From assembly GCA_963707395.1 (NCBI GenBank), contig CAVPPQ010000002.1, positions 195,474 through 259,473 on the forward strand: a stretch of 64,000 bases of DNA. Direction: 5' to 3'. Source of the DNA: an uncultured Chloroflexia bacterium. Its GTDB lineage: Bacteria > Chloroflexota > Limnocylindria > Limnocylindrales > CSP1-4. Positions 1-64,000 of the stretch are shown here, in pieces. Numbering within the stretch: the first letter of the stretch is position 1; each line of letters opens with the position of its first letter. Below the pieces are notes generated by a model. That model saw only the letters and a list, made by a program, of their open reading frames with translations. It searched no databases and was not told the origin of the DNA. The translations under genes and the position numbers were made by a program.

Positions 1-155
1 GCATGCTCCTCAACGTGGCCGGGGCGATGGGCCTCCTGGAAGCCGAGACGGGCTGGGCGGTCATGGTCCGCGACGGCTGCTTCAGCCAGATGGAGGGCTA
101 GCCATCGAAGGCCCCTTTTTTGAGGGTAGAAGTTAGTTAGTAATCACTACATCAA

Positions 156-1640
156 TTGGAGGGGGCTGGAGGCAACAGGATGCAAGGACGCTCATTGGCC
201 ATCTGGACGTTCGCGGTGACGTCGGTGGCACTGGTCATGGTCATGCTCGACAACCTCGTCGTGTCGACCGCTCTCAACGTCATCCGCGAGGAGCTCGGGG
301 CCACCATCGAGCAGCTCGAGTGGACCGTCAACGCCTACACGCTGACGTTCGCGGTGTTCCTGCTCACTGGCGCCGCGCTGGGCGATCGCTTCGGGCGCCG
401 CCGCATGTTCGTCATCGGCGTGGCCATCTTCACGGCCGCCTCGGCCTTCGCGGCCATGTCCACCAGCGTCGAGATGCTGCTGGTGGGGCGCATGGCCCAG
501 GGCATCGGCGCGGCCATCGTGACGCCGCTCACCCTGACGCTGCTGTCAGCGGCCGTGGTCGCGGAGCGCCGCGGCGTGGCCCTCGGGGCCTGGGGCGCCG
601 TCGGCGGCCTCGCCATCGCCATCGGTCCCCTCGTCGGTGGCGCCATCGTCGAAGGCGTGTCCTGGAACTGGATCTTCTGGATCAACGTGCCCATCGGCAT
701 CGCCCTCGTGCCCTTCGGCTGGTTCGCCCTGCGCGAGAGCCGTGGCCCGGCCAGCCGGCTGGACCTCCGGGGCGTGGCCTTCGCGAGCGTGGGCCTGCTG
801 GGCATCGTGTGGGCCCTCATCAATGGCAACAGCGAGGGCTGGACCAGCCCGACCATCGTGGCCTCCTTCGCCATCGGCATCGCCTTCCTGGTCGCCTTCC
901 TGGCCTGGGAGCGGCGGGCGCCGGCGCCCATGCTGCCGCCGCGCTTCTTCCGGGACCGCTCCTTCAGCCTCGCCAACGTGTCCTCGATGCTCATGAGCTT
1001 CGGGATGTTCGGCTCGATCTTCCTGCTGGCGCAGTTCCTGCAGTTCGTGCGCTTCTATTCGCCGCTCGAGGCAGGGGCGGCCATCCTGCCCTGGACCCTG
1101 GCGCCGATGTTCGTGGCACCCATCGCCGGCGCCCTGTCGGATCGCATCGGCGGCGGCCTGCTGATGGGCGCAGGCCTCACGCTGCAGGCCATCGGACTGG
1201 CGTGGCTGGGCCTCGTCTCCAGCACGACCGTCGAGTACGCCACGCTCGTGCTGCCCTTCATCATCTCGGGCATCGGCATGGGCCTCTTCTTCGCACCGGT
1301 CGCGAACGTCCTGCTGAGCTCGGTGCGGCCGGAGGAGGAAGGTCAGGCCTCGGGCGCCGGCAACGCCATCCGCGAGCTTGGTGGCGTCTTCGGAGTGGCC
1401 GTCCTGGCGGCCGTCTTCGCCCGCAACGGCGGCTTCGGGAGCCCGCAGGCATTCGTGGACGGCATGGTCCCGGCCATCCTCATCGGGGCGGCCTTCGTGG
1501 GCCTCGGTGCGGTGGCAGCCTTCGCCATCCCGCGGACCCGCCGCGTCACGGCCGAGCTGCCGGAAGCGCTGCCGGTCAGCACTCGTGGCGCCATGGCCCC
1601 GGGCGACCCGGCGCCCGTCTACATCCGCATCGACGAGTAG
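156..1640 (+). CDS. MFS transporter, DHA2 (EmrB/QacA-like) drug:H+ antiporter family
   Basis: 494-aa ORF with TTG start and about 14 hydrophobic segments. N-terminal MFS signature (GxxLGDRFGRRR), typical of the 14-TM DHA2 subfamily. Confidence 0.85.
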   Translation: MEGAGGNRMQGRSLAIWTFAVTSVALVMVMLDNLVVSTALNVIREELGATIEQLEWTVNAYTLTFAVFLLTGAALGDRFGRRRMFVIGVAIFTAASAFAAMSTSVEMLLVGRMAQGIGAAIVTPLTLTLLSAAVVAERRGVALGAWGAVGGLAIAIGPLVGGAIVEGVSWNWIFWINVPIGIALVPFGWFALRESRGPASRLDLRGVAFASVGLLGIVWALINGNSEGWTSPTIVASFAIGIAFLVAFLAWERRAPAPMLPPRFFRDRSFSLANVSSMLMSFGMFGSIFLLAQFLQFVRFYSPLEAGAAILPWTLAPMFVAPIAGALSDRIGGGLLMGAGLTLQAIGLAWLGLVSSTTVEYATLVLPFIISGIGMGLFFAPVANVLLSSVRPEEEGQASGAGNAIRELGGVFGVAVLAAVFARNGGFGSPQAFVDGMVPAILIGAAFVGLGAVAAFAIPRTRRVTAELPEALPVSTRGAMAPGDPAPVYIRIDE

Positions 1641-1737
1641 GCCGGGCCGGCAGCGGCCTGTGGCGAGCGGCGGGTATCCCTGGGGGCATCCGCCGCTTCC
1701 GCACGGGTTGCATCCGGGTCGCCGTGCTGGGCCTTTG

Positions 1738-1913
1738 GGCCGCTGGCGTTCCCGCAGGGGGTACGGATGGGCCGCCAGGGCTCCGGGAGGTGGCCGGCTC
1801 GTCTCCTTGGGGCCGCTGGCGTTCCCGCAGGGGGTACGGGGGCGTCAAGGGCTCCGGGAGGTGGCCGGCTCGTCTCCTGGGGCCGCTGGCGTTCCCGCAG
1901 GGGGTACGGGGGG
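1738..1913. repeat. intergenic tandem direct repeat, ~70-73 bp unit, ~2.5 copies (unit begins ggccgctggcgttcccgcagggggtacgg)
   Basis: Units start at 1738, 1811 and 1881 and are nearly identical along their whole length. The third copy is truncated. It lies between the MFS gene and a small membrane-protein gene. Confidence 0.8.
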
Positions 1914-2097
1914 CGAGCGATGGAGGCTTCCGAGCTGGGACGGCACGGCGGCCCATCTGCCATCGCTGAGGCGCAGCTCCTCGTCCGGGGGCCGCACTCG
2001 CGGAGCGGGCGCTGCGATAGGCTACCCAAGACGCGGGCCGGGGCCGTCCCCTCGAGATGCGCGGGGCCCCGGCAGCAGAGGGAGGTCTGAGCGGGAC

Positions 2098-2490
2098 ATG
2101 TCCAACCGACCCTTCGGAGTGCTCGTGCTCGGAGCACTCGCCATCGCCATCGCCGTGGTCAAGCTGGTCATCGGCTTCCAGCTGCTCTTCGGCGGGCTCT
2201 TCAGCGACAAGCTCGACGGCAGCGGCGTCGGCTGGGTCGGCCTGCTGACCATCGTCGTGGGCGTCATCTACCTGGCCGTGGGCTGGGCACTCTGGTCGAT
2301 GCGGCCCTGGGCCCTCCTCTTCACGATGATCATGGCCATCTTCGGCCTCGTAGACGCCATGTTCGTGATGCTGGCCACCAACAACATCGCGTACGGCATC
2401 GCCGCAGCGGCCATCCCGGCCTTCCTGCTCTGGTACACCAGCCGCGAGGACATCCGGGCCGCCTTCGGCCCCGACGCCGACCGGGTGTAG
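2098..2490 (+). CDS. small integral membrane protein (4 predicted TM), unknown function
   Basis: ATG at 2098 is in frame with the C-terminal hydrophobic part of ORF 1378..2490. The upstream part of that ORF is Arg/Pro-rich, overlaps the repeat region and is not credible. Confidence 0.5.
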   Translation: MSNRPFGVLVLGALAIAIAVVKLVIGFQLLFGGLFSDKLDGSGVGWVGLLTIVVGVIYLAVGWALWSMRPWALLFTMIMAIFGLVDAMFVMLATNNIAYGIAAAAIPAFLLWYTSREDIRAAFGPDADRV

Positions 2491-2575
2491 CAGCTCGCGA
2501 CTTCGCATCGACTCCAGGGCCGGGCTACGTCGCCCGGCCCTGTCGCATCCGGCAGCGCACCAAGGGAGGAAGAGC

Positions 2576-3220
2576 ATGACCCGCACCATCGTCTGCTTCG
2601 GCGATTCGAACACGCACGGTGCCCATCCGGACCCCTCGGTCGGAGGCCGTCACCCGCGCGCCGTGCGCTGGCCGGGGGTCATGCGCGCCGCGCTCGGCGA
2701 GGGCTTCGAGATCATCGAGGAGGGCCTCAACGGCCGCTGCACCGTCTGGGATGTGCCCATCGAACCGGGGCGCAACGGCTCCGACTACCTCGCGCCGTGC
2801 CTGCTCTCGCACCGGCCGGTGGACCTCGTCATCATCATGCTCGGCACCAACGACCTGAAGGGCATCTACGGCCAGACCGCCTCGGAGATCGCCTGTGGAG
2901 CCGGCGCACTGATCGACCTGGCCCGCGGGACCCTGGCCGGACCTGGCGAGACGCCGCCGCGCGTGCTCCTGGTGTCGCCCGTTCCGGTGGTGCTCACGCC
3001 GCACAGCGAGATGTGGGGCTTCGGGCACAGCATCGAGGAGGGCGCGCGCCTGGCCGGCATGTACCGACTGATGGCCGCCGGCAAGGGAGTCGGCTTCTTC
3101 GATGCCGGATCTGTGGCGCAGGTCAGCCCGCTGGACGGCGTGCACCTCGACGAGGCCGGCCACGCCGCCCTCGGGGCTGCCATGGCGGAGGCCGTGCGCG
3201 GGGAGCTGGCGCGCAGCTGA
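2576..3220 (+). CDS. SGNH/GDSL family hydrolase (lipase/acylesterase-like)
   Basis: N-terminal FGDSNT block (GDS(x) motif) and a downstream DxxH-like region, 214 aa. Confidence 0.8.
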   Translation: MTRTIVCFGDSNTHGAHPDPSVGGRHPRAVRWPGVMRAALGEGFEIIEEGLNGRCTVWDVPIEPGRNGSDYLAPCLLSHRPVDLVIIMLGTNDLKGIYGQTASEIACGAGALIDLARGTLAGPGETPPRVLLVSPVPVVLTPHSEMWGFGHSIEEGARLAGMYRLMAAGKGVGFFDAGSVAQVSPLDGVHLDEAGHAALGAAMAEAVRGELARS

Positions 3221-3248
3221 GACGTCTGGGGTCCGACGCCGGTCGGCG

Positions 3249-3641
3249 TCAGCGCGCCGGCCGCAGGCGGAAGGCCGACCAGGTCTCGTCCACGCTCAGT
3301 AGCCCAAGAGGGCGCAGGTCAAGCTTCTCGGCGAGGGCCCAGACGTCGTCGCGGCTCATGTCCAGGCCGGCTCCGCGCGAGCCCTTGCGGTAGAAGACCC
3401 AGATCGTCGCGTCGTGCGCCAGGCCTGCCACGGCGGGCGGCATGCGCAGCTCCAGTTCCGCCTTCGTGGTGACGAAGAGGAATACGAGCTGCGCCTGCGC
3501 CGGGTCAACGAAGACGGTGTCAGGCGGCAGGCCGAGCGACTCGACGACGCCCAGCACGGGGTTCAGCACCGCGATGGCGGTGCCCGGCTTCAGGCGCGCC
3601 TTCTGGGCGACGGTCTTGCTGGTCACTGGCGGCGCCTCCAT
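3249..3641 (-). CDS. hypothetical protein (130 aa)
   Basis: Clean ORF with coding-like composition. No motif recognised. Confidence 0.45.
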   Translation of the reverse strand: MEAPPVTSKTVAQKARLKPGTAIAVLNPVLGVVESLGLPPDTVFVDPAQAQLVFLFVTTKAELELRMPPAVAGLAHDATIWVFYRKGSRGAGLDMSRDDVWALAEKLDLRPLGLLSVDETWSAFRLRPAR

Positions 3642-3723
3642 CCTTTACATGCCGGCCACGGCGTCCCATCATCACCCGACGCGCGGGCACCCCCGCCCGC
3701 GGGCACGACACGGAGGTCAAGAC

Positions 3724-4038
3724 GTGGCCAAGTATCTGCTCATCTACCACGGCGGCAACCAGCCCCAGGGCGAGGAAGAGGGCAAGGCCGTCATGGCGGC
3801 CTGGATGGCCTGGTTCGAGGGGCTCGGCGCGGCGGTGGCCGACGGCGGCAACCCCACCGGCGCGGCGAAGTCCGTGGCCCCCGACGGCAGCGTGGCCGAC
3901 TACGACCCGGCAAGCCTGACTGGGTATTCCATCCTGGACGCGGACTCGCTCGACGCCGCCGTCGCGATGGCGAAGGGCTGCCCCCACCTGGCAGCCGGCG
4001 GCACGGTCACGGTGCACGCGACCTTCGAGGTCATGTAG
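3724..4038 (+). CDS. YCII-related / dimeric alpha-beta barrel-like small protein (putative)
   Basis: GTG start 7 nt after GGAGG. Sequence KYLLIYHGG...AAW..., 104 aa. The longer 198-aa ORF upstream of it is probably not translated. Confidence 0.5.
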   Translation: MAKYLLIYHGGNQPQGEEEGKAVMAAWMAWFEGLGAAVADGGNPTGAAKSVAPDGSVADYDPASLTGYSILDADSLDAAVAMAKGCPHLAAGGTVTVHATFEVM

Positions 4039-4127
4039 GAGCGGCGCATGCCGAACGCGCGCACGGTCCTGACGCTTGCGCAGCGCGATCCCTGACCGCT
4101 TCCGAGCCCCCACGAGGAGAAGCCAGC

Positions 4128-5573
4128 ATGGCCGTTCGCATCGTCTCGCGCGTCGTGATCGGTCGCGCCGTGGCATCTGCCGCGATGGCCGTCATCCTGA
4201 TGGCCACCACGGTGCAGGCAGCGGCTCCTTCGAGCCCTCCGGCCGATCAGTCGACCGCCGCCACATCGGCGCCGACAGCAGCCCCAGCCACCTCGGGCCT
4301 GAGCACCGGTCCCATCGCCAGCGTCCTCAGCCCCGTCTCGGCGGACCCCGGGTACGCGGAGCAGATCGTGGCCCTGGGACTGGATGAGGCCACCGCGGCC
4401 TTCATGGCCCGGACGCTCTCGACCGTCGAGGTCAGTGACACACACACCTTCGTGGTCCATCACGCCTTCCCGAACGGAGCGATGGGCGACGAGACCTACC
4501 ACTTGGTCCAAGGTTCCGGGATGAGCCCCGGCGACCCTCCGACGATCGTGACCGAGGTCGTGGGCGACGAGCTTCGCTACCAGGTGCGTTACGCCCTCGA
4601 CCTTGCGGAGCTCCCCGAGGACCTCCGGGCACAGGTGCTCGAGGGACTGCCGGTCCTGGCCGAGGGTACGGCCAACACGACGACCGCCGCCGTGCGCCTG
4701 CTCGGCCTGGCCCCGGTGGGCCCGGTCCGCGGGGTCTTCGCGGCCGACGCGCCGAGCACGGTCGCGGTGGTGGTCGACGGCGTCATCTCGCAGGGCAAGA
4801 GCACCGCCATCGGCAAGTTCGTGAAGTTCGGAGAGAAGCAGGGCTTCACCAAGACGGCGAACTCCTACAAGGCCTTCAAGGCGGGCAAGAAGGTGTGGGA
4901 GGCTGTGGAGGCCAACGACCTGATCGCGTCAGCCCTGGACAGGCTCAAGGCGCTCAGGAAGTGCGCCGAGGATCCCACGAACCCTGTGACCCAGCAGCAG
5001 TACGACGAGAACCCCGATGCGCGACAGAAGGTCCTCGACGAGCTGACCGCCGCGGAGAACGACATTCGCGCGAGCACCGCGGTCATGTTCACCACCATGT
5101 TGGTGAGCACCGGGTCCTCGCTCGTCAAGGCTGCCCCGTGGCTGGGGTTCATCACCACCCCGGCCAGCAACTACGTCAAGACGACGAACCGGTCCTTGAT
5201 CGAGGATCGTGTCAAGGCGGCCGAGCGACTTGTCGTGCCCTGCCAGCGCAGTGTGCGCATGACGGGTGGCGCCGATGAGTTGAAGGTCAATGCCGTCGTC
5301 TGCGACATCGGCCAGCCCTTCACGGTCACGGGAGGTCGGATCACGCTCGACTTCACCCCGAACCCGCGCGATCCCCTGGGCGGCGGCACGTACAGGTACA
5401 GGGGCGACTTCGGCAGGTTCAGCGTTTCAGGCGACGGCACCTACAAGGTGGATCTGTCCGCAGCCGGTGGCACCCTGATCGCCAGTGGGCCGGGTAGCGC
5501 CAAGACGAAGCTGGGCACGTTCTCGAACGCTGGCACGGAGCACTACGACCTGACGCCCGTATCCTGCGACTAG
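4128..5573 (+). CDS. secreted protein of unknown function (signal peptide, Ala/Thr/Pro-rich linker, Cys-containing C-terminal domain)
   Basis: ATG after GAGGAG. N-terminal MAVRIVSRVVIGRAVASAAMAVILMATTVQA resembles a Sec signal. 481 aa, no recognisable catalytic motif. Confidence 0.65.
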   Translation: MAVRIVSRVVIGRAVASAAMAVILMATTVQAAAPSSPPADQSTAATSAPTAAPATSGLSTGPIASVLSPVSADPGYAEQIVALGLDEATAAFMARTLSTVEVSDTHTFVVHHAFPNGAMGDETYHLVQGSGMSPGDPPTIVTEVVGDELRYQVRYALDLAELPEDLRAQVLEGLPVLAEGTANTTTAAVRLLGLAPVGPVRGVFAADAPSTVAVVVDGVISQGKSTAIGKFVKFGEKQGFTKTANSYKAFKAGKKVWEAVEANDLIASALDRLKALRKCAEDPTNPVTQQQYDENPDARQKVLDELTAAENDIRASTAVMFTTMLVSTGSSLVKAAPWLGFITTPASNYVKTTNRSLIEDRVKAAERLVVPCQRSVRMTGGADELKVNAVVCDIGQPFTVTGGRITLDFTPNPRDPLGGGTYRYRGDFGRFSVSGDGTYKVDLSAAGGTLIASGPGSAKTKLGTFSNAGTEHYDLTPVSCD

Positions 5574-5590
5574 GCTCAGCGAGCCAACAG

Positions 5591-6301
5591 CTACAGCCCG
5601 GAGTGCAGGCCGATGCGCTCGCCGTTGACGACGCCCGCAGCGTCGCTGAAGAGATAGCGGATGGCGGCCGAGATCTCCGCTGGTGTGGTCATGGCAGCGC
5701 CCTTGCCGTGTGGGTCGGTCGCCCGGACGCCCTTGGTGTCGATGGTCCGGACCCTCACCACGTTGGCGGTCACACCGGTGCCGGCTACTTCCCGGGCCAG
5801 GGCTGCAAAGAGTGTCTCCTCTGCGGCCTTGCCCACCGCGTAGGCGCTCATGCCGGCGGCGGGCGATGCCGCCATGGGCGAGGACACGGCCACCAGGCGT
5901 CCGCGGCCAGCGGCCACCATGCGCGGCACGAGTGGTCGCACGACGTTGAGGGTCGACCAGAGGTGCTGGTCGAGCATCGCGGCGTACGGCTCATCCGCGG
6001 CATCGACGACGTTGGTGCCGCCGGTCCATCCGCCCACGAGGTGCGCCAGGGCATCGACGCGCCCGAAGCGGCCGTAGGTGGCGTCGATGGCGGCCGCCGT
6101 CGCGTCCGCGTCGCGCAGGTCGACGGCGACGCGGAGCACGCGCTCAGGCGCGAGCCCCAGCTCGGCCTCCAGATCCGACAGGCGCTCCGGGCTCGATCCG
6201 AAGAGCGCCAGATGCCAGCCATCGGCCGCGAGGTCGGCTGTCAGGACGCGCCCCAGGCCTCCGGCGGCCCCACAGACCAGGGCCACGGGTCGGTCGGTCA
6301 T
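5591..6301 (-). CDS. SDR family NAD(P)-dependent oxidoreductase
   Basis: N-terminal Rossmann motif CGAAGGLG and a YxxxK region (YAVGKAAE), 236 aa. Confidence 0.8.
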   Translation of the reverse strand: MTDRPVALVCGAAGGLGRVLTADLAADGWHLALFGSSPERLSDLEAELGLAPERVLRVAVDLRDADATAAAIDATYGRFGRVDALAHLVGGWTGGTNVVDAADEPYAAMLDQHLWSTLNVVRPLVPRMVAAGRGRLVAVSSPMAASPAAGMSAYAVGKAAEETLFAALAREVAGTGVTANVVRVRTIDTKGVRATDPHGKGAAMTTPAEISAAIRYLFSDAAGVVNGERIGLHSGL

Positions 6302-7095
6302 GACCGTGACCCAACGGCGTCGAAGGCTTCGAGCGCCTCGACCAACTCAGGTTCCATGCCCTCCAGGATGGGTCGGTCGATCTGCTCGAGCAGGTGCTCA
6401 TGACCCTCGACGTCGATGAGGTGCCCAGACCGCAAGGCCTTCGTCTCCAGGTAAGCGCGGTTGTGGTCGTTGGCCGAGATGACCAGCGGGATGCGCCCGC
6501 TGACCCGGATGCCGAAGCCGGCCAACCCATCCAGCTTGCGCGGGTTGTTGGTCATGAGTCGGATCGAGCGCACCTCGAGCAACTTGAGCATGTGCGCGGC
6601 GACGCTGTAGTCGCGCTCGTCGTCGCGAAAGCCGAGCGCCAGGTTGGCGTCCACCGTGTCCAGGCCCTCGTCCTGCAAGCCGTAGGCCCGCAGCTTGTTG
6701 AGCAGCCCGATGCCGCGACCCTCCTGGCGCAGGTAGAGGACCATGCCTGTCTCCTGCTCACCGACGGCGCGCAGCGATGACATGAGCTGGTCCCGGCAGT
6801 CGCAGCGCAGGGAGCCCAGCGCGTCTCCGGTGAGGCACTCGCTGTGCAGCCGCACCGGGACATCCTCCTTGCCGAAGGGGTCGCCCTTGACGATGGCCAC
6901 GTGGTCCTTGCCGTCCCGGTCGTTCCAGAAGCCGACGATGTGGAAGGTGCCGAAGATGGTGGGCAGGTCGGCCACCGCGGCGATCCTGACGCAGACGTGG
7001 TCGCGGCCGATGCCGTCGCATTCGTGGTCGGCCGTGGAAGCGACGAGCTGGTCGTAGGTGAGGTGGCGGAGACCACGCCCCTGGGAGTCGTTCAT
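6298..7095 (-). CDS. ribA: GTP cyclohydrolase II (riboflavin biosynthesis) with C-terminal extension
   Basis: VRLHSECLTGDALGSLRCDCRDQL zinc/GTP motif. Start assigned to MNDSQ at 7095; the upstream part of the ORF is Arg-rich and non-coding-like. Confidence 0.85.
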   Translation of the reverse strand: MNDSQGRGLRHLTYDQLVASTADHECDGIGRDHVCVRIAAVADLPTIFGTFHIVGFWNDRDGKDHVAIVKGDPFGKEDVPVRLHSECLTGDALGSLRCDCRDQLMSSLRAVGEQETGMVLYLRQEGRGIGLLNKLRAYGLQDEGLDTVDANLALGFRDDERDYSVAAHMLKLLEVRSIRLMTNNPRKLDGLAGFGIRVSGRIPLVISANDHNRAYLETKALRSGHLIDVEGHEHLLEQIDRPILEGMEPELVEALEAFDAVGSRS

Positions 7096-7244
7096 GACGC
7101 GCAGGCTACGACAGCGACGGTGACGACGCTGTGAACGCGGCCGGCCGAGCGTGGCCGGCGGCTGCCACCGAGGGCCGGCAACCGGCGTTGTCCATGATGA
7201 AACTCTCTTGACCTCCGCGTAGCGAGGAGGACAATCGCGTTGCC

Positions 7245-8041
7245 ATGAGTGGCCAGCCAGGGGCTTCTGGCCCTGCCCAGCGCGGCGCCCTCGCAACAGG
7301 TCTACGGATGCTCGAACTGCTTGTGTCCGCGCATGGCTCCCTGGGCGTGACGGAGATCGCCGACCAGCTCAGCCTGGACAAGGCCAACGCTCACCGGACC
7401 CTGGCCGCGCTCGTGCGCCTCGGCTACGTGGAGCAGGATCCTCCACGCGGCGCTACGGCGCCACGGTCCGCATCGTCGAGCTGGCCCGCTCCATCCTGGA
7501 TTCCAAGGACCTCACGGTGGTCGCGGCGCCGCACCTCAAGTCGCTCTGGGCTGCCTCCGGCGAGAACACGCACCTGGCCGTGCTGGCCGGCGACCATGTC
7601 GTCTACGTGTCAACGCTCAACGGCACGACACTCCTCTCCGCCAATGCCGCCATCGGCCAGTCCGGGCCACTGCACTGCACGGCGACGGGCAAGGCCATCG
7701 TTGCCAACCTGCCACGCAGCCTCACGGAGGGCCTCATCCAGAGCCTCGGGTTCGAGTCCTTCACCCCCCGCACCATCGCCAGCCCCGACGCCCTCCAGAA
7801 GGAGCTGGCACAGGTCCGCGTCACCGGTTACGCGGTGGACGACCGTGAGTACCACCCCGGCGTCCGCTGCATCGCCGCGCCCGTCTTCGGGATCGGCGGT
7901 GTCATCGCCTCCCTCGGCATCTCCGCCCCTGCCGACCGGATGGACAGCGATCGGCTGCGCGTCCTGGCGCCGATCGTGGTGGACACCGCCGCGCGTATCA
8001 GTCGAGAACTGGGTGGTCCAGCATCGAGGATGCCTTCATGA
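7245..8041 (+). pseudogene. IclR family transcriptional regulator, interrupted by a single-base frameshift near 7441-7446 (real pseudogene or sequencing error)
   Basis: HTH N-terminus (…LGYVEQDPP) is in frame 0. The continuation RRYGATVRIVELARSILDS… and the full IclR effector domain are in frame 2 (ORF 7517..8041). One base missing in gatcctCCacgcgg would restore DP-T-RRYG. Confidence 0.6.
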
Positions 8042-9852
8042 GCAACCTGCGAACGGGCGGACAGGTCATCGCCGACCACCTGGAGGCCAACGGTGTGCCC
8101 TACGTGGTGGGCATCCCTGGCCATGGCTGCCTGCCCATGGTCGATGCCTTCGTCGGCCGCAGCACGCCCACCTTCCTGCAGGTCCGCCATGAGCAGTCGG
8201 CCGCCCACCTGGCCGACGCCTACTTCCGCGTGGCGCGCAAGCCCTTGGCGGTCATGACCTCCATCGGCCCCGGTGCTGTCAACACGGCGGTGGGCATCGC
8301 CACGGCCTACGTGGACTCCTCGACGATGCTCGTCTTCACCGGTGACGTGCACACCTACATGTTCGGGCGCGGCGTCCTCCAGGAGGTGGACCGCAAGGCC
8401 TGGGCGGACCTCACGACGCTCTTCGAGCCCATCACCAAGCGCCAGTGGCAGGTCACGCGTGTGGACCAGCTGGCGCGCATCCTGCCGCAGGCCTACGCGC
8501 TGGCGGCCGGCGGACGGCCGGGGCCCGTGCTCATCAGCGTGCCCATGGACGTCCAGGCCGATGCGGCCGACGTTCCCGAGGCCCGCGCGGTCGAGCTGCC
8601 CGAGCCACCCGGGCCCTCCGCCTCCGCCGTGGCCCAGATCCGGGCCGCGCTGGCCGATGCCGAACGTCCCGTCCTCCTGGCCGGCGGAGGCGTCGTCCAA
8701 AGCGGCGCCTCCGCCGTGTTCCGGCGCATCGCGGAGCACCTTGGCCTCCCCGTGGTGGCCACCTACCAGGCCAAAGGCGTGCTGCCGGAGGACCACCCGC
8801 TCTATGGCCGCTACCCGGGCTCCAAGGGCACGGACACGGGCAACGCCCTCTGCCGCGAGGCCGATGTCATCGTGGCCATCGGCTGCCGCTTCGCCGACGA
8901 GGCGGCCTCCTCCTACGTGCCCGGGGTGACCTTCTCCATCCCGCCCACAAAGCTCTACCAGGTCGACATCGACGAATATGAGATCGGCAAGAACTACCCC
9001 GTCGAGCTGGGGGTCGTGGCGGACGCCAAGGCCTTCTGCGAGGCCCTCTGGGACCTCGTGCGCGACGAGCCAGCCGACGCGGCGGCGAGTGCGCACTGGC
9101 AGGGCCGCATCGCCGACCTCGTGGTGCCCTGGAACGCCAAGCTGGCGCCGGGCCGCACGGACCGCAGCCTGCCGCTGCGCATCTCCGCGGTGCTGGACAT
9201 CGTCCACGACGCTGTGCCGCCGGACACCATCGTGCTCACCGGCGCCGGCCACTCGCAGGCCCAGTTCCTTCAGGAGTACACCGTCAACGACGCCTCCCAG
9301 GTCATCTCTCCCAACGGCTTCAGCACCATGGGCTTCACCATCCCGGGCGCCATCGGCGCGCGACTGGCGGCACCGGACCGCCCGGTGCTCGGCTTCGCCG
9401 GTGACGGCGACTTCCTCATGACCGTGCAGGAGCTGGCCATGGCGGTCCAGTACGGCCTCGACGTCATCTACGTCGTGGTTGACAACGCGGGCTGGCAATC
9501 CATCCGCGATCTGCAGATGGACGCCTACGGCGAGGAGCACGGCTTCGCAGCCGAGTTCCGCACGCCGGCTGGCGCATCCATCACGCCGGACCTGGTCACG
9601 GTCGCCCGTGGCTTCGGCGTCAAGGCTTCAGAGGCGACCGACGAGCCGGCGCTCAGGGCGGCCATCGGCCGGGCGCTCGCGGAGGGAGGACCGACGGTCA
9701 TCGTCGTGCCCGTGCGCCGCGAGTATCCCGAGTCGGCTGGTCCCACGAGCGGCTGGTGGGACGTTCCCGTGCCGGCGTCGCTGCCGGAGCGTCGTGGGAC
9801 CTACGAACAGGAGGTGGCACCCGTCCGACGAGATGCTGTCAAGCGAGGCTGA
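8038..9852 (+). CDS. thiamine pyrophosphate-dependent enzyme (acetolactate synthase / IolD / Xsc superfamily)
   Basis: 604 aa. N-terminal TPP-Pyr domain, central domain, and a C-terminal TPP-binding GDGDF…N motif (GFAGDGDFLMTVQELAMAVQYGLDVIYVVVDNAGW). ATGA overlap with the IclR stop. Confidence 0.8.
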   Translation: MSNLRTGGQVIADHLEANGVPYVVGIPGHGCLPMVDAFVGRSTPTFLQVRHEQSAAHLADAYFRVARKPLAVMTSIGPGAVNTAVGIATAYVDSSTMLVFTGDVHTYMFGRGVLQEVDRKAWADLTTLFEPITKRQWQVTRVDQLARILPQAYALAAGGRPGPVLISVPMDVQADAADVPEARAVELPEPPGPSASAVAQIRAALADAERPVLLAGGGVVQSGASAVFRRIAEHLGLPVVATYQAKGVLPEDHPLYGRYPGSKGTDTGNALCREADVIVAIGCRFADEAASSYVPGVTFSIPPTKLYQVDIDEYEIGKNYPVELGVVADAKAFCEALWDLVRDEPADAAASAHWQGRIADLVVPWNAKLAPGRTDRSLPLRISAVLDIVHDAVPPDTIVLTGAGHSQAQFLQEYTVNDASQVISPNGFSTMGFTIPGAIGARLAAPDRPVLGFAGDGDFLMTVQELAMAVQYGLDVIYVVVDNAGWQSIRDLQMDAYGEEHGFAAEFRTPAGASITPDLVTVARGFGVKASEATDEPALRAAIGRALAEGGPTVIVVPVRREYPESAGPTSGWWDVPVPASLPERRGTYEQEVAPVRRDAVKRG

Positions 9853-9895
9853 TCGCGAACGACGTTCGAGTGGACGTCACACAGGAGGACAGGGA

Positions 9896-11188
9896 ATGAC
9901 CAGATTCGGAACGATGTGGCGCAGGGGCTTCGTGCTTGCCGCGAGCCTGGCGCTGCTGGCGAGCGTGGTTCCGGCCGCGACCTTCGCCCAGGACGACGCT
10001 GCTGGCGAGGTCACCGTGATGACCTACTTCAGCAAGGACCTCGGCGAGACGGCGCTCAAGGAGCTGCTGGCCCAGTTCGAGGCCGATTCGGGCGTGACGG
10101 TCAAGTTCGCCGATGTCGGCCACGAGGACTTCAAGACCGGCATCCTCATCCAGCTGGCCGGTGGCAACCCGCCGGACGTGCACTCCAACTGGGCTGGCGC
10201 GCGTACCGCCTTCCAGGTCCAGAACGGCATGCTGGCCCCGATCGACGAGATGTGGGCTGCCAACGAGCTGGACAGCCAGTTCCCGCAGGGCCTCATCGAC
10301 TCCGCGGCCACCTATGACGGCACCAAGTACCTGCTGCCGCTGGGGTATCACTACGCGGGCATGTTCTACAACCCCAAGACCTTCGAGGCCGCCGGCATCG
10401 CCGTGCCGACCACGTGGGACGAGTTGAAGGCCAGTTGCGACGCCTTCAACGCGGCGGGCATCGTACCCATCTCGCTGGGCTCCATGAACCGCTGGCCAGC
10501 CCAGTTCTGGTTCGACTACCTGCTGCTCCGCACCGCGGGTCCGGAGTATCGCGCCAAGCTCATGGCCGGCGAGGCCATGTACACCGACGCCGAGGTCGTG
10601 CGCGCCATGGAGCTCTGGGCGGAGCTCGCCAACGCCAAGTGCTTCACGCCCGACGCCAATGCGTTCGACTGGACCGATGCTGCCGACCAGGTGGCCAACG
10701 GTGAGGCAGCCATGAACCTCATGGGCACCTGGATCACCGGCTACTGGAACGGCAACGGCCTGGTCGCGGGCACCGACTACGACTTCTTCGAGTTCCCCGT
10801 CATCGACGAGGGCGTGAAGACGGCCGTCGTCGGACCGGTCGATGGACTCGTGTCCGCTGCCGGAGCTGTGAACCCCGAGGCGGCCATGCAGCTGCTGGCG
10901 GCGCTGGCGACGCCTGAGGCGCAGACCGCCTGGGCGGTCGGCCAGGGCGCTCTGCCGCCCAACGTCAACGCTGACAAGTCGCAGTTCAACGAGGTCATCC
11001 TCAAGGCCCTCGACGTGGTCGCCGCGTCGGAGACCTACAACTTCAACTACGACCTGGCCACACCGCCGGCTCCCAGCGAGGTCGGCCTGGACATGTTCCA
11101 GAAGTTCGTGGCTGATCCGACGCAGGACATCAATGCCCTGCTGACCGAGACCGAGACCGCCGTCGCGGCGGCCTTCGCCAACCAGTAG
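9896..11188 (+). CDS. ABC transporter substrate-binding protein, family 1 (carbohydrate type)
   Basis: ATG 6 nt after AGGAGG. Signal peptide MTRFGTMWRRGFVLAASLALLASVVPAATFA, then a sugar-SBP-like sequence. The ORF track starts it too early. Confidence 0.8.
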   Translation: MTRFGTMWRRGFVLAASLALLASVVPAATFAQDDAAGEVTVMTYFSKDLGETALKELLAQFEADSGVTVKFADVGHEDFKTGILIQLAGGNPPDVHSNWAGARTAFQVQNGMLAPIDEMWAANELDSQFPQGLIDSAATYDGTKYLLPLGYHYAGMFYNPKTFEAAGIAVPTTWDELKASCDAFNAAGIVPISLGSMNRWPAQFWFDYLLLRTAGPEYRAKLMAGEAMYTDAEVVRAMELWAELANAKCFTPDANAFDWTDAADQVANGEAAMNLMGTWITGYWNGNGLVAGTDYDFFEFPVIDEGVKTAVVGPVDGLVSAAGAVNPEAAMQLLAALATPEAQTAWAVGQGALPPNVNADKSQFNEVILKALDVVAASETYNFNYDLATPPAPSEVGLDMFQKFVADPTQDINALLTETETAVAAAFANQ

Positions 11189-11239
11189 AGCGTGGGGGCC
11201 GCGTCTCGCCTGATGAGGTGCGGCTCCACGACCTCGATG

Positions 11240-11266
11240 CCGGGGTGGTGCTGGCCGCCATCCCGG
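11240..11266 (+). promoter_or_regulatory. intercistronic stem-loop (9-bp stem CCGGGGTGG/CCATCCCGG) between the SBP and permease genes
   Basis: Near-perfect inverted repeat 52 nt after the SBP stop. A common position for mRNA-stabilising or partial-terminator hairpins in ABC operons. Confidence 0.25.
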
Positions 11267-11343
11267 CATCGGCACCTCACGCGCGGAATACCATCTGGCT
11301 CAGGAGATATGGGGACCGTCGGACCGCACACCGAGATGAGCGC

Positions 11344-12222
11344 ATGACCAGGGGCAGCCGCTTCTCGCTGGTCCTCATGGCGGCCGGCCCGCTGGCCTTC
11401 TACGCCATCTTCGTGCTGCTGCCGCTGTTGCAGTCGCTGCAGATCAGCACGTGGAGCTGGAACGGACTCGGCGAACCCGTCTTCATCGGCCTCGACAACT
11501 ACACCCGGGCACTCAACGATCCGCTCTTCATCGGGGCCTTCCGCAACACGGCGCTCTGGCTCGTGGTGGCCGTCACGGTGCCCACGGTGCTGGGCCTGCT
11601 GCTGGCCGTCCTCCTGGACCGGCCTCTGCGGGCAAGCCGCGTCTACAAGTCGGCCTTCTACATGCCCGTCACGCTCTCGCTGGTGGTCGTCGGACAGGTC
11701 TGGATCTGGATCTACCAGCCTGACTGGGGCCTGCTCAACAGCGTCCTCACGGCCCTCGGCCTGGAGGGTCTGACCAGGGCCTGGCTGGGCGACCCGCAGA
11801 CGTCCCTGGCCGCGGTCATCGTGGCCTGGTGCTGGCAGCAGACGGCCCTCTCGCTGATCCTCTACCTGGCGGCCCTGACGACGGTGCCAAGGGACCTCCT
11901 GGAGGCGGCAGCCATCGACGGCGCCAACGCCTGGCAGCAATTCCGTCGCATCATCGTGCCCCTCCTGCGGCCGGCCTCCGTGGTGGTCATCTCACTGGCC
12001 GTCATCAACACGCTGAAGGGCTTCGACATCGTCTTCATGCTCACCAAGGGCGGACCATTCCACACCTCGGACAACCTGGCCATGTTCATGTACTCGGAGA
12101 CCTTCTTCAAGTACCAGATGGGCTACGGCGCGGCCATCGCGACGGCCCTCTTCATCCTGGCCATCATCGTCATCGTCATCTACTTCCGACAGGCGCGGGC
12201 CTCGGAGCGCATCTATGGCTAG
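11344..12222 (+). CDS. ABC transporter permease (MalF/UgpA-like)
   Basis: 6-TM permease with EAAxxDGA motif (LEAAAIDGANAWQQFRRI). Start at the internal ATG of ORF 11218..12222. Confidence 0.8.
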   Translation: MTRGSRFSLVLMAAGPLAFYAIFVLLPLLQSLQISTWSWNGLGEPVFIGLDNYTRALNDPLFIGAFRNTALWLVVAVTVPTVLGLLLAVLLDRPLRASRVYKSAFYMPVTLSLVVVGQVWIWIYQPDWGLLNSVLTALGLEGLTRAWLGDPQTSLAAVIVAWCWQQTALSLILYLAALTTVPRDLLEAAAIDGANAWQQFRRIIVPLLRPASVVVISLAVINTLKGFDIVFMLTKGGPFHTSDNLAMFMYSETFFKYQMGYGAAIATALFILAIIVIVIYFRQARASERIYG

Positions 12223-13168
12223 CCTCACCGGCAGCGGGTCCGTGACACCACCGGCGCCGGGTGGCATCGCGCCAACCCTGACCGTGAAGCCTGCCGATGG
12301 CGCGCGGCGTGCCCGGCCCGTGAGCCGCTCCGTCCTCCTCCACGGCTTCATCCTGGTCATCCTGATCATGTACGCAGCTCCGATGATCGGGGTCATGCTG
12401 ACGTCGCTGCAATCCAACGCCGAGATCGCTGCCCGGGGTGTGTGGCACATCCCGGAGAACGCCTCGCTGGCCAACTTCGGTGACGTCCTCGCCAACACGC
12501 CCCTGCCTCGCTACCTGCTCAACAGTTTCCTGGTGACGATCCCGGCCACCTTCTTCTCCGTGTTGGGCGGCGTGCTGCTGGGCTACGTCTTCAGCCAGTT
12601 CCGTTTCCCCTTCGCCGAGCTCCTCTTCCTGGCGGTCATCGCGGGCATGTTCTTCCCGCCCCAGGCCATGCTCATCCCGCTCTTCCGGCTCTTCAACTCG
12701 CCGATCGAGATCGCCGGCTTCCAGGTCCTGCCCGTCCTCTACGACACCGTCTACCCGATGATCATCATCCATGTCGCGCTGGGCCTCGCCATCACCACAC
12801 TGTTGTTGCGCAATTTCATGAGCGCGCTTCCATCCGGGTTGCGCGAAGCCGCGATCGTCGATGGCGCCGGGGAGTGGTCGGTCTTGTTCCGCGTCATCCT
12901 GCCGCTGCTCCTGCCGGCGCTCGCGGTGCTGGCCACGCTGCAGTTCACCTGGATCTGGAACGACTTCCTGTGGCCCCTCGTGCTGACACGATCGGAGGAG
13001 GCCAAGACCGTGATGGCCGGCATCAACGCCATGAAAGGGCAGTACAACGTGGCCTGGGCCAGCCAGGCGGCCATGGCCGTCATCGCCAGCATCCCGACCA
13101 TCGTCATCTTCGTGCTCTTCCAGCGCTACTTCATCGCCGGCCTGACGATGGGCTCGGTGAAGGAGTAG
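12215..13168 (+). CDS. ABC transporter permease (MalG/UgpE-like)
   Basis: EAA motif (LREAAIVDGAGEWSVLFRVILP). Overlaps the upstream permease by 8 nt. Confidence 0.8.
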   Translation: MASLTGSGSVTPPAPGGIAPTLTVKPADGARRARPVSRSVLLHGFILVILIMYAAPMIGVMLTSLQSNAEIAARGVWHIPENASLANFGDVLANTPLPRYLLNSFLVTIPATFFSVLGGVLLGYVFSQFRFPFAELLFLAVIAGMFFPPQAMLIPLFRLFNSPIEIAGFQVLPVLYDTVYPMIIIHVALGLAITTLLLRNFMSALPSGLREAAIVDGAGEWSVLFRVILPLLLPALAVLATLQFTWIWNDFLWPLVLTRSEEAKTVMAGINAMKGQYNVAWASQAAMAVIASIPTIVIFVLFQRYFIAGLTMGSVKE

Positions 13169-13241
13169 GCCGCCAGTCGTCCAGTCAGCCCGCCGGCCGG
13201 CCCCACGGCCAGCACAGCCAACCAGCCAGGAGGGGGTTCCC

Positions 13242-14333
13242 GTGACCGCAGCCGTCGAACGCATGAGGGTGGCCATCATCGGGCCCGGCCGCATCAGCGA
13301 CCTGCACGCCATCGAGTACGTGAAGTCGCCCTACACGCAGATCGCGGCCGTCTGCAAGCCGGACACGGCGGGGGCGCTGGCCCGGGCACGCAGCTGGGGC
13401 ATCGAGCCGGAGAAGGTCTACGCCGACTGGCAGGACTGCCTGGCCGACGACTCGATCGACGCCTTCGAGGTGCTGCTGCCTCACAACATGCACCTCGAGG
13501 TGGCCCTGGCGGCCCTGGCGACGGGCAAGCACCTCTCGATCCAGAAACCGGTGGGCTTCACGGTGGCCGAATGCCAGCAGTTCGTGGAAGCGGCAGATGC
13601 CGCCACGGCGCGCGGGCAGGTCGTGCGGGTCTTCGAGAACTTCCTCTTCTACCCACCCGTGGCCAAGCTGGTGGAGATCGTGCGCGCCGGCGAGATCGGT
13701 GACGTGCTCTCCATCCGCCAGAAGTCCCTCTCGGGTGATCCGACCTGCGGCTGGGAGGTGCCCGCCCGCGCGGCGGAGTGGCGCTTCGACCTGGATCGTA
13801 ACGGCGGCGGCCCGCTCGTCTTCGACGATGGCCTGCACAAGTTCAGCATCTTCTGGTCGATGCTCGGCGTGGCCGACGAGGTCCACGCCTGGATCGGCTC
13901 CACGCCGGTCGAGGGCGGGGCGCTCGATTCGCCGTCAGTGGTCTCGCTGCGCTGGGCCTCCGGGGCGGTTGGCGCGCTGGAGGTCGTCAACGCGCCCAAG
14001 CTGCAGGTGCAGTCGATCTTCTACTCGCAGGATGACCGCGTCGAGGTCAGCGGCACGAAGGGCGTGGCCTGGGTCAACCGCGGTCACGGCAAGATCCAGG
14101 AGCTGCCGGCGCTGCAGGTCTACAAGGACGGGCGCACGACCGACTACGAGGATCTGCCCAGCGAGTGGGACAGCAGCTTCATCCTGGCCACGCGCGACTT
14201 CATCGAGGCCGTGCGAGAGGGCCGCAGCTCCCTGCTGACAGCGGCGCAGCACCTCGAGGTGCTCTCGACGGCGCTGGCAGCGCAGATCTCGGCTCGCGAG
14301 GACCGGGTCGTCCGTCCGTCCGAGGTCGGCTGA
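13242..14333 (+). CDS. Gfo/Idh/MocA family oxidoreductase
   Basis: N-terminal Rossmann fold VAIIGPGRIS; GTG start after AGGAGGGGG. Confidence 0.8.
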   Translation: MTAAVERMRVAIIGPGRISDLHAIEYVKSPYTQIAAVCKPDTAGALARARSWGIEPEKVYADWQDCLADDSIDAFEVLLPHNMHLEVALAALATGKHLSIQKPVGFTVAECQQFVEAADAATARGQVVRVFENFLFYPPVAKLVEIVRAGEIGDVLSIRQKSLSGDPTCGWEVPARAAEWRFDLDRNGGGPLVFDDGLHKFSIFWSMLGVADEVHAWIGSTPVEGGALDSPSVVSLRWASGAVGALEVVNAPKLQVQSIFYSQDDRVEVSGTKGVAWVNRGHGKIQELPALQVYKDGRTTDYEDLPSEWDSSFILATRDFIEAVREGRSSLLTAAQHLEVLSTALAAQISAREDRVVRPSEVG

Positions 14334-14384
14334 TCCTGGAGGCTGCCCCGGAGCGGGCGAGGTGGCGCTCCGAGGGGCGGGCGG

Positions 14385-15029
14385 CTACGTGGCTGACACG
14401 ACCTGTCGTCGCGCCTGGAGAGCCGCGCGCAGCGCGTCGTCCGCGATGGTGTCGAGATCGAGCGCGGCGGACGCGGCTGGGTGGGTCAGGGCCGGCAGCA
14501 GGATCTCGTCGGGCAGATCAGCGACGATCTCGGCCATGGTGCGGTGGGCGACCCGGGAGATGAGGCTGAGGCGCTCTCGGGACGCGCGCTGCGGCTCCTG
14601 CCGATGTGCCGGGAAGCCCTGCCCTCGGGCGTCCGTGAAGAGCTGGTCGAAGAGCAGGCGCAGGTTCTCGTCACCGGCCCAGCCCCAGCCCTGGTTGAGC
14701 GACAGCGAGATGACGTTGCCGGCGTTGATGCGGGCGAAGAGGAACGCGTCCAGCGACGTGAGCAGGTGCCCGCAGGTGACGCCCGGGTACTGCATCACGG
14801 CGTTCATGTAGCCCTGCCCCGTGCCGCACCCGCCGACGACCAGGTCCACGCGGCCGGCCGCCAGCAGCAGCGCGGAGATGAGGCCCGTGTGGATGTACTG
14901 CAGCTCCGGCTCTTCGCCCTTCTCCGCCATGCCGGCGTTGACGACGTCGAGGCCGCGGCCTTCCAGGGCGGACATGATGTCAGCGTGCTTGTCGACCGCG
15001 CTGGTCTCGTTGACCACTGCCACGCGCAT
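14385..15029 (-). CDS. RpiB/LacA/LacB family sugar-phosphate isomerase (extended C-terminus)
   Basis: Conserved LVVGGCGTGQG active-site block; 214 aa versus about 150 aa for classical RpiB. Confidence 0.7.
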   Translation of the reverse strand: MRVAVVNETSAVDKHADIMSALEGRGLDVVNAGMAEKGEEPELQYIHTGLISALLLAAGRVDLVVGGCGTGQGYMNAVMQYPGVTCGHLLTSLDAFLFARINAGNVISLSLNQGWGWAGDENLRLLFDQLFTDARGQGFPAHRQEPQRASRERLSLISRVAHRTMAEIVADLPDEILLPALTHPAASAALDLDTIADDALRAALQARRQVVSAT

Positions 15030-15137
15030 CGTTCAGGGCTCCTTCCACGGGCTGAGGGGATCGATCCGTCGGTCAGACGGGCCAGCGGGCCAGCGGGCCA
15101 GCGGGCCGAGCATAGCGCGGTGATAGGCTCGCCGACG

Positions 15138-15779
15138 ATGAGCGACACGCACTGGCCCGACTACTACACGGTGACCGCCGAGCGACCCGCCTGGGCGACC
15201 GTGACCCGCGCTGCCGAGGCCTTCCCCGACCTGGCTCCCGGGTCGCGGCCGAGACTGGCCGTCGACCTTGGCTGCGGCGCCGGGCGGGACACCCGCGAGC
15301 TGCTGCGCCGCGGCTGGCGCGTCATCGCCATCGATCGCACGCCCGAGGGCATCGAGATGCTCCGTCGCCTGACGCCTGGTCGCGACCGCTCACGCCTCCG
15401 GGCCCACGTGGCGGACGTGGCCGACTTCGAGATCCCGGCCTGCGACCTCGTCAACGCCAACCTCATCCTGCCCTTCCTGCCGGCGGTCGCGTACGCGGCC
15501 ACATGGCAGCGCATCAGGGACGCACTCGGCCCGGGCGGCCGCTTCAGCGGCATGCTCTTCGGGGACCGCGACCAGGCGGCGAGCGACGAGCCGGACATGA
15601 CCTGCCCGACCCCGGAGGTCATCCGTGGACACCTCGCGGGATTCGCCATCGAGCACTGGGACGAGAAGGAGGAGGACGGCCACACGGCCCTCGGAGAAGC
15701 CCATCACTTCCATCTCATCGAGGTCGTGGCCGTGCGCCTGGGCGACGCGGCCTCGACCGCGGGCGGGCTGGTCGGGTAG
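15138..15779 (+). CDS. class I SAM-dependent methyltransferase
   Basis: Motif I VDLGCGAGRD and acidic motif II. Start at the internal ATG of the long ORF. Confidence 0.7.
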   Translation: MSDTHWPDYYTVTAERPAWATVTRAAEAFPDLAPGSRPRLAVDLGCGAGRDTRELLRRGWRVIAIDRTPEGIEMLRRLTPGRDRSRLRAHVADVADFEIPACDLVNANLILPFLPAVAYAATWQRIRDALGPGGRFSGMLFGDRDQAASDEPDMTCPTPEVIRGHLAGFAIEHWDEKEEDGHTALGEAHHFHLIEVVAVRLGDAASTAGGLVG

Positions 15780-15780
15780 C

Positions 15781-16623
15781 ATGCCGTCGATGTCAGACAC
15801 CACGCCCGCCGTGACCATCGGAACGGGCGAGCCCGCCCCGCAGGCGTCGCCGCCGGTCGCTGCGCCTCCGGCTTTGCCGGTCGTCGTGCCGCCCAGCCTG
15901 CCGGTGGCCGAGCGGGTTGCCCTGGCAGAGGCCGCCCCCGGCATCGAAGAGTTGTTCCGCTTCGCCCGAGAGGCCGAGCTGCGGGTGCGCAGCCTGCGGA
16001 TGACCATCGAGGAGCGACTCGAGAGTGCGCGGGGCCCAGAGGTCAGCCGCCACGAGGTCTGGCTCCGCCACCCGGGCCAGGCTCGCGTGACGACCCGCCG
16101 CGACGACGCCATGCCCTCGCGTGACTACGACGTCTGGCTCCTGGACGACGGCACGGTGACGACGTACCTGGCCGCCCGCAACGTGGCCAGCAGGCGTCCG
16201 CTGGCACGTCATGTCGTCGGCGTGGGCGGCCCGGACCTGCCCGCGTATGCGCGCCAGCGCGAACCACTCACGGCGCTGCCGTCGGGCAGCCTGGCGGACA
16301 CCTTCGTGCATCCCCACGGCCTCTTCCGCAACGTCCTCGTGACCGGCCCGTTGGCGGTCTCCGGCACCCGCTCCGTCGGCGGGCGCGAGGCCATCGTCGT
16401 GCGCTCGGACCACCCGCGTGCGTCCAAGGTCCTGGTCGATCGTCCGGACCGCAGCATCGAGGTCGGGATCGACCGTCAGCTGGGCTTCGTGGTCCTCTTG
16501 CGCGAGACGATCGCGGACCGCGTGACACGCCAGGCGGAGGTCACCGAGCTGGCCGTCGACCCGCCCGTGCCGCCGTCGGCCTTCGAGCTGCACCTGCCGG
16601 CCGACGTTCGGATGCTCTACTGA
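15781..16623 (+). CDS. hypothetical protein with Ala/Pro-rich N-terminus
   Basis: ATG at 15781 immediately after the methyltransferase stop. No motif recognised. Confidence 0.45.
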   Translation: MPSMSDTTPAVTIGTGEPAPQASPPVAAPPALPVVVPPSLPVAERVALAEAAPGIEELFRFAREAELRVRSLRMTIEERLESARGPEVSRHEVWLRHPGQARVTTRRDDAMPSRDYDVWLLDDGTVTTYLAARNVASRRPLARHVVGVGGPDLPAYARQREPLTALPSGSLADTFVHPHGLFRNVLVTGPLAVSGTRSVGGREAIVVRSDHPRASKVLVDRPDRSIEVGIDRQLGFVVLLRETIADRVTRQAEVTELAVDPPVPPSAFELHLPADVRMLY

Positions 16624-16649
16624 ACGACCTCGTCCGAAGCGATGGCCTG

Positions 16650-17267
16650 GTGCGCTGCGGCTGGGCCGGCGACGACCCGCTGATGGTCGCCTACCACGAT
16701 GACGAGTGGGGCCGGCCGGTCCACGACGAGCGGTGCCTGTTCGAGATGCTCTGCCTGGAAGGCGCGCAGGCGGGTCTCTCGTGGGCCACGATCCTGCGCC
16801 GCCGCGACGGCTACCGGGCAGCCTACGAGGGGTTCGATGCGGAGCGCATGGCGACCTGGGACGATGACCGCCAGGCACGGCTGCTGACCGACACGCGCAT
16901 CATCCGCAATCGCGCCAAGGTGCGCGCTTTCCGCGACAACGCCGCCGCCGTGCTGCGCCTGCGCGCGGACGAGGGCGGGCTGGGTGCCTGGCTCTGGTCG
17001 GCGGTCGGCGGTGCGCCGATCGTCAACCGCTTCAGGCACCTGACCGACGTGCCCGCGCGGACCCCGCTCTCGGATGGCCTGTCTCGCGACCTGACGGCGC
17101 GGGGCTTCCGTTTCGTCGGCCCGGTCATCGTCTACGCCTACCTGCAATCGGTCGGCGTTGTCAACGACCACCTGCTGGGCTGCTTCCGGCACCCGGAGTC
17201 GGATGCCGGGGATGTCGCGGCGCCGCTAGGATGGACCGGGCAGTCGAACCCGCCACTGCCGGCTTGA
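16650..17267 (+). CDS. tag: DNA-3-methyladenine glycosylase I
   Basis: YHDDEWG, FEMLCLEGAQAGLSW and zinc-site residues typical of Tag. Confidence 0.8.
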   Translation: MRCGWAGDDPLMVAYHDDEWGRPVHDERCLFEMLCLEGAQAGLSWATILRRRDGYRAAYEGFDAERMATWDDDRQARLLTDTRIIRNRAKVRAFRDNAAAVLRLRADEGGLGAWLWSAVGGAPIVNRFRHLTDVPARTPLSDGLSRDLTARGFRFVGPVIVYAYLQSVGVVNDHLLGCFRHPESDAGDVAAPLGWTGQSNPPLPA

Positions 17268-17289
17268 GCGTGGGCCATCCGGGACGTCG

Positions 17290-18096
17290 ATGGGCAAGCG
17301 GTCCAAGGAGAAGGTCAGCAAGAAGGAGCGTCGGCGAGTCGAGGCTGCCGCGCTCGCCAGGTCGACCTGGCTCACGGAGGCCGCGGGCCTGACCTCGGCA
17401 CCCGGTGGCCGGAGCATGGCGCCAGCCGGCCTGACAGCGGCGCCAGCCGGCCTGACCTCGGCGCCAGCGTCCGTCAGCGCGACGGCATCCAACGGGGTGA
17501 CCGGGCCTTTCACGGATATCGGGCCCGACGCGGCCCCGGATGCCCGGACCACCAGCGCGGCCCGACCGACGGGCGCGGATCTCCGCACGGTCGAGGTCGC
17601 GACTCCGCCGACCACCGTCGACGCCACGGAGTTGGCCGCCCGGTTGGCCAGCCTGAGCACCATCCTGCAGCGCGACCTGGGACGCGCTGACGCCGGAGAC
17701 GGACTCACCCGGGCTCGCCTCTCCGCCCTGTCGCTCCTCGTCCTTGGCGGGCCACGCACGCTGGGCGACCTGGCCGCCGCTGAGCACGTGCGCCCGCCGA
17801 CCATGACCCGCCTCATCCACGCCATGGAGGCAGACGGCCTGGTGGTCCGTGAGCCTCACCCCACTGACGGCCGCTCGATCATCATCCGGGCCACGGCCGG
17901 TGGCGAGGGCCTCCTCGGTCACGGCCGCGCGCAGCAGATCGCCTCGTTGGCAGGGGCCATCGCCGACCTTGATGACGTCGACCGGGTGCGCCTCGCCGAT
18001 GCCGCGGACCTCCTTGGCCGTGTCCTGTGGTCTGCGGGCCGGGAGACCTCCGACCGAGGGACCGTCGACCGGGGGGCCTCCGACCCACCCACGTGA
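17290..18096 (+). CDS. MarR family transcriptional regulator with low-complexity N-terminal extension
   Basis: C-terminal winged-helix region (…LGDLAAAEHVRPPTMTRLIHAMEADGLVVREPHPTDGRS). N-terminus contains APAGLT repeats encoded by a 21-bp DNA repeat at 17419-17481. True start is uncertain. Confidence 0.65.
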   Translation: MGKRSKEKVSKKERRRVEAAALARSTWLTEAAGLTSAPGGRSMAPAGLTAAPAGLTSAPASVSATASNGVTGPFTDIGPDAAPDARTTSAARPTGADLRTVEVATPPTTVDATELAARLASLSTILQRDLGRADAGDGLTRARLSALSLLVLGGPRTLGDLAAAEHVRPPTMTRLIHAMEADGLVVREPHPTDGRSIIIRATAGGEGLLGHGRAQQIASLAGAIADLDDVDRVRLADAADLLGRVLWSAGRETSDRGTVDRGASDPPT

Positions 18097-19286
18097 CGAA
18101 CGCCACGGGCTCCACCCCGCGGGATGCGGCCAGCGGAAGCGCGCCGGCGCGCCGCACCGAGCTCGCCGTCTGGCTGGCGCTCATCGTGGCCCTGGTAGGC
18201 CTGCTCCAGGCGGGCACGCCGCCACGGGTCACGGTCCTGTCACTCATCGTCGTGGCGGCCACGCTGGCAGCCTCGCTGCGCTGGCGGATCAGCGGGGTCG
18301 CCGTCATCGTGCTGTTGGCCGTCGGCGTCGCACTCCGCCTCTCGCCCGCGACCGGGTCCAGTGACGTGCTGCTCACGACGGAGGCCGCCATCCGGGAGAT
18401 GCTGGCCGGAGGCAGCCCCTACGGCCACGGCTTCGCGGAATCGATCCCGCCCGGCGCGCCGTTCGCCTACGGGCCGGTGGCGCTCCTCTGGTACCTGCCC
18501 AGCCTGGAGCGGCCGGGGTCGATGGAGCTCCTGGCGTCGCTCGTGGTGCTGGGCTTGCTGGCCCTCCGCGGCCGGCCCTTGGGGCTGGCCATCTACGCCG
18601 TGACGCCGGCCTTCGTGGTCTCGGCGAGCGACGGCTCCAACGACACCACCGCTGGCCTGCTGCTCCTCGTCGCCCTGTTGACGGCCGTGCGCCGGCCGGT
18701 GGCCGGGGCCGTGCTGCTGGGTGTGGCGACGGCCTTCAAGCCCTACGCGCTGGCCTGGCTGCCCGGGCTCATCGGCTACGCCGGGTCCGCGTGGCCCCTG
18801 GTGGCCTTCCTGGGAGCGTCAGCCGTGGCCTGGCTGCCGGCAGTCGTGGCGTGGGGACCGGAGTCCCTGCTGTGGTCCTTCCGACAGGCGGACGCGGTCC
18901 ACGCCCGGCCCTACTACTCGTTGGCCTATGGGCTGGGCAGCCCGGAGAACGTCCCGAAGGCCGCCTGGCAGGCGCTGCGGGTGGCGGCCGGTGTGTTCCT
19001 CGCCGTGCTCAGCCTGCGCCTGGTGCGCTCGGCCCCCTCGCTGGTCATCGTCGGCACGCTCGTCTTCGGCGCCACGCTGTTCCTCGGCTACTGGAGCACC
19101 TTCGCCTACCTGGCCGCCGTGGCACCCGTGCTCTGCTGGCATCTGGACGACTGGCTGGGCCTGGGGGCGCAGCGCATCGCCTGGCCGGGCGACCCGGTGC
19201 GCGCCGTCACCAGGTGGGCCGATCGGCGCTGGCCGGTAGCCCATCCGGGTCATGGCCAAGCGGTGTCGATCGTGTCCACGCGGTAG
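18093..19286 (+). CDS. polytopic membrane protein, GT87/DUF2029-like glycosyltransferase family (putative)
   Basis: About 10 TM segments. GTG at 18093 overlaps the MarR stop. Family assignment is from general resemblance only. Confidence 0.5.
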   Translation: MTNATGSTPRDAASGSAPARRTELAVWLALIVALVGLLQAGTPPRVTVLSLIVVAATLAASLRWRISGVAVIVLLAVGVALRLSPATGSSDVLLTTEAAIREMLAGGSPYGHGFAESIPPGAPFAYGPVALLWYLPSLERPGSMELLASLVVLGLLALRGRPLGLAIYAVTPAFVVSASDGSNDTTAGLLLLVALLTAVRRPVAGAVLLGVATAFKPYALAWLPGLIGYAGSAWPLVAFLGASAVAWLPAVVAWGPESLLWSFRQADAVHARPYYSLAYGLGSPENVPKAAWQALRVAAGVFLAVLSLRLVRSAPSLVIVGTLVFGATLFLGYWSTFAYLAAVAPVLCWHLDDWLGLGAQRIAWPGDPVRAVTRWADRRWPVAHPGHGQAVSIVSTR

Positions 19287-19348
19287 AATCCGAGCCTCCG
19301 AGCAGAGACCCGCAGCGTGCCGTGCGCTGCACAAGGCCGGAGGGTGCC

Positions 19349-19642
19349 ATGTCCGCGATCGGGATCGGCCTGCTCATCATCGCCAACGCGGCTGACTACC
19401 TCACGTTCCTGCCCATGGTGGCGCGCCACGGGCTCCGGGCAGAGCTGAACCCCATCGTCGTGGCCCTTCTGCGCGACCACGGGCTGCTGCTGCTGACCCT
19501 GGCCAAGGTCTCCGCCGTCCTGCTGGTGGCGTCGACCTTCCTCATCGTGGGGCGCACGCGGCCGCGGCTGGCGGGCGCCATGCTGGCAGTGGGCATCGCC
19601 ATCGGCAGCGTCGGGGCCCTCTCCAACATGGCGACCCTCTGA
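19349..19642 (+). CDS. small membrane protein (97 aa), DUF5658-like
   Basis: ATG after GGAGGG. Three hydrophobic segments. The rest of ORF 18791..19642 overlaps the preceding gene and is discarded. Confidence 0.45.
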   Translation: MSAIGIGLLIIANAADYLTFLPMVARHGLRAELNPIVVALLRDHGLLLLTLAKVSAVLLVASTFLIVGRTRPRLAGAMLAVGIAIGSVGALSNMATL

Positions 19643-19711
19643 GCCGCCTTGCGGCGCGGGGGGCTGAACTCTCCGCGGCCCGGGCGTTCCCGAACTCCCA
19701 GCGCGCGGCCG

Positions 19712-20332
19712 TCAGCCCTCCGCCAACCCCGCGCAGGAGGCGTCGACATCAAGGTCCGGCCTGACGCCACGGACCCAGTCGCGCACGGCCCAGAGCGTCG
19801 TGCAGAAGGCCAGGCCGTTCCACGGGATGTCGTCCACGGGGAAGGGCCGCACCTCCAGGGACTCCTTGGTCACGGTCATGGTGCCACCGACGATGGTCGC
19901 CTGGAAGACGACCACCACGATGGCGGCCTGCGGCCGCGAGTAGATGCCCACGATGCGCTCCGGCTCGACGATGAGGCCGGTCTCCTCGCGTGTCTCGCGC
20001 ATGGCCCCCTGGATCACGGTCTCGTCAGCCTCCAGGAAGCCACCCGGCTGCGCCCAGGCGCCAAAGCCCGGCGGGATGGCACGGCGGAGGAGGATGAGCT
20101 CGCCGGCCTCGGTCACCGGCAGCGTGGTGACCACGACCCGCGGGTTGACGTAGGTCACACAGCCGCAGTCGGTGCAGTGATGGCGGTCGCGGTCCTCGCT
20201 GGGAACCGGGCCGAAGGCCAGCGAACCACCACAGCGGGAGCAGTTGCGCAGCGCCGGGGCCAGCCAGTCGGGCGCACCATCAGTGAAGCCGTGCAGCGGC
20301 TGCCTCGCCCCCGGATCCTCCAGTCGGGTCAT
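19712..20332 (-). CDS. NUDIX hydrolase with N-terminal zinc-ribbon
   Basis: CxxC…CxxC followed by Nudix box GAWAQPGGFLEADETVIQGAMRETREETG. Confidence 0.8.
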   Translation of the reverse strand: MTRLEDPGARQPLHGFTDGAPDWLAPALRNCSRCGGSLAFGPVPSEDRDRHHCTDCGCVTYVNPRVVVTTLPVTEAGELILLRRAIPPGFGAWAQPGGFLEADETVIQGAMRETREETGLIVEPERIVGIYSRPQAAIVVVVFQATIVGGTMTVTKESLEVRPFPVDDIPWNGLAFCTTLWAVRDWVRGVRPDLDVDASCAGLAEG

Positions 20333-20335
20333 CGG

Positions 20336-20755
20336 TCAGGCCAGCAGGACGACGAGCATGATGGCAGCCACCACGACCAGGGAGCCAGCCAGCACGGCGA
20401 CCCATACCAGGCGGAAGGCGGCCCGGCCGGCATCCACCGGGCGCCACGCCCCCACCGAGCGCCACACTCGGAGGAGCGCGTCCGCCGTGATGAGCAGGAG
20501 CACGGCGCCGCCGACGAGCACGGGGATGCGGACCAGCGGCGACGACATGGGCGTGCCCAGCTCGAGAGCCATGATGGCGACGACGCCGCAGACGAGCACC
20601 ACGATGGAGAGGTAGATGAAGGCGCCCTGCAGCGGCGTCGGCTTGAGCTCGGGGACGCGTTGGGGCACCAGCGGCCGTCCGTGGGCATCGACGGGCGGCG
20701 TCGGCCGCGCCTGGCGGTCGAGCCGCGGAAGTCCCTGGAGATCGTCGGCATCCAC
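20336..20755 (-). CDS. membrane protein, unknown function
   Basis: 139 aa, 3 TM; sits 4 nt from the NUDIX gene, so they probably share an operon. Confidence 0.45.
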   Translation of the reverse strand: MDADDLQGLPRLDRQARPTPPVDAHGRPLVPQRVPELKPTPLQGAFIYLSIVVLVCGVVAIMALELGTPMSSPLVRIPVLVGGAVLLLITADALLRVWRSVGAWRPVDAGRAAFRLVWVAVLAGSLVVVAAIMLVVLLA

Positions 20756-20859
20756 GCAGCGGAGTCTAGACGTGCGCGCAAGTCGGCCCCCGACCGTCCG
20801 TTGCTGGCTGACGTCCGTTCGTCGCCTCTCGGACGATCGCCACGTGGACGGTCGGTCGC

Positions 20860-22320
20860 CTACTGTCCCTGGGCGCGCGTGAAGCCCTCTTCGTCCCCGT
20901 ACGTGCGCAGCTTCTGGACGTGCACCCAGGGCAGCCGCTCCCCGATGCGGCCCAGCAGCCGCAGGATGGCCGCGTCATCCACGCTGCCGCCCTCTGCCGC
21001 GGCCACGAGGCGGCATCGCCACCAGGCGACCGTGTCGATGTTGGCGTTGCCGGCCGGGTACACGACCGTGCCGCGCGCGGAGACGAACAGGAGGCGGAAC
21101 TCCGGACCGGCGGCGGCCTCCAGGGCCGCACCCACGGCTTCAGGCCCCCCGTCCTGCTCGACGAAGACATCCACGCCCAGGAGACGGATGTCCGAGCCGG
21201 TCACGCTGCGCACCTGCCAGCGCGGCAGCGGCGCTGGCGGGCTGGCCGGGGCGCCCTGCGACTTGGTCGCGTAGCGGGTGGAGGGCGCACGACCGAGGTT
21301 GGCGATGATGGCGTCGGCGAAACCGGACGTGGAGGTGGCGTGCTCCACGTCGCCGGCCTGGCGGGCCACGTCCAGCGTCACGGCTTCACCCTCCTCGAGG
21401 GTCACGAAGACGGCGTCCTCGACGCGCTGCGCCGCCGCAGGCTCGCCGATATGGCGCAGCATCATGACCGAGCTCAGGATGAGCGCCGTGGGGTTGATGA
21501 CGTTCTTGCCGGCGTACTTCGGCGCGGAGCCGTGGACGGCCTCGAAGATGGCCGCCGTGTCACCGTAGTTGCCGGAGGCTGCGAAGCCCAGGCCGCCGAC
21601 GAGGCCAGACGCCAGGTCGCTGATGATGTCGCCGGCCAGGTTGGTGGTCACGATGACGTCGAACTGGGCGGGGTCCTTGGCCATCTGGTGGGCCACGTTG
21701 TCGATGATGAGGTGCTGCGCCTCGATGTCCGGGTACTCCGGCGCCATCTCCTCGAAGATGCGCTTGAACATGCCCTCGCTGAGCTTGAGGATGTTCGCTT
21801 TCGTAGCGCAGGTGACCTTGCGGCGGCCCTCCCGTCGGGCCAGCTCGAAGGCGTAGCGGATGATCTTCTCCGAGCCGCGACGGCTGATGATCTTGAGAGC
21901 CACGGCCACGTCGCGCGAGTCCAGGTACTCCACGCCGGCGTAGAGGTCCTCGATGTTCTCGCGCACGACGATGAAGTCGATGCCCTCGCCGTCGTAGCGG
22001 GTGGGTACCCCGGGGATCTGACGCGCGGGGCGGATGTTGGCGTAGGTCTCGAAGAGCTTGCGCAGGGTCACGTTGGCCGACTTCTCGCCAAAGCCCACCG
22101 GCGTCTCGAGGGGACCCTTGAGCGCGACGCGGGTGCGGGCGATCGAATTGGCCGTCTCACGCGGCACCCCGGTCGTGTCGCCGCGCTTGAAGACCTCAGC
22201 GCCGGCCTCGCACTCCTCCCACTCGACGGCCACGCCGGCGGCGTCGATGACGCGGCGCGTGGCGAGGGCGATCTCGGGGCCGACCCCGTCGCCGGGGATG
22301 AGGGTGATGCGGTGGCTCAT
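20860..22320 (-). CDS. icd: isocitrate dehydrogenase (isocitrate/isopropylmalate dehydrogenase fold) with ~140-aa C-terminal extra domain
   Basis: [12 protein letters not shown] start, NLAGDIISD and GSAPKYAG blocks. A C-terminal extension like that of Thermus-type IDH. Confidence 0.8.
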
Positions 22321-22552
22321 GCTTCCTCCGGGGACCGTGCTGGTCGAGATCTGCGGTGCGTTCAGAGACCCGTGGCGCGACAGGTTCGCTCGCGGTTGGG
22401 CGGGCTGTCGAGAATGCTACACGGGCCGTTCCTCCACCTGCGGGGATGATGCCCGCCATCAGGCACCCGCTAGCGTAGGCTCGAGCGCGCGACCACGCGG
22501 GGACCGACAGCACATGCGGTCTGTGCCGCACGGCGCAGGAAGGGAAGACGGC

Positions 22553-25324
22553 ATGACCGCGCCGACTACGACGACCGGGCCATCGGCCGGCTCTGCCCCT
22601 GCAGAGACCGGCGGCGGCTGGCATGGGCTGAGCCCAGATGAGGTGGCCGCCCGACTCAAGGTCGACCCGGCCATCGGCCTGACGTCCGCCGAGGCTGACG
22701 CGCGGCGCTCGACATATGGCCAGAACACCTTCGACGAGGCGAAGAAGGCATCGCGCTGGCAGCAGTTCAGCGGCCAGTACGCGGACCCCATGCAGATCGT
22801 GCTCCTCGTCGCCGGCATCGTCTGTCTGTTCCTGCCGGGCCAGTTCTACACGGGCGTCTTCCTGCTGTTGCTCACCTTCTTCAACGCCTGGATGGCCATG
22901 AACCAGGAGGGCAAGGCCGAGGCGAGCGCCTCCGCCCTGCAGGGCATGATGGTCGTCAAGGCCAAGGTCCGCCGCGATGGCGACCTGGTCGAGGTCCCCA
23001 TGCAGGATCTCGTCCCCGGTGACGTCGTGAACATCGAGGCGGGCGACCTCGTCCCGGCCGACGCCCGCATCCTCTCCGCGGCGACCCTCGAGATCGACGA
23101 GTCGGCGCTCACGGGCGAGAGCATCCCCAGCCCCAAACAGGTGAACGCCGTCGCCCCAGACGCCGCCCTCGGGGATCGCGTGGACATGGCCTTCATGAAC
23201 TGCCAGGTCACCCGCGGATCCGGCACCATCCTCGTGACGACGACGGGGATGGCCACCGAGGTCGGGCACATCAGCGGCATGCTCCAGGCCACCGGGGTCG
23301 AGAAGACCCCGCTGACCAGGCAGCTGGACGCGCTCACGAACCAGATCCTCGTCATCGCCGGCGTGGCGCTCGCCATCTCGGTCGTCCTCGGCCTGTACCG
23401 CGACGTCGAGCTCCAGGAGCTGTTCCTGAGCGCGGTCGCCTTCGCGGTGGCAGCCATCCCCACGGCGCTCCCTGCGGTCGTCACGGCCATCCTGTCCAAG
23501 GGCTCGCAGTCGCTGGCCGACGCCGGGGCGATCATGAAGCGCCTGCGCTCCGTCGAGACGCTCGGATCGACCTCCGCGCTCAACTCCGACAAGACGGGCA
23601 CCCTCACGCTCAACCAGATGACGGCCACGCAGATGGCCGTCGTCGGCCGGCGCTACTCCATCAGCGGCGACGGCTACTCGACGGTCGGTCAGATCTCGCA
23701 CGCTGGCGGACAGCCGGATGTCCCGCTCGAGCAGTACCTGCTGCCGATGGCCCTCTGTGCAGACGCTGAAGTCCGTGACGGAGGGCTCGTGGGTGATCCC
23801 ACGGAGGGCGCGCTCGTCGTCCTCGCCGCGAAGGGCGGCGTGGACCCGTCCCTCACTCGCGAACGGTATCCCCGCGTGGCGACCCTGCCCTTCGACGCGG
23901 CCTACAAGATGATGGCCACGTTCCACGCCATGCAAGACGAGTCGGGCAAGGACGTCGTGCGCGGCTACATCAAGGGTGCACCGGACCAGCTCCTCGCTCG
24001 CGCGACCAGCGCCCACGGGCCGGACGGCACCCAGGTCCCGGTCGAGCAGGTCCGCGACGGCTATCTGGCTGAGAACGATCGCCTGGGCACCATGGGCCTG
24101 CGCGTCATGGCCACCGGCCAGAAGGACTTCGATCCGGCCACCTTCGATCCCGCTGCGGACCTGCTGCCGCTCCTCGACGGCATGACCCTCCTCGCCATCG
24201 TCGGCATCGTGGACCCGCCGCGACCCGCGGCCAAGGACGCCATCGCGATCGCCCACGCAGCCGGCATCCAGGTCCGCATGATCACCGGCGACCACGCGGT
24301 CACGGCCGAGGCGATCGCCCGCCAGCTCGGCATCGAGGGTCGCGCCATGACCGGCGCCGACTTCCGAGCGCTGAGCGACGAGGAAGCCATGCGCCAGATC
24401 GACGGCATCGGCGTCCTCGCCCGCGTCTCGCCCGAGGACAAGGTCCACCTCGTGGACATCCTGCGCAAGAAGGGCCACGTGGTGGCCATGACCGGTGACG
24501 GCGTGAACGACGCGCCGGCGCTCAAGAAGGCTGACATCGGTATCGCCATGGGCATCACCGGAACGGAGGTCTCCAAGCAGGCCGCCGTCATGATCCTCAC
24601 CGACGACAACTTCGGGACGATCGTGAAGGCCGTCGGCCTCGGGCGCGCGGTGTACGACAACATGCTGCGCTTCATCCGCTTCCAGATGGCCGGCCTCTTC
24701 GGCTTCATCGCCACGTTCCTGGGCTCGTCGCTCCTCAACATCCTGGGCGGCATCCCGTTCCTGCCGTTGCAGACGATGTGGCTCAACTTCACCGTCAACG
24801 TGTTCCAGGCCATCGGCCTGGGCTACGGCAAGCCGCGCGAGGGCCTCATGGCGGTCCCGCCGCGTCCGAAGGAGCAGCCGATCATGCCGCGCCGCCTGAT
24901 GAGCTGGCTCGTGTTCGTCGGGCTCGTCATGGCCGCGGGCACCCTGGGGATCCTGTGGTGGGGCAACGACAACTACGGGGACGTGGTCGCCCGCACGATG
25001 GGCATCACCGTCTTCTCGCTCTTCCGCCTCTTCTCCTCCCTGGAGACCATGGACGAGCGGGAGTCGCTTTTCGGCGGCTCCATCCTCGCCAACCGCGCCC
25101 TCCTGGTGGCCACCGGCCTGTCGGTGCTGACCATCATCCTCGCGACCGAGCTCGGCTTCCTGCAGCGGCTCCTCGGGACGGTGAGCCTGACCATCGACCA
25201 GTGGGCCATCTGCCTCGTCGTGTCGCTCTCGGTCGTCGTGGTCGAGGAGGTCCGCAAGCTCCTCCGGATACACGCCGTGGAGGAGACGACCGCTCCGGCC
25301 ACTGCGGTGGCTGCCGCGGCATAG
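22553..25324 (+). CDS. cation-transporting P-type ATPase (P2/HAD-IC type, Ca2+/Mg2+-like)
   Basis: DKTGTLT phosphorylation site, TGES, MTGDGVNDAPALKKADIGIAMG hinge, 10 TM. Start at the internal ATG after GGAAGGGAAG. Confidence 0.9.
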   Translation: MTAPTTTTGPSAGSAPAETGGGWHGLSPDEVAARLKVDPAIGLTSAEADARRSTYGQNTFDEAKKASRWQQFSGQYADPMQIVLLVAGIVCLFLPGQFYTGVFLLLLTFFNAWMAMNQEGKAEASASALQGMMVVKAKVRRDGDLVEVPMQDLVPGDVVNIEAGDLVPADARILSAATLEIDESALTGESIPSPKQVNAVAPDAALGDRVDMAFMNCQVTRGSGTILVTTTGMATEVGHISGMLQATGVEKTPLTRQLDALTNQILVIAGVALAISVVLGLYRDVELQELFLSAVAFAVAAIPTALPAVVTAILSKGSQSLADAGAIMKRLRSVETLGSTSALNSDKTGTLTLNQMTATQMAVVGRRYSISGDGYSTVGQISHAGGQPDVPLEQYLLPMALCADAEVRDGGLVGDPTEGALVVLAAKGGVDPSLTRERYPRVATLPFDAAYKMMATFHAMQDESGKDVVRGYIKGAPDQLLARATSAHGPDGTQVPVEQVRDGYLAENDRLGTMGLRVMATGQKDFDPATFDPAADLLPLLDGMTLLAIVGIVDPPRPAAKDAIAIAHAAGIQVRMITGDHAVTAEAIARQLGIEGRAMTGADFRALSDEEAMRQIDGIGVLARVSPEDKVHLVDILRKKGHVVAMTGDGVNDAPALKKADIGIAMGITGTEVSKQAAVMILTDDNFGTIVKAVGLGRAVYDNMLRFIRFQMAGLFGFIATFLGSSLLNILGGIPFLPLQTMWLNFTVNVFQAIGLGYGKPREGLMAVPPRPKEQPIMPRRLMSWLVFVGLVMAAGTLGILWWGNDNYGDVVARTMGITVFSLFRLFSSLETMDERESLFGGSILANRALLVATGLSVLTIILATELGFLQRLLGTVSLTIDQWAICLVVSLSVVVVEEVRKLLRIHAVEETTAPATAVAAAA

Positions 25325-25408
25325 GCCGGGCGACACCGAAGCCGACCGTATCGACACCAGACGGCGAACCCAGACCATCCACCCAAGCAGGGAAGAAGAG
25401 GGACGAAC

Positions 25409-26272
25409 GTGGCGAAGGACAAGGACAAGAAGGCGGCGAAGGATCGCGCCATCAAGCCGCTGGGCGACGCCGAGGCGAGCGCTGCCACGTCACCGCAGCC
25501 GCAGATGAAGACCAAGGACTATGAGCGCGAGATGCGCCGTCTCCATGGCGAGCTCGTGGCGATGCAGGAGTGGGTCAGGGCGACCGGCGCGAAGGTCTGC
25601 GTCGTGTTCGAGGGCCGTGACACGGCTGGCAAGGGCGGCGCCATCAAACGCATCACGGAGCGGGTCAGCCCACGCGTGTTCAAAGTGGTGGCCCTGTCCG
25701 CCCCGTCGGAGCGGGAGCGGTCGCAGATGTACGTGCAGCGCTACATGGCGCACTTCCCGGCCGCCGGTGAGGTCGTCATCTTCGATCGCAGCTGGTACAA
25801 CCGCGCCGGTGTCGAGCGAGTGATGGGCTTCTGCACGCCAGAGCAGACGGAGCGATTCCTCGAGCAGGTCCCGACCGTCGAGAAGGCCATGGTCGACTCG
25901 GGGATCATCCTCATCAAATACTGGCTGGAGGTCAGCCCCGACGAGCAGACCCGCCGGCTCGAGGGTCGTATCCACGACCCGCGCAAGGTCTGGAAGCTGA
26001 CCGACATGGACCTCAAGTCGTACAGCCGCTGGTTCGACTACTCACGGGCACGGGATGCCATGCTCAGTGCCACGGACACGCCCTGGGCGCCCTGGCACAT
26101 CGCCCACACGGACGACAAGATGCGGGGGCGTCTCAACATCATCAGTCACCTGTTGAGCCAGGTCCCGTACGAGCCGCTCAAGCCACGCGACGTCAAGCTG
26201 CCGAAGCGGCAGCCGGCCGGCAAGTACAGGGAGCCGGACCTGCCGCTGAAGCACATCCCGACGCCGTTCTGA
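25409..26272 (+). CDS. ppk2: polyphosphate kinase 2 family protein
   Basis: Walker A FEGRDTAGKGG plus the characteristic PPK2 blocks (YxxRY, WYNRAG). Confidence 0.85.
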   Translation: MAKDKDKKAAKDRAIKPLGDAEASAATSPQPQMKTKDYEREMRRLHGELVAMQEWVRATGAKVCVVFEGRDTAGKGGAIKRITERVSPRVFKVVALSAPSERERSQMYVQRYMAHFPAAGEVVIFDRSWYNRAGVERVMGFCTPEQTERFLEQVPTVEKAMVDSGIILIKYWLEVSPDEQTRRLEGRIHDPRKVWKLTDMDLKSYSRWFDYSRARDAMLSATDTPWAPWHIAHTDDKMRGRLNIISHLLSQVPYEPLKPRDVKLPKRQPAGKYREPDLPLKHIPTPF

Positions 26273-26312
26273 CGGTGCGACCCTCCGTCGTCAAGGAGAT
26301 GCGATCGTTCGC

Positions 26313-27281
26313 GTGAGCCAGCGTGAGGCCCCCTGGTCGGCATCGCGGCCAGGCACCCGATGGATCTGGACGACGTTGGCAGTGCTGCTCACGCTGCTGG
26401 CGTGGGCCTTGCCTCGCAGCCCGGTCCTGGCCCTGGAGGACGGGGCATGGGGGGAGACGGGGCCTCACGAGGTGGCCACGTTGGAGGTGAGTGTGCCCCG
26501 CACGCGGGGTGGCAGCGGCAGCTTCGAGGCTCGCCTCTACGTACCGCTGCCACGCGAGTGGGACGCTGAGGCACCGGCGGCGAGCTCGCCGGTGGTGGCC
26601 TTCGGGCACGGCTACCAGGCGTCCGTCGACTGGTACGAGTCCACGCTCGCGCACCTGGCGTCCCGGGGCATCGTCGTCATCGCACCCCGATCGGCAGGAG
26701 GTCTGTTCCCGGACCATTCCGCCTTCGCCGATGACCTGCTGTCAGCCCTGGACTGGGTCACGGCCGCTGCCAAGCCCGGGAGCCGCGACTGGCCCGGCGG
26801 CCCCGTCGACCCGGAGGCGCTCGGCCTGTCCGGTCATTCGATGGGCGGTGGGGCGGCACTCCTGGCCGCCGCTCGCGATCCCGCGATCCGCGCCGTGGCG
26901 ACGTTGGCGGCCGCCGAGACGGACCCCAGCGCCATCATGGCCGCGGGAACCATCGCGGCCCCGGTCCTGTTCGTGGCCGCCGGCGATGACGCCATCACCC
27001 CGCTGGCCGAGCACCAGCGACCGATGTTCGAGGCCAAGGCGGTCGGACCAGCCGAGCTGCGCACCATCGTGGGTGCCAGCCACTGCGGGTTCCTCGACCT
27101 CCAGACGCCACTCCTGCGCCTGGTCTGTGATGACGCGTCCATCGGGCCGGACGAGCAGCGGCGCCTGACGCGCGCGCTGCTCGCGGCCTGGCTGCGTCAC
27201 GAGCTGGCTGGCGATGCCGCAGCGGCTGCGCTGGCCTGGCCTGGCGTTTCTGACGACAGCACCCTGGTCGAGACGCGCTGA
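26313..27281 (+). CDS. alpha/beta hydrolase (chlorophyllase / dienelactone-hydrolase-like), secreted or membrane-anchored
   Basis: N-terminal hydrophobic segment, nucleophile elbow GHSMGG, later Asp/His. Confidence 0.7.
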   Translation: MSQREAPWSASRPGTRWIWTTLAVLLTLLAWALPRSPVLALEDGAWGETGPHEVATLEVSVPRTRGGSGSFEARLYVPLPREWDAEAPAASSPVVAFGHGYQASVDWYESTLAHLASRGIVVIAPRSAGGLFPDHSAFADDLLSALDWVTAAAKPGSRDWPGGPVDPEALGLSGHSMGGGAALLAAARDPAIRAVATLAAAETDPSAIMAAGTIAAPVLFVAAGDDAITPLAEHQRPMFEAKAVGPAELRTIVGASHCGFLDLQTPLLRLVCDDASIGPDEQRRLTRALLAAWLRHELAGDAAAAALAWPGVSDDSTLVETR

Positions 27282-27340
27282 GGCGCGGCGCGCATGGGCG
27301 CTGCGGGTCGGGTCGTGGCGAAGAGCCGCGCCGCGTCCGC

Positions 27341-27697
27341 TCAGGGAAGCCGTGGATCGTCGAGGCGCTCGAGCGCGGCGTCGATGTCGTAGCCCAGGGC
27401 CCGCGCCAGCTCCGGGGCGATGGCCACGGCCCGGTCGATGCCGATCGTCGGCGCCAGGGCCGTGAGGGCCTCCACGATGTCATCGAACCCGAGCCCGCTC
27501 TCCAGCGCCTCGGTGACGCGCTGCTGCCACACGGGTCCCGCCATGCCGGCCGTCATCGTGGCACCCAGTCGCAACAGGGCCAAGCTGCGCGCATCAAGGT
27601 GGTGCGACACGCCCGGCACCTCGTCGGCCACCAGGCTCCGGCAGTAGGCGCGGTCGCCGATGGTCAGTCTCCGGAGGATCTCCTCGCTCTCGATCAT
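27341..27697 (-). CDS. carboxymuconolactone decarboxylase (AhpD-like) family protein
   Basis: 118 aa with a CMD-like helical core. Low certainty from sequence alone. Confidence 0.55.
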   Translation of the reverse strand: MIESEEILRRLTIGDRAYCRSLVADEVPGVSHHLDARSLALLRLGATMTAGMAGPVWQQRVTEALESGLGFDDIVEALTALAPTIGIDRAVAIAPELARALGYDIDAALERLDDPRLP

Positions 27698-27748
27698 CAG
27701 GCTAGAGCCTCACGTGGCCGGTGCTGCGGGATAGGCACCAGTCCATCA

Positions 27749-30019
27749 TCAGCCAGCGGCGGCCGCATCCTCCACGATGGGGGAGACCGGGCCGGTGGCC
27801 GGGAAGGGGTCCAGGAGACCGGCCTCAACGGCACGCTCGACGGACTCGCTGCGCGAGGAGGCGCCGAGCTTGCCGTAGATGGACAGGGCGTGCGTCTTGA
27901 CCGTGGTGCCCTTCACGCCGAGCCGTTGCCCGATCTCCTTGAACGAGAGGTAGTAGGGCAGCATCGCCAGCACGCGCAGCTCTGCTGCAGTCAGGGTGGA
28001 GACGCCGCCAAGACCCGCCGGCAGCAGGGCGATGGCGGTCCGCAGGTCAGCCACCTGTGCGGGCAGGACACCGAGGTCGGGGCGCCTCCGGATGATGTCC
28101 TCGGCTTGGCGCAGGAGGGTGCGGGCGCCGCCAGGATCACCCACCGCAAGGTGCGCGCGTGCCAGCCCCAGCAGGAAGGCGACCGAGACGGCCGGGCCAT
28201 CGATGCCCATCGCCGGACGTAGGCTGACGGCGCGGGCGGCTGCTCGACGGGCTGCGCCAGCGTCACCCTGATGGGCAAGGATCCGGATGTTCGCGATGAC
28301 AGCCGGGACAGAGGCCAGGAATCCTTCGACCAGCACTGACACCCCGAGCTGCTTCGCTTCGTCCATGAAGCTGATCGCGGCTGCCCAATCGCCCCGTTCG
28401 GCGGCCCGCAGTGCGCGATGGCCGAGGATGCAGTAGGTGAGCGGGTCGTGGCCGGCACCGCGCGCTGCCATCAGGGCGTCCGCGATGGCCTGGTCGCCAG
28501 CCTCCGATTCGCCGTTCGTGAGCAGTGCGAACGAGAGCATCCAGAGCGCGAAGTCCCGCCAGGGGCTCGCCTCCGGCTCCAGCTCCACCGCGCGCCGCGC
28601 ATCCCGGAGCATCTCAGCTGCGCCATGCCGGCACAGCGCCGTGCGCAGCATCGCCCGGCTCGACTCGAAGGAGGCGGTGCCATCCGGCGGGCGACCGGCG
28701 AAGGAGCCCCGTTCCGCGATGTCGGCAAAGCGAAGGGTCCGCGAAGCATCGCCGGTGCCGAAGCATTCCCAGGCCGCCAGGATGGCCAGCCACGGCCGCT
28801 CCTCGAGCGCGGCGTCGCTGTAGCGAGCCAGCCACGCCTGGGTCATGGCGCGCCGGCCGGACCAGTGGTTGTCCAGCATCACGCGACCAAGGAATGACGC
28901 CGCCAGGTCGAGGTCTCCGGCCGAGAACGCCTGGTGGGCAGCCAGGTCGATCTCACCGGCCCCCTCGTACCAGGCCGCGGCTCGCCGATGCAGCTCGGCG
29001 ACGTGGTCGGGCTCGCGTGCCAGGAGCTCCGCGGCCAGGAACTCGCGCAGCAGGAGGTGGTAGCGGAACCAGCCGCCGTACTCGACCACGAGCAGGGTCG
29101 ACTGCGCGAGATCGGCGAGATGACCAGCCGACCCGCGGCCACCGGTCACCGCGTCACACAGGGGGCCATTGAGGCGCTCCAGGATCGAGGTGCGCGTCAG
29201 GAACGCGACCTCCTCCTCGGAGCGACGGCCCAGGAGCTCTGCCCGGAGGTAGGCGGTGACGGCCGGGTTGCCGTGGGGCAGGAGGTCTGCGTCGACCGGG
29301 GCTGGCTCCCGGGCCGCCCTGGTCGCCAGCGCCAGCAGTGCCGGCCAGCCATCCGTGCGCCGGGTCAGGCGCTCGATGACATGATCGGGCAGTCCGGGTC
29401 CGAGCCGGCGAGCGAGAGTGTCAGCCTCGTGGGCGTCCATGGCCAGCTCGGCCGGGCCGAACTCCAGCAGCGTGGAGCCCTGCGCGCGCCAGCGGGCCAG
29501 CGGGAGGTCCACCAGGTCGCGACTGGCGACGGCCACCTGCGATCCGAGTGGCAGGTACGTGATCAGCTCGGCGAGCGCGTCAAGGGATGCGCGGTCCGTG
29601 AGCCGGTGCGCGTCATCCAGGGCCAAGAGGACCGGGCGCGAACGACCGACGATGGCCGACAGCAGGCGCCCGATCACGGAACGGGCATCCACGCTGCGAG
29701 CGTGGACGGCCTGGAAGACGGACGGGTCCAGCGGCTCGATGCGGTCGAGGGTCGCGGCCAGGTAGCCGAGGAACACGCCCGGGTCGTTGTCGAAATCGTC
29801 GAGCGTCAGCCAGGCCGCCTCGCGCGGCCCGTCGGTGGCCCACTGCGCGAGCAGCGTCGTCTTGCCGTAGCCGGGTGGCGCGACGATGGAGACGAGCCGG
29901 CGATCAGGAGCGGCCCGGAGGCGTCGCAGGATCCCACGCCGTGGCACGGAGGCCTCCGTGCCACTCGGGACGAGGAGCTTGGCCGCGATGAAGTCGGTCG
30001 AGCCGCTGCGGATGGTCAC
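27749..30019 (-). CDS. LuxR-family transcriptional regulator of the large ATP-binding (LAL/MalT-like) type
   Basis: N-terminal P-loop APPGYGKTTLL, central TPR-like region, C-terminal LuxR HTH (…LTAAELRVLAMLPYYLSFKEIGQRLGVKGTTVKTHALSIYGKLG). Confidence 0.8.
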   Translation of the reverse strand: MTIRSGSTDFIAAKLLVPSGTEASVPRRGILRRLRAAPDRRLVSIVAPPGYGKTTLLAQWATDGPREAAWLTLDDFDNDPGVFLGYLAATLDRIEPLDPSVFQAVHARSVDARSVIGRLLSAIVGRSRPVLLALDDAHRLTDRASLDALAELITYLPLGSQVAVASRDLVDLPLARWRAQGSTLLEFGPAELAMDAHEADTLARRLGPGLPDHVIERLTRRTDGWPALLALATRAAREPAPVDADLLPHGNPAVTAYLRAELLGRRSEEEVAFLTRTSILERLNGPLCDAVTGGRGSAGHLADLAQSTLLVVEYGGWFRYHLLLREFLAAELLAREPDHVAELHRRAAAWYEGAGEIDLAAHQAFSAGDLDLAASFLGRVMLDNHWSGRRAMTQAWLARYSDAALEERPWLAILAAWECFGTGDASRTLRFADIAERGSFAGRPPDGTASFESSRAMLRTALCRHGAAEMLRDARRAVELEPEASPWRDFALWMLSFALLTNGESEAGDQAIADALMAARGAGHDPLTYCILGHRALRAAERGDWAAAISFMDEAKQLGVSVLVEGFLASVPAVIANIRILAHQGDAGAARRAAARAVSLRPAMGIDGPAVSVAFLLGLARAHLAVGDPGGARTLLRQAEDIIRRRPDLGVLPAQVADLRTAIALLPAGLGGVSTLTAAELRVLAMLPYYLSFKEIGQRLGVKGTTVKTHALSIYGKLGASSRSESVERAVEAGLLDPFPATGPVSPIVEDAAAAG

Positions 30020-30346
30020 CGGTCGATGCCGCCTTCGACCGCAGGCCGGCAGATCGGCTCAACGGTCCGCCCCGCACGGAGGTCGCCGCCTGATCGGGCC
30101 GAGCATCGTCCTTCCATGGTTGACAGCCTACCGGCTCCCATTCCGCCTCGCCATCGGGACGGCCCGTCTCACCGCTTGCGGCGTGAGGGTCTACCAGCAG
30201 GAGTCCGTGTGTCCCCCCACGCGGATGAGGCACCATAGACGAGCGGAGTGCTTCACTCCCTCGAGCGGGTGAAGCGGCCACCGTGGACACGCACCGCGGG
30301 TCGGGGCGACCGCTTCGGGCGACGCACGACCAGAGAGGAGAACGGG

Positions 30347-30646
30347 ATGATCCTGCTCGGATGTCTGCTGGCCTTCGGGCTGGCCGTGGCGCCTCGCGCC
30401 TTCCTCGTCCTGGCCTGGCTGTTCAGCGAGCGCTGGCCGATCGTATGGGGCGGCGACTTCCTGTTGCCGTTGTTGGGCATCATCTTCGTGCCCTACACCA
30501 CGGTCATGTACATGCTCGCCTGGTCGCCCCAGGGTATCGAGGGCTGGGACTGGATGTGGATCGCGCTGGGGCTCTTCCTTGACGTCTCGCACTGGGCCCA
30601 GACGGCCGCCAACCGCAAGCAGGTCCCCGGCTACACGGGTCCCTAG
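30347..30646 (+). CDS. small membrane protein (99 aa)
   Basis: ATG after GAGAGGAG. 3 TM. Divergent from the LAL regulator. Confidence 0.5.
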   Translation: MILLGCLLAFGLAVAPRAFLVLAWLFSERWPIVWGGDFLLPLLGIIFVPYTTVMYMLAWSPQGIEGWDWMWIALGLFLDVSHWAQTAANRKQVPGYTGP

Positions 30647-30736
30647 GCCGGAGAGGCGTCCGCCACCCAGAAAGCCTGGACCCCCGGCTGGTGGCCGAGG
30701 GTCCAGGTGGCGGCTCCCGACTCGCGTCGGAGCGAT

Positions 30737-30943
30737 CTAGAAGCGGCGGCGGCCGGGTGTGACCGCTGCGCCAACGACGGCGGCCTTGGCGACGGGCGAG
30801 GGGCCGGGGCCCACTGCTGCGCCAACGACGGCGGCCTTGGCGACGGGCGAGGGGCCGGGGCCCACCGCTGCACCCACCACGGCAGCCTTGGCGACGGGGG
30901 CGCCGATGACCCCGACTCCGGCACGACCTGGTCCGAGTGGCAT
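30737..30943 (-). CDS. 68-aa Gly/Ala/Val-rich peptide built from three 17-aa tandem repeats (PVAKAAVVGAAVGPGPS), translationally coupled to the upstream gene
   Basis: ATG 5-6 nt after AAGGAG and 1 nt after the upstream stop. Underlying 51-bp DNA repeat x3. Alternative frames give Pro/Arg-rich nonsense. Confidence 0.4.
   Translation of the reverse strand: MPLGPGRAGVGVIGAPVAKAAVVGAAVGPGPSPVAKAAVVGAAVGPGPSPVAKAAVVGAAVTPGRRRF
30765..30917. repeat. 51-bp tandem repeat x3 (gctgcgccaacgacggcggccttggcgacgggcgaggggccggggcccact…)
   Basis: Copies begin at 30765, 30816 and 30867. The third is diverged. Coincides with the small repeat-peptide ORF. Confidence 0.8.
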
Positions 30944-30944
30944 G

Positions 30945-31406
30945 TCAGACTCCTTCGGCTGCAAGGGCCGCGTCGGCTTCGACGGCGGCGATGATGGCCT
31001 GGATGGGGATGCGGCCGTTGGCGATGAGCTGGCCACCGGCCCGGCGCATGGCCGAGGCGAAGGGTGCCGCCCAGAGGTTCTCGTAGACGAGCACGCCGGC
31101 GACACTGCCCGGCTCCATGGCCGCCGCCAGATGGTCGACGTCCTCCTCCGCGAGGGTCTGCACGAGCTCGGCCTCGAGCCGTGCCAGCTCTCCGAGCTCG
31201 GCAAGGTCGCCCAGCTCCTGGGCCATCACCGAGCCGTCCTCGGCCTTCTGGAGGATGAGCACGTCCATGAGGCGGATGATGCCCGCGTCGTGAAGTCTGA
31301 CGAGCTCCGCGGCGCCCTCACCCGTGAAATGCTGGCCCCCGGGCGGGAACTCCACGATCAGGTAGTCGACGGGCCCCAGCTCGTCGATGGATCTCTCGGT
31401 CATCAT
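30945..31406 (-). CDS. DUF1269-N-domain-like soluble protein (DUF6325-like)
   Basis: Start MMTERS after GGAGG. Resembles the soluble N-terminal domain of the DUF1269 protein encoded at 45532-46023 but lacks its glycine-zipper membrane segment. Confidence 0.55.
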   Translation of the reverse strand: MMTERSIDELGPVDYLIVEFPPGGQHFTGEGAAELVRLHDAGIIRLMDVLILQKAEDGSVMAQELGDLAELGELARLEAELVQTLAEEDVDHLAAAMEPGSVAGVLVYENLWAAPFASAMRRAGGQLIANGRIPIQAIIAAVEADAALAAEGV

Positions 31407-31513
31407 GCCTCCATCCAGATACGGTGTTTGCAGCGCCACTATGCGCCACAGCGCGGCGCGCCGCATCCCCCGGGGCGGATGAGCGGGCGTCCTGGACCGG
31501 CACGAGCCGGGTA

Positions 31514-33457
31514 TCAGTCGCCACTCGGAGAGGCGGTCCTGGCGGGCGCGGGTGAGGCACCCAGGTCCGGCGATGAGCCCGGGGCCGAGGACGTCTCGAT
31601 GCCGGCGCCCGCGGCGGCCTGTACCTCCAGCACAAGGCGCCGCTCGATGGCGTCGAGGGTCTCGATGGCCTCGCTGGATGTGCCGGGCCGCGTCCGCCGC
31701 TCGCGCACGAAGGTCAGGATGTCGTCGATGATCGCGACGCGTGCGGCGGCGCCCGGCGAGCGCAGCGCGTAGGCGAGGAGCCCGTCCGAGGTGCGCGCGT
31801 AGACACGCGCCCGCCCGATGGATTCGAAGACACCCGCACGTTCCAGCGTGTCCCTGGCGCCCGGCCGCAGGTGGCTCAGCCAGAGCTCCACGCCGGCCGT
31901 CGTGAGGTGCTCATTGAGACGCTCCAGCACCTCCACGACGGGCACGTCCACCTCCGGCGTCAGCGAGAGATCGAGCAGGACCACCGAGCAGGCGGGCTCG
32001 GCGTGCTCGGCGGCCTCCAGGATGCCGTCCCGGATGGAGGCGGCGTTGGCGAAGTAGAGCATCTCGTCCGGGCGCACGATGATGAGACCCGGGACCGCCG
32101 CCTCAGGCGACGTGCGCAGGTCGAGGGGCTCGAGGCCGCCGCTGGCTCGGCCCAGGAACGTGAGACGCGGCTCGCTCGTGCGCCAGATGAGGACGCCCAG
32201 CGAGGCCACGACGGCGATGCCCAGGGCCTGCAGGGTGGGCACCACGAGGACCCCCACGAGCGCGATCATGGCCAGCCAGAAGTCGGCACGCCGCAGCTCC
32301 CAGAGCTGGCGCATCTTGCCCACCTTCATCATGCCCATGACAGCCACGATGACGATGGCCCCGAGCGTGGCCTCCGGCAGCGGCTCGAAGATCGGCGTCA
32401 GGAACAGGGCCACCAGGGCCGTGGCCGCCGCGGCCGTCACCAGCGATGCCGGCGTGCGAGCCCCCGCGCGGTCGTTGGCGGCTGACTTGGAGAGCGAGGA
32501 GCCGATGGGGAACCCGGAGAAGAGGCCGGCGCTGGTGTTGGCCGCCCCGATGGCCACGAGCTCACGGTTCGGATCGATGCGCCCGCCGTGCCGGCGCGCG
32601 AACTCGTGGGCCGGACCGATGGCCTCGGCGAAGGCCACCAGGGCGATGCCCACGGCACCCACGAGAAGCAGCGGTACGGCATCCAGGCCGACGCCCGGCA
32701 ACGAGGGCCCGGCCAGGCCAGCGGGCAGGTCGCCCACCACGTGGACTCCCGCCGCCTCCAGCGCGAACACGATCGAGGCGGCGATGGAGGCCAGCAGCAC
32801 CACCAGCGCGGCGGGCACGCGCGGCAGCCGGTGCTCCAGCAGGAGCATGCCGGCGATGCCCGCCAGGCCCACGGCCAGGGTCAGCAGGTCCGTCTCGCCG
32901 ACGTGCCGGACGATCTCGACCACCACCTGGACGGCCGATTCACCGTGCGCCTCGATACCCAGGAGCTTGGGGACCTGTTTGATCGAGATGAGCAGCGCCA
33001 GGCCGAAGACGAAGCCCGTGAGCACCGATTCCGAGAAGAACTGGGCGATGCGGCCGAGCTTCAGGACGCCGGCCCCGATGGAGATGAGGCCGGCCAGGAT
33101 GGCCAGCGCGGCCGTGAGGGCCACGAACTCGGCGCTGCCTTCCACGGCGATCTCGCCGATGGTCGCGGCCGACATGATGGCGATCGCCGACGAGACCGCC
33201 ACCACCAATTGGCGCGACGTGCCCAGCGCCGCGTACGCCAGCAGGGCCGCCGGCGCCGCGTAGAACGCGTACTCCGGTGGCACGCCCGCCAGTTCTGCGT
33301 AGGCCATGCCTTCCGGGACGAGGATGGCGCAGACGGTCAGGCCGGCGATGACATCGAAGCGCAGCCAGCTCCGCTGGTAGCCCGGGAGCCAGGAGAACAC
33401 GGGCCAAGTCCGGGGGGTCGGTGCGGTGGTGGCGCGACGGGTCATGGCGGCTTTCAA
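31514..33457 (-). CDS. SulP family sulfate/anion permease with C-terminal STAS domain
   Basis: 647 aa. Polytopic core with SulP signature region, and a C-terminal STAS fold. Confidence 0.85.
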   Translation of the reverse strand: MKAAMTRRATTAPTPRTWPVFSWLPGYQRSWLRFDVIAGLTVCAILVPEGMAYAELAGVPPEYAFYAAPAALLAYAALGTSRQLVVAVSSAIAIMSAATIGEIAVEGSAEFVALTAALAILAGLISIGAGVLKLGRIAQFFSESVLTGFVFGLALLISIKQVPKLLGIEAHGESAVQVVVEIVRHVGETDLLTLAVGLAGIAGMLLLEHRLPRVPAALVVLLASIAASIVFALEAAGVHVVGDLPAGLAGPSLPGVGLDAVPLLLVGAVGIALVAFAEAIGPAHEFARRHGGRIDPNRELVAIGAANTSAGLFSGFPIGSSLSKSAANDRAGARTPASLVTAAAATALVALFLTPIFEPLPEATLGAIVIVAVMGMMKVGKMRQLWELRRADFWLAMIALVGVLVVPTLQALGIAVVASLGVLIWRTSEPRLTFLGRASGGLEPLDLRTSPEAAVPGLIIVRPDEMLYFANAASIRDGILEAAEHAEPACSVVLLDLSLTPEVDVPVVEVLERLNEHLTTAGVELWLSHLRPGARDTLERAGVFESIGRARVYARTSDGLLAYALRSPGAAARVAIIDDILTFVRERRTRPGTSSEAIETLDAIERRLVLEVQAAAGAGIETSSAPGSSPDLGASPAPARTASPSGD

Positions 33458-33509
33458 TCATCGCGCTTCGATGCCCGGCCCGCGGGGCCGGAGATCAGCC
33501 CGTGAGGGT

Positions 33510-34061
33510 TCAGTCGGCCTCGTTGCCCGGTTGGAGCTCAGTGGCCTCGCGCTTCGGCAGCACCATGCGCTCGCGGTCGATGACGTAGGTCCAGGGCAGG
33601 CCGGAGTTCTTCCAGCCGTTCTTCATGCGCATCCCGTCGAAGACGCTGTCGGGGTCCTTGACCTGGCCGCCCTCCATGCCGTCGACGATGTTCCAGGCGT
33701 TCGTGTAGCCGTTCTTGGCCAGCAGGTTGATGGCCATCGCGCTGCGGCCGCCCGAGCGGCAGGAGACGAGCAGGGTGTCGTCTGGCTTCGCCCACGCCTG
33801 GACCGCGGGCAGGAACCCGGGGTTGAGGTCCCAGTGGAAGCCCTGCTTCTCGGCATCCCATTCGAAGGACTGGAAGGCGAGCGGGATGTTGGTGGCCATC
33901 GGCGCGTGGCCCACGAAGACGTACTCCTCGGGCGTGCGGACGTCGAGGATGCGCACGCCCTCGGGGTCCGCCTGCCAGCGGTCAAACGCCTCCCGGGCGG
34001 TGAGGTACAGGCCCAGGCTGGTCAGCCGCTCCTGGGCGAGGGTGGGGGGGTCCACGGTCAT
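33510..34061 (-). CDS. rhodanese-domain sulfurtransferase
   Basis: Active-site loop CRSGGRS. Confidence 0.8.
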   Translation of the reverse strand: MTVDPPTLAQERLTSLGLYLTAREAFDRWQADPEGVRILDVRTPEEYVFVGHAPMATNIPLAFQSFEWDAEKQGFHWDLNPGFLPAVQAWAKPDDTLLVSCRSGGRSAMAINLLAKNGYTNAWNIVDGMEGGQVKDPDSVFDGMRMKNGWKNSGLPWTYVIDRERMVLPKREATELQPGNEAD

Positions 34062-34130
34062 CGCGATCTCCTGTCCAGTCGTCGGGCCCGCGAAGGCGGA
34101 CCCGACGTGAGAGGTGGTGGTTCGTGACGG

Positions 34131-35309
34131 CTACCCGAGCCGGGTGCCCTCGACCTCGAGCCCGCCCCCTTCTGGCAGCTTGCTCCAGCTACGCCGTGCC
34201 CACTCCTCCTTGAGGACCTCCTCGGCCGCCTTCTCCAGGAACTCGGGCCTCGCCCAGGCAGCCACGTCGAAGTCGTTCTTGATGTAGCCGTGGCTGAACA
34301 TGAAGTCCTTGCCGATCTCGACGCACGCCAGGTTGCGGGCGCTCAGGCTCGGCACCATGTCGACGTCCTTGATGCCCTGGTAGGTGTCCTCGGCGTCGAG
34401 GTAGAACGTCTGGCGGTTGAGGATCTCGCCGGCGGCGCGCTTGTTGCGATTGGCCCAGAGGCCGACCTTGATCATGGCCTTCATGTAGGCGATGACCAGC
34501 TCGGGATGTTCCTCGGCCATGACGTCGGTGCAGGTGATGACAGCCGGCGTGTTGGCGACCTGGATCCGCCAGTCCGAGCGCTTCGACAGGTCCTCGATCA
34601 TGGCGATCTTGCCAGTCGCTTCCTGGAGATGCTGGAAGACCTTGCTCTGAGTGTAGATGGCATCGACGACGCCACCAAGCAGCGCCTTCTCGAGCGGGCG
34701 GAAGGCGTAGTCGTGCTTGTGGTCGCGGCGCATCCACAGCTCCGACGGGTTGTTCATCGTGACCCGGAGCATCTCGGGCTTGTCGTACCAGTCGTCCGGG
34801 TAGGGGAACTCGACGAGCTCGATGTCATCCATCGTCATGTCGTTGAGCATGAGCATGGACTCGATGCCCATGTGCTCCTGGATCCGCCACCAGTCGTTCT
34901 TGATGGTGTTCAGGCTCTTGCTGATGCCGATCTTCCTGCCCTTGAGGTCCTGCATCCGGAAGATCCGGTCGTCAGCGCGGACCGCCATGCAGCCGCCCTC
35001 GTGCACCCACGTCGCCCCGAGCAGCACGGTGCGGCGGAGGTCGGCGTTGACGTGGATCGGCGGGTAAAGCCCCCCGAAGCGGATCAGGTTGTCGAGGTTG
35101 TGGATGTAGTGCGGGTACCAGTTGTTCTCCGGAGCGTGGCGGAAGTAGGCGTACTCGACGCCGATCTTCTTGAACTCCTCACGGCACCACCCCAGCTCTT
35201 GGTCCACGTTGTTGGCGGACACCATGGGGCAGTTGGTGAACCAGACCTCGTTCCAGTCCAGGGGCACGGTCGTGGAGACACGCTTCGGCGCCTGGTTCTC
35301 GTTGGTCAT
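34131..35309 (-). CDS. cytoplasmic SsuA/THI5/DszB-fold protein; DszB (2-hydroxybiphenyl-2-sulfinate desulfinase)-like
   Basis: No signal peptide. ATG after GGAGGAGG. Blocks TNCPM, RFGGLYPPIH and GCMAVRADDRIFRMQDLKGRKIGISKS match my recollection of DszB blocks SNCPV, RFGGEIPPLL and GFFVRDDSPITAAADLAGRRIGVSAS. Confidence 0.55.
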   Translation of the reverse strand: MTNENQAPKRVSTTVPLDWNEVWFTNCPMVSANNVDQELGWCREEFKKIGVEYAYFRHAPENNWYPHYIHNLDNLIRFGGLYPPIHVNADLRRTVLLGATWVHEGGCMAVRADDRIFRMQDLKGRKIGISKSLNTIKNDWWRIQEHMGIESMLMLNDMTMDDIELVEFPYPDDWYDKPEMLRVTMNNPSELWMRRDHKHDYAFRPLEKALLGGVVDAIYTQSKVFQHLQEATGKIAMIEDLSKRSDWRIQVANTPAVITCTDVMAEEHPELVIAYMKAMIKVGLWANRNKRAAGEILNRQTFYLDAEDTYQGIKDVDMVPSLSARNLACVEIGKDFMFSHGYIKNDFDVAAWARPEFLEKAAEEVLKEEWARRSWSKLPEGGGLEVEGTRLG

Positions 35310-35491
35310 GGGGGCTTCCTCCTCCGGTGCTCCGGTCGGGCGAACGCGCGACGGCGCGTGACGGTCACGAACATCGAGCCTCGGCCACGATGACGGCTGC
35401 GAGTTGACCACCATCGACCTCGCGCCGCATCCTCCGCGGCGGTGGAGCCACGACGAGGACGAGGTGCCGCGCTCGGGCTAGTCTGCTGACG

Positions 35492-36556
35492 GTGATGACG
35501 ACGCCCACTCCGATCCCCCTGCTCATCGACTGCGACACCGGCATCGACGATGCCCTGGCGCTGCTCTATGCCGCCGCCTCGCCAGAGGCGGAGATGGTGG
35601 GGGTCAGCTGCGTGGCCGGCAACGTGGAGTTGCCTCACATCGTGCGCAACACGCTGGCCGTGCTGGAGCTGGCCGGTCGGGCGGACATCCCCGTGGCCGC
35701 CGGGGCCGACCGACCCCTGGTCCGGGCGCTTCGCACCGCCGCGGACACGCACGGTCCGACGGGCCTCGGCTACGCGGTCCTCCCGGCGCCCAGCCGGGGT
35801 GTCGTCGCCGAAGGTGCCGCAGGGGTCATCGCGGCGGCCGCCCGCGCCCGTCCCGGTGAGCTGACGTTGGTGACGCTCGGCCCCCTGACCAACGTGGCGC
35901 TCGCGCTGCAGCGCGAGCCTGACCTGCCGCGCCTGCTGCAGCGGATGGTGATGATGGTCGGCTCGTACCGCTCACCGGGCAACACCGCGCCGACCATGGA
36001 GTGGAACGCCGGGCTGGACCCGGAGGCGCTGGCCACGGTGCTCGCAGCCTGGAGCGCGGCGCGGGTCGCCGATCGAGCCATCGGCCGGCCGGTCGCCTTC
36101 GGCCTGGATGTCACGGAGCGGGCCAAGCTGACCCCGGCCCACCTGGAGCGCCTCGCTTCCCGGGCGGGCGGCGGGTCCGCGAACGCCGTGGTGCGCTTCG
36201 TGGCCGACGCCCTGCGCTTCTACTTCGAGTTCCACAGCCGCTACGACGGCTTCTACGGTGCCTTCATCCACGATGCCCTGGTGCTCGCGGCGGCGCTTGA
36301 CCCCGATCTGGCCCGCACGGAGGCGCTGGCCGTGGAGGTGGAGCTCGAGGGTCGCTGGACGACCGGCGAGACCGTGACCGACTGGCGGCGGGCCTGGGGC
36401 CGCGAACCGAACCTCGACGTCGCCGTTGACGCTGACATCGGGACCTTCTTCGAGCATCTCATCGAGCGCGTCGGCGACCTGGCGGCTCAGCGGCCGGGAG
36501 AGCGGCCGGGCGGCAGGGACCACGCTCCAGCGGCGACCCCGGAGGACCACTGCTGA
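35492..36556 (+). CDS. nucleoside hydrolase (inosine-uridine preferring family)
   Basis: N-terminal DCDTGIDDA calcium/ribose-binding aspartate motif. Confidence 0.85.
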   Translation: MMTTPTPIPLLIDCDTGIDDALALLYAAASPEAEMVGVSCVAGNVELPHIVRNTLAVLELAGRADIPVAAGADRPLVRALRTAADTHGPTGLGYAVLPAPSRGVVAEGAAGVIAAAARARPGELTLVTLGPLTNVALALQREPDLPRLLQRMVMMVGSYRSPGNTAPTMEWNAGLDPEALATVLAAWSAARVADRAIGRPVAFGLDVTERAKLTPAHLERLASRAGGGSANAVVRFVADALRFYFEFHSRYDGFYGAFIHDALVLAAALDPDLARTEALAVEVELEGRWTTGETVTDWRRAWGREPNLDVAVDADIGTFFEHLIERVGDLAAQRPGERPGGRDHAPAATPEDHC

Positions 36557-37638
36557 TGCCGCAGACCTGGCTGCGGGTCGGCGTCGGCCTCCTCGCCTTC
36601 CTCGTCGTCGGCCTGGCAGGCGTGCTCGTGCTGCGTCAGATCGACCCGGAGCAGGCGGCTGACTCGTGGTCGCTGGTGACGCTCCTGGCCATCCCGGCCG
36701 GCATCACCGCCTACGCGCTCATCGAGCACCGCCAGACGGGGCGCCTGGACTCGATCACGCGCCAGTTCGACACGCACACGCTGGTGCTGATGCCGGTGGC
36801 CGTGGCCCTCAACATCGTCCTCGGCACGGCCGTGGCGAGCGCACTCAAGATCCCCATCTATCTCGATTCGATCGGCACCATCCTGGTGGCCGTCCTGGCC
36901 GGACCACTGGCCGGCGCCGTGACGGGCTTGCTGGCCAACCTGGTCTGGACGTACCTGGCACCGCCGCCCTTCGCCAGCCCGTACGCGGCGCCCTTCGCCC
37001 TCGTGGCCGTCGTCGTGGGCCTGCTGGCCGGAACGTTCGCGCGCTGGGGCTGGCTGCGACCCCGACCCCACACCTCGGGGCGGCAGCTGGCGATGGGGGC
37101 AGCCGCGGCCATCGGCCTGCTCGCCCTGATGGCCGTGCTGGCACTGGGGGTCTGGCAGGTCGCCTCGCTGGGTAGTGCGCTGGCGCCGTCGAGCGACGAG
37201 CTGGCCTTCACCGCGCTGGGCTGGCTGTCCATGGCGCTCGTGGTGGGCACGGGCATCGGCCTGGTCTGGCTCCTGGTGCGCCAGCGCGACCTGACCGCGG
37301 CCTACATCGTGGTGGCCGGTGCGTTGACCGGCCTCTGTGCGGCCGTGGTGGCTGCCCCGATCGCCGCCAGCCTCTTCGGGGGCGTGACAGGTTCAGGGGC
37401 GGACTTCGTGATCGCCGCCTTCCGCCAGGCTGGCGCGGACCTGCAGCAGGCGGTCCTGGGCCAGAGCCTCGTCTCCGATCCCATCGACAAGGTCGTCACG
37501 TACTTCGTCGTCTACGTCATCCTGGGCACGCTGGCGGTACGCACGAAGGCTCGTTTCCCGCAAGGTGAGTACCTCATCGAACGACCGACCGATGAGGCCA
37601 CGGGTCGGACGGATGGAGCCATCCCCGCTGCGCGCTGA
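36556..37638 (+). CDS. ECF-transporter substrate-specific (S) component-like membrane protein, unusually large (360 aa)
   Basis: Start overlaps the hydrolase stop. Polytopic, with an S-component-like N-terminal core and SDPIDKVVTYFVVYVILG C-terminus. Immediately followed by EcfT and two EcfA genes. Confidence 0.5.
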   Translation: MPQTWLRVGVGLLAFLVVGLAGVLVLRQIDPEQAADSWSLVTLLAIPAGITAYALIEHRQTGRLDSITRQFDTHTLVLMPVAVALNIVLGTAVASALKIPIYLDSIGTILVAVLAGPLAGAVTGLLANLVWTYLAPPPFASPYAAPFALVAVVVGLLAGTFARWGWLRPRPHTSGRQLAMGAAAAIGLLALMAVLALGVWQVASLGSALAPSSDELAFTALGWLSMALVVGTGIGLVWLLVRQRDLTAAYIVVAGALTGLCAAVVAAPIAASLFGGVTGSGADFVIAAFRQAGADLQQAVLGQSLVSDPIDKVVTYFVVYVILGTLAVRTKARFPQGEYLIERPTDEATGRTDGAIPAAR

Positions 37639-38431
37639 GCGGAGCCTGCCGGCCGGCGTCGCCGTTCCTGGCCCGACGGCCTGGCACCGGCTTGACCCGC
37701 TCACCCGTCTGACGCTCTCACTGGTCAGCGTGCTGGCGGTGGTCGTGCTGGGCGGCGTCGTGGGCCCGCTGCTCCTTTGGCTGCTGGCCGTGCTGCTGCC
37801 CGCGTCCCGGGCCCGTGTGCTGCCCGCCGTGTGGCGAGTGTCCGTGCTCCTATCGCTGCCGCTGGCGGCCAGCGCCGCCATCGTCAACGTGTTCTTCACG
37901 CCCGGCGGCGGCACGGTCGTGGCGCAGGTCGGCCCGCTCACCATCACGGCGGAGGGCATCGGGGTCGCCGTGGAGGTCGTCGTGCGCGTCCTGGTGATGT
38001 CCGGCGCGGTGACGCTCTACTACCTCACCACGCGGCCGGCCGAGCTTGTGGCCAGCCTCCAGGCGCACGGCGCGCCGCCACGGCTGACCTTCGTCATCCA
38101 CAGCGCCGTGTCCATGATCCCGCGCCTGGCCGAGCGCGCCTCCGAGGTGACCGCGGCGCAGCGGGCTCGCGGACTGGACAGCGAGGGCAGCCTGTCGCGG
38201 CGCCTGCATGGCGTGATGGCCGTGGCCGGACCCACGGTGAGCGGCGCCATCGCGGAAGCCGAGGCGCGCACGCTGGCGCTGGAGGTCCGCGGCTTCACCC
38301 GTCCCGGGCGCCATACGCTGCTGTGGATCCCGGCGGACAGCGATGGCCAGCGCCTGGCACGCTGGGGCATGGCCGCGGGCGTGGTCCTGCTGGTGGCGCT
38401 CCGGCTGGCCGGCTGGCGGCTACCGTGGTGA
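37613..38431 (+). CDS. energy-coupling factor transporter transmembrane component EcfT/CbiQ
   Basis: HRLDPLTRL (DPRxKL-type) motif and C-terminal ALEVRGF coupling motif. Confidence 0.7.
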   Translation: MEPSPLRAERSLPAGVAVPGPTAWHRLDPLTRLTLSLVSVLAVVVLGGVVGPLLLWLLAVLLPASRARVLPAVWRVSVLLSLPLAASAAIVNVFFTPGGGTVVAQVGPLTITAEGIGVAVEVVVRVLVMSGAVTLYYLTTRPAELVASLQAHGAPPRLTFVIHSAVSMIPRLAERASEVTAAQRARGLDSEGSLSRRLHGVMAVAGPTVSGAIAEAEARTLALEVRGFTRPGRHTLLWIPADSDGQRLARWGMAAGVVLLVALRLAGWRLPW

Positions 38432-38556
38432 TGTCGGCACCACGGGGACAAGTGCCGGGCCGCACCGGGCTCCCCGGGCCCATCGGGCTGGTCGGGCTCT
38501 CAGCCGGTCGGGCTCCCCAAGCTGGTCGCGCTTCGCCGACAGATGCGCGGACGCCG

Positions 38557-39417
38557 GGCCGCGACATGCTGACGCTCAGCGGCGCCACGTACCGCTACCC
38601 GGGCGCGGCGGTGGACAGCCTCCGGGACGTCTCGCTGGTGCTGCCGGAGGGCAGTGTCACGGGCATCGTGGGCACGGCGGAGTCCGGCCTCTCCACGATC
38701 TGCCTGGTGTTGAGCGGGCTGGCGCCGCGCGTGGTCGGTGGCCACCTGCGGGGCTCTCTGCAGGTCGATGGCGAGGACACGGTCGGCTGGCCCATGCACC
38801 GACTCTGCGAGTCCGTCGTGCTGGGCGTCGGACGGCCCGGTGGTCAGCTCTCGATGGTGGCCGAGACCGTCTACGAGGAGGTCGCGTTCGGGCCCGCCAA
38901 CCTGGGGCTGCCGCGCGACGAGGTCATGGCACGCACGGAAGAGGCGCTCGAGCAGGTCGCCATCAGCCACCTGGCGGGCCGCGAGCCGCGCCTGTTGTCC
39001 GGCGGCGAGCATCAGCTGGTGGCGATCGCGGGCCTGCTGGCCATGCGGGCGCCACACCTGGTCCTCGACGAGCCGGTCGCCCACCTTGACGCACACGGCC
39101 GAGAGAAGGTCCTGGCGGCCGTCGCGAGCGCGGCCGCGGCGGGCACGGCCGTGCTCCTCGCCACCCGCTCGAGCGAGGTCGTGCTCCGCAGCTGCGCAAC
39201 GGTGCTGGTGATGGCCGGCGGGCGTGTCGTGGCACAGGGTCCCCCGGTGGAGGTCCTTGCCGACCCGGCGACCTGGGCGCTGGGCATCGCCGAGCCGACC
39301 GGCATGCGCCTCGAGCGGCTGCTGGCAGTCGAGCGCCTGCTGGCGGCGACCAGCATGGCATCGCCTTCGGGAGCCTCATCCGCGCTGCCGCAGCCTCCTC
39401 CCCCGGGTGCGCGCTGA
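38557..39417 (+). CDS. ECF/ABC ATPase component with degenerate Walker A (no P-loop lysine)
   Basis: Walker A position reads GIVGTAESGLST instead of GxxGxGK(S/T). Signature LSGGEHQ and Walker B LVLDEP are present. Confidence 0.65.
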   Translation, partial: GRDMLTLSGATYRYPGAAVDSLRDVSLVLPEGSVTGIVGTAESGLSTICLVLSGLAPRVVGGHLRGSLQVDGEDTVGWPMHRLCESVVLGVGRPGGQLSMVAETVYEEVAFGPANLGLPRDEVMARTEEALEQVAISHLAGREPRLLSGGEHQLVAIAGLLAMRAPHLVLDEPVAHLDAHGREKVLAAVASAAAAGTAVLLATRSSEVVLRSCATVLVMAGGRVVAQGPPVEVLADPATWALGIAEPTGMRLERLLAVERLLAATSMASPSGASSALPQPPPPGAR

Positions 39418-40247
39418 TGGACATCGAGCTGGAGGGCGTCAGCTTCGCCTACCCGTCCGGTCCGACGGTCCTGGACGGCCTCGACTTGGTCTTCCCGGGT
39501 GGCCGGTCGGTGGCCCTGGTGGGCGCCAACGGCAGCGGCAAGACGACCCTGGCTCGGCACCTGAACGGCCTCCTGCGCCCGACCCGTGGGCGCGTGCTGC
39601 TGGACGGCGCCGACATCGCGACCCGCCGCGTGGCCGACCTGGCCGCGAGCGTGGCCGTGGGCTTCCAGGATCCGGACCGGCAGGTGTTCTCGCGCAACGT
39701 GCGGGCCGAGGTCGAGTTCGGGCCGCGGCGGCTGCGCTTCTCCGCGGAGCGTCGCGAGCGGGTCGTCGCCGAGGCGCTCGAGGCGACCGGCCTCGACGAT
39801 GCCGCCCATGTCCACCCTCACGACCTCGGTGAGAGCCGCCGCATGCTCCTCGCGCTGGCCTCGCTGCTGGCCATGGAGACGGCCGTGCTCGTGCTCGACG
39901 AGCCGACGGTCGGCCTCGACCCTGCCGGGCGGGCACGGGTGGCCGGGGTCATGGCCAGGCTGCTGGCCGCAGCGAGGAGCGTCATCGTCATCAGCCACGA
40001 CATGCGCCTGGTGGCGGAGACCTGCGAGCGCGTCGTCGTGTTCGAGCACGGCCGCATCGCTCTCGATGGCAGTCCAGCCGACGTCTTCGCAGAGGCCTCG
40101 TGGCCGCTCCTGCACCGCGCCGGGCTGGAGCCGCCGGAGGCCGCACTCCTCGGCTCGCGACTGGGTCTCGGCTCCACCCCCACGGAGTCGGCCCTTCTGG
40201 CGGCCGCTCGGCGTCCGCACCCAGATCGCGACTGCACAGTCACTTGA
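39417..40247 (+). CDS. ECF/ABC ATPase component (canonical)
   Basis: Walker A GANGSGKTT and Walker B VLVLDEPT. ATGA overlap with the upstream ATPase. Confidence 0.8.
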   Translation: MDIELEGVSFAYPSGPTVLDGLDLVFPGGRSVALVGANGSGKTTLARHLNGLLRPTRGRVLLDGADIATRRVADLAASVAVGFQDPDRQVFSRNVRAEVEFGPRRLRFSAERRERVVAEALEATGLDDAAHVHPHDLGESRRMLLALASLLAMETAVLVLDEPTVGLDPAGRARVAGVMARLLAAARSVIVISHDMRLVAETCERVVVFEHGRIALDGSPADVFAEASWPLLHRAGLEPPEAALLGSRLGLGSTPTESALLAAARRPHPDRDCTVT

Positions 40248-40350
40248 CACGGCTTGGCGGATGGCAGGTACGATGACTCCTCGAGCGAGTGGAGGCCGGG
40301 ACATCGCCCGCCGGGTGCGCCTGCCTCCCGGCGCTGGAGGGTTCCTATCG

Positions 40351-41373
40351 ATGGTCAGGCGTATCTCCGTGTGCGCGGCCGCAGGGCTGCTGACACTCAC
40401 CGTGACCGTGGGCGGTGCCGTGGCCGTCGCCCAGGACGAGCCCCTCAAGGTCTTCGGCGCCTATGCGACGGAGATCGAGGAGCCCTGGGACGGCGTCATC
40501 CACGCAGCGCTGCAGGCCGAGGCTGACGCCGGTCGCATCGAGTACACCTTCGCCGACGGCCTGGGCTACTCGGGTGACATGGAGTTGACCCTGCGCGAGG
40601 TCTCCGAGATCGACGTGCCGGACATCATCTTCGGCGACGCCTTCGGCAACGAGGAGGCCGTGCGTGCCGTGGCCGCCGACTATCCCGACATCGCCTACGT
40701 CTTCGGCTCCGGCGGCGGTCCCGCCGACCCCAACTTCAGTGTCTTCGACAACTGGATCCACGAGCCCGCCTACCTGGCCGGCATGCTCGCCGGCGGCCTG
40801 ACCGAGACGGGCATCATCGGTGTCGTGGGCGGCGTGCCCGTTCCTGAGGTCAACCGCATCACCAACGCCTTCGTCGCTGGCGCCCGTGACGTCAACCCGG
40901 AGGTGGAGGCCAAGGTCAGCTTCATCAACAGCTGGTTCGACCCGGCCGCGGCCAAGGAAGCCGCGCTGGCCCAGATCGACGCCGGCGCGGACGTCCTCTA
41001 CGCGGAGCGCTTCGGCGTCATCGAGGCCGCCGACGAGAACGACCTCATCGCCGTGGGCAACATGAGCGACCAGTCCGCGCTGGCACCGGACAACGTCGTC
41101 ACCAGCGTGACCTGGAACATGACCCCGACCGCCGAGTACGTCATCGAGCAGGTCGCCGGCGGGACCTACACCGCCCAGGACCTGAAGGACTTCAGCATGG
41201 TCGCCAAGGGCGGTGCCGCACTGGCGCCCATCAACACGGCGCTCGTGCGCGAGGTGCCCGCGGATCTCGTCGAACAGGTCAAGGCCCGGGAGGCGGAGAT
41301 CGTCTCCGGCGTCTTCCGGGTGGACATCAACGAGTCGACCCCGCCCGGCTCGGACATCCCGCCGGCCGAATAG
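40351..41373 (+). CDS. BMP-family ABC transporter substrate-binding lipoprotein (PnrA-like nucleoside receptor)
   Basis: Signal peptide MVRRISVCAAAGLLTLTV, then a BMP/Med-like sequence. Confidence 0.8.
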   Translation: MVRRISVCAAAGLLTLTVTVGGAVAVAQDEPLKVFGAYATEIEEPWDGVIHAALQAEADAGRIEYTFADGLGYSGDMELTLREVSEIDVPDIIFGDAFGNEEAVRAVAADYPDIAYVFGSGGGPADPNFSVFDNWIHEPAYLAGMLAGGLTETGIIGVVGGVPVPEVNRITNAFVAGARDVNPEVEAKVSFINSWFDPAAAKEAALAQIDAGADVLYAERFGVIEAADENDLIAVGNMSDQSALAPDNVVTSVTWNMTPTAEYVIEQVAGGTYTAQDLKDFSMVAKGGAALAPINTALVREVPADLVEQVKAREAEIVSGVFRVDINESTPPGSDIPPAE

Positions 41374-41393
41374 CCGCCCTCCCTCTCACCAGC

Positions 41394-42914
41394 ATGATCG
41401 GCGACGGCGGCCAGGGCGACCTGGCCGCCGATCTGCGAGGCATCAGCAAGCGCTTCGGCGACCTCATCGCCAACGACGAGGTGGACCTCTCGCTGGCGCG
41501 AGGCGAGGTGCATGCCCTGCTGGGCGAGAACGGCGCCGGCAAGACGACGCTGATGCGCATCCTCTACGGGCTCACCCGGATGGACAGCGGCAGCATCCTG
41601 ATCGGCGATCGACCAGTCAGCATCGGCTCGCCGCGGGACGCCATCGCGGCCGGGGTGGGCATGGTCACCCAGCACTTCTCGCTGGTGCAGCCCATGACCG
41701 TGACGGAGAACCTCGTGCTGGGGCGCGCGCGAGGCGCGCGGCTGGACCTGGCCGCCGGGCGCCGCTCCGTGGAGGCCGCCGCGGAGCGCTTCGGCATCGC
41801 GGTCCGGCCGGAGGCCATCGTCTCGGAGCTCTCGGTCGGCGAGCAGCAGCGCGTCGAGATCGTCAAGGCCCTGGCGCGTGACTGTCGCGTGCTCATCCTC
41901 GACGAGCCCACGGCCGTCCTCGTGCCCCACGAGGTGGAGGCCCTCTTCGAGACCCTGCGGCGCCTCGTTGGCGAGGGCCTTTCGGTGGTCTTCATCAGCC
42001 ACAAGCTGGGCGAGGTGCGCGCCATCAGCGACCGGGTCAGCGTCATGCGGCGCGGGCGCATGGTCGGCACCGCCCCCGGATCGACCGACGAGCGCGAGCT
42101 GGCACGGATGATGGTGGGCAGGCCGACCTTCGGTGTCGGGCAGCAGGAGACCATCTGGGGGGGCGGGGAGCCTCGACTCAAGGTCCGCGAGGTCTCGGCG
42201 CTGGGCGGTCACGGGCGGCCGGCCCTGCACGGCGTCTCACTGGAGGTGCACGCGGGTGAGATCCTCGGCGTCGCCGGTGTCTCAGGCAATGGCCAGACCG
42301 AGCTGGCCGAGGTCCTCTCGGGCATGCGCCCCGTGACCAGCGGCTCGGTCCTGGTGCACGAGCAAGAGCTGGCGGGGGCGGAACCGGCGGTCGTCATGGC
42401 CGCCGGCGTGGGACGCATCCCGGAGGACCGGCACGCCAGCCTGGTGCTGGATCTGCCCGTCTCGTTGAACCTCATCCTCGAGCACATCGACGATTTCACG
42501 CGCGGCGGCCGCCTCGACCGTCGCGCTGTGGATGTCCACGCTCGAGAGCTCATCGAGCGCTACCGCATCAAGGCCCAGCCCGATGACCGCGTGGCCACCC
42601 TGTCCGGCGGCAACATCCAGAAGGTGCTCCTGGCACGGGTGCTGTCACGCGACCCGCACGTCATCGTCGTCTCACAGCCCACGCGCGGCCTGGACGTGGG
42701 CGCCAGCGAGTACGTGCGCGAGGAGCTCCTGGCGCACCGTCGCGACGGGGCGGCCATCCTGCTCATCTCCGAGGACCTCGACGAGCTGCTCTCCCTGTCC
42801 GACCGCATCGTGGTGCTCTACGAAGGTCGGGTCGTGGGCCGCATGGCGGCCTCGCAGGCCGAGCCGGAGCAGCTGGGCATGCTCATGGCCGGGCGCGGCC
42901 AGGCCGCGGCATGA
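41394..42914 (+). CDS. ABC transporter ATP-binding protein with two tandem nucleotide-binding domains (nucleoside/sugar importer type)
   Basis: Walker A GENGAGKTT in NBD1. Degenerate second NBD typical of NupA/RnsA-type proteins. 506 aa. Confidence 0.85.
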   Translation: MIGDGGQGDLAADLRGISKRFGDLIANDEVDLSLARGEVHALLGENGAGKTTLMRILYGLTRMDSGSILIGDRPVSIGSPRDAIAAGVGMVTQHFSLVQPMTVTENLVLGRARGARLDLAAGRRSVEAAAERFGIAVRPEAIVSELSVGEQQRVEIVKALARDCRVLILDEPTAVLVPHEVEALFETLRRLVGEGLSVVFISHKLGEVRAISDRVSVMRRGRMVGTAPGSTDERELARMMVGRPTFGVGQQETIWGGGEPRLKVREVSALGGHGRPALHGVSLEVHAGEILGVAGVSGNGQTELAEVLSGMRPVTSGSVLVHEQELAGAEPAVVMAAGVGRIPEDRHASLVLDLPVSLNLILEHIDDFTRGGRLDRRAVDVHARELIERYRIKAQPDDRVATLSGGNIQKVLLARVLSRDPHVIVVSQPTRGLDVGASEYVREELLAHRRDGAAILLISEDLDELLSLSDRIVVLYEGRVVGRMAASQAEPEQLGMLMAGRGQAAA

Positions 42915-44058
42915 CGCTGGAGGCCCGTCGGGCCGCAGAGACACGCTTCGGACGCACGGGGACCATCATCCTGGGGGCCCTGGTGGCCGTCCTGGCGGTG
43001 ACCGGGGGCGCCTTCATCATCGCCGGCGCCAACCCGGTCGATGCCACCTTCGCCTACTTCGTCGCGCCGCTGACCCGCGAGTTCACGCTCTGGGAGGTCC
43101 TCAATGTCTCGACGCCGCTGCTCTTCGCGGGCGCGGCCGTGGCCATCGCCTTCCGGAGCGGCTACTGGAACATCGGTGTCGAAGGACAGCTGCTGATGGG
43201 TGCCGTGGCCGCGGCCGGCATCGGCCAGGTCGTGCACGGCTGGCCATCCATCGTGGTGCTGCCGCTCATGATCGTGGCCGGCGCACTGGCCGGCGCGGCA
43301 TGGGCCCTTGTGCCAGCCCTCCTGCGCGTGCGCCTGGGCATCGACGAGGTCGTCACCACGCTGCTCCTGAACCCCGTGGCGCTGCTGGTCGTGGAGGCCC
43401 TCCTCCACGGGCCATGGACGGACCCGGAGACCGGCTTCCCGGAATCGCCGCGCATCGCCGAAGCCGCCGAGTTCCCCAAGCTGGCGGCCTTCCTGCCCTT
43501 CCTGGGCAAGTCGCGGCTGCACATCGGGTTCATCATCGCCATCGTCATCATCGTCGCCGCCTGGTGGGTGCTGAGCCGCACTTCGACGGGCCTGCGCGTG
43601 CGTGCCGTGGGCCTCTCGCCACACGGGGCGCGCTTCGCCGGGATCAAGGTCGAGCGGACGCTCCTGCGGGTGGCGCTCATCAGCGGCGCGGTGGCCGGCG
43701 TGGCCGGCGTGAGCGAGGTGGCCGGCATCCAGTTCCGCCTCACAGCGGGCATCTCGCCGGGCTTCGGCTACACGGGCATCGTGGTGGCCATGCTGGGCGG
43801 CCTGACCATGCCCGGCGTCCTCCTGGCCGGCCTGCTGCTGGGCGACCTCGCCGTGGGCGCCTCGTCTGCGGTGCGCAGCCTGCAGATCCTTCACAGCTGG
43901 GGGCCGTGGTCGAGGGCACCCTGTTGCTGGTCGTCATCGGGGCCCTGGCGCTGCGCCGGGCCAGGTCGCGACAGGAGGATGAGCGCCCCGCCGACGAGGG
44001 TGAGCCGCCGCCGGCCGAGCCCAAGTCCATGGCGTCCGCCGAGGGGCCGCCGGGATGA
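42911..44058 (+). pseudogene. ABC transporter permease (BMP-system, NupB-like) with single-base frameshift near 43883-43888 (pseudogene or homopolymer sequencing error)
   Basis: Frame A encodes the permease up to …AVRSLQI, then degenerates into Cys/Trp nonsense. Frame B (ORF 42532..44058) carries the proper end …PSQLGAVVEGTLLLVVIGALALRR and an ATGA overlap with the next permease. One extra C in cagatCCttca restores it. Confidence 0.6.
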
Positions 44059-44969
44059 ACTTCCTGGCTGACATCCTGGCGGCCACGTTCCGCAACGCCA
44101 CGCCGCTCGTCTACGGCACGGTCGGGGAGACCTACGCGGAGCGGTCCGGCGTCCTCAACCTGGGCATCGAGGGCACGATGTACGCGGGAGCCTTCTTCGG
44201 CTTCGCCGTGGCCTTCCAGACTGGGAACCCCCTGGTCGGTCTCGTCGCCGCGATCGTCGTGGGCATGGTCGCAGGCGGCCTCATGGGGCTGCTCACGGTG
44301 ACGCTGGGAGCCAACCAGCACGTCAGCGGCCTGGGTCTGACCATCGGCCTCATCGGCATCTCCGAGTTCGCCAACCGGCTCATCTTCTCGGGCGACACGC
44401 TGGCCCGCATCGAGCCCATGCCGCTCTGGGATCCGCTGGCCGGCCTGGGTGACATCGGCACGATAGCCAACCAGTACGGCCTGACCTACCTGGCCTTCCT
44501 GGTCGTGGTGCCCGTGGCCTGGTGGGTGCTGAGCCGAACGCCGCTGGGCCTGTCGATCCGCGCCGTGGGCGAGAACCCCGAGGCGGCCGACGTGGCCGGC
44601 ATCAGCGTCTTCCGCATCCGCTATGTGGCGCTCATGATCGGTGGCGCGCTGATGGCGGTGGGCGGCGCATTCATCACGCTCTCGATGCTGGGCACCTTCA
44701 CCCTGGACATCATCGCCGGGCGCGGTTGGGTGTGCATCGCGCTCGTCATCTTCGGGCGCTGGCGCATCTTCCGCGGCGTGCTCGGCGCACTCGTCTTCGC
44801 GGCGGTCTTCTCGCTGGGCCTGCGCTTGCGCATCACGCCCGGCTTCGAGGGCGTGCCCAACGAGCTCATGCTGGCCCTGCCGTACGTGGTGGTCATCGCG
44901 GCGCTCGCCCTGTCGGGCCGCAACGTGCCATATCCCGGCGCCTACCTGAAGGCATACCGTCGTACCTAG
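44055..44969 (+). CDS. ABC transporter permease (BMP-system, NupC-like)
   Basis: 304 aa, polytopic, branched-chain/ribose-permease-like. Confidence 0.8.
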   Translation: MNFLADILAATFRNATPLVYGTVGETYAERSGVLNLGIEGTMYAGAFFGFAVAFQTGNPLVGLVAAIVVGMVAGGLMGLLTVTLGANQHVSGLGLTIGLIGISEFANRLIFSGDTLARIEPMPLWDPLAGLGDIGTIANQYGLTYLAFLVVVPVAWWVLSRTPLGLSIRAVGENPEAADVAGISVFRIRYVALMIGGALMAVGGAFITLSMLGTFTLDIIAGRGWVCIALVIFGRWRIFRGVLGALVFAAVFSLGLRLRITPGFEGVPNELMLALPYVVVIAALALSGRNVPYPGAYLKAYRRT

Positions 44970-45024
44970 GCAGGAGCCGGGCAGCGCCGCAGGGCGCCCA
45001 CGGCAACCATCAGAAGGAGGGCAC

Positions 45025-45471
45025 ATGGACGACCAGGGATTCATGAAGATCGCCATCGAGGAGGCCGCCCGCGGGCTCTCGGAAGGCGGGGTGCCCGTCG
45101 GCGCGGCTCTCGTGGCCGACGGCAAGGTCCTGGGCTCAGGCCACAACCGGCGCGTCCAGCAGGGCAGCGCCATCCGCCACGGCGAGACGGACTGCCTGGA
45201 GAACATCGGGCGGCTGCACGCCTCGGTCTATCGGCGGGCCACGATGTACACGACGCTGTCACCCTGCGACATGTGCACGGGCGCCATCCTGCTGTACGGG
45301 ATCCCGCGCGTCGTCGTGGGCGAGAACGAGACGTTCATGGGTGGCGAAGGTCACCTGCGCTCGCGGGGCGTGGAGGTGGTGAACCTCGATTCGGCCGACT
45401 GCAAGGCGCTCATGGCCGAGTTCATCGCTCGCTACCCGGATATCTGGAATGAGGACATCGGGCAGGAGTGA
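45025..45471 (+). CDS. cytosine deaminase, Fcy1-like (CDA-fold zinc deaminase)
   Basis: HGE…SPCDMCTGAI zinc motifs. Overall very similar to my recollection of yeast Fcy1, including the YTTLSPCDMCTGAI and GIPR(V/C)VVGEN blocks. Confidence 0.8.
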   Translation: MDDQGFMKIAIEEAARGLSEGGVPVGAALVADGKVLGSGHNRRVQQGSAIRHGETDCLENIGRLHASVYRRATMYTTLSPCDMCTGAILLYGIPRVVVGENETFMGGEGHLRSRGVEVVNLDSADCKALMAEFIARYPDIWNEDIGQE

Positions 45472-45531
45472 CGCGCCGCCGCCCCCCGCGCCGTCCGGGT
45501 CAGCCGAGCCGGGCCGAGGCTGTGGGCCGGC

Positions 45532-46023
45532 CTACCCCTCCTCGGTTCGGTCCAGCGCGGCCTGGATCTGCGCCTCGGCCTCCGCGTCCAGGGTGGTCTG
45601 GTAGACCTTGCCCTTGTACGGCTCCAGGGCGCCGACCACGGCGGACGCATTGCCGGTGCCGAGCACGAAGAGGGCGGACGTGCCCGCGGTCAGGTCGCGG
45701 GTGACATCCTCGACGAGCTTCTTGTCGACGTTGTGGTGCAACGAGCGGCCGATGACCCCGCCGATGGCAGCTCCGATGGCGAGACCGGCCACGGGGAAGA
45801 AGACCAGTCCAAGCAGGAGGCCCAGCGCACCGCCGACCACGGCTCCCCCGGCCGTGGTGCGGTCGAAGCCGTGGTGGACGTGGACCTTGCCATCGGCGTC
45901 CTTCTCGACCACCGCCACGTCGTCGATCTGCGCGCCGTGGGCGCTCTGCAGCGACTTGAGCCGTTCACAGGCCTGCCCGGCGCTCTCGCGGTCCTCGAAC
46001 GTGATGACCAGCAGTTGACTCAT
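45532..46023 (-). CDS. DUF1269 family membrane protein (soluble N-domain plus glycine-zipper TM segment)
   Basis: TAGGAVVGGALGLLLGLVFFPVAGLAIGAAIGGVIG GxxxG-rich segment. Confidence 0.7.
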   Translation of the reverse strand: MSQLLVITFEDRESAGQACERLKSLQSAHGAQIDDVAVVEKDADGKVHVHHGFDRTTAGGAVVGGALGLLLGLVFFPVAGLAIGAAIGGVIGRSLHHNVDKKLVEDVTRDLTAGTSALFVLGTGNASAVVGALEPYKGKVYQTTLDAEAEAQIQAALDRTEEG

Positions 46024-46146
46024 GGAGGCGCTCCTTTCTGACGCAGGCCTCGAGTGTATCGCCGCACGCCCTCCTGCGGCTCACGACCGCGCCTTCCGGA
46101 GCGACGTTCGACCGAACACTTGCCGTTCGCCACGCGGGCGGTGACG

Positions 46147-46548
46147 TCACGTCCGTTCCAGGACGACCTCGTTGACGGCGCCCTCGACGATCGTCCAGGC
46201 GCGCACCTCGGGCGGCTCGCCCAGGAAGGAGCAGAGCACGTAGAGCGCGTCGGGGTAGGCCGCCAGGCCGACGTCGGTGGCCGAGGGCCGTGGCGGCGAG
46301 GCGACGTGGGAGTGGACGATGGCCCAGATCACCTCGTCCGCGTCGTCGATCTCGAGCATGACGCGCAGCTGCTCGTCGGGGTCCATGAGATAGCGATAGG
46401 GAGAGGCAGCCGCGTTGCGCATGCCCACGAAACGCGTCGGGACGCCGCCGTCCTCGGGGGTCCGGTCGGAGACGAGGAGTCCGCAGCCCTCGTTGGGCAG
46501 GGCGTCCCGCAGCCAGTCGACGAGCTCGTCGCGGATGCGGGGCGACAT
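46147..46548 (-). CDS. mec: JAMM/MPN+ metalloprotease, Mec+-like (CysO C-terminal processing and cysteine release)
   Basis: JAMM motif E…HSHVASPPRPSATD; Mec-like N-terminus (RIRDELVDWLRDALPNEGCG). Start set at the internal ATG; the ORF could extend upstream to 46746. Confidence 0.7.
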   Translation of the reverse strand: MSPRIRDELVDWLRDALPNEGCGLLVSDRTPEDGGVPTRFVGMRNAAASPYRYLMDPDEQLRVMLEIDDADEVIWAIVHSHVASPPRPSATDVGLAAYPDALYVLCSFLGEPPEVRAWTIVEGAVNEVVLERT

Positions 46549-46866
46549 GGCGGCCGAGGCCGGCGTCCACGGCGGGCCGGCGCCGCGGCCGACGGCACCC
46601 CAGTCGGCCAGGTGGCGTTCCTCCGCGACCGCGCCCAGGTCGGCCGCCCGTTGCCAGGCCGCGACTCCGGGGACGGAGGCATCGCCCGTGACCGCCGGCT
46701 CGTGAGCCTCGGAGCGGATCGGAGACGCGCCGGCGCCGGAGGCCACGCCCGTGCCAGGACCCTGGCCGGTGCCGAGGATCCTCGCGGGTGCCGGGATCCT
46801 CGCCGGTGCTGGGGTCCTCGCGGGTGCTGGGGTCCTCGCCAGAGGTCGGGCCCCGGTCGCTGTCGC

Positions 46867-47886
46867 TCACCACAGGTTCAGGCTGTCCACGACATCCTCG
46901 TCGGCGTCGAGATCACGCGTCCAGATGTCCTCGCTGAGGTACTTCCAGCCACCGTCGGCGAGGAGCGCGACGATCGTGCCGCGCTCCATCTCGCGAGCCA
47001 GCTGCTTGGCCGCCACCATGACCGCGCCACAGGAGACGCCGGCGAAGATGCCCTCGCGGTCGGTGAGCTCGCGCAGCGCCTCGATGGCCTGCGCGTTGGA
47101 AACGAGGAGCCGGCCGTCCAGCACGGAGGCATCGAAGATCTCCGGGATGAAGCCCTCCTCCAGCGAGCGCAGGCCCTGGACGCGCTCGCCGGGCAGCGGC
47201 TCCGCGGCATAGATGCGCACGTCGGGGTTGTGCCGCCGCAACCGCCGGCCCACGCCCATGAGCGTGCCGCCGGTGCCCAAACCAGCCACGAAGGCGTCCA
47301 CCTCCGGACAGTCGGCGATGATCTCCTCCGCGGTGGTCTCCTCGTGCGCCCGCGGATTGGCTTCGTTGCCGTACTGGTAGGGCATCACGAAGCGCGCGTC
47401 CCTGGCCACGAGGTGCTTGGCCAGCGCGATCGCCCCATTTGAGCCCAGGTGGCCCGGCGAGTCGATGACCTCCGCGCCGAAGAGCGCCAGCAACTGGCGC
47501 CGTTCCATGGTCACGTTGTCCGGCACCACGACGGCCACGCGATAGCCCTTGCGGCGCGCGATCATGGCCAGCCCGATGCCGGTATTGCCGCTGGTGGGCT
47601 CGATGATGATGGAGTCCGGCCGCAGGCGGCCGGCGCGCTCCAGGTCCTCGATGAGGTACTTGGCGACGCGGTCCTTGACCGACCCCGTCGGGTTCATGAA
47701 CTCCAGCTTGGCGTAGAGCCGCACGTTGGGATTGGGGCAGACGTTGGGGACCTCCACCAGCGGCGTGAAGCCGATGGCGTCCACGATGGACGGGAAGCGG
47801 CCCCCGTGTCGCGCGTTGCCGCCGTGGGCATGCGGCCGCAGAGCGTCGACCTCGACCCCGGACGGCCGCTCCGACGTCGCCGTCAC
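46867..47886 (-). CDS. cysM: cysteine synthase, CysM-type (CysO-thiocarboxylate-dependent O-phosphoserine sulfhydrylase-like)
   Basis: PLP lysine region NPTGSVKDR, and GTGGT glycine loop. GTG start. Confidence 0.85.
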   Translation of the reverse strand: MTATSERPSGVEVDALRPHAHGGNARHGGRFPSIVDAIGFTPLVEVPNVCPNPNVRLYAKLEFMNPTGSVKDRVAKYLIEDLERAGRLRPDSIIIEPTSGNTGIGLAMIARRKGYRVAVVVPDNVTMERRQLLALFGAEVIDSPGHLGSNGAIALAKHLVARDARFVMPYQYGNEANPRAHEETTAEEIIADCPEVDAFVAGLGTGGTLMGVGRRLRRHNPDVRIYAAEPLPGERVQGLRSLEEGFIPEIFDASVLDGRLLVSNAQAIEALRELTDREGIFAGVSCGAVMVAAKQLAREMERGTIVALLADGGWKYLSEDIWTRDLDADEDVVDSLNLW

Positions 47887-47898
47887 GAGCGTGGCGCC

Positions 47899-48174
47899 CT
47901 ACCGGCCTCCGGCCATGGCCGGCAGAAGGATGACCTCGTCGGCAGCGGCGACCGGGGTCTCCAGGCCCTGCTCGTAGCGCACGTCGCGGCCGTTGACGTA
48001 GACGTTGACGAAGCGGTTCAGCTCGCCGTCGGCGGAGAAGACCTGCTCGCGGAGGCCGGGGTGCAGCTCCAGCAGCGACGTGAGGGCCTCACCGACGGTC
48101 GCGCCACTCACCTCGACGCGCTTCTGGTTGCCGGCCTGTGCGCGCAGCACGGGCGGGATGCGGACCGCGGTCAT
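47899..48174 (-). CDS. cysO: sulfur-carrier protein CysO (MoaD/ThiS family) with one residue (Arg) after the Gly-Gly
   Basis: 91 aa. The C-terminal two-thirds (RFVNVYVNGRDVRY…VILLPAMAGG-R) closely match my recollection of the M. tuberculosis CysO C-terminus (RFVNIYVNDEDVRF…SVTILPAVAGG). ATGA overlap with the upstream E1 gene. Confidence 0.8.
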   Translation of the reverse strand: MTAVRIPPVLRAQAGNQKRVEVSGATVGEALTSLLELHPGLREQVFSADGELNRFVNVYVNGRDVRYEQGLETPVAAADEVILLPAMAGGR

Positions 48175-49358
48175 GCACTCGCCTCCATCGTGGTCGGAAG
48201 GTTCAGGGGGAAGGTGAAGACGCCATCGGCGGCCTCGGGCGCCGGCAGCTCGCCATCGCCGCAGGCGGGGCAATGCGGGTCGCGCCGCAGCTGCAGCTCG
48301 CTGAAGGAGCCGTCCAGGGCGTCGTAGATGAGCAGGCGCCCGGCCAGCGAGTCGCCGATGGCGAGGAGGACCTTGATGCCTTCCGTGGCCTGCAGGAGGC
48401 CCATGACGCCGGGCACGACACCCAGGACGCCGGCCACCGAACAGCCCGGCGCCAGCTCGGGGGGCGGCGGGGTCGGGTAGAGGCAGCGATAGCAGGGCCC
48501 CTCGTGAGGCGTGAAGACGGTCAGCTGGCCCTCGAAGCGGAAGACGGAGGCGTGCACGACAGGGATGCCGGCGCGCACGGCAGCATCGTTGAGCGTGTAG
48601 CGCGTCTCGAAGGTATCGGTGCCATCGAAGATGAGGTCGTACCCGGCGATGAGACGCTCCACGTTGTCCGGTCCGAGCATCTCCTCGAAGGTCTCGACGC
48701 GAACGTCCGGGTTGAGCTCCCGGATGGTCTGCGCGGCCGACTCCGTCTTCTTCATGCCCACCCGGTCGGCGCGGTGGACGACCTGGCGCTGCAGGTTGGA
48801 GACGTCCACGACGTCGAAGTCGACGATACCGATGGTGCCCACGCCGGCTGCGGCCAGGTAGAGCATGGCCGGAGAGCCCAGGCCGCCGGCGCCGATGAAG
48901 AGCACCCGTGAGCCGAGGAGCTTGGCCTGGCCGGCCGCGCCGACCTCCGGGATGAGCAGGTGGCGCGAGTAGCGCTGCTTCTGCTCGCTGGTCAGCAGCA
49001 CGGGTTGCGTGAAGGGGCGACCCTCCGACTTCCAGGCCTGGAAGCCGCCGCTCATGGAGGCCACATCGGTGTAGCCCATGGCCTGCAGCGTCTGGGCCGC
49101 GAAGAGCGAGCGGATGCCGCCCGCGCAGTAGAGGATGACCGGCACCTCGCGGTCCGGGGCGAGGCCCTCGATCTCCTGTTCGATGAACGATTTCGAGACG
49201 TGATGGGCGCCGCCGATGTGCCCTTGCTCCCACTCGCTGACCTCGCGGACGTCGACCAGGACGGCGCCTTCCCGCGTGGCGCGCTCCGTCTGTGCCGTGG
49301 TCACCTCGCGAACGGCGGCGCGGGCATCGCGCAGCAGGTCGCGGTACGACTTGCTCAT
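48171..49358 (-). CDS. moeZ: MoeZ/MoeB-like E1 sulfurtransferase with inverted domain order (N-terminal rhodanese, C-terminal ThiF/E1 domain with CxxC…CxxC)
   Basis: Residues about 1-125 are a rhodanese domain (active-site CAGGIRS). E1 Rossmann motif LFIGAGGLGS follows. Zinc cysteines CYRC…CPAC. Start set at MSKSYRDLL. Confidence 0.8.
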   Translation of the reverse strand: MSKSYRDLLRDARAAVREVTTAQTERATREGAVLVDVREVSEWEQGHIGGAHHVSKSFIEQEIEGLAPDREVPVILYCAGGIRSLFAAQTLQAMGYTDVASMSGGFQAWKSEGRPFTQPVLLTSEQKQRYSRHLLIPEVGAAGQAKLLGSRVLFIGAGGLGSPAMLYLAAAGVGTIGIVDFDVVDVSNLQRQVVHRADRVGMKKTESAAQTIRELNPDVRVETFEEMLGPDNVERLIAGYDLIFDGTDTFETRYTLNDAAVRAGIPVVHASVFRFEGQLTVFTPHEGPCYRCLYPTPPPPELAPGCSVAGVLGVVPGVMGLLQATEGIKVLLAIGDSLAGRLLIYDALDGSFSELQLRRDPHCPACGDGELPAPEAADGVFTFPLNLPTTMEASA

Positions 49359-49801
49359 GTCGGTGCGACCGCGTCGGTCGCGGAACCCCCGTGGGTCGTG
49401 CCTGCGCCACCCGCCGCGGAGGCCGGGGCGTCCGGGCGGCCGTGGAGGGCGTGGTGCAGCGTGTTCAGGGAGAGGAGCGCGCACTTCAGCCGCGCCGGGC
49501 TGATCTCGATGCCCAGCAGGTCCAGGACGTCCTGATCGGTCAGGGCCTCGACGTCGGCCAACGGGCGGCCCTTGACCTCGTCGGTGAGCAGCGAGGCGGA
49601 GGCCTGGCTGATGGCGCAGCCGCGGCCGCTGAAGGCCACGTCGCGGACGGTGCCGTCCGCGCCGAGCGCCAGCATCATCGTGATGCGGTCGCCACAGAGC
49701 GGGTTGTTGCCCTCGTAGACGGCATCAGGCGCGTCCAGCGTGCCGAAGTTGTGGGGCTGTCGATAGTGCTCGAGGATCTCGTCGCGGTAGAGGTCGTCCA
49801 T
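49355..49801 (-). CDS. sufU: SufU/IscU-like Fe-S scaffold / sulfur acceptor
   Basis: Conserved cysteines LCGD…GRGCAISQASAS…LKC. ATGA overlap with moeZ. Confidence 0.8.
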   Translation of the reverse strand: MDDLYRDEILEHYRQPHNFGTLDAPDAVYEGNNPLCGDRITMMLALGADGTVRDVAFSGRGCAISQASASLLTDEVKGRPLADVEALTDQDVLDLLGIEISPARLKCALLSLNTLHHALHGRPDAPASAAGGAGTTHGGSATDAVAPT

Positions 49802-49839
49802 GGGAGTGTGCAGGGTACCCGATGCGGTGGGGTGGATGG

Positions 49840-51144
49840 CTAGGAGATGCTGCCGCCGCTGAGCGGGATGGCCGGCACAGGAGACACGGGCGGGCGGCCA
49901 AAGATGGCCTGCACCTTGCGCAGGCCAGCGGCCAGGCGATCGACGTCGTCACGGCCGCTGTACACGCTGAACGAGGCACGGTTGGTGGCTGGCAGCCCCA
50001 GGCGCTCGTGGAGCGGCTGCGTGCAGTGGTGCCCGGCACGGATGGCCACCGCCTCGCGGTCGAGCAGCGTGGCGACATCGTGGGGATGCGCCTCCGGCAG
50101 GGTGAAGGTGACGATGCCGGCCCGCTCGGCTGCCGTGCGCGGCCCGTGGATGCGGATGCCCGGCACCTCGCGCGGCAGCATCTCCAGCGCGTACGCGGTG
50201 AGGGCCTCCTCGTGCACGGCGACCCGCTCCATGCCGATGGCGGAGAGGTAGTCGACGGCCGCCCCCAGGCCGATGGCGGCCCCGATGTCGGGCGTGCCGG
50301 CCTCGAACTTGTGGGGGATCTCGTTGAACGTGGTGTGCCGCAGGTGCACAGAGCTGATCATCTCGCCGCCGCTCATGAAGGGCGGCATGGCCTCCAGGAT
50401 CTCGGCTCGCGCCCACAGGGCACCCGAGCCGGGGGGGCCCAGGACCTTGTGGCCGGAGAAGACGTAGAAGTCGGCGCCCAGGTCCGCCACGTCCACCGGC
50501 AGGTGCGGCACGGCCTGGGCGCCGTCCACCAGCACCAGTGCGCCGGCGTCGTGCGCCTGGCGAACCATCTCGCGGACGGGCAGCAGCGTGCCCAAGCCAT
50601 TGGACTTGTGGGTGAAGGCCACCAGCCGCGGACGCGTGCGCAGCAGGACCTCCCAGGCGTCCATGTTGAGGTGTCCCTCGGCGTCGAAGGGCACGAACTC
50701 CAGGTCGGCGTCCTTCTCCTGGGCCAGCAGCTGCCAGGGCACCAGGTTGGCGTGGTGCTCCAGCTCCGTCAGGACGATGGTGTCCGCCCGGCCGATGTTG
50801 CCCCGCCCCCAGGCGTAGGCCACCAGGTTGATGGCCTCCGTGGCGTTGCGCACGAAGACGATCTCGCGAGCATCGGGTGCGCCCAGGAAGCGGGCCACCT
50901 TCTGGCGGGCCCCCTCGTAGGCCGCCGTCGCCTCCTCGCCGATGGTGTAGATGCCGCGGTGCACGTTGGCGCTGTAGCGGCTGTGGTAAGCGTCCACCGC
51001 CTCGATGACCGAGCGCGGCTTGAGGGCCGTGGCAGCGCTGTCCAGGTAGGCCAGTCGCCGCCCACCGAAGTCGCGCTCGAAGATCGGAAAGTCGCGGCGG
51101 ACGACGTCCGGGTCGAGCGGGGGTTGGTCGTGCACGGGTGCCAT
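49840..51144 (-). CDS. sufS: cysteine desulfurase, SufS (class II)
   Basis: PLP lysine FSGHKVLGP, active-site Cys region RAGHHCTQPL. 434 aa. Confidence 0.9.
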   Translation of the reverse strand: MAPVHDQPPLDPDVVRRDFPIFERDFGGRRLAYLDSAATALKPRSVIEAVDAYHSRYSANVHRGIYTIGEEATAAYEGARQKVARFLGAPDAREIVFVRNATEAINLVAYAWGRGNIGRADTIVLTELEHHANLVPWQLLAQEKDADLEFVPFDAEGHLNMDAWEVLLRTRPRLVAFTHKSNGLGTLLPVREMVRQAHDAGALVLVDGAQAVPHLPVDVADLGADFYVFSGHKVLGPPGSGALWARAEILEAMPPFMSGGEMISSVHLRHTTFNEIPHKFEAGTPDIGAAIGLGAAVDYLSAIGMERVAVHEEALTAYALEMLPREVPGIRIHGPRTAAERAGIVTFTLPEAHPHDVATLLDREAVAIRAGHHCTQPLHERLGLPATNRASFSVYSGRDDVDRLAAGLRKVQAIFGRPPVSPVPAIPLSGGSIS

Positions 51145-51173
51145 GTCGGGTTCGGGTCGAGTGCCCGGCGCCG

Positions 51174-52142
51174 TCAGCCCGCCTGGACCTCGAGGTGCTC
51201 CACCTCGGGGTCCTCGTCGAGTGCGTCGATGTCGAAGCCGGCCTCGCGCAGGATGGGCGCGTAACCCTCGTCCTCCAGCCGCAGGGCCAGGTCCTTGCCG
51301 CCCGAGGCGATGATGCGGCCGTGCGCCAGGACGTGGACGAGGTCAGGCTGGATGTAGTTGAGCAGGCGCTGGTAGTGGGTGATGAGGAGCACGCCCAGGT
51401 CCGGGCTGAGCTGGGCGTTGACGCCCTCGGCCACGATGCGCAGCGCATCGATGTCGAGACCCGAATCGGTCTCGTCGAGGATCGCGAACTCCGGCTCCAG
51501 GATGGCCATCTGGAGCATCTCCAGGCGCTTCTTCTCGCCGCCGGAGAAGCCCTCGTTGACGTACCGACCAGCGAACGAGTCGTCCAGCTTGAGTAGCGCC
51601 ATCTTGTCGCGCAGGAGTCGGCGGAAGTCGGCCATCTTGATGCCGCCCCGGGTCGGGTCGGACGGATCGATCTCGCCGTCGCCGCCCTCCAGCCCCCGTC
51701 GGCGCGCATTGAGCGCGGTGCGCAGGAAGGAGGCCACGGAGAGCCCGGGCACGGCCGTGGGGTACTGGAAGGCCAGGAAGAGGCCCAGGCGGGCGCGCTT
51801 GTCCGGGCTGAGCTGGAGGATGTCGTGGCCCTTCCAGATGACCTCGCCCTGCGTCACCTGGTAGGCGGGGTGGCCCATGAGGGCGTAGGCGAGGGTCGTC
51901 TTGCCCGAGCCGTTGCGGCCCATGATGGCGTGGACCTCGCCCTTGCGGACCTCCAGGTCGATGCCGCGCAGGATCTCGCGCGTGGGGTCAGCCGAGGGGA
52001 CGACGTGCAGATCCCGGATGAGGAGGACGCGGTCGGCATCGGTGGCCGAAGCGCGCTCGGCAGCTGAGGCGCTCTCGGCGGCAGTGGCGGGGCTGGTGCT
52101 GGCCTGGGGATCTCCGGGCAGCGTGGCAGTGTCGCGGTTCAT
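51174..52142 (-). CDS. sufC: Fe-S cluster assembly ATPase SufC (with ~50-aa N-terminal extension)
   Basis: Walker A GRNGSGKTT, signature FSGGEKKR, Walker B ILDETDSGLD, H-loop ITHYQR; close to canonical SufC. Confidence 0.85.
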   Translation of the reverse strand: MNRDTATLPGDPQASTSPATAAESASAAERASATDADRVLLIRDLHVVPSADPTREILRGIDLEVRKGEVHAIMGRNGSGKTTLAYALMGHPAYQVTQGEVIWKGHDILQLSPDKRARLGLFLAFQYPTAVPGLSVASFLRTALNARRRGLEGGDGEIDPSDPTRGGIKMADFRRLLRDKMALLKLDDSFAGRYVNEGFSGGEKKRLEMLQMAILEPEFAILDETDSGLDIDALRIVAEGVNAQLSPDLGVLLITHYQRLLNYIQPDLVHVLAHGRIIASGGKDLALRLEDEGYAPILREAGFDIDALDEDPEVEHLEVQAG

Positions 52143-52708
52143 GGCTGGACGATGGGCTCCTTGGCGGGACGGTCGGGGAGTGGTCGGACGGTCACGAGGA
52201 CCGCGTCATCTTGACCCGGCCGAGTGTCGCGGCCGGACGTCGGCGGGTGCGAGGGGTGCCCAGCTCCGGGCAGGGTGAGCTCTGCCAGGGAGGTGGACTC
52301 CAGCGCCTGCACGACGGCGTCGCGGACGCGACGCCAGAGCAGATCGACCGTGCAGAACCCGCCCCGGGAGCAGAGTTCGCCGGGGTGCGCGTCCCCGCTG
52401 GCACAGATCATCGGCGCGATGGGACCCTCGAGCGCGGTCACGACCTCCGCCATGTGGATGCGCGAGGGGTGCCGCGCGAGCTCGTAGCCGCCGTGCGCGC
52501 CGCGGGTGCTGGTGACCAAGCCGGCCTCGCGCAGGCTGACCACCAGCTGCTCCAGGTAGGGGCGCGGCAAGTCCTCGTGCTCAGCCATCTCCGAAAGGCT
52601 GACGGGGCCGCTGCCGTGGTGGCGCGCCAGCTCCACCATGAGGCGCACGCCGTACTCCCCACGCGTGGAGAAGTGGAGGGCTCCCGATGGCGGGGCGGTG
52701 GTGCGCAC
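52139..52708 (-). CDS. Rrf2 family transcriptional regulator (IscR/SufR-like) with C-terminal extension
   Basis: HTH STRGEYGVRLMVELARHH…VSLSEMAEHEDLPRPYLEQL. GTG start. ATGA overlap with sufC. Confidence 0.8.
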   Translation of the reverse strand: MRTTAPPSGALHFSTRGEYGVRLMVELARHHGSGPVSLSEMAEHEDLPRPYLEQLVVSLREAGLVTSTRGAHGGYELARHPSRIHMAEVVTALEGPIAPMICASGDAHPGELCSRGGFCTVDLLWRRVRDAVVQALESTSLAELTLPGAGHPSHPPTSGRDTRPGQDDAVLVTVRPLPDRPAKEPIVQP

Positions 52709-52760
52709 GAAGGTCTCCTGGGCCGGGCCGATGCGTCGCCGCGACCTGCGGCGCCGGCGA

Positions 52761-52787
52761 ATAATCCCGACTGATTTCGTCAGGATT
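52761..52787 (-). promoter_or_regulatory. putative Rrf2/IscR-type operator (imperfect palindrome ATAATCCCGACTGATTTCGTCAGGATT) upstream of the Rrf2-suf-cysO operon
   Basis: About 55 nt upstream of the Rrf2 start. Resembles IscR type-1 box ATASYYGACTRwwwYAGTCRRSTAT. Confidence 0.3.
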
Positions 52788-52867
52788 GAGTCTAGCCCGC
52801 GGGCCGGACCTCGTCAACGTGGGCGCCTGCCGCTGTCACGGACCGGGCACAGCCGGCGCGTGTGTGG

Positions 52868-53398
52868 TCAGCTGGGGCGTTGTGCCCGTTGCGCGACCCT
52901 GATCTCGTGACGACGCGGGGTGCGCCCATCCACGGACGCGCGCAGCACCACCTGCCCCTCCGCGGGGATGGCCACCGGGATGTTGAAGGCCATCGGCACC
53001 AGCATGTCCATGCCGGCCATGCCGGGCGGGCGGCCCGTCGTCAACTTCGCCTCGAAGCCGACCAGGCGCTGCTCGTCCTGCTGCATCTCGACCGCCACCG
53101 TGTGCTCGTCGTCGGTGTGGGCGAACGGGATGCGCACGCCAAGGGCGATGCCCACGATCATGCGGTGCGGGAAGGCGGACGGCTGGATGCGGTCCCAGGC
53201 GGCACCCATGAGGTAGAGCTTGCCGTTGACGACCTCGGCCCGGTCAGCCACCAGGAGATAGTCGATCTCCGGCTTGCGAGCGAAGGTCGCCTCGGCCGCT
53301 TCCAGGGCGCCCTCCAGCCCATCGGCCGCCTGCGGCTCTCCTGGCGCGTCGGGATCGGGTGTCTGCGCGGGGTCGGGTGTCTGCGCGGGATCGGTCAC
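52868..53398 (-). CDS. hypothetical protein (176 aa, acidic Pro/Ala-rich N-terminus)
   Basis: Overlaps upstream DUF4389 gene by 4 nt. No motif recognised. Confidence 0.45.
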   Translation of the reverse strand: MTDPAQTPDPAQTPDPDAPGEPQAADGLEGALEAAEATFARKPEIDYLLVADRAEVVNGKLYLMGAAWDRIQPSAFPHRMIVGIALGVRIPFAHTDDEHTVAVEMQQDEQRLVGFEAKLTTGRPPGMAGMDMLVPMAFNIPVAIPAEGQVVLRASVDGRTPRRHEIRVAQRAQRPS

Positions 53399-54318
53399 AG
53401 TCGCGGGTCGTCCTCTCCGAGCGAGAAGGGCGGGTAGCGGTCGACCATCAGGAGCTGATAGGCGAGGACCCGGAAATACCAGCGGTTGTAGCCGCCGACG
53501 ATGGTGTAGATGACATCCGCCTGGTGGCCCGTGAAGAGGACCGGCACCCAGGTGAACCAGATGAGGAACATGGCCAGGATGTTCAGGAACGAGAGCACGA
53601 TGTAGTGCGGGATGAGGATGATGAAGCGCACCCAGATGCCGATGAGCGGGATGCCCCAGAGGCGGTTGATGCGCACGCCCTCGTCGAAGCGCACCGTGAC
53701 TGGGTGCTCCTCGCCGGAGAGGGAGAAGGGCGGATAGGTCGGTGTCAGCAGCTCAAGGTAGGCCTGCACGCGGACCAACCAGCCCATCAGGCCACCGATC
53801 CAGCGGTAGCCCCAGCCCGGGAAGCGGCCCAGGATGAGCACGGGGATCCAGGTCACGAGGCTGAGCAGAGCGGCCACGATGGCGATGAGCGCCAACAGGA
53901 TGAAGTGCGGGATGAGCAGGATGGTGCGGACGAGGATGCCGACGATCGGGATCCCCCAGAGCCGGTTGATCCGAGCGAGGCGGTCGTACGAGATGTTGAC
54001 CGGGTAGGCGTCAGGGGCAAGGGGGTAGGCCGGGGGCGGCTGCCAGACCGGCTCAGGCGGGAGATAGCCTGGGGGCTGGTAGCCGGGCGGAGGCAGCGGG
54101 TAACCGGGCGGAGGCGGCGGGTAGCCGCCGGCGGGCGGGTAGCCGGGCGGAGGCGGCGGGGCGTAGCCGCCAGGGGGCGGCGGGTAGCCACCAGGGGGCG
54201 GCGGGTAGCCACCAGGCTGGGAGTAGCCCGGGGGCGGCGCCTGCCACGGCGATGGCTGCTGGCCTTCACTCCATCGCGGATCCTGCGGAGTCGCGGGGCC
54301 CTGGGATTCCCACGTCAT
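53395..54318 (-). CDS. DUF4389 domain membrane protein (two tandem DUF4389 repeats) with Pro/Gly/Tyr-rich N-terminal repeat region
   Basis: Two copies of R(I/L)NRLWGIP…IPH(F/Y)I(L/V)L…YPPFSL. N-terminus has (GGYPPPP)n. Confidence 0.7.
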   Translation of the reverse strand: MTWESQGPATPQDPRWSEGQQPSPWQAPPPGYSQPGGYPPPPGGYPPPPGGYAPPPPPGYPPAGGYPPPPPGYPLPPPGYQPPGYLPPEPVWQPPPAYPLAPDAYPVNISYDRLARINRLWGIPIVGILVRTILLIPHFILLALIAIVAALLSLVTWIPVLILGRFPGWGYRWIGGLMGWLVRVQAYLELLTPTYPPFSLSGEEHPVTVRFDEGVRINRLWGIPLIGIWVRFIILIPHYIVLSFLNILAMFLIWFTWVPVLFTGHQADVIYTIVGGYNRWYFRVLAYQLLMVDRYPPFSLGEDDPRL

Positions 54319-54429
54319 GTCACGACCTCGATGTGGTCTGAACGTCCCTCACAGCGTACACGCATCCCGACCCCTCGGACGCGAGCCGGCCGCCGGAGGC
54401 CCGGCGGGACACGGCGGCCTGGACGCGGA

Positions 54430-55209
54430 TCAGCGGCTGCTGCCGAAGATCCGGAGCATGAAGAGGAAGAGGTTGACGAAGTCGAGGTACAGCGTCAGCG
54501 CGCCCAGGACGGTGGCCGAGTCCTTGTTGATGCCCGGGAGGGCGCCATTCTTGAGGCGCTGCACGTCCCAGGCCGTGAGGCCCGTGAAGATGCCCACGCC
54601 CAGGAGGCCGATGAGCAGGCTGGCCATGCTGCTGTCCGCGAAGAAGAAGATCTGCAGGAACATGACCACGATGAGCCCGATGAGGCCCATGAAGAGGATG
54701 CCGCCGAGGCTGGTCAGGTCGCGCTTGGTGACCACGCCGTAGAGCGCCGCGCCGCCGAAGATGCCGGCCGCGCCTGCGAAGGCCGAGACGACGCCGGAGA
54801 TGCCGATGGTGCCGACGTAGGCGAGCACGATGACGCCCAGCGTCAGGCCCATCGTCAAGGCGTAGATGAAGAAGAGGCCCAGGGCCACGATGGGCGAGAT
54901 GCGCGCGATGAGGAAGCTGATGGCCATGACCAGGCCGAGCTGGGCGATGAACAGCAGCAGCCAGAGGTCCTGGACCTGATCCATGAGCTGCTCGTTGCCC
55001 ATCACGAAGGCGGCGGAGACAGCCGACAGCAGCACGCCCACGAACATCCAGACGAAGCTGCCCGTCAGGAAGCCCTCCCGGGGCGCGGTGGCCACGATGG
55101 GCTGGCCTCGCACGAGGCCGGAGGCTGCGGGTGTCCCGGCGCTCACCTGGTTGGAGGGCGACTGGGCGCGGTTCAGGGGATCGATGTCGTTGGCGGGCAC
55201 GGTCCTCAT
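54430..55209 (-). CDS. Bax inhibitor-1/YccA family membrane protein
   Basis: 7-TM, BI-1-like pattern with a charged C-terminus. Confidence 0.75.
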   Translation of the reverse strand: MRTVPANDIDPLNRAQSPSNQVSAGTPAASGLVRGQPIVATAPREGFLTGSFVWMFVGVLLSAVSAAFVMGNEQLMDQVQDLWLLLFIAQLGLVMAISFLIARISPIVALGLFFIYALTMGLTLGVIVLAYVGTIGISGVVSAFAGAAGIFGGAALYGVVTKRDLTSLGGILFMGLIGLIVVMFLQIFFFADSSMASLLIGLLGVGIFTGLTAWDVQRLKNGALPGINKDSATVLGALTLYLDFVNLFLFMLRIFGSSR

Positions 55210-55309
55210 TCCTTTCAGGGGCGCCCGTCACGGGCGTCGTGACTCACAGTCTAGCGAGCGCTCCATGACGAGCCTGCGACACCCAGGCGAGCCCATGACG
55301 CAGGGTGGG

Positions 55310-55954
55310 TCAGGCGGACGTGGACCCGCGCGACGACTCGGCGGCAGCGCCCTCGGCCTGCTCGGCGAGGCGCGCGAGCACCCACAGCAGGTCGGCCAGG
55401 CGGTTGAGGTAGGGCATCAGCCAGGCGCCCGGTACGAGGCGGTCGTGGTCGAGCGCGATGACGCGTCGCTCGGCACGCCGCACCACGGTGCGGCTCACCT
55501 CGAGCGCGGCGGAGAGACGGCTGGCGCCCGGCACGATGAACTCGCGGGGCATCTCCACCGCCTCCTCGGCGGCGCGAAGCCGGTCCTCGAGGGCGATCAG
55601 CATGGCCTCGTCGACGCGGGTCTCGCCATCACGCAGGCGATCCCAGGCATCGGGATTGGTGGCCAGCTCCGCACCGGCCACGAAGAGGTCGCGCTGCAGC
55701 GAGAGGATCGTGTGACCAAGGTCCTCGAGGGCGGACGGCTGCCGGCCTGCGGCACGCATGACGTCCAGCTCAGCCCGGGCCAGGCCAAGGCAGGCCACGG
55801 CTTCGTCGATGGTCCCGTAGGCCTCCGCGCGGGCGTCGTCCTTGGCGATGCGGCCGCCATAGAGCAGGCCCGTCGTGCCATCGTCACCCTTACCCGTGGC
55901 GACGGCGCTGCCCGCGATGCGGACGCGGGACGGTCGCGGGTCGGTGCCGCTCAC
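55310..55954 (-). CDS. ATP:cob(I)alamin adenosyltransferase, PduO-type
   Basis: TGKGDDGTT P-loop-like motif diagnostic of PduO/MMAB. Confidence 0.8.
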   Translation of the reverse strand: MSGTDPRPSRVRIAGSAVATGKGDDGTTGLLYGGRIAKDDARAEAYGTIDEAVACLGLARAELDVMRAAGRQPSALEDLGHTILSLQRDLFVAGAELATNPDAWDRLRDGETRVDEAMLIALEDRLRAAEEAVEMPREFIVPGASRLSAALEVSRTVVRRAERRVIALDHDRLVPGAWLMPYLNRLADLLWVLARLAEQAEGAAAESSRGSTSA

Positions 55955-56304
55955 CAGGTCAGGCCGGCGTCCCGCGGGTCCCAGCGCTCAGCGAGCAGGG
56001 TGACCTTGACGTCGTGGCCCTCGGCCTCCTCGGCTGCCTCCTTGACCTGCTGGATCATGGAACCAGCGTAGGGGCAGAAAGGCGTCGTGAGGATCATCTT
56101 GATCTCGGTCAGCTCGTCGCCAAGGATGACCTGCCTGATGAGCGCCAGCTCCACCACGTTCATGCCGATCTCTGGATCGACCACGGCCCGCAGAGCGTCC
56201 AGGACGGCCAGCTCGCGGGAGCGTGCCACGGGGTCGAAGGCCGGCGCGGCGGAGGGGGCGATGGTCGGGCCGAGGGCGTCCTCGGAAAGCGTCTGGTCGG
56301 ACAT
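55951..56304 (-). CDS. DUF59/MIP18-family Fe-S assembly protein (SufT-like)
   Basis: VVDPEIGMNVVELALI and conserved Cys in TTPFCPY. Confidence 0.7.
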   Translation of the reverse strand: MSDQTLSEDALGPTIAPSAAPAFDPVARSRELAVLDALRAVVDPEIGMNVVELALIRQVILGDELTEIKMILTTPFCPYAGSMIQQVKEAAEEAEGHDVKVTLLAERWDPRDAGLTW

Positions 56305-56360
56305 CGTCGGGCCATCCTACACCGGGCTCCGAAGTGGGCCCTCCAAAGGCAAGTCCCGGG

Positions 56361-56708
56361 CTACGTGTTCGAGGCGGCGCCCTCGGCCGTCAGGGGTGCC
56401 TCGACCATGCCCAGCACAGTCCGCAGGTGGTCCGGCAGCCCGGCGGCGTCAGCGGGCGAGAAGCCCGGCCCCTGGAGGGCCCCGTCCGGCCCCAGCAGAC
56501 CGGCGTAGCGCTCCGGATGCTCGGCGGCATATCGGAAGGCCTCGGCGATGCCGACCCGGCGCAGCTCAGGGTGCTCGGCCAGCATGTCAGCCGGGGTGAG
56601 GCCGTGCACCCGCATCTCCAGCAGGTTGCGCACGGTCAGCCGCGTGCCGTAGCAGAAGGGCTCGCCGTTCATGACCAAGGGGTCCGACTTGACCCACTTG
56701 ATGGTCAT
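56361..56708 (-). CDS. DUF433 domain protein
   Basis: DUF433 core MNGEPFCYGTRLTVRNLLE…G…P. 115 aa. Confidence 0.6.
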   Translation of the reverse strand: MTIKWVKSDPLVMNGEPFCYGTRLTVRNLLEMRVHGLTPADMLAEHPELRRVGIAEAFRYAAEHPERYAGLLGPDGALQGPGFSPADAAGLPDHLRTVLGMVEAPLTAEGAASNT

Positions 56709-57208
56709 CAGACGACCGTGTCGTCGCCGAGGCCGGCGCCCTTCCAGATGAAGCGGACGGCGCGGTGGCCGGCGTGATCGCCCGCCAGTCGGCGGTGGCG
56801 GCGCAGGCAGGTGATCCAGGCCGCCACGGGCGCTCGGATGATCTCTGCGTCCGACGACGGACCGGAGGCCACGGCGGCCTCCTCCAGGCCGCGCAGGAGG
56901 GAGACGACGTCGTTCATGCGCACCTTCCGGCGGCGGTAGCTGGGCACGAGGTCCTCTCCATAGACGACCACGTAGCGATCCTCCCCGGTGGACACCGCCC
57001 GTGCCAACTGCTCGATGTGGCGCTCGTAGTCGCGCAGGAAGCGGCGCAGCATGAGGTCGTCATAGCGGTCGCGCAGCGTGGGGTCCACGCGCAGCGCGGC
57101 TTCCAGCGCCAGGGTCGGCAGGCGTTCCGCGGCGCGCAGGCGCGCCGCGACGGCCGGGTGGCCAGCGCCGTGATCCGAAGGCGGTAGTCCGAGAGCGGGG
57201 TGCGGCAT
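56708..57208 (-). CDS. hypothetical protein (166 aa) cotranscribed with DUF433 gene
   Basis: ATGA overlap with the DUF433 start. Not a recognisable PIN/DUF5615 domain. Confidence 0.4.
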   Translation of the reverse strand: MPHPALGLPPSDHGAGHPAVAARLRAAERLPTLALEAALRVDPTLRDRYDDLMLRRFLRDYERHIEQLARAVSTGEDRYVVVYGEDLVPSYRRRKVRMNDVVSLLRGLEEAAVASGPSSDAEIIRAPVAAWITCLRRHRRLAGDHAGHRAVRFIWKGAGLGDDTVV

Positions 57209-57262
57209 CGACGGGCCCAAGTCTAGCGACTGCCGAGCGGGCGGCGCAGCTACAGTGACGAC

Positions 57263-57769
57263 GTGAGCGAACCTGGAGAGCGACGCGTGCCGAGCACGAC
57301 CGGGCCGACCGGCGAGGCCGGGCGCGGCTGGGGCGCGCCGCAGGGCAGGGACCGTGGCCGACCGCCGCCCTCGCTGACCGCGACGCTGCTCCTTGCCGTC
57401 GGCGTGGTCCTGCTGACCGCCACGGCCTGGGCCCTGCTGCGCGGCATCCTCGAGCTGGGCTTCACGGCCCTGGCCGTCTGTGCGTTGGGAGGCTGGGGCA
57501 TCGGGGCCATCCTGCGCCAGTCGCGTCAACCTGTCCTCCTGGCCGTGCTCTTGGGCGGGGCGGCCTGGGTCCTGGGCCTCGTCTTCAGCTGGCTGCTCGC
57601 CATGGCCCTGCTGCCGGGCTCCAGCCGCACGTTCGTCGAACGCCTTCAGGGCACGCCCTTCCTCGAGTGGTTGAGTCCGCAGCTCGGGCTCGTGGAGGTT
57701 GCCGCCCTGCTCGTGACCGTGGCCGCGGCAGCCTACGGCGCGCGCCCGTCCGCCAGACCCGCCGACTGA
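57263..57769 (+). CDS. membrane protein, unknown function
   Basis: 168 aa, 4 TM, Arg/Gly-rich N-terminus. Confidence 0.4.
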   Translation: MSEPGERRVPSTTGPTGEAGRGWGAPQGRDRGRPPPSLTATLLLAVGVVLLTATAWALLRGILELGFTALAVCALGGWGIGAILRQSRQPVLLAVLLGGAAWVLGLVFSWLLAMALLPGSSRTFVERLQGTPFLEWLSPQLGLVEVAALLVTVAAAAYGARPSARPAD

Positions 57770-57844
57770 TCCGCCCGCGAGACCCTGCGCTGCTCCCCGG
57801 GGGCGCGAGCGCCCGCCAACCCCCGAGGTTGACTCGCCGGACCG

Positions 57845-58204
57845 TCAGCCGTCGCCGACCGTGTCCTGCCCGACGAAGGGCATGCCATCCTCCTCGACGG
57901 CCCTGAGGCTCATGCGCAGGGCCGCCGACTTGGCGGCGGCGACCTGTCGGACGTAGGCTGCCTCTTCTTCGGCCGTCATGGCCCGTCCGCGGACGGCATC
58001 GGCCGGGCGGCCCACCATGAGCCACGCGAGGTGGTAGCGGTCCATCGACCCCCAGGCCTGCCGAAGCAGATCGTCGGAGACGGCGATCCAGGTGCGCAGG
58101 GCACCCAGCGACGGGCGGGCCTCCAGCCGCTCACCCTCGGTCAGCAGCCGGCGGACCTGGCGCACGTACTCATCGCGGGTCACGTCCCTATCATCGGCTG
58201 ACAT
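57845..58204 (-). CDS. hypothetical protein (119 aa)
   Basis: Start MSADDRD. The longer 196-aa version of the ORF would overlap the beta-lactamase-like gene. Confidence 0.4.
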   Translation of the reverse strand: MSADDRDVTRDEYVRQVRRLLTEGERLEARPSLGALRTWIAVSDDLLRQAWGSMDRYHLAWLMVGRPADAVRGRAMTAEEEAAYVRQVAAAKSAALRMSLRAVEEDGMPFVGQDTVGDG

Positions 58205-59270
58205 GACCATCCCCGCAGCGTCCCTGGATGTGACCGCCCTCGACCTGGGGGAGGCACGTTCCATCACCGCCCGGTACGTGCAGGCTGGCACGCTGCCATG
58301 CGCGAGCTTCGGGCTGGTCGATGCGGCCGGGCGCACCGCGACGCAGATCGTGGCCGCACCGGGCCTGCGCGTCGCCGAGGACTCGGTGTTCTTCCTGGCA
58401 TCCATCAGCAAGGCCATCGTGGCCACGGCGGTCATGCAGTACGTGGACGAGGGGCGCCTCGATGTGCACGCGCCGCTGGTCCGCTACCTGCCCGAGCTCC
58501 GGGGCGGCGTCGACGGCGTCAGCGCCTGGCACGTGCTGACGCACACCTCCGGCCTGCCGGACATCCCCGTGGAGACGCTGCGGCGCGAGCGACCGGCCTA
58601 TCGCAGCACCGTCGCGTTCGTGGCCGCCAGCCGGCCCGCCTGGCCGCCCGGCAGCCGCTACGAGTACAACTCGGCCGCCTGGGTGCTGCTCTCCGAGGTG
58701 ATGGCGCGTCTCAGCGGGATGCCCTTCGCCGAGGCGCTCGCGCTGCGCCTGACGCGGCCGCTGGGCATGGTCGACACGAGCTTCGATGGGCGCCCGAGGC
58801 GCTCGCGCATCGTGCGGGTGCGGGGCTCGCGGATGGACAACCGACTGGTGCAGGAGCTGCTGCTGCGCTTCCTGGCCCGGGCCCAGCTGCCGGGCGGGGG
58901 CCTCTTCGGCAGCCTCCCGGACCTCCTGCGCCTGGGAGGCGCACTGCTACCGCCCATCGACGCCTCGAGCGGCCCCCGCGTCCTGAGCCAGGCGGCCATC
59001 GACGAGATGGCGCGCAGCCAGGCGGAGGGCCTCACGCACGAGGGCCAGGACGGGCGCGTCCACGAGATCCGGCAGGGCCTGGGTTGGCGGAAGCCACAGC
59101 CCGAGTGGCCCGGGTCGGAGCGGGCATTCACGCACGGGGGCATCTCTGGCGGTCGGCTCTGGGTCGACCCGGAGGCCGGCTTCGCCTTCGCCTTTCTCAC
59201 CAACCTCTGGCAGGCGCCGCTGACGCCGGCGATCGAGACCCTCGAGGCCGTCTACCGGGCCCGCGGCTGA
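58203..59270 (+). CDS. serine hydrolase, beta-lactamase/esterase (class C-like) family
   Basis: SxxK motif ASISK, then YxN/HTSG regions. Start at the internal ATG (MTIPAAS). Confidence 0.75.
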   Translation: MTIPAASLDVTALDLGEARSITARYVQAGTLPCASFGLVDAAGRTATQIVAAPGLRVAEDSVFFLASISKAIVATAVMQYVDEGRLDVHAPLVRYLPELRGGVDGVSAWHVLTHTSGLPDIPVETLRRERPAYRSTVAFVAASRPAWPPGSRYEYNSAAWVLLSEVMARLSGMPFAEALALRLTRPLGMVDTSFDGRPRRSRIVRVRGSRMDNRLVQELLLRFLARAQLPGGGLFGSLPDLLRLGGALLPPIDASSGPRVLSQAAIDEMARSQAEGLTHEGQDGRVHEIRQGLGWRKPQPEWPGSERAFTHGGISGGRLWVDPEAGFAFAFLTNLWQAPLTPAIETLEAVYRARG

Positions 59271-59272
59271 GC

Positions 59273-59686
59273 TCAGGGAGCGGCGCCCTCGTCGGTCGCG
59301 AAGGCGCGCAGCTGGTCCACGCAGACGGCCCGGCGGCGCTCCACCTGGCGAACGATCCAGGGATCCACGCGGGCGCTGTCCTCGATGCGCAGCTCCGGAC
59401 CGGTGGGACCGTCCTGCAGCAGGATCCCATCACTCGTGCGGTAGTCGGACCGCCAGTCGGCCTGCAGTTGCACGGCGGAGGCGACGACCACCGCCCGCGA
59501 GAAGGACCAGTCGAGATGCTCGGCGTTGAGACGGTCGACGATGTCACGGACGCGGATCAGCTCGGCGCGGGGGAGGCGCGCCAGCAGGTGGACGACGCGA
59601 AGGTCGGCGAAGGGGTCACCGGGGGCCGCCACGACGGGTGGCTGGAGGCTGGCGTCGGGCAGGCCGGGAGGCTCCCTGAGCCGCAT
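59273..59686 (-). CDS. hypothetical protein (137 aa)
   Basis: ATGA overlap with the upstream gene. No motif recognised. Confidence 0.4.
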   Translation of the reverse strand: MRLREPPGLPDASLQPPVVAAPGDPFADLRVVHLLARLPRAELIRVRDIVDRLNAEHLDWSFSRAVVVASAVQLQADWRSDYRTSDGILLQDGPTGPELRIEDSARVDPWIVRQVERRRAVCVDQLRAFATDEGAAP

Positions 59687-60111
59687 CAGACCTCCTCGCG
59701 ATCCTCGCCGCTGCCGGCCGGTCCGCGCCGCACCGCCAGGTAGCTGCCCGGCGGGACGTCGGCCAGGAGCGGCCGCACGACGTCCAGGACGCCGTCGGCG
59801 TCCGTGCCCACGAGTCGGATGGCCAGGTAGCCCGCCTCGAGCGAGTTGGAGTCGTGCTCGCCCACGCCAGACGCGTCGAGCGCGCGCATGAGACCGTTCT
59901 CCAGCGCGAAGAGCCGCTGCTGCTCACGAACGGACTCGAAGGCCGGGTCCGCGAGGCGCAGCCAGACGGTCACCCGATGCTTGTCGGCGTTGGCGTCGAA
60001 CGTGGCCTCGTGGGCGGTACGCCACTCCGCCTCATCGTCCCCGATCGCCGACGACGACGCGCGCGCCTCGCCGTCCCCGGACCCGCCGAAGAGCCGCCGC
60101 AGGAAGCCCAC
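59686..60111 (-). CDS. hypothetical protein (141 aa)
   Basis: GTG start 5 nt downstream of the KamA stop. No motif recognised. Confidence 0.4.
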   Translation of the reverse strand: MGFLRRLFGGSGDGEARASSSAIGDDEAEWRTAHEATFDANADKHRVTVWLRLADPAFESVREQQRLFALENGLMRALDASGVGEHDSNSLEAGYLAIRLVGTDADGVLDVVRPLLADVPPGSYLAVRRGPAGSGEDREEV

Positions 60112-60116
60112 CGTGG

Positions 60117-61682
60117 CTAGAGGAGCTCTCCGTGCGCGGAGGCCGTGGGCTCGCCCTCGCGGGGCCGCGGCTCCTCACCCGGACCGAAGGCGGCGGCGCC
60201 ATCCCTGCCGTCGCCCTGGGACCCGGCACCGGTGCCGAGCTCGGGCAGTGGCCGGCCGGCCTGACCCTCGATGGCACCCACACCGTAGGGCACCCACTTC
60301 TCCGGCGACTGCAGGCGGTGCTGCTCCTCGTTGCCGCGGGCGTGAAGCTGGGCAAAGCCTGATGGCTCGATCCACATGGCATCACCCTGGAGGAGGGCGT
60401 GGACGCCGCCCTGTCCCGGCTCGGAGCGCTCGGAGCGGCACCAGGCGCAGCTGGCGCGCTGGTGGGCCTGGTAGTCCGTGGGCTCCTCGTAGGTCGTGAT
60501 GTAGCCCTCGTAGTTGCGCAGGATGACCTTGTGATCCGAGTAGCTGATGAGGTAGTTGGGCATGACCGGGATCTTGCCGCCGCCGCCGGGCGCGTCGATG
60601 ACGTAGGTCGGCACCGCATAGCCGCTGGTGTGCCCGCGCAGGCCCTCGATGATCTCGAGACCCTTGCCCACCGGCGTGCGGAAGTGCCCGGAGCCCTCCA
60701 CGAGATCGCACTGGTAGAGGTAGTAGGGGCGGATGCGGTTCTCGACCAGCTTGTGGACCAGCGAGCGCTGGATGTGCACGCAGTCGTTGACGCCGGCCAG
60801 CAGCACCGACTGGTTGCCGATGGGGATGCCGGCGCGTGCCAGCATGTCCACCGCGCGGGAGACCTCCGGGGTGATCTCGTTGGGGTGGTTGAAGTGGAGG
60901 TTCATCCAGAGCGGGTGGTAGCGGGCGAGCATCTCGCAGAGCTCGTCATCCACGCGCTGCGGCAGGAACACCGGGACGCGGGTGCCGATGCGCACGATCT
61001 CGATGTGGGGGATCTCGCGCAGGCCGCGCAGCACGCGCTCCAGCAGCTTGGGGGCCATCGTCAGCGGATCCCCGCCAGAGAGGAGCACGTCACGCACCTG
61101 GGGCGTGCGGCGCAGGTAGTCGAGCTGCGCCTCGAAGTCGCGCGTGTTGAAGTTCTGGGCCGCGTCGCCCACGATGCGTGAGCGGGTGCAGTAGCGGCAG
61201 TAGGAGGCGCACTGCGTGGTCACCAGCATCAGCACGCGGTCCGGGTAGCGGTGCACGAGGCCAGGCACGGGCGAATGGCGGTCTTCGGCCAGCGAGTCCT
61301 CCATCATGGCCGTGAAGGCCTCCTGCTCGCGCCCGAGAGGCATGACCTGGCGGCGGATGGGGTCGTCCGGGTCAGCCGGGTCCACGAGGCTGATGAAGTA
61401 GGGCGTGATGTCCACCCGGAACTTGTCCGGTGCACCGAGGCCCTCGCGCTCCTCGTTGGTCAGCTCCAGGATCTGGGCGAACGTCTCCAGGTCGTTGACG
61501 CGGTTGGAGAGCTGCCAGCGCCAGTCGTGCCACTGCTCGTCTGGCACGTCAGCGTAGAAGGGAGCGCGGCGGCTGCGGGCAGGTCGGCCATCGGCGCCCA
61601 AGGCGCGCGCGGGGTCTCGCGGGTTGACCCAGTCGTCCTGTCCGGGTGCTCGCTCCACGGTGGCGTCGGTCGCGTCCTGCAT
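60117..61682 (-). CDS. kamA: lysine 2,3-aminomutase family radical-SAM protein (KamA-like) with ~100-aa C-terminal extension
   Basis: CASYCRYCTRS (CxxxCxxC) radical-SAM motif, and KamA blocks VLLSGGDPL, PYYLYQCD, GYAVPTYVID. Start set at MQDATD. Confidence 0.8.
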   Translation of the reverse strand: MQDATDATVERAPGQDDWVNPRDPARALGADGRPARSRRAPFYADVPDEQWHDWRWQLSNRVNDLETFAQILELTNEEREGLGAPDKFRVDITPYFISLVDPADPDDPIRRQVMPLGREQEAFTAMMEDSLAEDRHSPVPGLVHRYPDRVLMLVTTQCASYCRYCTRSRIVGDAAQNFNTRDFEAQLDYLRRTPQVRDVLLSGGDPLTMAPKLLERVLRGLREIPHIEIVRIGTRVPVFLPQRVDDELCEMLARYHPLWMNLHFNHPNEITPEVSRAVDMLARAGIPIGNQSVLLAGVNDCVHIQRSLVHKLVENRIRPYYLYQCDLVEGSGHFRTPVGKGLEIIEGLRGHTSGYAVPTYVIDAPGGGGKIPVMPNYLISYSDHKVILRNYEGYITTYEEPTDYQAHQRASCAWCRSERSEPGQGGVHALLQGDAMWIEPSGFAQLHARGNEEQHRLQSPEKWVPYGVGAIEGQAGRPLPELGTGAGSQGDGRDGAAAFGPGEEPRPREGEPTASAHGELL

Positions 61683-61775
61683 GGGCCGCGATGATACCCC
61701 CGACACGACGTTTCCCCGGGGGGCGCGGTGGCCTGCCGCACCACGCCAGTGCCTGGAGCCTGGGTCCGGTGTCTT

Positions 61776-61806
61776 GACACACCGACCCCAGTGGCTCATA
61801 AGTGCC
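61776..61806 (+). promoter_or_regulatory. possible promoter (TTGACA-17/18 nt-CATAAG/TAAGTG) upstream of the first Flp pilin gene
   Basis: Good -35 hexamer, weak -10. About 300-nt leader to the 62103 start. Confidence 0.2.
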
Positions 61807-62102
61807 ATACCGTCAGCGGACCCGGAGCGGTACGTTGTCGTTGCCTGGACCCGCGTGGCCGTGAAGGCCCCGGTCGCGAGCCGGCGCATTCATCCATCCT
61901 CGGACAGCCGAATACGAAGGACGGGCACCGACCGAGCGGCGCCCGGGCCCTGTCCCCCGGCATCGCATCCTGAGCAGGCACGCGCTTCATCATCATCCTC
62001 GCGGTGGCTGCAGGGAACGGTCGCTCGGTCCGCATCGGATCGAGGGCAGCGGGCCGGCGGCCAGGTTCGTGAGCGAACTGTCCACCATCGGAGACACAGA
62101 CG

Positions 62103-62561
62103 ATGGAAACGCTTCGGAGCACGCTTGGCGCATTGGCCGACTGGGCCGCTCGCCGCGTCGTGTGGTTCAGATCCACGCTCGATGCCGCGCTGGCGGGCCG
62201 TCCCGACTCCGAGCGCGGACAGGGCCTGGCCGAGTACGCGCTCATCCTGTCACTCATCGCCGTCGCCGTCATCGGCGCGCTGACGTTCTTCGGACAGCAA
62301 CTCGATGGGCGTCTTCCTGGACCCGATCAACGCGGAGACATCAAGGTCTTCGACGGGATGCCTCGCGCCTCGGGTCGAGCCCTCACAAGGCGCTCGATCG
62401 GTGCCAACGAGCGGCCGGAGTTCGGTCACTGCGGGAGCGCGGCGGTTGATAGCTCCGGCGCCACGGCCTGGGACGACTGCGAACCCTGGGCTACGTCCTC
62501 GCCCTGCTCCTGCTGGGGTCGTCACGGCGCATCGAGCGCTAGGCGTCACCGCGGGGGCTAG
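62103..62561 (+). CDS. Flp/Fap pilin-like protein (Flp motif encoded at ~62217-62304); C-terminal part of ORF doubtful
   Basis: ERG/QGLAEYALILSLIAVAVIGALTFFG matches the G/XXXXEY Flp prepilin motif plus hydrophobic core. The ORF then runs another ~85 aa through a duplicated fragment, which is atypical. Confidence 0.5.
   Translation: METLRSTLGALADWAARRVVWFRSTLDAALAGRPDSERGQGLAEYALILSLIAVAVIGALTFFGQQLDGRLPGPDQRGDIKVFDGMPRASGRALTRRSIGANERPEFGHCGSAAVDSSGATAWDDCEPWATSSPCSCWGRHGASSARRHRGG
62469..62518. repeat. 50-bp direct repeat copy 1 (matches 62788-62837 with 2 differences)
   Basis: tgggacgactgcgaaccctgggctacgtcctcgccctgctcctgctggg versus copy 2 tgggaccgactgcgcaccctgggctacgtcctcgccctgctcctgctggg. 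Confidence 0.8.
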
Positions 62562-62781
62562 CTTCCGGCCCGTGCTTGAGGAGAGGCGATTGCGACACCC
62601 CGCCTTGGTGAGTGCCTCGACCGATCGGACGCCGCTCATCGAGCGTGGCGTCACGCGGCGGACCGCTGCTCGCGCCGTACGGACACGTGCGATGCGACGC
62701 CCTTCCCACAAGAGACGCTACGCCTCTGCCACGACAGCTGGCCTTCCCGGCGACTCGGCCGTTTGCTAGACTCCGGACGCC

Positions 62782-63177
62782 ATGACTTGGGACCGACTGC
62801 GCACCCTGGGCTACGTCCTCGCCCTGCTCCTGCTGGGCGTGGTCGTCTTCTCGCTGTACGGCGCCTTCCGCACGGAGCTCGAGAAGAGCCACTTCATCGG
62901 CTTCCTCGGTGGGGTCGTGCTGGGCACGATCATGGTGAGCCTCATCGTGATCATCCTCATCGTCCCGGAGCGGCGACGGACCGCCTGGGTCCAGGCCATC
63001 ACGACCGTCAACGCCAAGTACCTGTTCCTGGCGCTGATCATCGGCTGGGCGCTCGCCATGGGCCTGCTGGCCAGCCTGCAACTCGAGGTCAACACGGTCG
63101 GGGTCCCGGCGCTCATCGGCCTCTTCGCCGGCATCTTCATCTTCATGGGCTTCATCTGGTCCGTCATCGGCGAGTAG
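62782..63177 (+). CDS. small polytopic membrane protein (131 aa) within Flp pilin gene cluster
   Basis: 4 TM segments. Its 5' end is the second copy of the 50-bp repeat. Confidence 0.5.
   Translation: MTWDRLRTLGYVLALLLLGVVVFSLYGAFRTELEKSHFIGFLGGVVLGTIMVSLIVIILIVPERRRTAWVQAITTVNAKYLFLALIIGWALAMGLLASLQLEVNTVGVPALIGLFAGIFIFMGFIWSVIGE
62788..62837. repeat. 50-bp direct repeat copy 2
   Basis: See copy 1. Confidence 0.8.
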
Positions 63178-63281
63178 GGATGGACCGGCCGACGGGGTCG
63201 GGTCCATGACAGGACCGTCGGGTCGTGCAGGGTGGGACACGGTGACACCGCCGACGTCGCGGCGACTGGGGCAGCTCAGAG

Positions 63282-63476
63282 ATGAGGCCAGCCAGGCACT
63301 ACCTCGACCGACTCCTGGGGCATGGCGAGGACGGCGACCATCTGCTCGAGTACGCGTTCATCGCTCTCCTCATCATCGTCGTCGCCGTGCTCGCCCTCGT
63401 CTTCCTCGGTGACGCCGTCGCGGAGTTGATCTCGCTCATCGGTGGCCGAGTCGACGAGGTGACCGTCACCAAGTAG
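63282..63476 (+). CDS. Flp/Fap pilin component (64 aa)
   Basis: GDHLLEYAFIALLIIVVAVLALVFLG Flp motif; typical size. Confidence 0.75.
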   Translation: MRPARHYLDRLLGHGEDGDHLLEYAFIALLIIVVAVLALVFLGDAVAELISLIGGRVDEVTVTK

Positions 63477-63754
63477 GACCCACCGTCCCGCTCCCCGCCG
63501 GATCCGCACCGGGGCGCAGGGGCCGAAGGTCACGGGCGGGGACCCCCCAGAGGTGCCATCGACGGGCGCGCACACCCAGGACCATCATCCCGCCACTGAG
63601 GACGTGCGGCCATCATGCTGGTCGTCCCAGTGGACAGCTTGCGGCGGGGCTGTACCATCCGCCGTGCACGGGTGCTTCATGGCCCCGAGCGCATTCATCC
63701 ATCTCGGCGCCCGGCACCGCCGGATCGCCACCAGGAATAGGGAGGACCATCCGA

Positions 63755-64000
63755 ATGGTCGACTTCATGCTTCGCCAGTACGTGGCGCTTCAGAACTTCG
63801 TCGTCGACCGCGACGAGGAGGGCCAGGGCCTGGCTGAGTACGCGCTCATCCTGGCGCTCATCGCCATCGTCGCGATCGTCGCGCTGACCTTCCTGGGCGG
63901 CAAGATCAACAGCATCCTCAGCGACGATCGGCACGGCAGATCTAGCGCAGCGGCCTCGCAGCGAGCCGTACGACGGCCCGTCCCCTCGGGGACGGGCCGT
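63755..64000 (+). CDS. Flp/Fap pilin component, 3' end not reached in window
   Basis: ATG 8 nt after GGGAGGA. GQGLAEYALILALIAIVAIVALTFLGG Flp motif. No in-frame stop before the window end. Confidence 0.65.
   Translation, partial: MVDFMLRQYVALQNFVVDRDEEGQGLAEYALILALIAIVAIVALTFLGGKINSILSDDRHGRSSAAASQRAVRRPVPSGTGR
63973..64000 (+). terminator. strong GC hairpin (12-bp stem ACGGCCCGTCCC / GGGACGGGCCGT, 4-nt loop) at window edge
   Basis: Perfect inverted repeat. The downstream U-tract cannot be assessed because the window ends. Confidence 0.3.

Follow-up and report, generated by a model that had tools for sequence, protein, structure and literature searches.

The end of the window, by which the whole 64,000-nt stretch of DNA analysed is meant, carries three Flp-like open reading frames (ORFs), a gene for a 131-aa membrane protein, a duplication of about 50 nt and a GC hairpin, all of which had been pointed out in a preliminary description and were confirmed in place. 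The features of the region are the following:

61760-62102, + strand: 5' leader of flp1, structured and conserved; part of the kamA-flp1 intergenic region (61683-62102)
62103-62561, + strand: flp1 as it stands, a 152-aa ORF with the Flp core GQGLAEYALILSLIAVAVIGALTFFG from 62217
62103-62363, + strand: conserved gene model of flp1, with a 39-aa leader peptide, G/QGLAEY at 62217 and the C-terminus ...VFDGMP
62443-62517, + strand: copy X, a decayed 5' end of the membrane-protein gene (promoter-like TGnTAGACT region and codons 1-19)
62518-62759, + strand: spacer Y between the two copies, lineage-specific
62782-63177, + strand: conserved membrane protein, 131 aa, hydrophobic, with 4-5 predicted helices
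63282-63476, + strand: flp2, divergent Flp-like paralogue, 64 aa, intact, with G/DHLLEYAFIALLI, G/DHLLEYAFIALLIIVVAVLALVFLG...
63477-63754, + strand: flp3 leader, a conserved structured intergenic region
63755-63945, + strand: conserved gene model of flp3, with G/QGLAEY at 63821, ending in TAG 63943-63945
63973-64000, + strand: stem of the predicted intrinsic terminator of flp3, its U-rich tail lying past the window end

The order kamA (on the opposite strand), structured leader, flp1, membrane protein, flp2, structured leader, flp3 and intrinsic terminator is conserved. The comparison set comprised about 90 related loci, and the module and its flanks are common to the 57 genome and 33 metagenome loci, all of which belong to Chloroflexota / Limnocylindrales where named; the pair of membrane-protein and flp genes is retained in distant relatives too. 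The genes 3' of flp3, taken from 20 syntenic genome loci and independent Illumina contigs, are those of two sulfotransferases, PGA_cap, threonine aldolase, DUF885, a HisA-like gene and fumarase. Exact-sequence look-ups with the membrane protein and flp2 of the window gave no match in the indexed collections, and a literature search returned no paper on pili in Limnocylindria.

As judged from sequence, the flp ORFs are Flp-family (Tad-type) prepilins, which upholds their initial reading. Flp_Fap (PF04964) was always the top Pfam match for flp1, flp3 and their orthologues (19.9-29.8 bits, E 6e-4 to 5e-7), none of the scores reaching the gathering cut-off of 32.2 bits, and NCBIfam gave no match to the pilins. 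A profile of 23 aligned pilins (alignment A2) matched the Tad pilins 8u1k_A (PilA, E = 2.1e-5) and 8u2b_A (Flp, E = 3.6e-5) in the PDB, spanning residues 4-39 of the 45-aa mature chains. Within these 23 sequences the L, E and Y of G/xxL.EY are invariant and the Gly at position -1 is nearly so. All three ORFs have the form of short prepilins (about 50-90 aa) with G/XXXXEY, the motif being directly followed by the hydrophobic helix segments ALILSLIAVAVIGALTFFG, AFIALLIIVVAVLALVFLG and ALILALIAIVAIVALTFLG and then by a short tail. The motif matches are not due to chance, since the three cores form one repeat family that is kept in dozens of loci and whose profile matches Tad pilins.

The second of these ORFs is divergent. 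The processing motif of flp2 is G/DHLLEY (63333), no Pfam match was obtained, and the -1 Gly is replaced by Asp in two sister species (L002 and L004); in other clades the orthologous position is occupied by a canonical GQGLAEYALIL pilin. Initially described as a pilin, it is reinterpreted as a divergent, Pfam-negative paralogue.

The closest known proteins are the Flp/Fap pilins (PF04964), among them Caulobacter crescentus PilA (8u1k), the Flp family type IVb pilin (8u2b, 8ucr) and Aggregatibacter Flp-1/Flp-2, which likewise are short prepilins with G/XXXXEY, a hydrophobic helix of about 20 residues, a short C-terminal tail and tandem paralogues. The proteins described here differ from them in their sub-cut-off Pfam scores. 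In flp1 the leader peptide, at about 39 aa, is unusually long, and the C-terminal tail is longer as well. Moreover, the genes lie between kamA and sulfotransferases and not beside tadV-rcpCA-tadZABC, and the gene of a conserved small membrane protein stands among them. The PF04021 class III signal-peptide / archaeal-type pilins and the actinobacterial DUF4244 Tad-locus proteins share the N-terminal architecture and appeared as weak secondary matches, but their scores were far under the cut-offs and Flp_Fap was always the better match.

A Pfam scan of the whole window showed no T2SSE, T2SSF, Peptidase_A24, TadE, RcpC or secretin domain, so that the search for a prepilin peptidase was negative there. 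None of the tad/cpa genes (tadV/cpaA, rcpC/cpaB, tadZ, tadA/cpaF, tadB, tadC) was found in the 62 kb upstream or, in syntenic loci, in the 9-10 kb or so downstream of flp3. The preliminary description had expected a Tad locus just beyond the window, where syntenic relatives instead carry sulfotransferases, PGA_cap and housekeeping genes; several Flp paralogues do not predict a neighbouring Tad locus. The tad loci of Chloroflexus, Roseiflexus and Ca. Viridilinea contain rcpC-tadZABC, tadEEG and flp (PMC7332563). They belong to the same phylum and their Flp pilins, like those described here, are presumed Tad substrates; the machinery genes have been identified there, whereas none is within reach here. 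A TadV/CpaA-like prepilin peptidase would cut the prepilins after the Gly of G/QGLAEY, and the pilins would then be polymerised, via their hydrophobic helix, by a Tad machinery whose genes would lie elsewhere in the genome. Since no tad gene was seen, pilus assembly is a step that we infer.

The same lack of tad genes on both sides, together with Pfam scores that all stay under the gathering threshold and the negative NCBIfam result, could be taken to mean that the ORFs encode small hydrophobic peptides with another role and that G/XXXXEY is coincidental. This is very unlikely in view of the profile match, along the entire mature chain, to Tad pilins of solved structure (E = 2e-5), of the invariant L, E and Y and the hydrophobic helix kept in three paralogue groups and many species, and of the presence of tad genes and flp in other Chloroflexota (PMC7332563). 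The best explanation of the region as a whole, and in our opinion a probable one, is that it represents the end of a pilin gene module of the Flp kind (type IVc, Tad-type) that is conserved in Ca. Limnocylindria (Chloroflexota).

The membrane-protein gene is intact in 57 of 57 loci, and a conserved extended -10-like element, TGCTAGACT, is found at 62764-62772, just 9 nt before its ATG. None of 527 homologues has a Pfam domain or a consistent name, and the protein itself gave nothing above the cut-offs of Pfam and NCBIfam. The AlphaFold2 model is all-helical and of low confidence (pLDDT 69, pTM 0.40), too weak for a meaningful fold search. The 131-aa protein, always linked to the pilin genes, may be a hitherto unrecognised accessory factor in an 'orphan' Flp module, one that cooperates with a Tad system encoded at a distance.

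The first pilin ORF had been described as running on abnormally and the third as having no stop before the window ends. Both ORFs are indeed open as described, but comparison with orthologues traces this to small indels and not to a feature of the genes. Nucleotide alignment of flp3 with 23 orthologues showed that the frame, open from 63755, is shifted by one additional base each at about 63923 and 63936; both single-base insertions precede, within 20 nt, the universally conserved TAG at 63943-63945, and this is why the stop is missed. Without them flp3 reads MVDFMLRQYVALQNFVVDRDEEG/QGLAEYALILALIAIVAIVALTFLGGKINSILSTIGTQI followed by a stop, the end being ...ILSTIGTQI compared to ...ILSTIGAQI in the orthologue consensus, and the reconstructed protein scores 29.8 bits against Flp_Fap versus 25.8 bits as it stands. 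The GC hairpin into which the ORF was thought to read, reported as a perfect 12-bp stem, has arms of 13 nt (63973-63985 / 63988-64000) that are 100% complementary. It is kept in 22 of 22 orthologous loci with compensatory changes, e.g. ACGACCCGCCCCC / GGGGGCGGGTCGT, and is followed by TTTCTTTGTGT; a terminator pattern scan of the window gave no match because the sequence ends at position 64000. The hairpin is the predicted conserved intrinsic terminator of flp3, placed after the conserved TAG, and the read-through is reinterpreted in this sense.

For flp1, nucleotide alignment with intact orthologues showed one base too many at about 62304, one too few at about 62338-62339, and CGC (62364-62366) in place of the stop codon of the orthologues; the abnormal run-on results from the +1 indel, the -1 indel and the missing stop. 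The other frame, at 62305-62337, encodes MGVFLDPINAE, the orthologous peptide being VFWDPINAE, and intact orthologues terminate with ...VVQGLP, ...VVDNLP or ...VVQNMP before the stop. Two Illumina contigs (L059 and L058) contain flp1 (...VVQNMP and stop), flp2 and flp3 all intact. Read against these alignments, the run-on and stop-less frames are a few indels peculiar to this sequence and not unusual biology.

As for the origin of the small indels, we infer on balance that they are not true mutations but errors in the consensus of a metagenome assembly, made from long reads or from mixed strains. The nearest relatives are Nanopore-only MAGs that underwent one round of Medaka polishing (PMC12313526). 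Housekeeping genes are frameshifted in the Nanopore MAG relatives and not in the Illumina MAGs. In flp3, the same 3' stretch carries +1 insertions in five of these Nanopore MAGs, which are from different species, and in none of the Illumina assemblies. The three 1-nt deletions in 45 nt of copy X compared to its partner form an error-like pattern, and one G is missing in the window at a base-paired leader position that is occupied by a base in 23 of 23 other sequences. Otherwise the promoter-like regions, leader, SD, start codon and pilin core are pristine. At least 15 large genes of the window match full-length Pfam profiles in single ORFs, and kamA, the beta-lactamase gene, the membrane gene and flp2 each occupy one frame. 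Since the rest of the window looks clean, a uniform error rate does not explain four to five indels in about 2 kb, and their clustering calls for a local cause, be it strain heterogeneity at a variable surface-protein locus, a sequence-context/methylation effect, or a homology-guided frameshift correction that skips small ORFs. A systematic error linked to GATC/methylation was considered and left as unproven: the flp3 insertions adjoin CGATC and AGATC, yet the large genes are without frameshifts. The GATC motif is expected to be common in 64 kb.

The clustering has a second possible meaning, namely that the indels are real, flp1 and flp3 being recent pseudogenes and the spacer decaying, with only flp2 and the membrane protein functional. 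It is in the pilin cluster that the lesions accumulate, with no detectable frameshifts elsewhere in the 64-kb window; a degenerate gene fragment comes after flp1, which itself is devoid of a stop codon, and loss of surface-appendage genes is common. The stop loss of flp1 and the 320-bp insertion could be true decay. For the indels at large, however, such an explanation is doubtful, as flp3 has two independent +1 changes within 14 nt and flp1 a +1/-1 pair within 35 nt with no further damage, the leaders with their SD sequences and start hairpins, the pilin cores and the terminator have stayed intact as well as conserved, the alternative frame of flp1 still codes for the conserved peptide, and insertions recur in the same flp3 stretch in the five Nanopore MAGs and in no Illumina assembly. 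Phase variation of pilin genes occurs in other bacteria, and programmed frame changes, by translational frameshifting or as phase variation of pilin expression, would have this general precedent; they are scarcely credible here, given that orthologues lack the shifts, which vary in position from genome to genome and do not fall at homopolymer/repeat tracts or slippery sites. If consensus errors are the cause, the case illustrates that run-on or stop-less small ORFs in metagenome assemblies, especially long-read ones, can stem from a few uncorrected indels, and that comparison with orthologues quickly resolves them.

The repeat of about 50 nt with two differences, one copy of which starts the 131-aa gene, is real in the sequence: a 1-nt indel and a mismatch are all that separates 62469-62518 from 62788-62837. 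A gapless core of 44 nt (62474-62517 / 62794-62837) is 98% identical, and the similarity reaches further 5', to 62443-62517 versus 62760-62837 (78 aligned positions, 88%), the deletions of copy X all lying in its first 45 nt. In copy X the ATG is changed to ACG at 62463-62465. No other long dispersed exact repeat occurs in the 64-kb window; all further exact repeats of 25 nt or more belong to local tandem arrays. Copy X is colinear with L004, its distance from flp1 being the orthologous one, and spacer Y (242 nt) had no match in the window, the 57 genome loci or three closer short contigs. In some relatives the spacer between flp1 and the membrane gene measures 68 nt or about 140 nt; in others it extends over about 290 nt and contains tandem repeats, or comprises unrelated sequence of at least 276 nt. 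The duplication is, by its alignment, a decayed copy of the membrane gene's putative promoter and first 19 codons in a lineage-specific spacer expansion of about 320 bp.

The preliminary description had left the choice between a past duplication or recombination and a local misassembly; the duplication is present in the sequence, and misassembly is a live option for the anomalies. A chimeric join of the contig was rejected, the identity to L001 being equal on both sides (89.7% and 89.1%). That the whole X-Y-X' segment (62443-62837) is an assembly artefact, e.g. two haplotypes in series or a noisy read segment taken into the consensus, is rather unlikely. The 1-nt deletions followed by near-identity over 44 nt would fit it, as would an internal 27-aa duplication in the membrane-protein gene of the L001-like orthologue P0001 from another assembly; on the other hand, Y is 242 nt of unique sequence not derivable from the neighbouring DNA, the equal identities to L001 give no sign of a chimeric join, and the spacer naturally varies in length and content among relatives, Illumina contigs included.

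The leader of flp1 was found by nhmmer in 25 loci. It contains a GCGCAUUCAUCCAUC motif at 61884-61898, a CAUC-rich hairpin loop at about 61985-62000 and a hairpin of CCAUC (62085-62089) with GAUGG (62102-62106), which encloses the SD GGAGA (62090-62094) and pairs the AUG. The helices obtained with RNAalifold (alignment A3) include many G-U pairs, which identifies the + strand as the structured one. The leader of flp3, found by nhmmer in 26 and 31 loci (alignments A1 and A5), comprises a helix 63595-63604 / 63623-63631, a pseudoknot-like pair of helices (63634-63638 / 63649-63653 and 63642-63647 / 63659-63664), a hairpin at about 63666-63690, the GCGCAUUCAUCCAUC motif at 63689-63703, the SD GGGAGGA at 63740-63746 and a start-codon hairpin of GACCAU (63745-63750) with AUGGUC (63755-63760). 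Pairing was observed in 93% of the cells compared to 30-48% in slid controls, with 10-14 pairs changed on both sides, and two mutually exclusive covarying helices share the segment CACUGAG. Both leaders thus place the start codon under a hairpin and have CAUC-rich hairpin loops and the single-stranded motif GCGCAUUCAUCC(A)UC; the GCGCAUUCAUCCAUC motif is confined to these two leaders. Short motifs are shared, with no overall homology between the two by nhmmer. Two sigma-70 promoter candidates were set aside as uncertain, TTGACA (61775) N17 CATAAG because covarying hairpins (GGUGCC / GGCACC, UGGCUC / GGGCCA) replace the site in other clades, and TGGACA-N16-TACCAT (63631-63658) because it overlaps helices with G-U variation.

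At the gathering score, Rfam 15 gave only a tRNA match in the window and seven related loci, and a permissive search produced chance-level matches only. Long conserved leaders, covarying helices and a start-codon hairpin are also found in known SD/AUG-sequestering leaders and riboswitches, from which the present leaders differ by having no Rfam family match and no visible terminator-type expression platform. By sequestering SD and AUG they probably control the translation of flp1 and flp3, and both might respond to one and the same trans-acting factor, a protein or an RNA, bound at the CAUC motifs. These two conserved, covarying, Rfam-negative leaders are the sole potentially new element of the region. 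It is tempting to speculate, though only tentatively, that they constitute a new class of cis-regulatory RNA for Flp synthesis and that the membrane protein is an accessory of the orphan module.

Limnocylindria, a widespread and uncultured class of soil and freshwater, carries a conserved Flp module detached from its machinery. The module, with its unknown membrane partner and two non-Rfam leaders, could serve as a starting point for studies of adhesion and pilus regulation in this lineage.

The pilin and membrane-protein genes at the 3' end of the window, with the leaders that precede flp1 and flp3, are arranged as follows.

Features of the flp locus
About 61760-62102, + strand: flp1 leader, conserved as strongly as coding DNA but not 3-periodic
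62103-62561, + strand: flp1 ORF, 152 aa, with ...ERG/QGLAEYALILSLIAVAVIGALTFFGQQL... and then a non-hydrophobic tail
62782-63177, + strand: membrane-protein ORF, 131 aa, hydrophobic
63282-63476, + strand: flp2 ORF, 64 aa, carrying G/DHLLEYAFIALLIIVVAVLALVFLG
63477-63754, + strand: flp3 leader, conserved as strongly as coding DNA but not 3-periodic
From 63755, + strand: flp3 ORF, EEG/QGLAEYALILALIAIVAIVALTFLGG..., open to the window end with no stop

The cores of the three pilins form one direct-repeat family. Among Pfam families, flp1 and flp3, like their intact orthologues, matched Flp_Fap (PF04964) best, at 19.9-29.8 bits and in every case below the 32.2-bit cut-off; flp2 of the window's clade gave no Pfam match, and the search of the pilins against NCBIfam returned none. 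A profile of 23 pilins matched the solved Tad pilins 8u1k (PilA, E = 2e-5) and 8u2b/8ucr (Flp family type IVb pilin, E = 4e-5) over residues 4-39 of the 45-residue mature chains, which bears out the preliminary description of three Flp-type pilin ORFs. Within this profile the L, E and Y of the processing motif are invariant and the -1 Gly nearly so, the residue being Asp, not Gly, in flp2 of the related loci L002 and L004. Judged by sequence, flp1, flp2 and flp3 can be assigned to the Flp-family prepilins. In closer relatives flp1 encodes a leader peptide of about 40 aa, and its C-terminal tail is the longer one. The flp2 of the window is a divergent paralogue; in most species a canonical GQGLAEYALIL pilin stands as flp2, and the flp3 consensus in closer relatives is MVDFLLRRDEDGQGLAEYALILALIAIIAIAALIFLGGQISxILSTIGAQI*. 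From what is known of the Flp family, a TadV-like peptidase would be expected to cleave the prepilins and Tad machinery to assemble them.

A search of species-representative genomes with the membrane protein as query gave 57 loci, nearly all in MAGs labelled Chloroflexota, Chloroflexia or Ca. Limnocylindrales, with one short fragment labelled Acidimicrobiia. The closest relative, L001, shares 98% protein identity and about 89% DNA identity. In closer relatives a long intergenic region separates kamA, on the opposite strand, from flp1, and the gene for the 131-aa membrane protein, flp2 and flp3 follow in that order. In distant Limnocylindria (loci L023-L047, e.g. L027:10001-10560) one single Flp gene comes directly after the membrane gene. 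The conserved core of the module is therefore this pairing of membrane gene and flp, which has been expanded to three pilins in a clade-specific manner. Downstream lie two sulfotransferases, PGA_cap, threonine aldolase, DUF885, a HisA-like gene and fumarase (20 genome loci and the independent Illumina contigs L063, L065 and L083). The tandem sulfotransferase pair, on the pilin strand, always follows the flp3 terminator and precedes PGA_cap (L002:11269-12988; syntenic in L001-L022, L063, L065 and L083), and a connection with pilin or surface modification is possible.

A Tad locus had been predicted just beyond the window. GC3-guided gene calls and ORFs from the gaps were all scanned against Pfam, and no T2SSE, T2SSF, Peptidase_A24, TadE, RcpC/SAF or secretin domain was found in the whole window, the genes of which encode housekeeping functions, among them transporters, metabolic enzymes and Suf proteins. 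With the synteny downstream of flp3 also taken into account, the prediction is unsupported, and the Tad machinery, if present, is encoded elsewhere. The genes rcpC-tadZABC, tadEEG and flp were reported in other Chloroflexota (PMC7332563); no published account of pili in Limnocylindria was found.

The membrane-protein gene is intact at all loci, and none of the 527 homologues of its product has a Pfam domain or a coherent name. That the gene is always linked to flp points to a role related to the pilins. The hydrophobic stretches, as read from the sequence, contain no acidic residues, which argues against an A24-type aspartic peptidase. The AlphaFold2 model is helical and weak (pLDDT 69, pTM 0.40). 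A conserved extended -10-like element, TGCTAGACT (within 62764-62781 of the window), lies just 9 nt 5' of the ATG with no Shine-Dalgarno sequence, which suggests that the mRNA is nearly leaderless.

The irregular reading frames were resolved by alignment, of flp1 with intact orthologues and of flp3 with 23 orthologues. The flp1 frame has an additional base following CAA CTC at about 62304, after which 33 nt encode MGVFLDPINAE in the +1 frame (compare ...VFWDPINAE... of the orthologues), and loses one base at about 62338-62339, restoring the original frame (...IKVFDGMP). The orthologues end in ...VVQGLP*, ...VVDNLP* or, in the Illumina contig L059, ...VVQNMP*; at the position of their stop the window has CGC, and translation continues for 65 codons. 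The abnormal run-on described earlier is hence present, but it is not a feature of the gene, since indels and a lost stop explain it. Similarly, the third pilin does lack an in-frame stop, but two additional bases, AGC[G]ACGATC at about 63923 and GGCAC[G]GCAGATC at about 63936, precede the conserved TAG (63943-63945), both being 5' of a universally conserved ATCTAG. Once they are removed, the product ends in ...KINSILSTIGTQI (consensus ILSTIGAQI) and the Flp_Fap score rises from 25.8 to 29.8 bits. In all loci aligned the TAG precedes the same GC hairpin, in which substitutions are compensatory, and TTTCTTTGTGT comes next. This is an intrinsic terminator; the arms in the window (63973-63985 / 63988-64000) are perfectly complementary, as first noted, and the 3' limit of the window falls at the end of the stem.

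The duplicated 50-bp segment is likewise real in the sequence: 62474-62517 and 62794-62837 are 98% identical, and the coordinates first given for the 50-bp repeat (62469-62518 and 62788-62837) fit if one indel is allowed. At 88% identity the repeat extends to 62443-62517 (X) and 62760-62837 (X'), taking in 22 nt 5' of the membrane gene's ATG, for which the upstream copy has ACG. Compared with L001, L004 and L059, the window is longer by about 320 bases in the interval from flp1 to the membrane gene. X occupies, colinearly, the place where the gene starts in the orthologous loci; the following 62518-62759 matches nothing, and then come about 57 nt of conserved upstream sequence and the intact gene. 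The spacer is naturally variable: L059 has 68 nt, L001 about 140 nt, L021 about 290 nt including tandem repeats, and L060 at least 276 nt of unrelated sequence. In L060 (1-276), a close relative with a 94% identical membrane protein, the DNA 5' of the membrane gene bears no relation to the window's flp1 region, and this side of the module may be missing there or rearranged. An L001-like orthologue of the membrane protein, on a JGI contig of 1621 nt (P0001), repeats an internal stretch of 27 aa in tandem and in frame (ISLIVTILIVPERRRTAWVQAITTVNA twice), which could be genuine or an assembly artefact. Repeats also occur elsewhere in the window: tandem arrays at 1732-1915 (70-71 nt, 2.6 copies, 92-93% identity) and 30762-30898 (51 nt, 2.7 copies, 93% identity, including 50 nt identical), and a degenerate 21/39-nt repeat at 54074-54239 (- strand gene 53395-54348) encoding the Pro/Gly/Tyr-rich N-terminal region (GGYPPPP...) of a DUF4389 membrane protein.

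The lesions probably reflect consensus or assembly error, including strain heterogeneity at a variable surface-protein locus. Many of the window's relatives are 'MFD' MAGs, Nanopore-only Flye assemblies with one Medaka polishing round (PMC12313526), in which kamA, DUF885, HisA, fumarase and other genes show frame breaks that are absent from Illumina MAGs; the 3' stretch of flp3 that is affected in the window also has +1 insertions in five MFD MAGs from different species. Between X and X' the differences include three 1-nt deletions in 45 nt, the window's flp1 leader is without one G at a base-paired position that is filled in 23 of 23 other sequences, and genes and signals are perfectly conserved outside the lesions. 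Against error, the window's large genes are intact, Pfam profiles matching them over the full length within single ORFs, and no change of frame interrupts kamA, the beta-lactamase gene or the membrane gene, so that the lesions are locally concentrated; recent pseudogenisation is considered less likely than error. In the Nanopore MAGs L001, L004, L008, L013 and L018 and in the window (63919-63940), the single-base insertions cluster beside CGATC / AGATC within the same 30-nt stretch, and none was found there in Illumina assemblies; basecalling may be error-prone in this stretch, depending on context or methylation.

The flp3 leader was analysed in 51 distinct sequences, with 30 metagenome contigs fetched by a pattern that excluded the tested helices. 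The proposed helices were 93% paired, compared to 30-48% for slid controls, with both-sided changes at 10-14 pairs. The helix 63595-63604 / 63623-63631 (97% paired) and a hairpin upstream of it, which likewise covaries, compete for the segment CACUGAG, and a pseudoknot-like helix pair was 99-100% paired. In both leaders the start codon is paired in a short hairpin (flp3 GACCAU / AUGGUC; flp1 CCAUC / GAUGG), and both have a CAUC-rich hairpin loop and the motif GCGCAUUCAUCC(A)UC, of which just two stray matches occur elsewhere in the examined loci; beyond this motif and loop they are not homologous. No Rfam family matched either leader. The 590-aa ORF at 60117-61889 (- strand) overstates kamA (lysine 2,3-aminomutase-like radical SAM), the conserved protein starting at ATG 61680-61682, and its extension crosses the flp1 leader. 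Taken together, the two leaders show covarying helices and mutually exclusive pairings, and they are read as candidate translational control elements. The locus is of an ordinary kind, comprising Flp pilin paralogues, and belongs to a poorly known lineage; its anomalies are explained by local indels and lineage-specific spacer expansion, and the structured leaders are its sole potentially new element.
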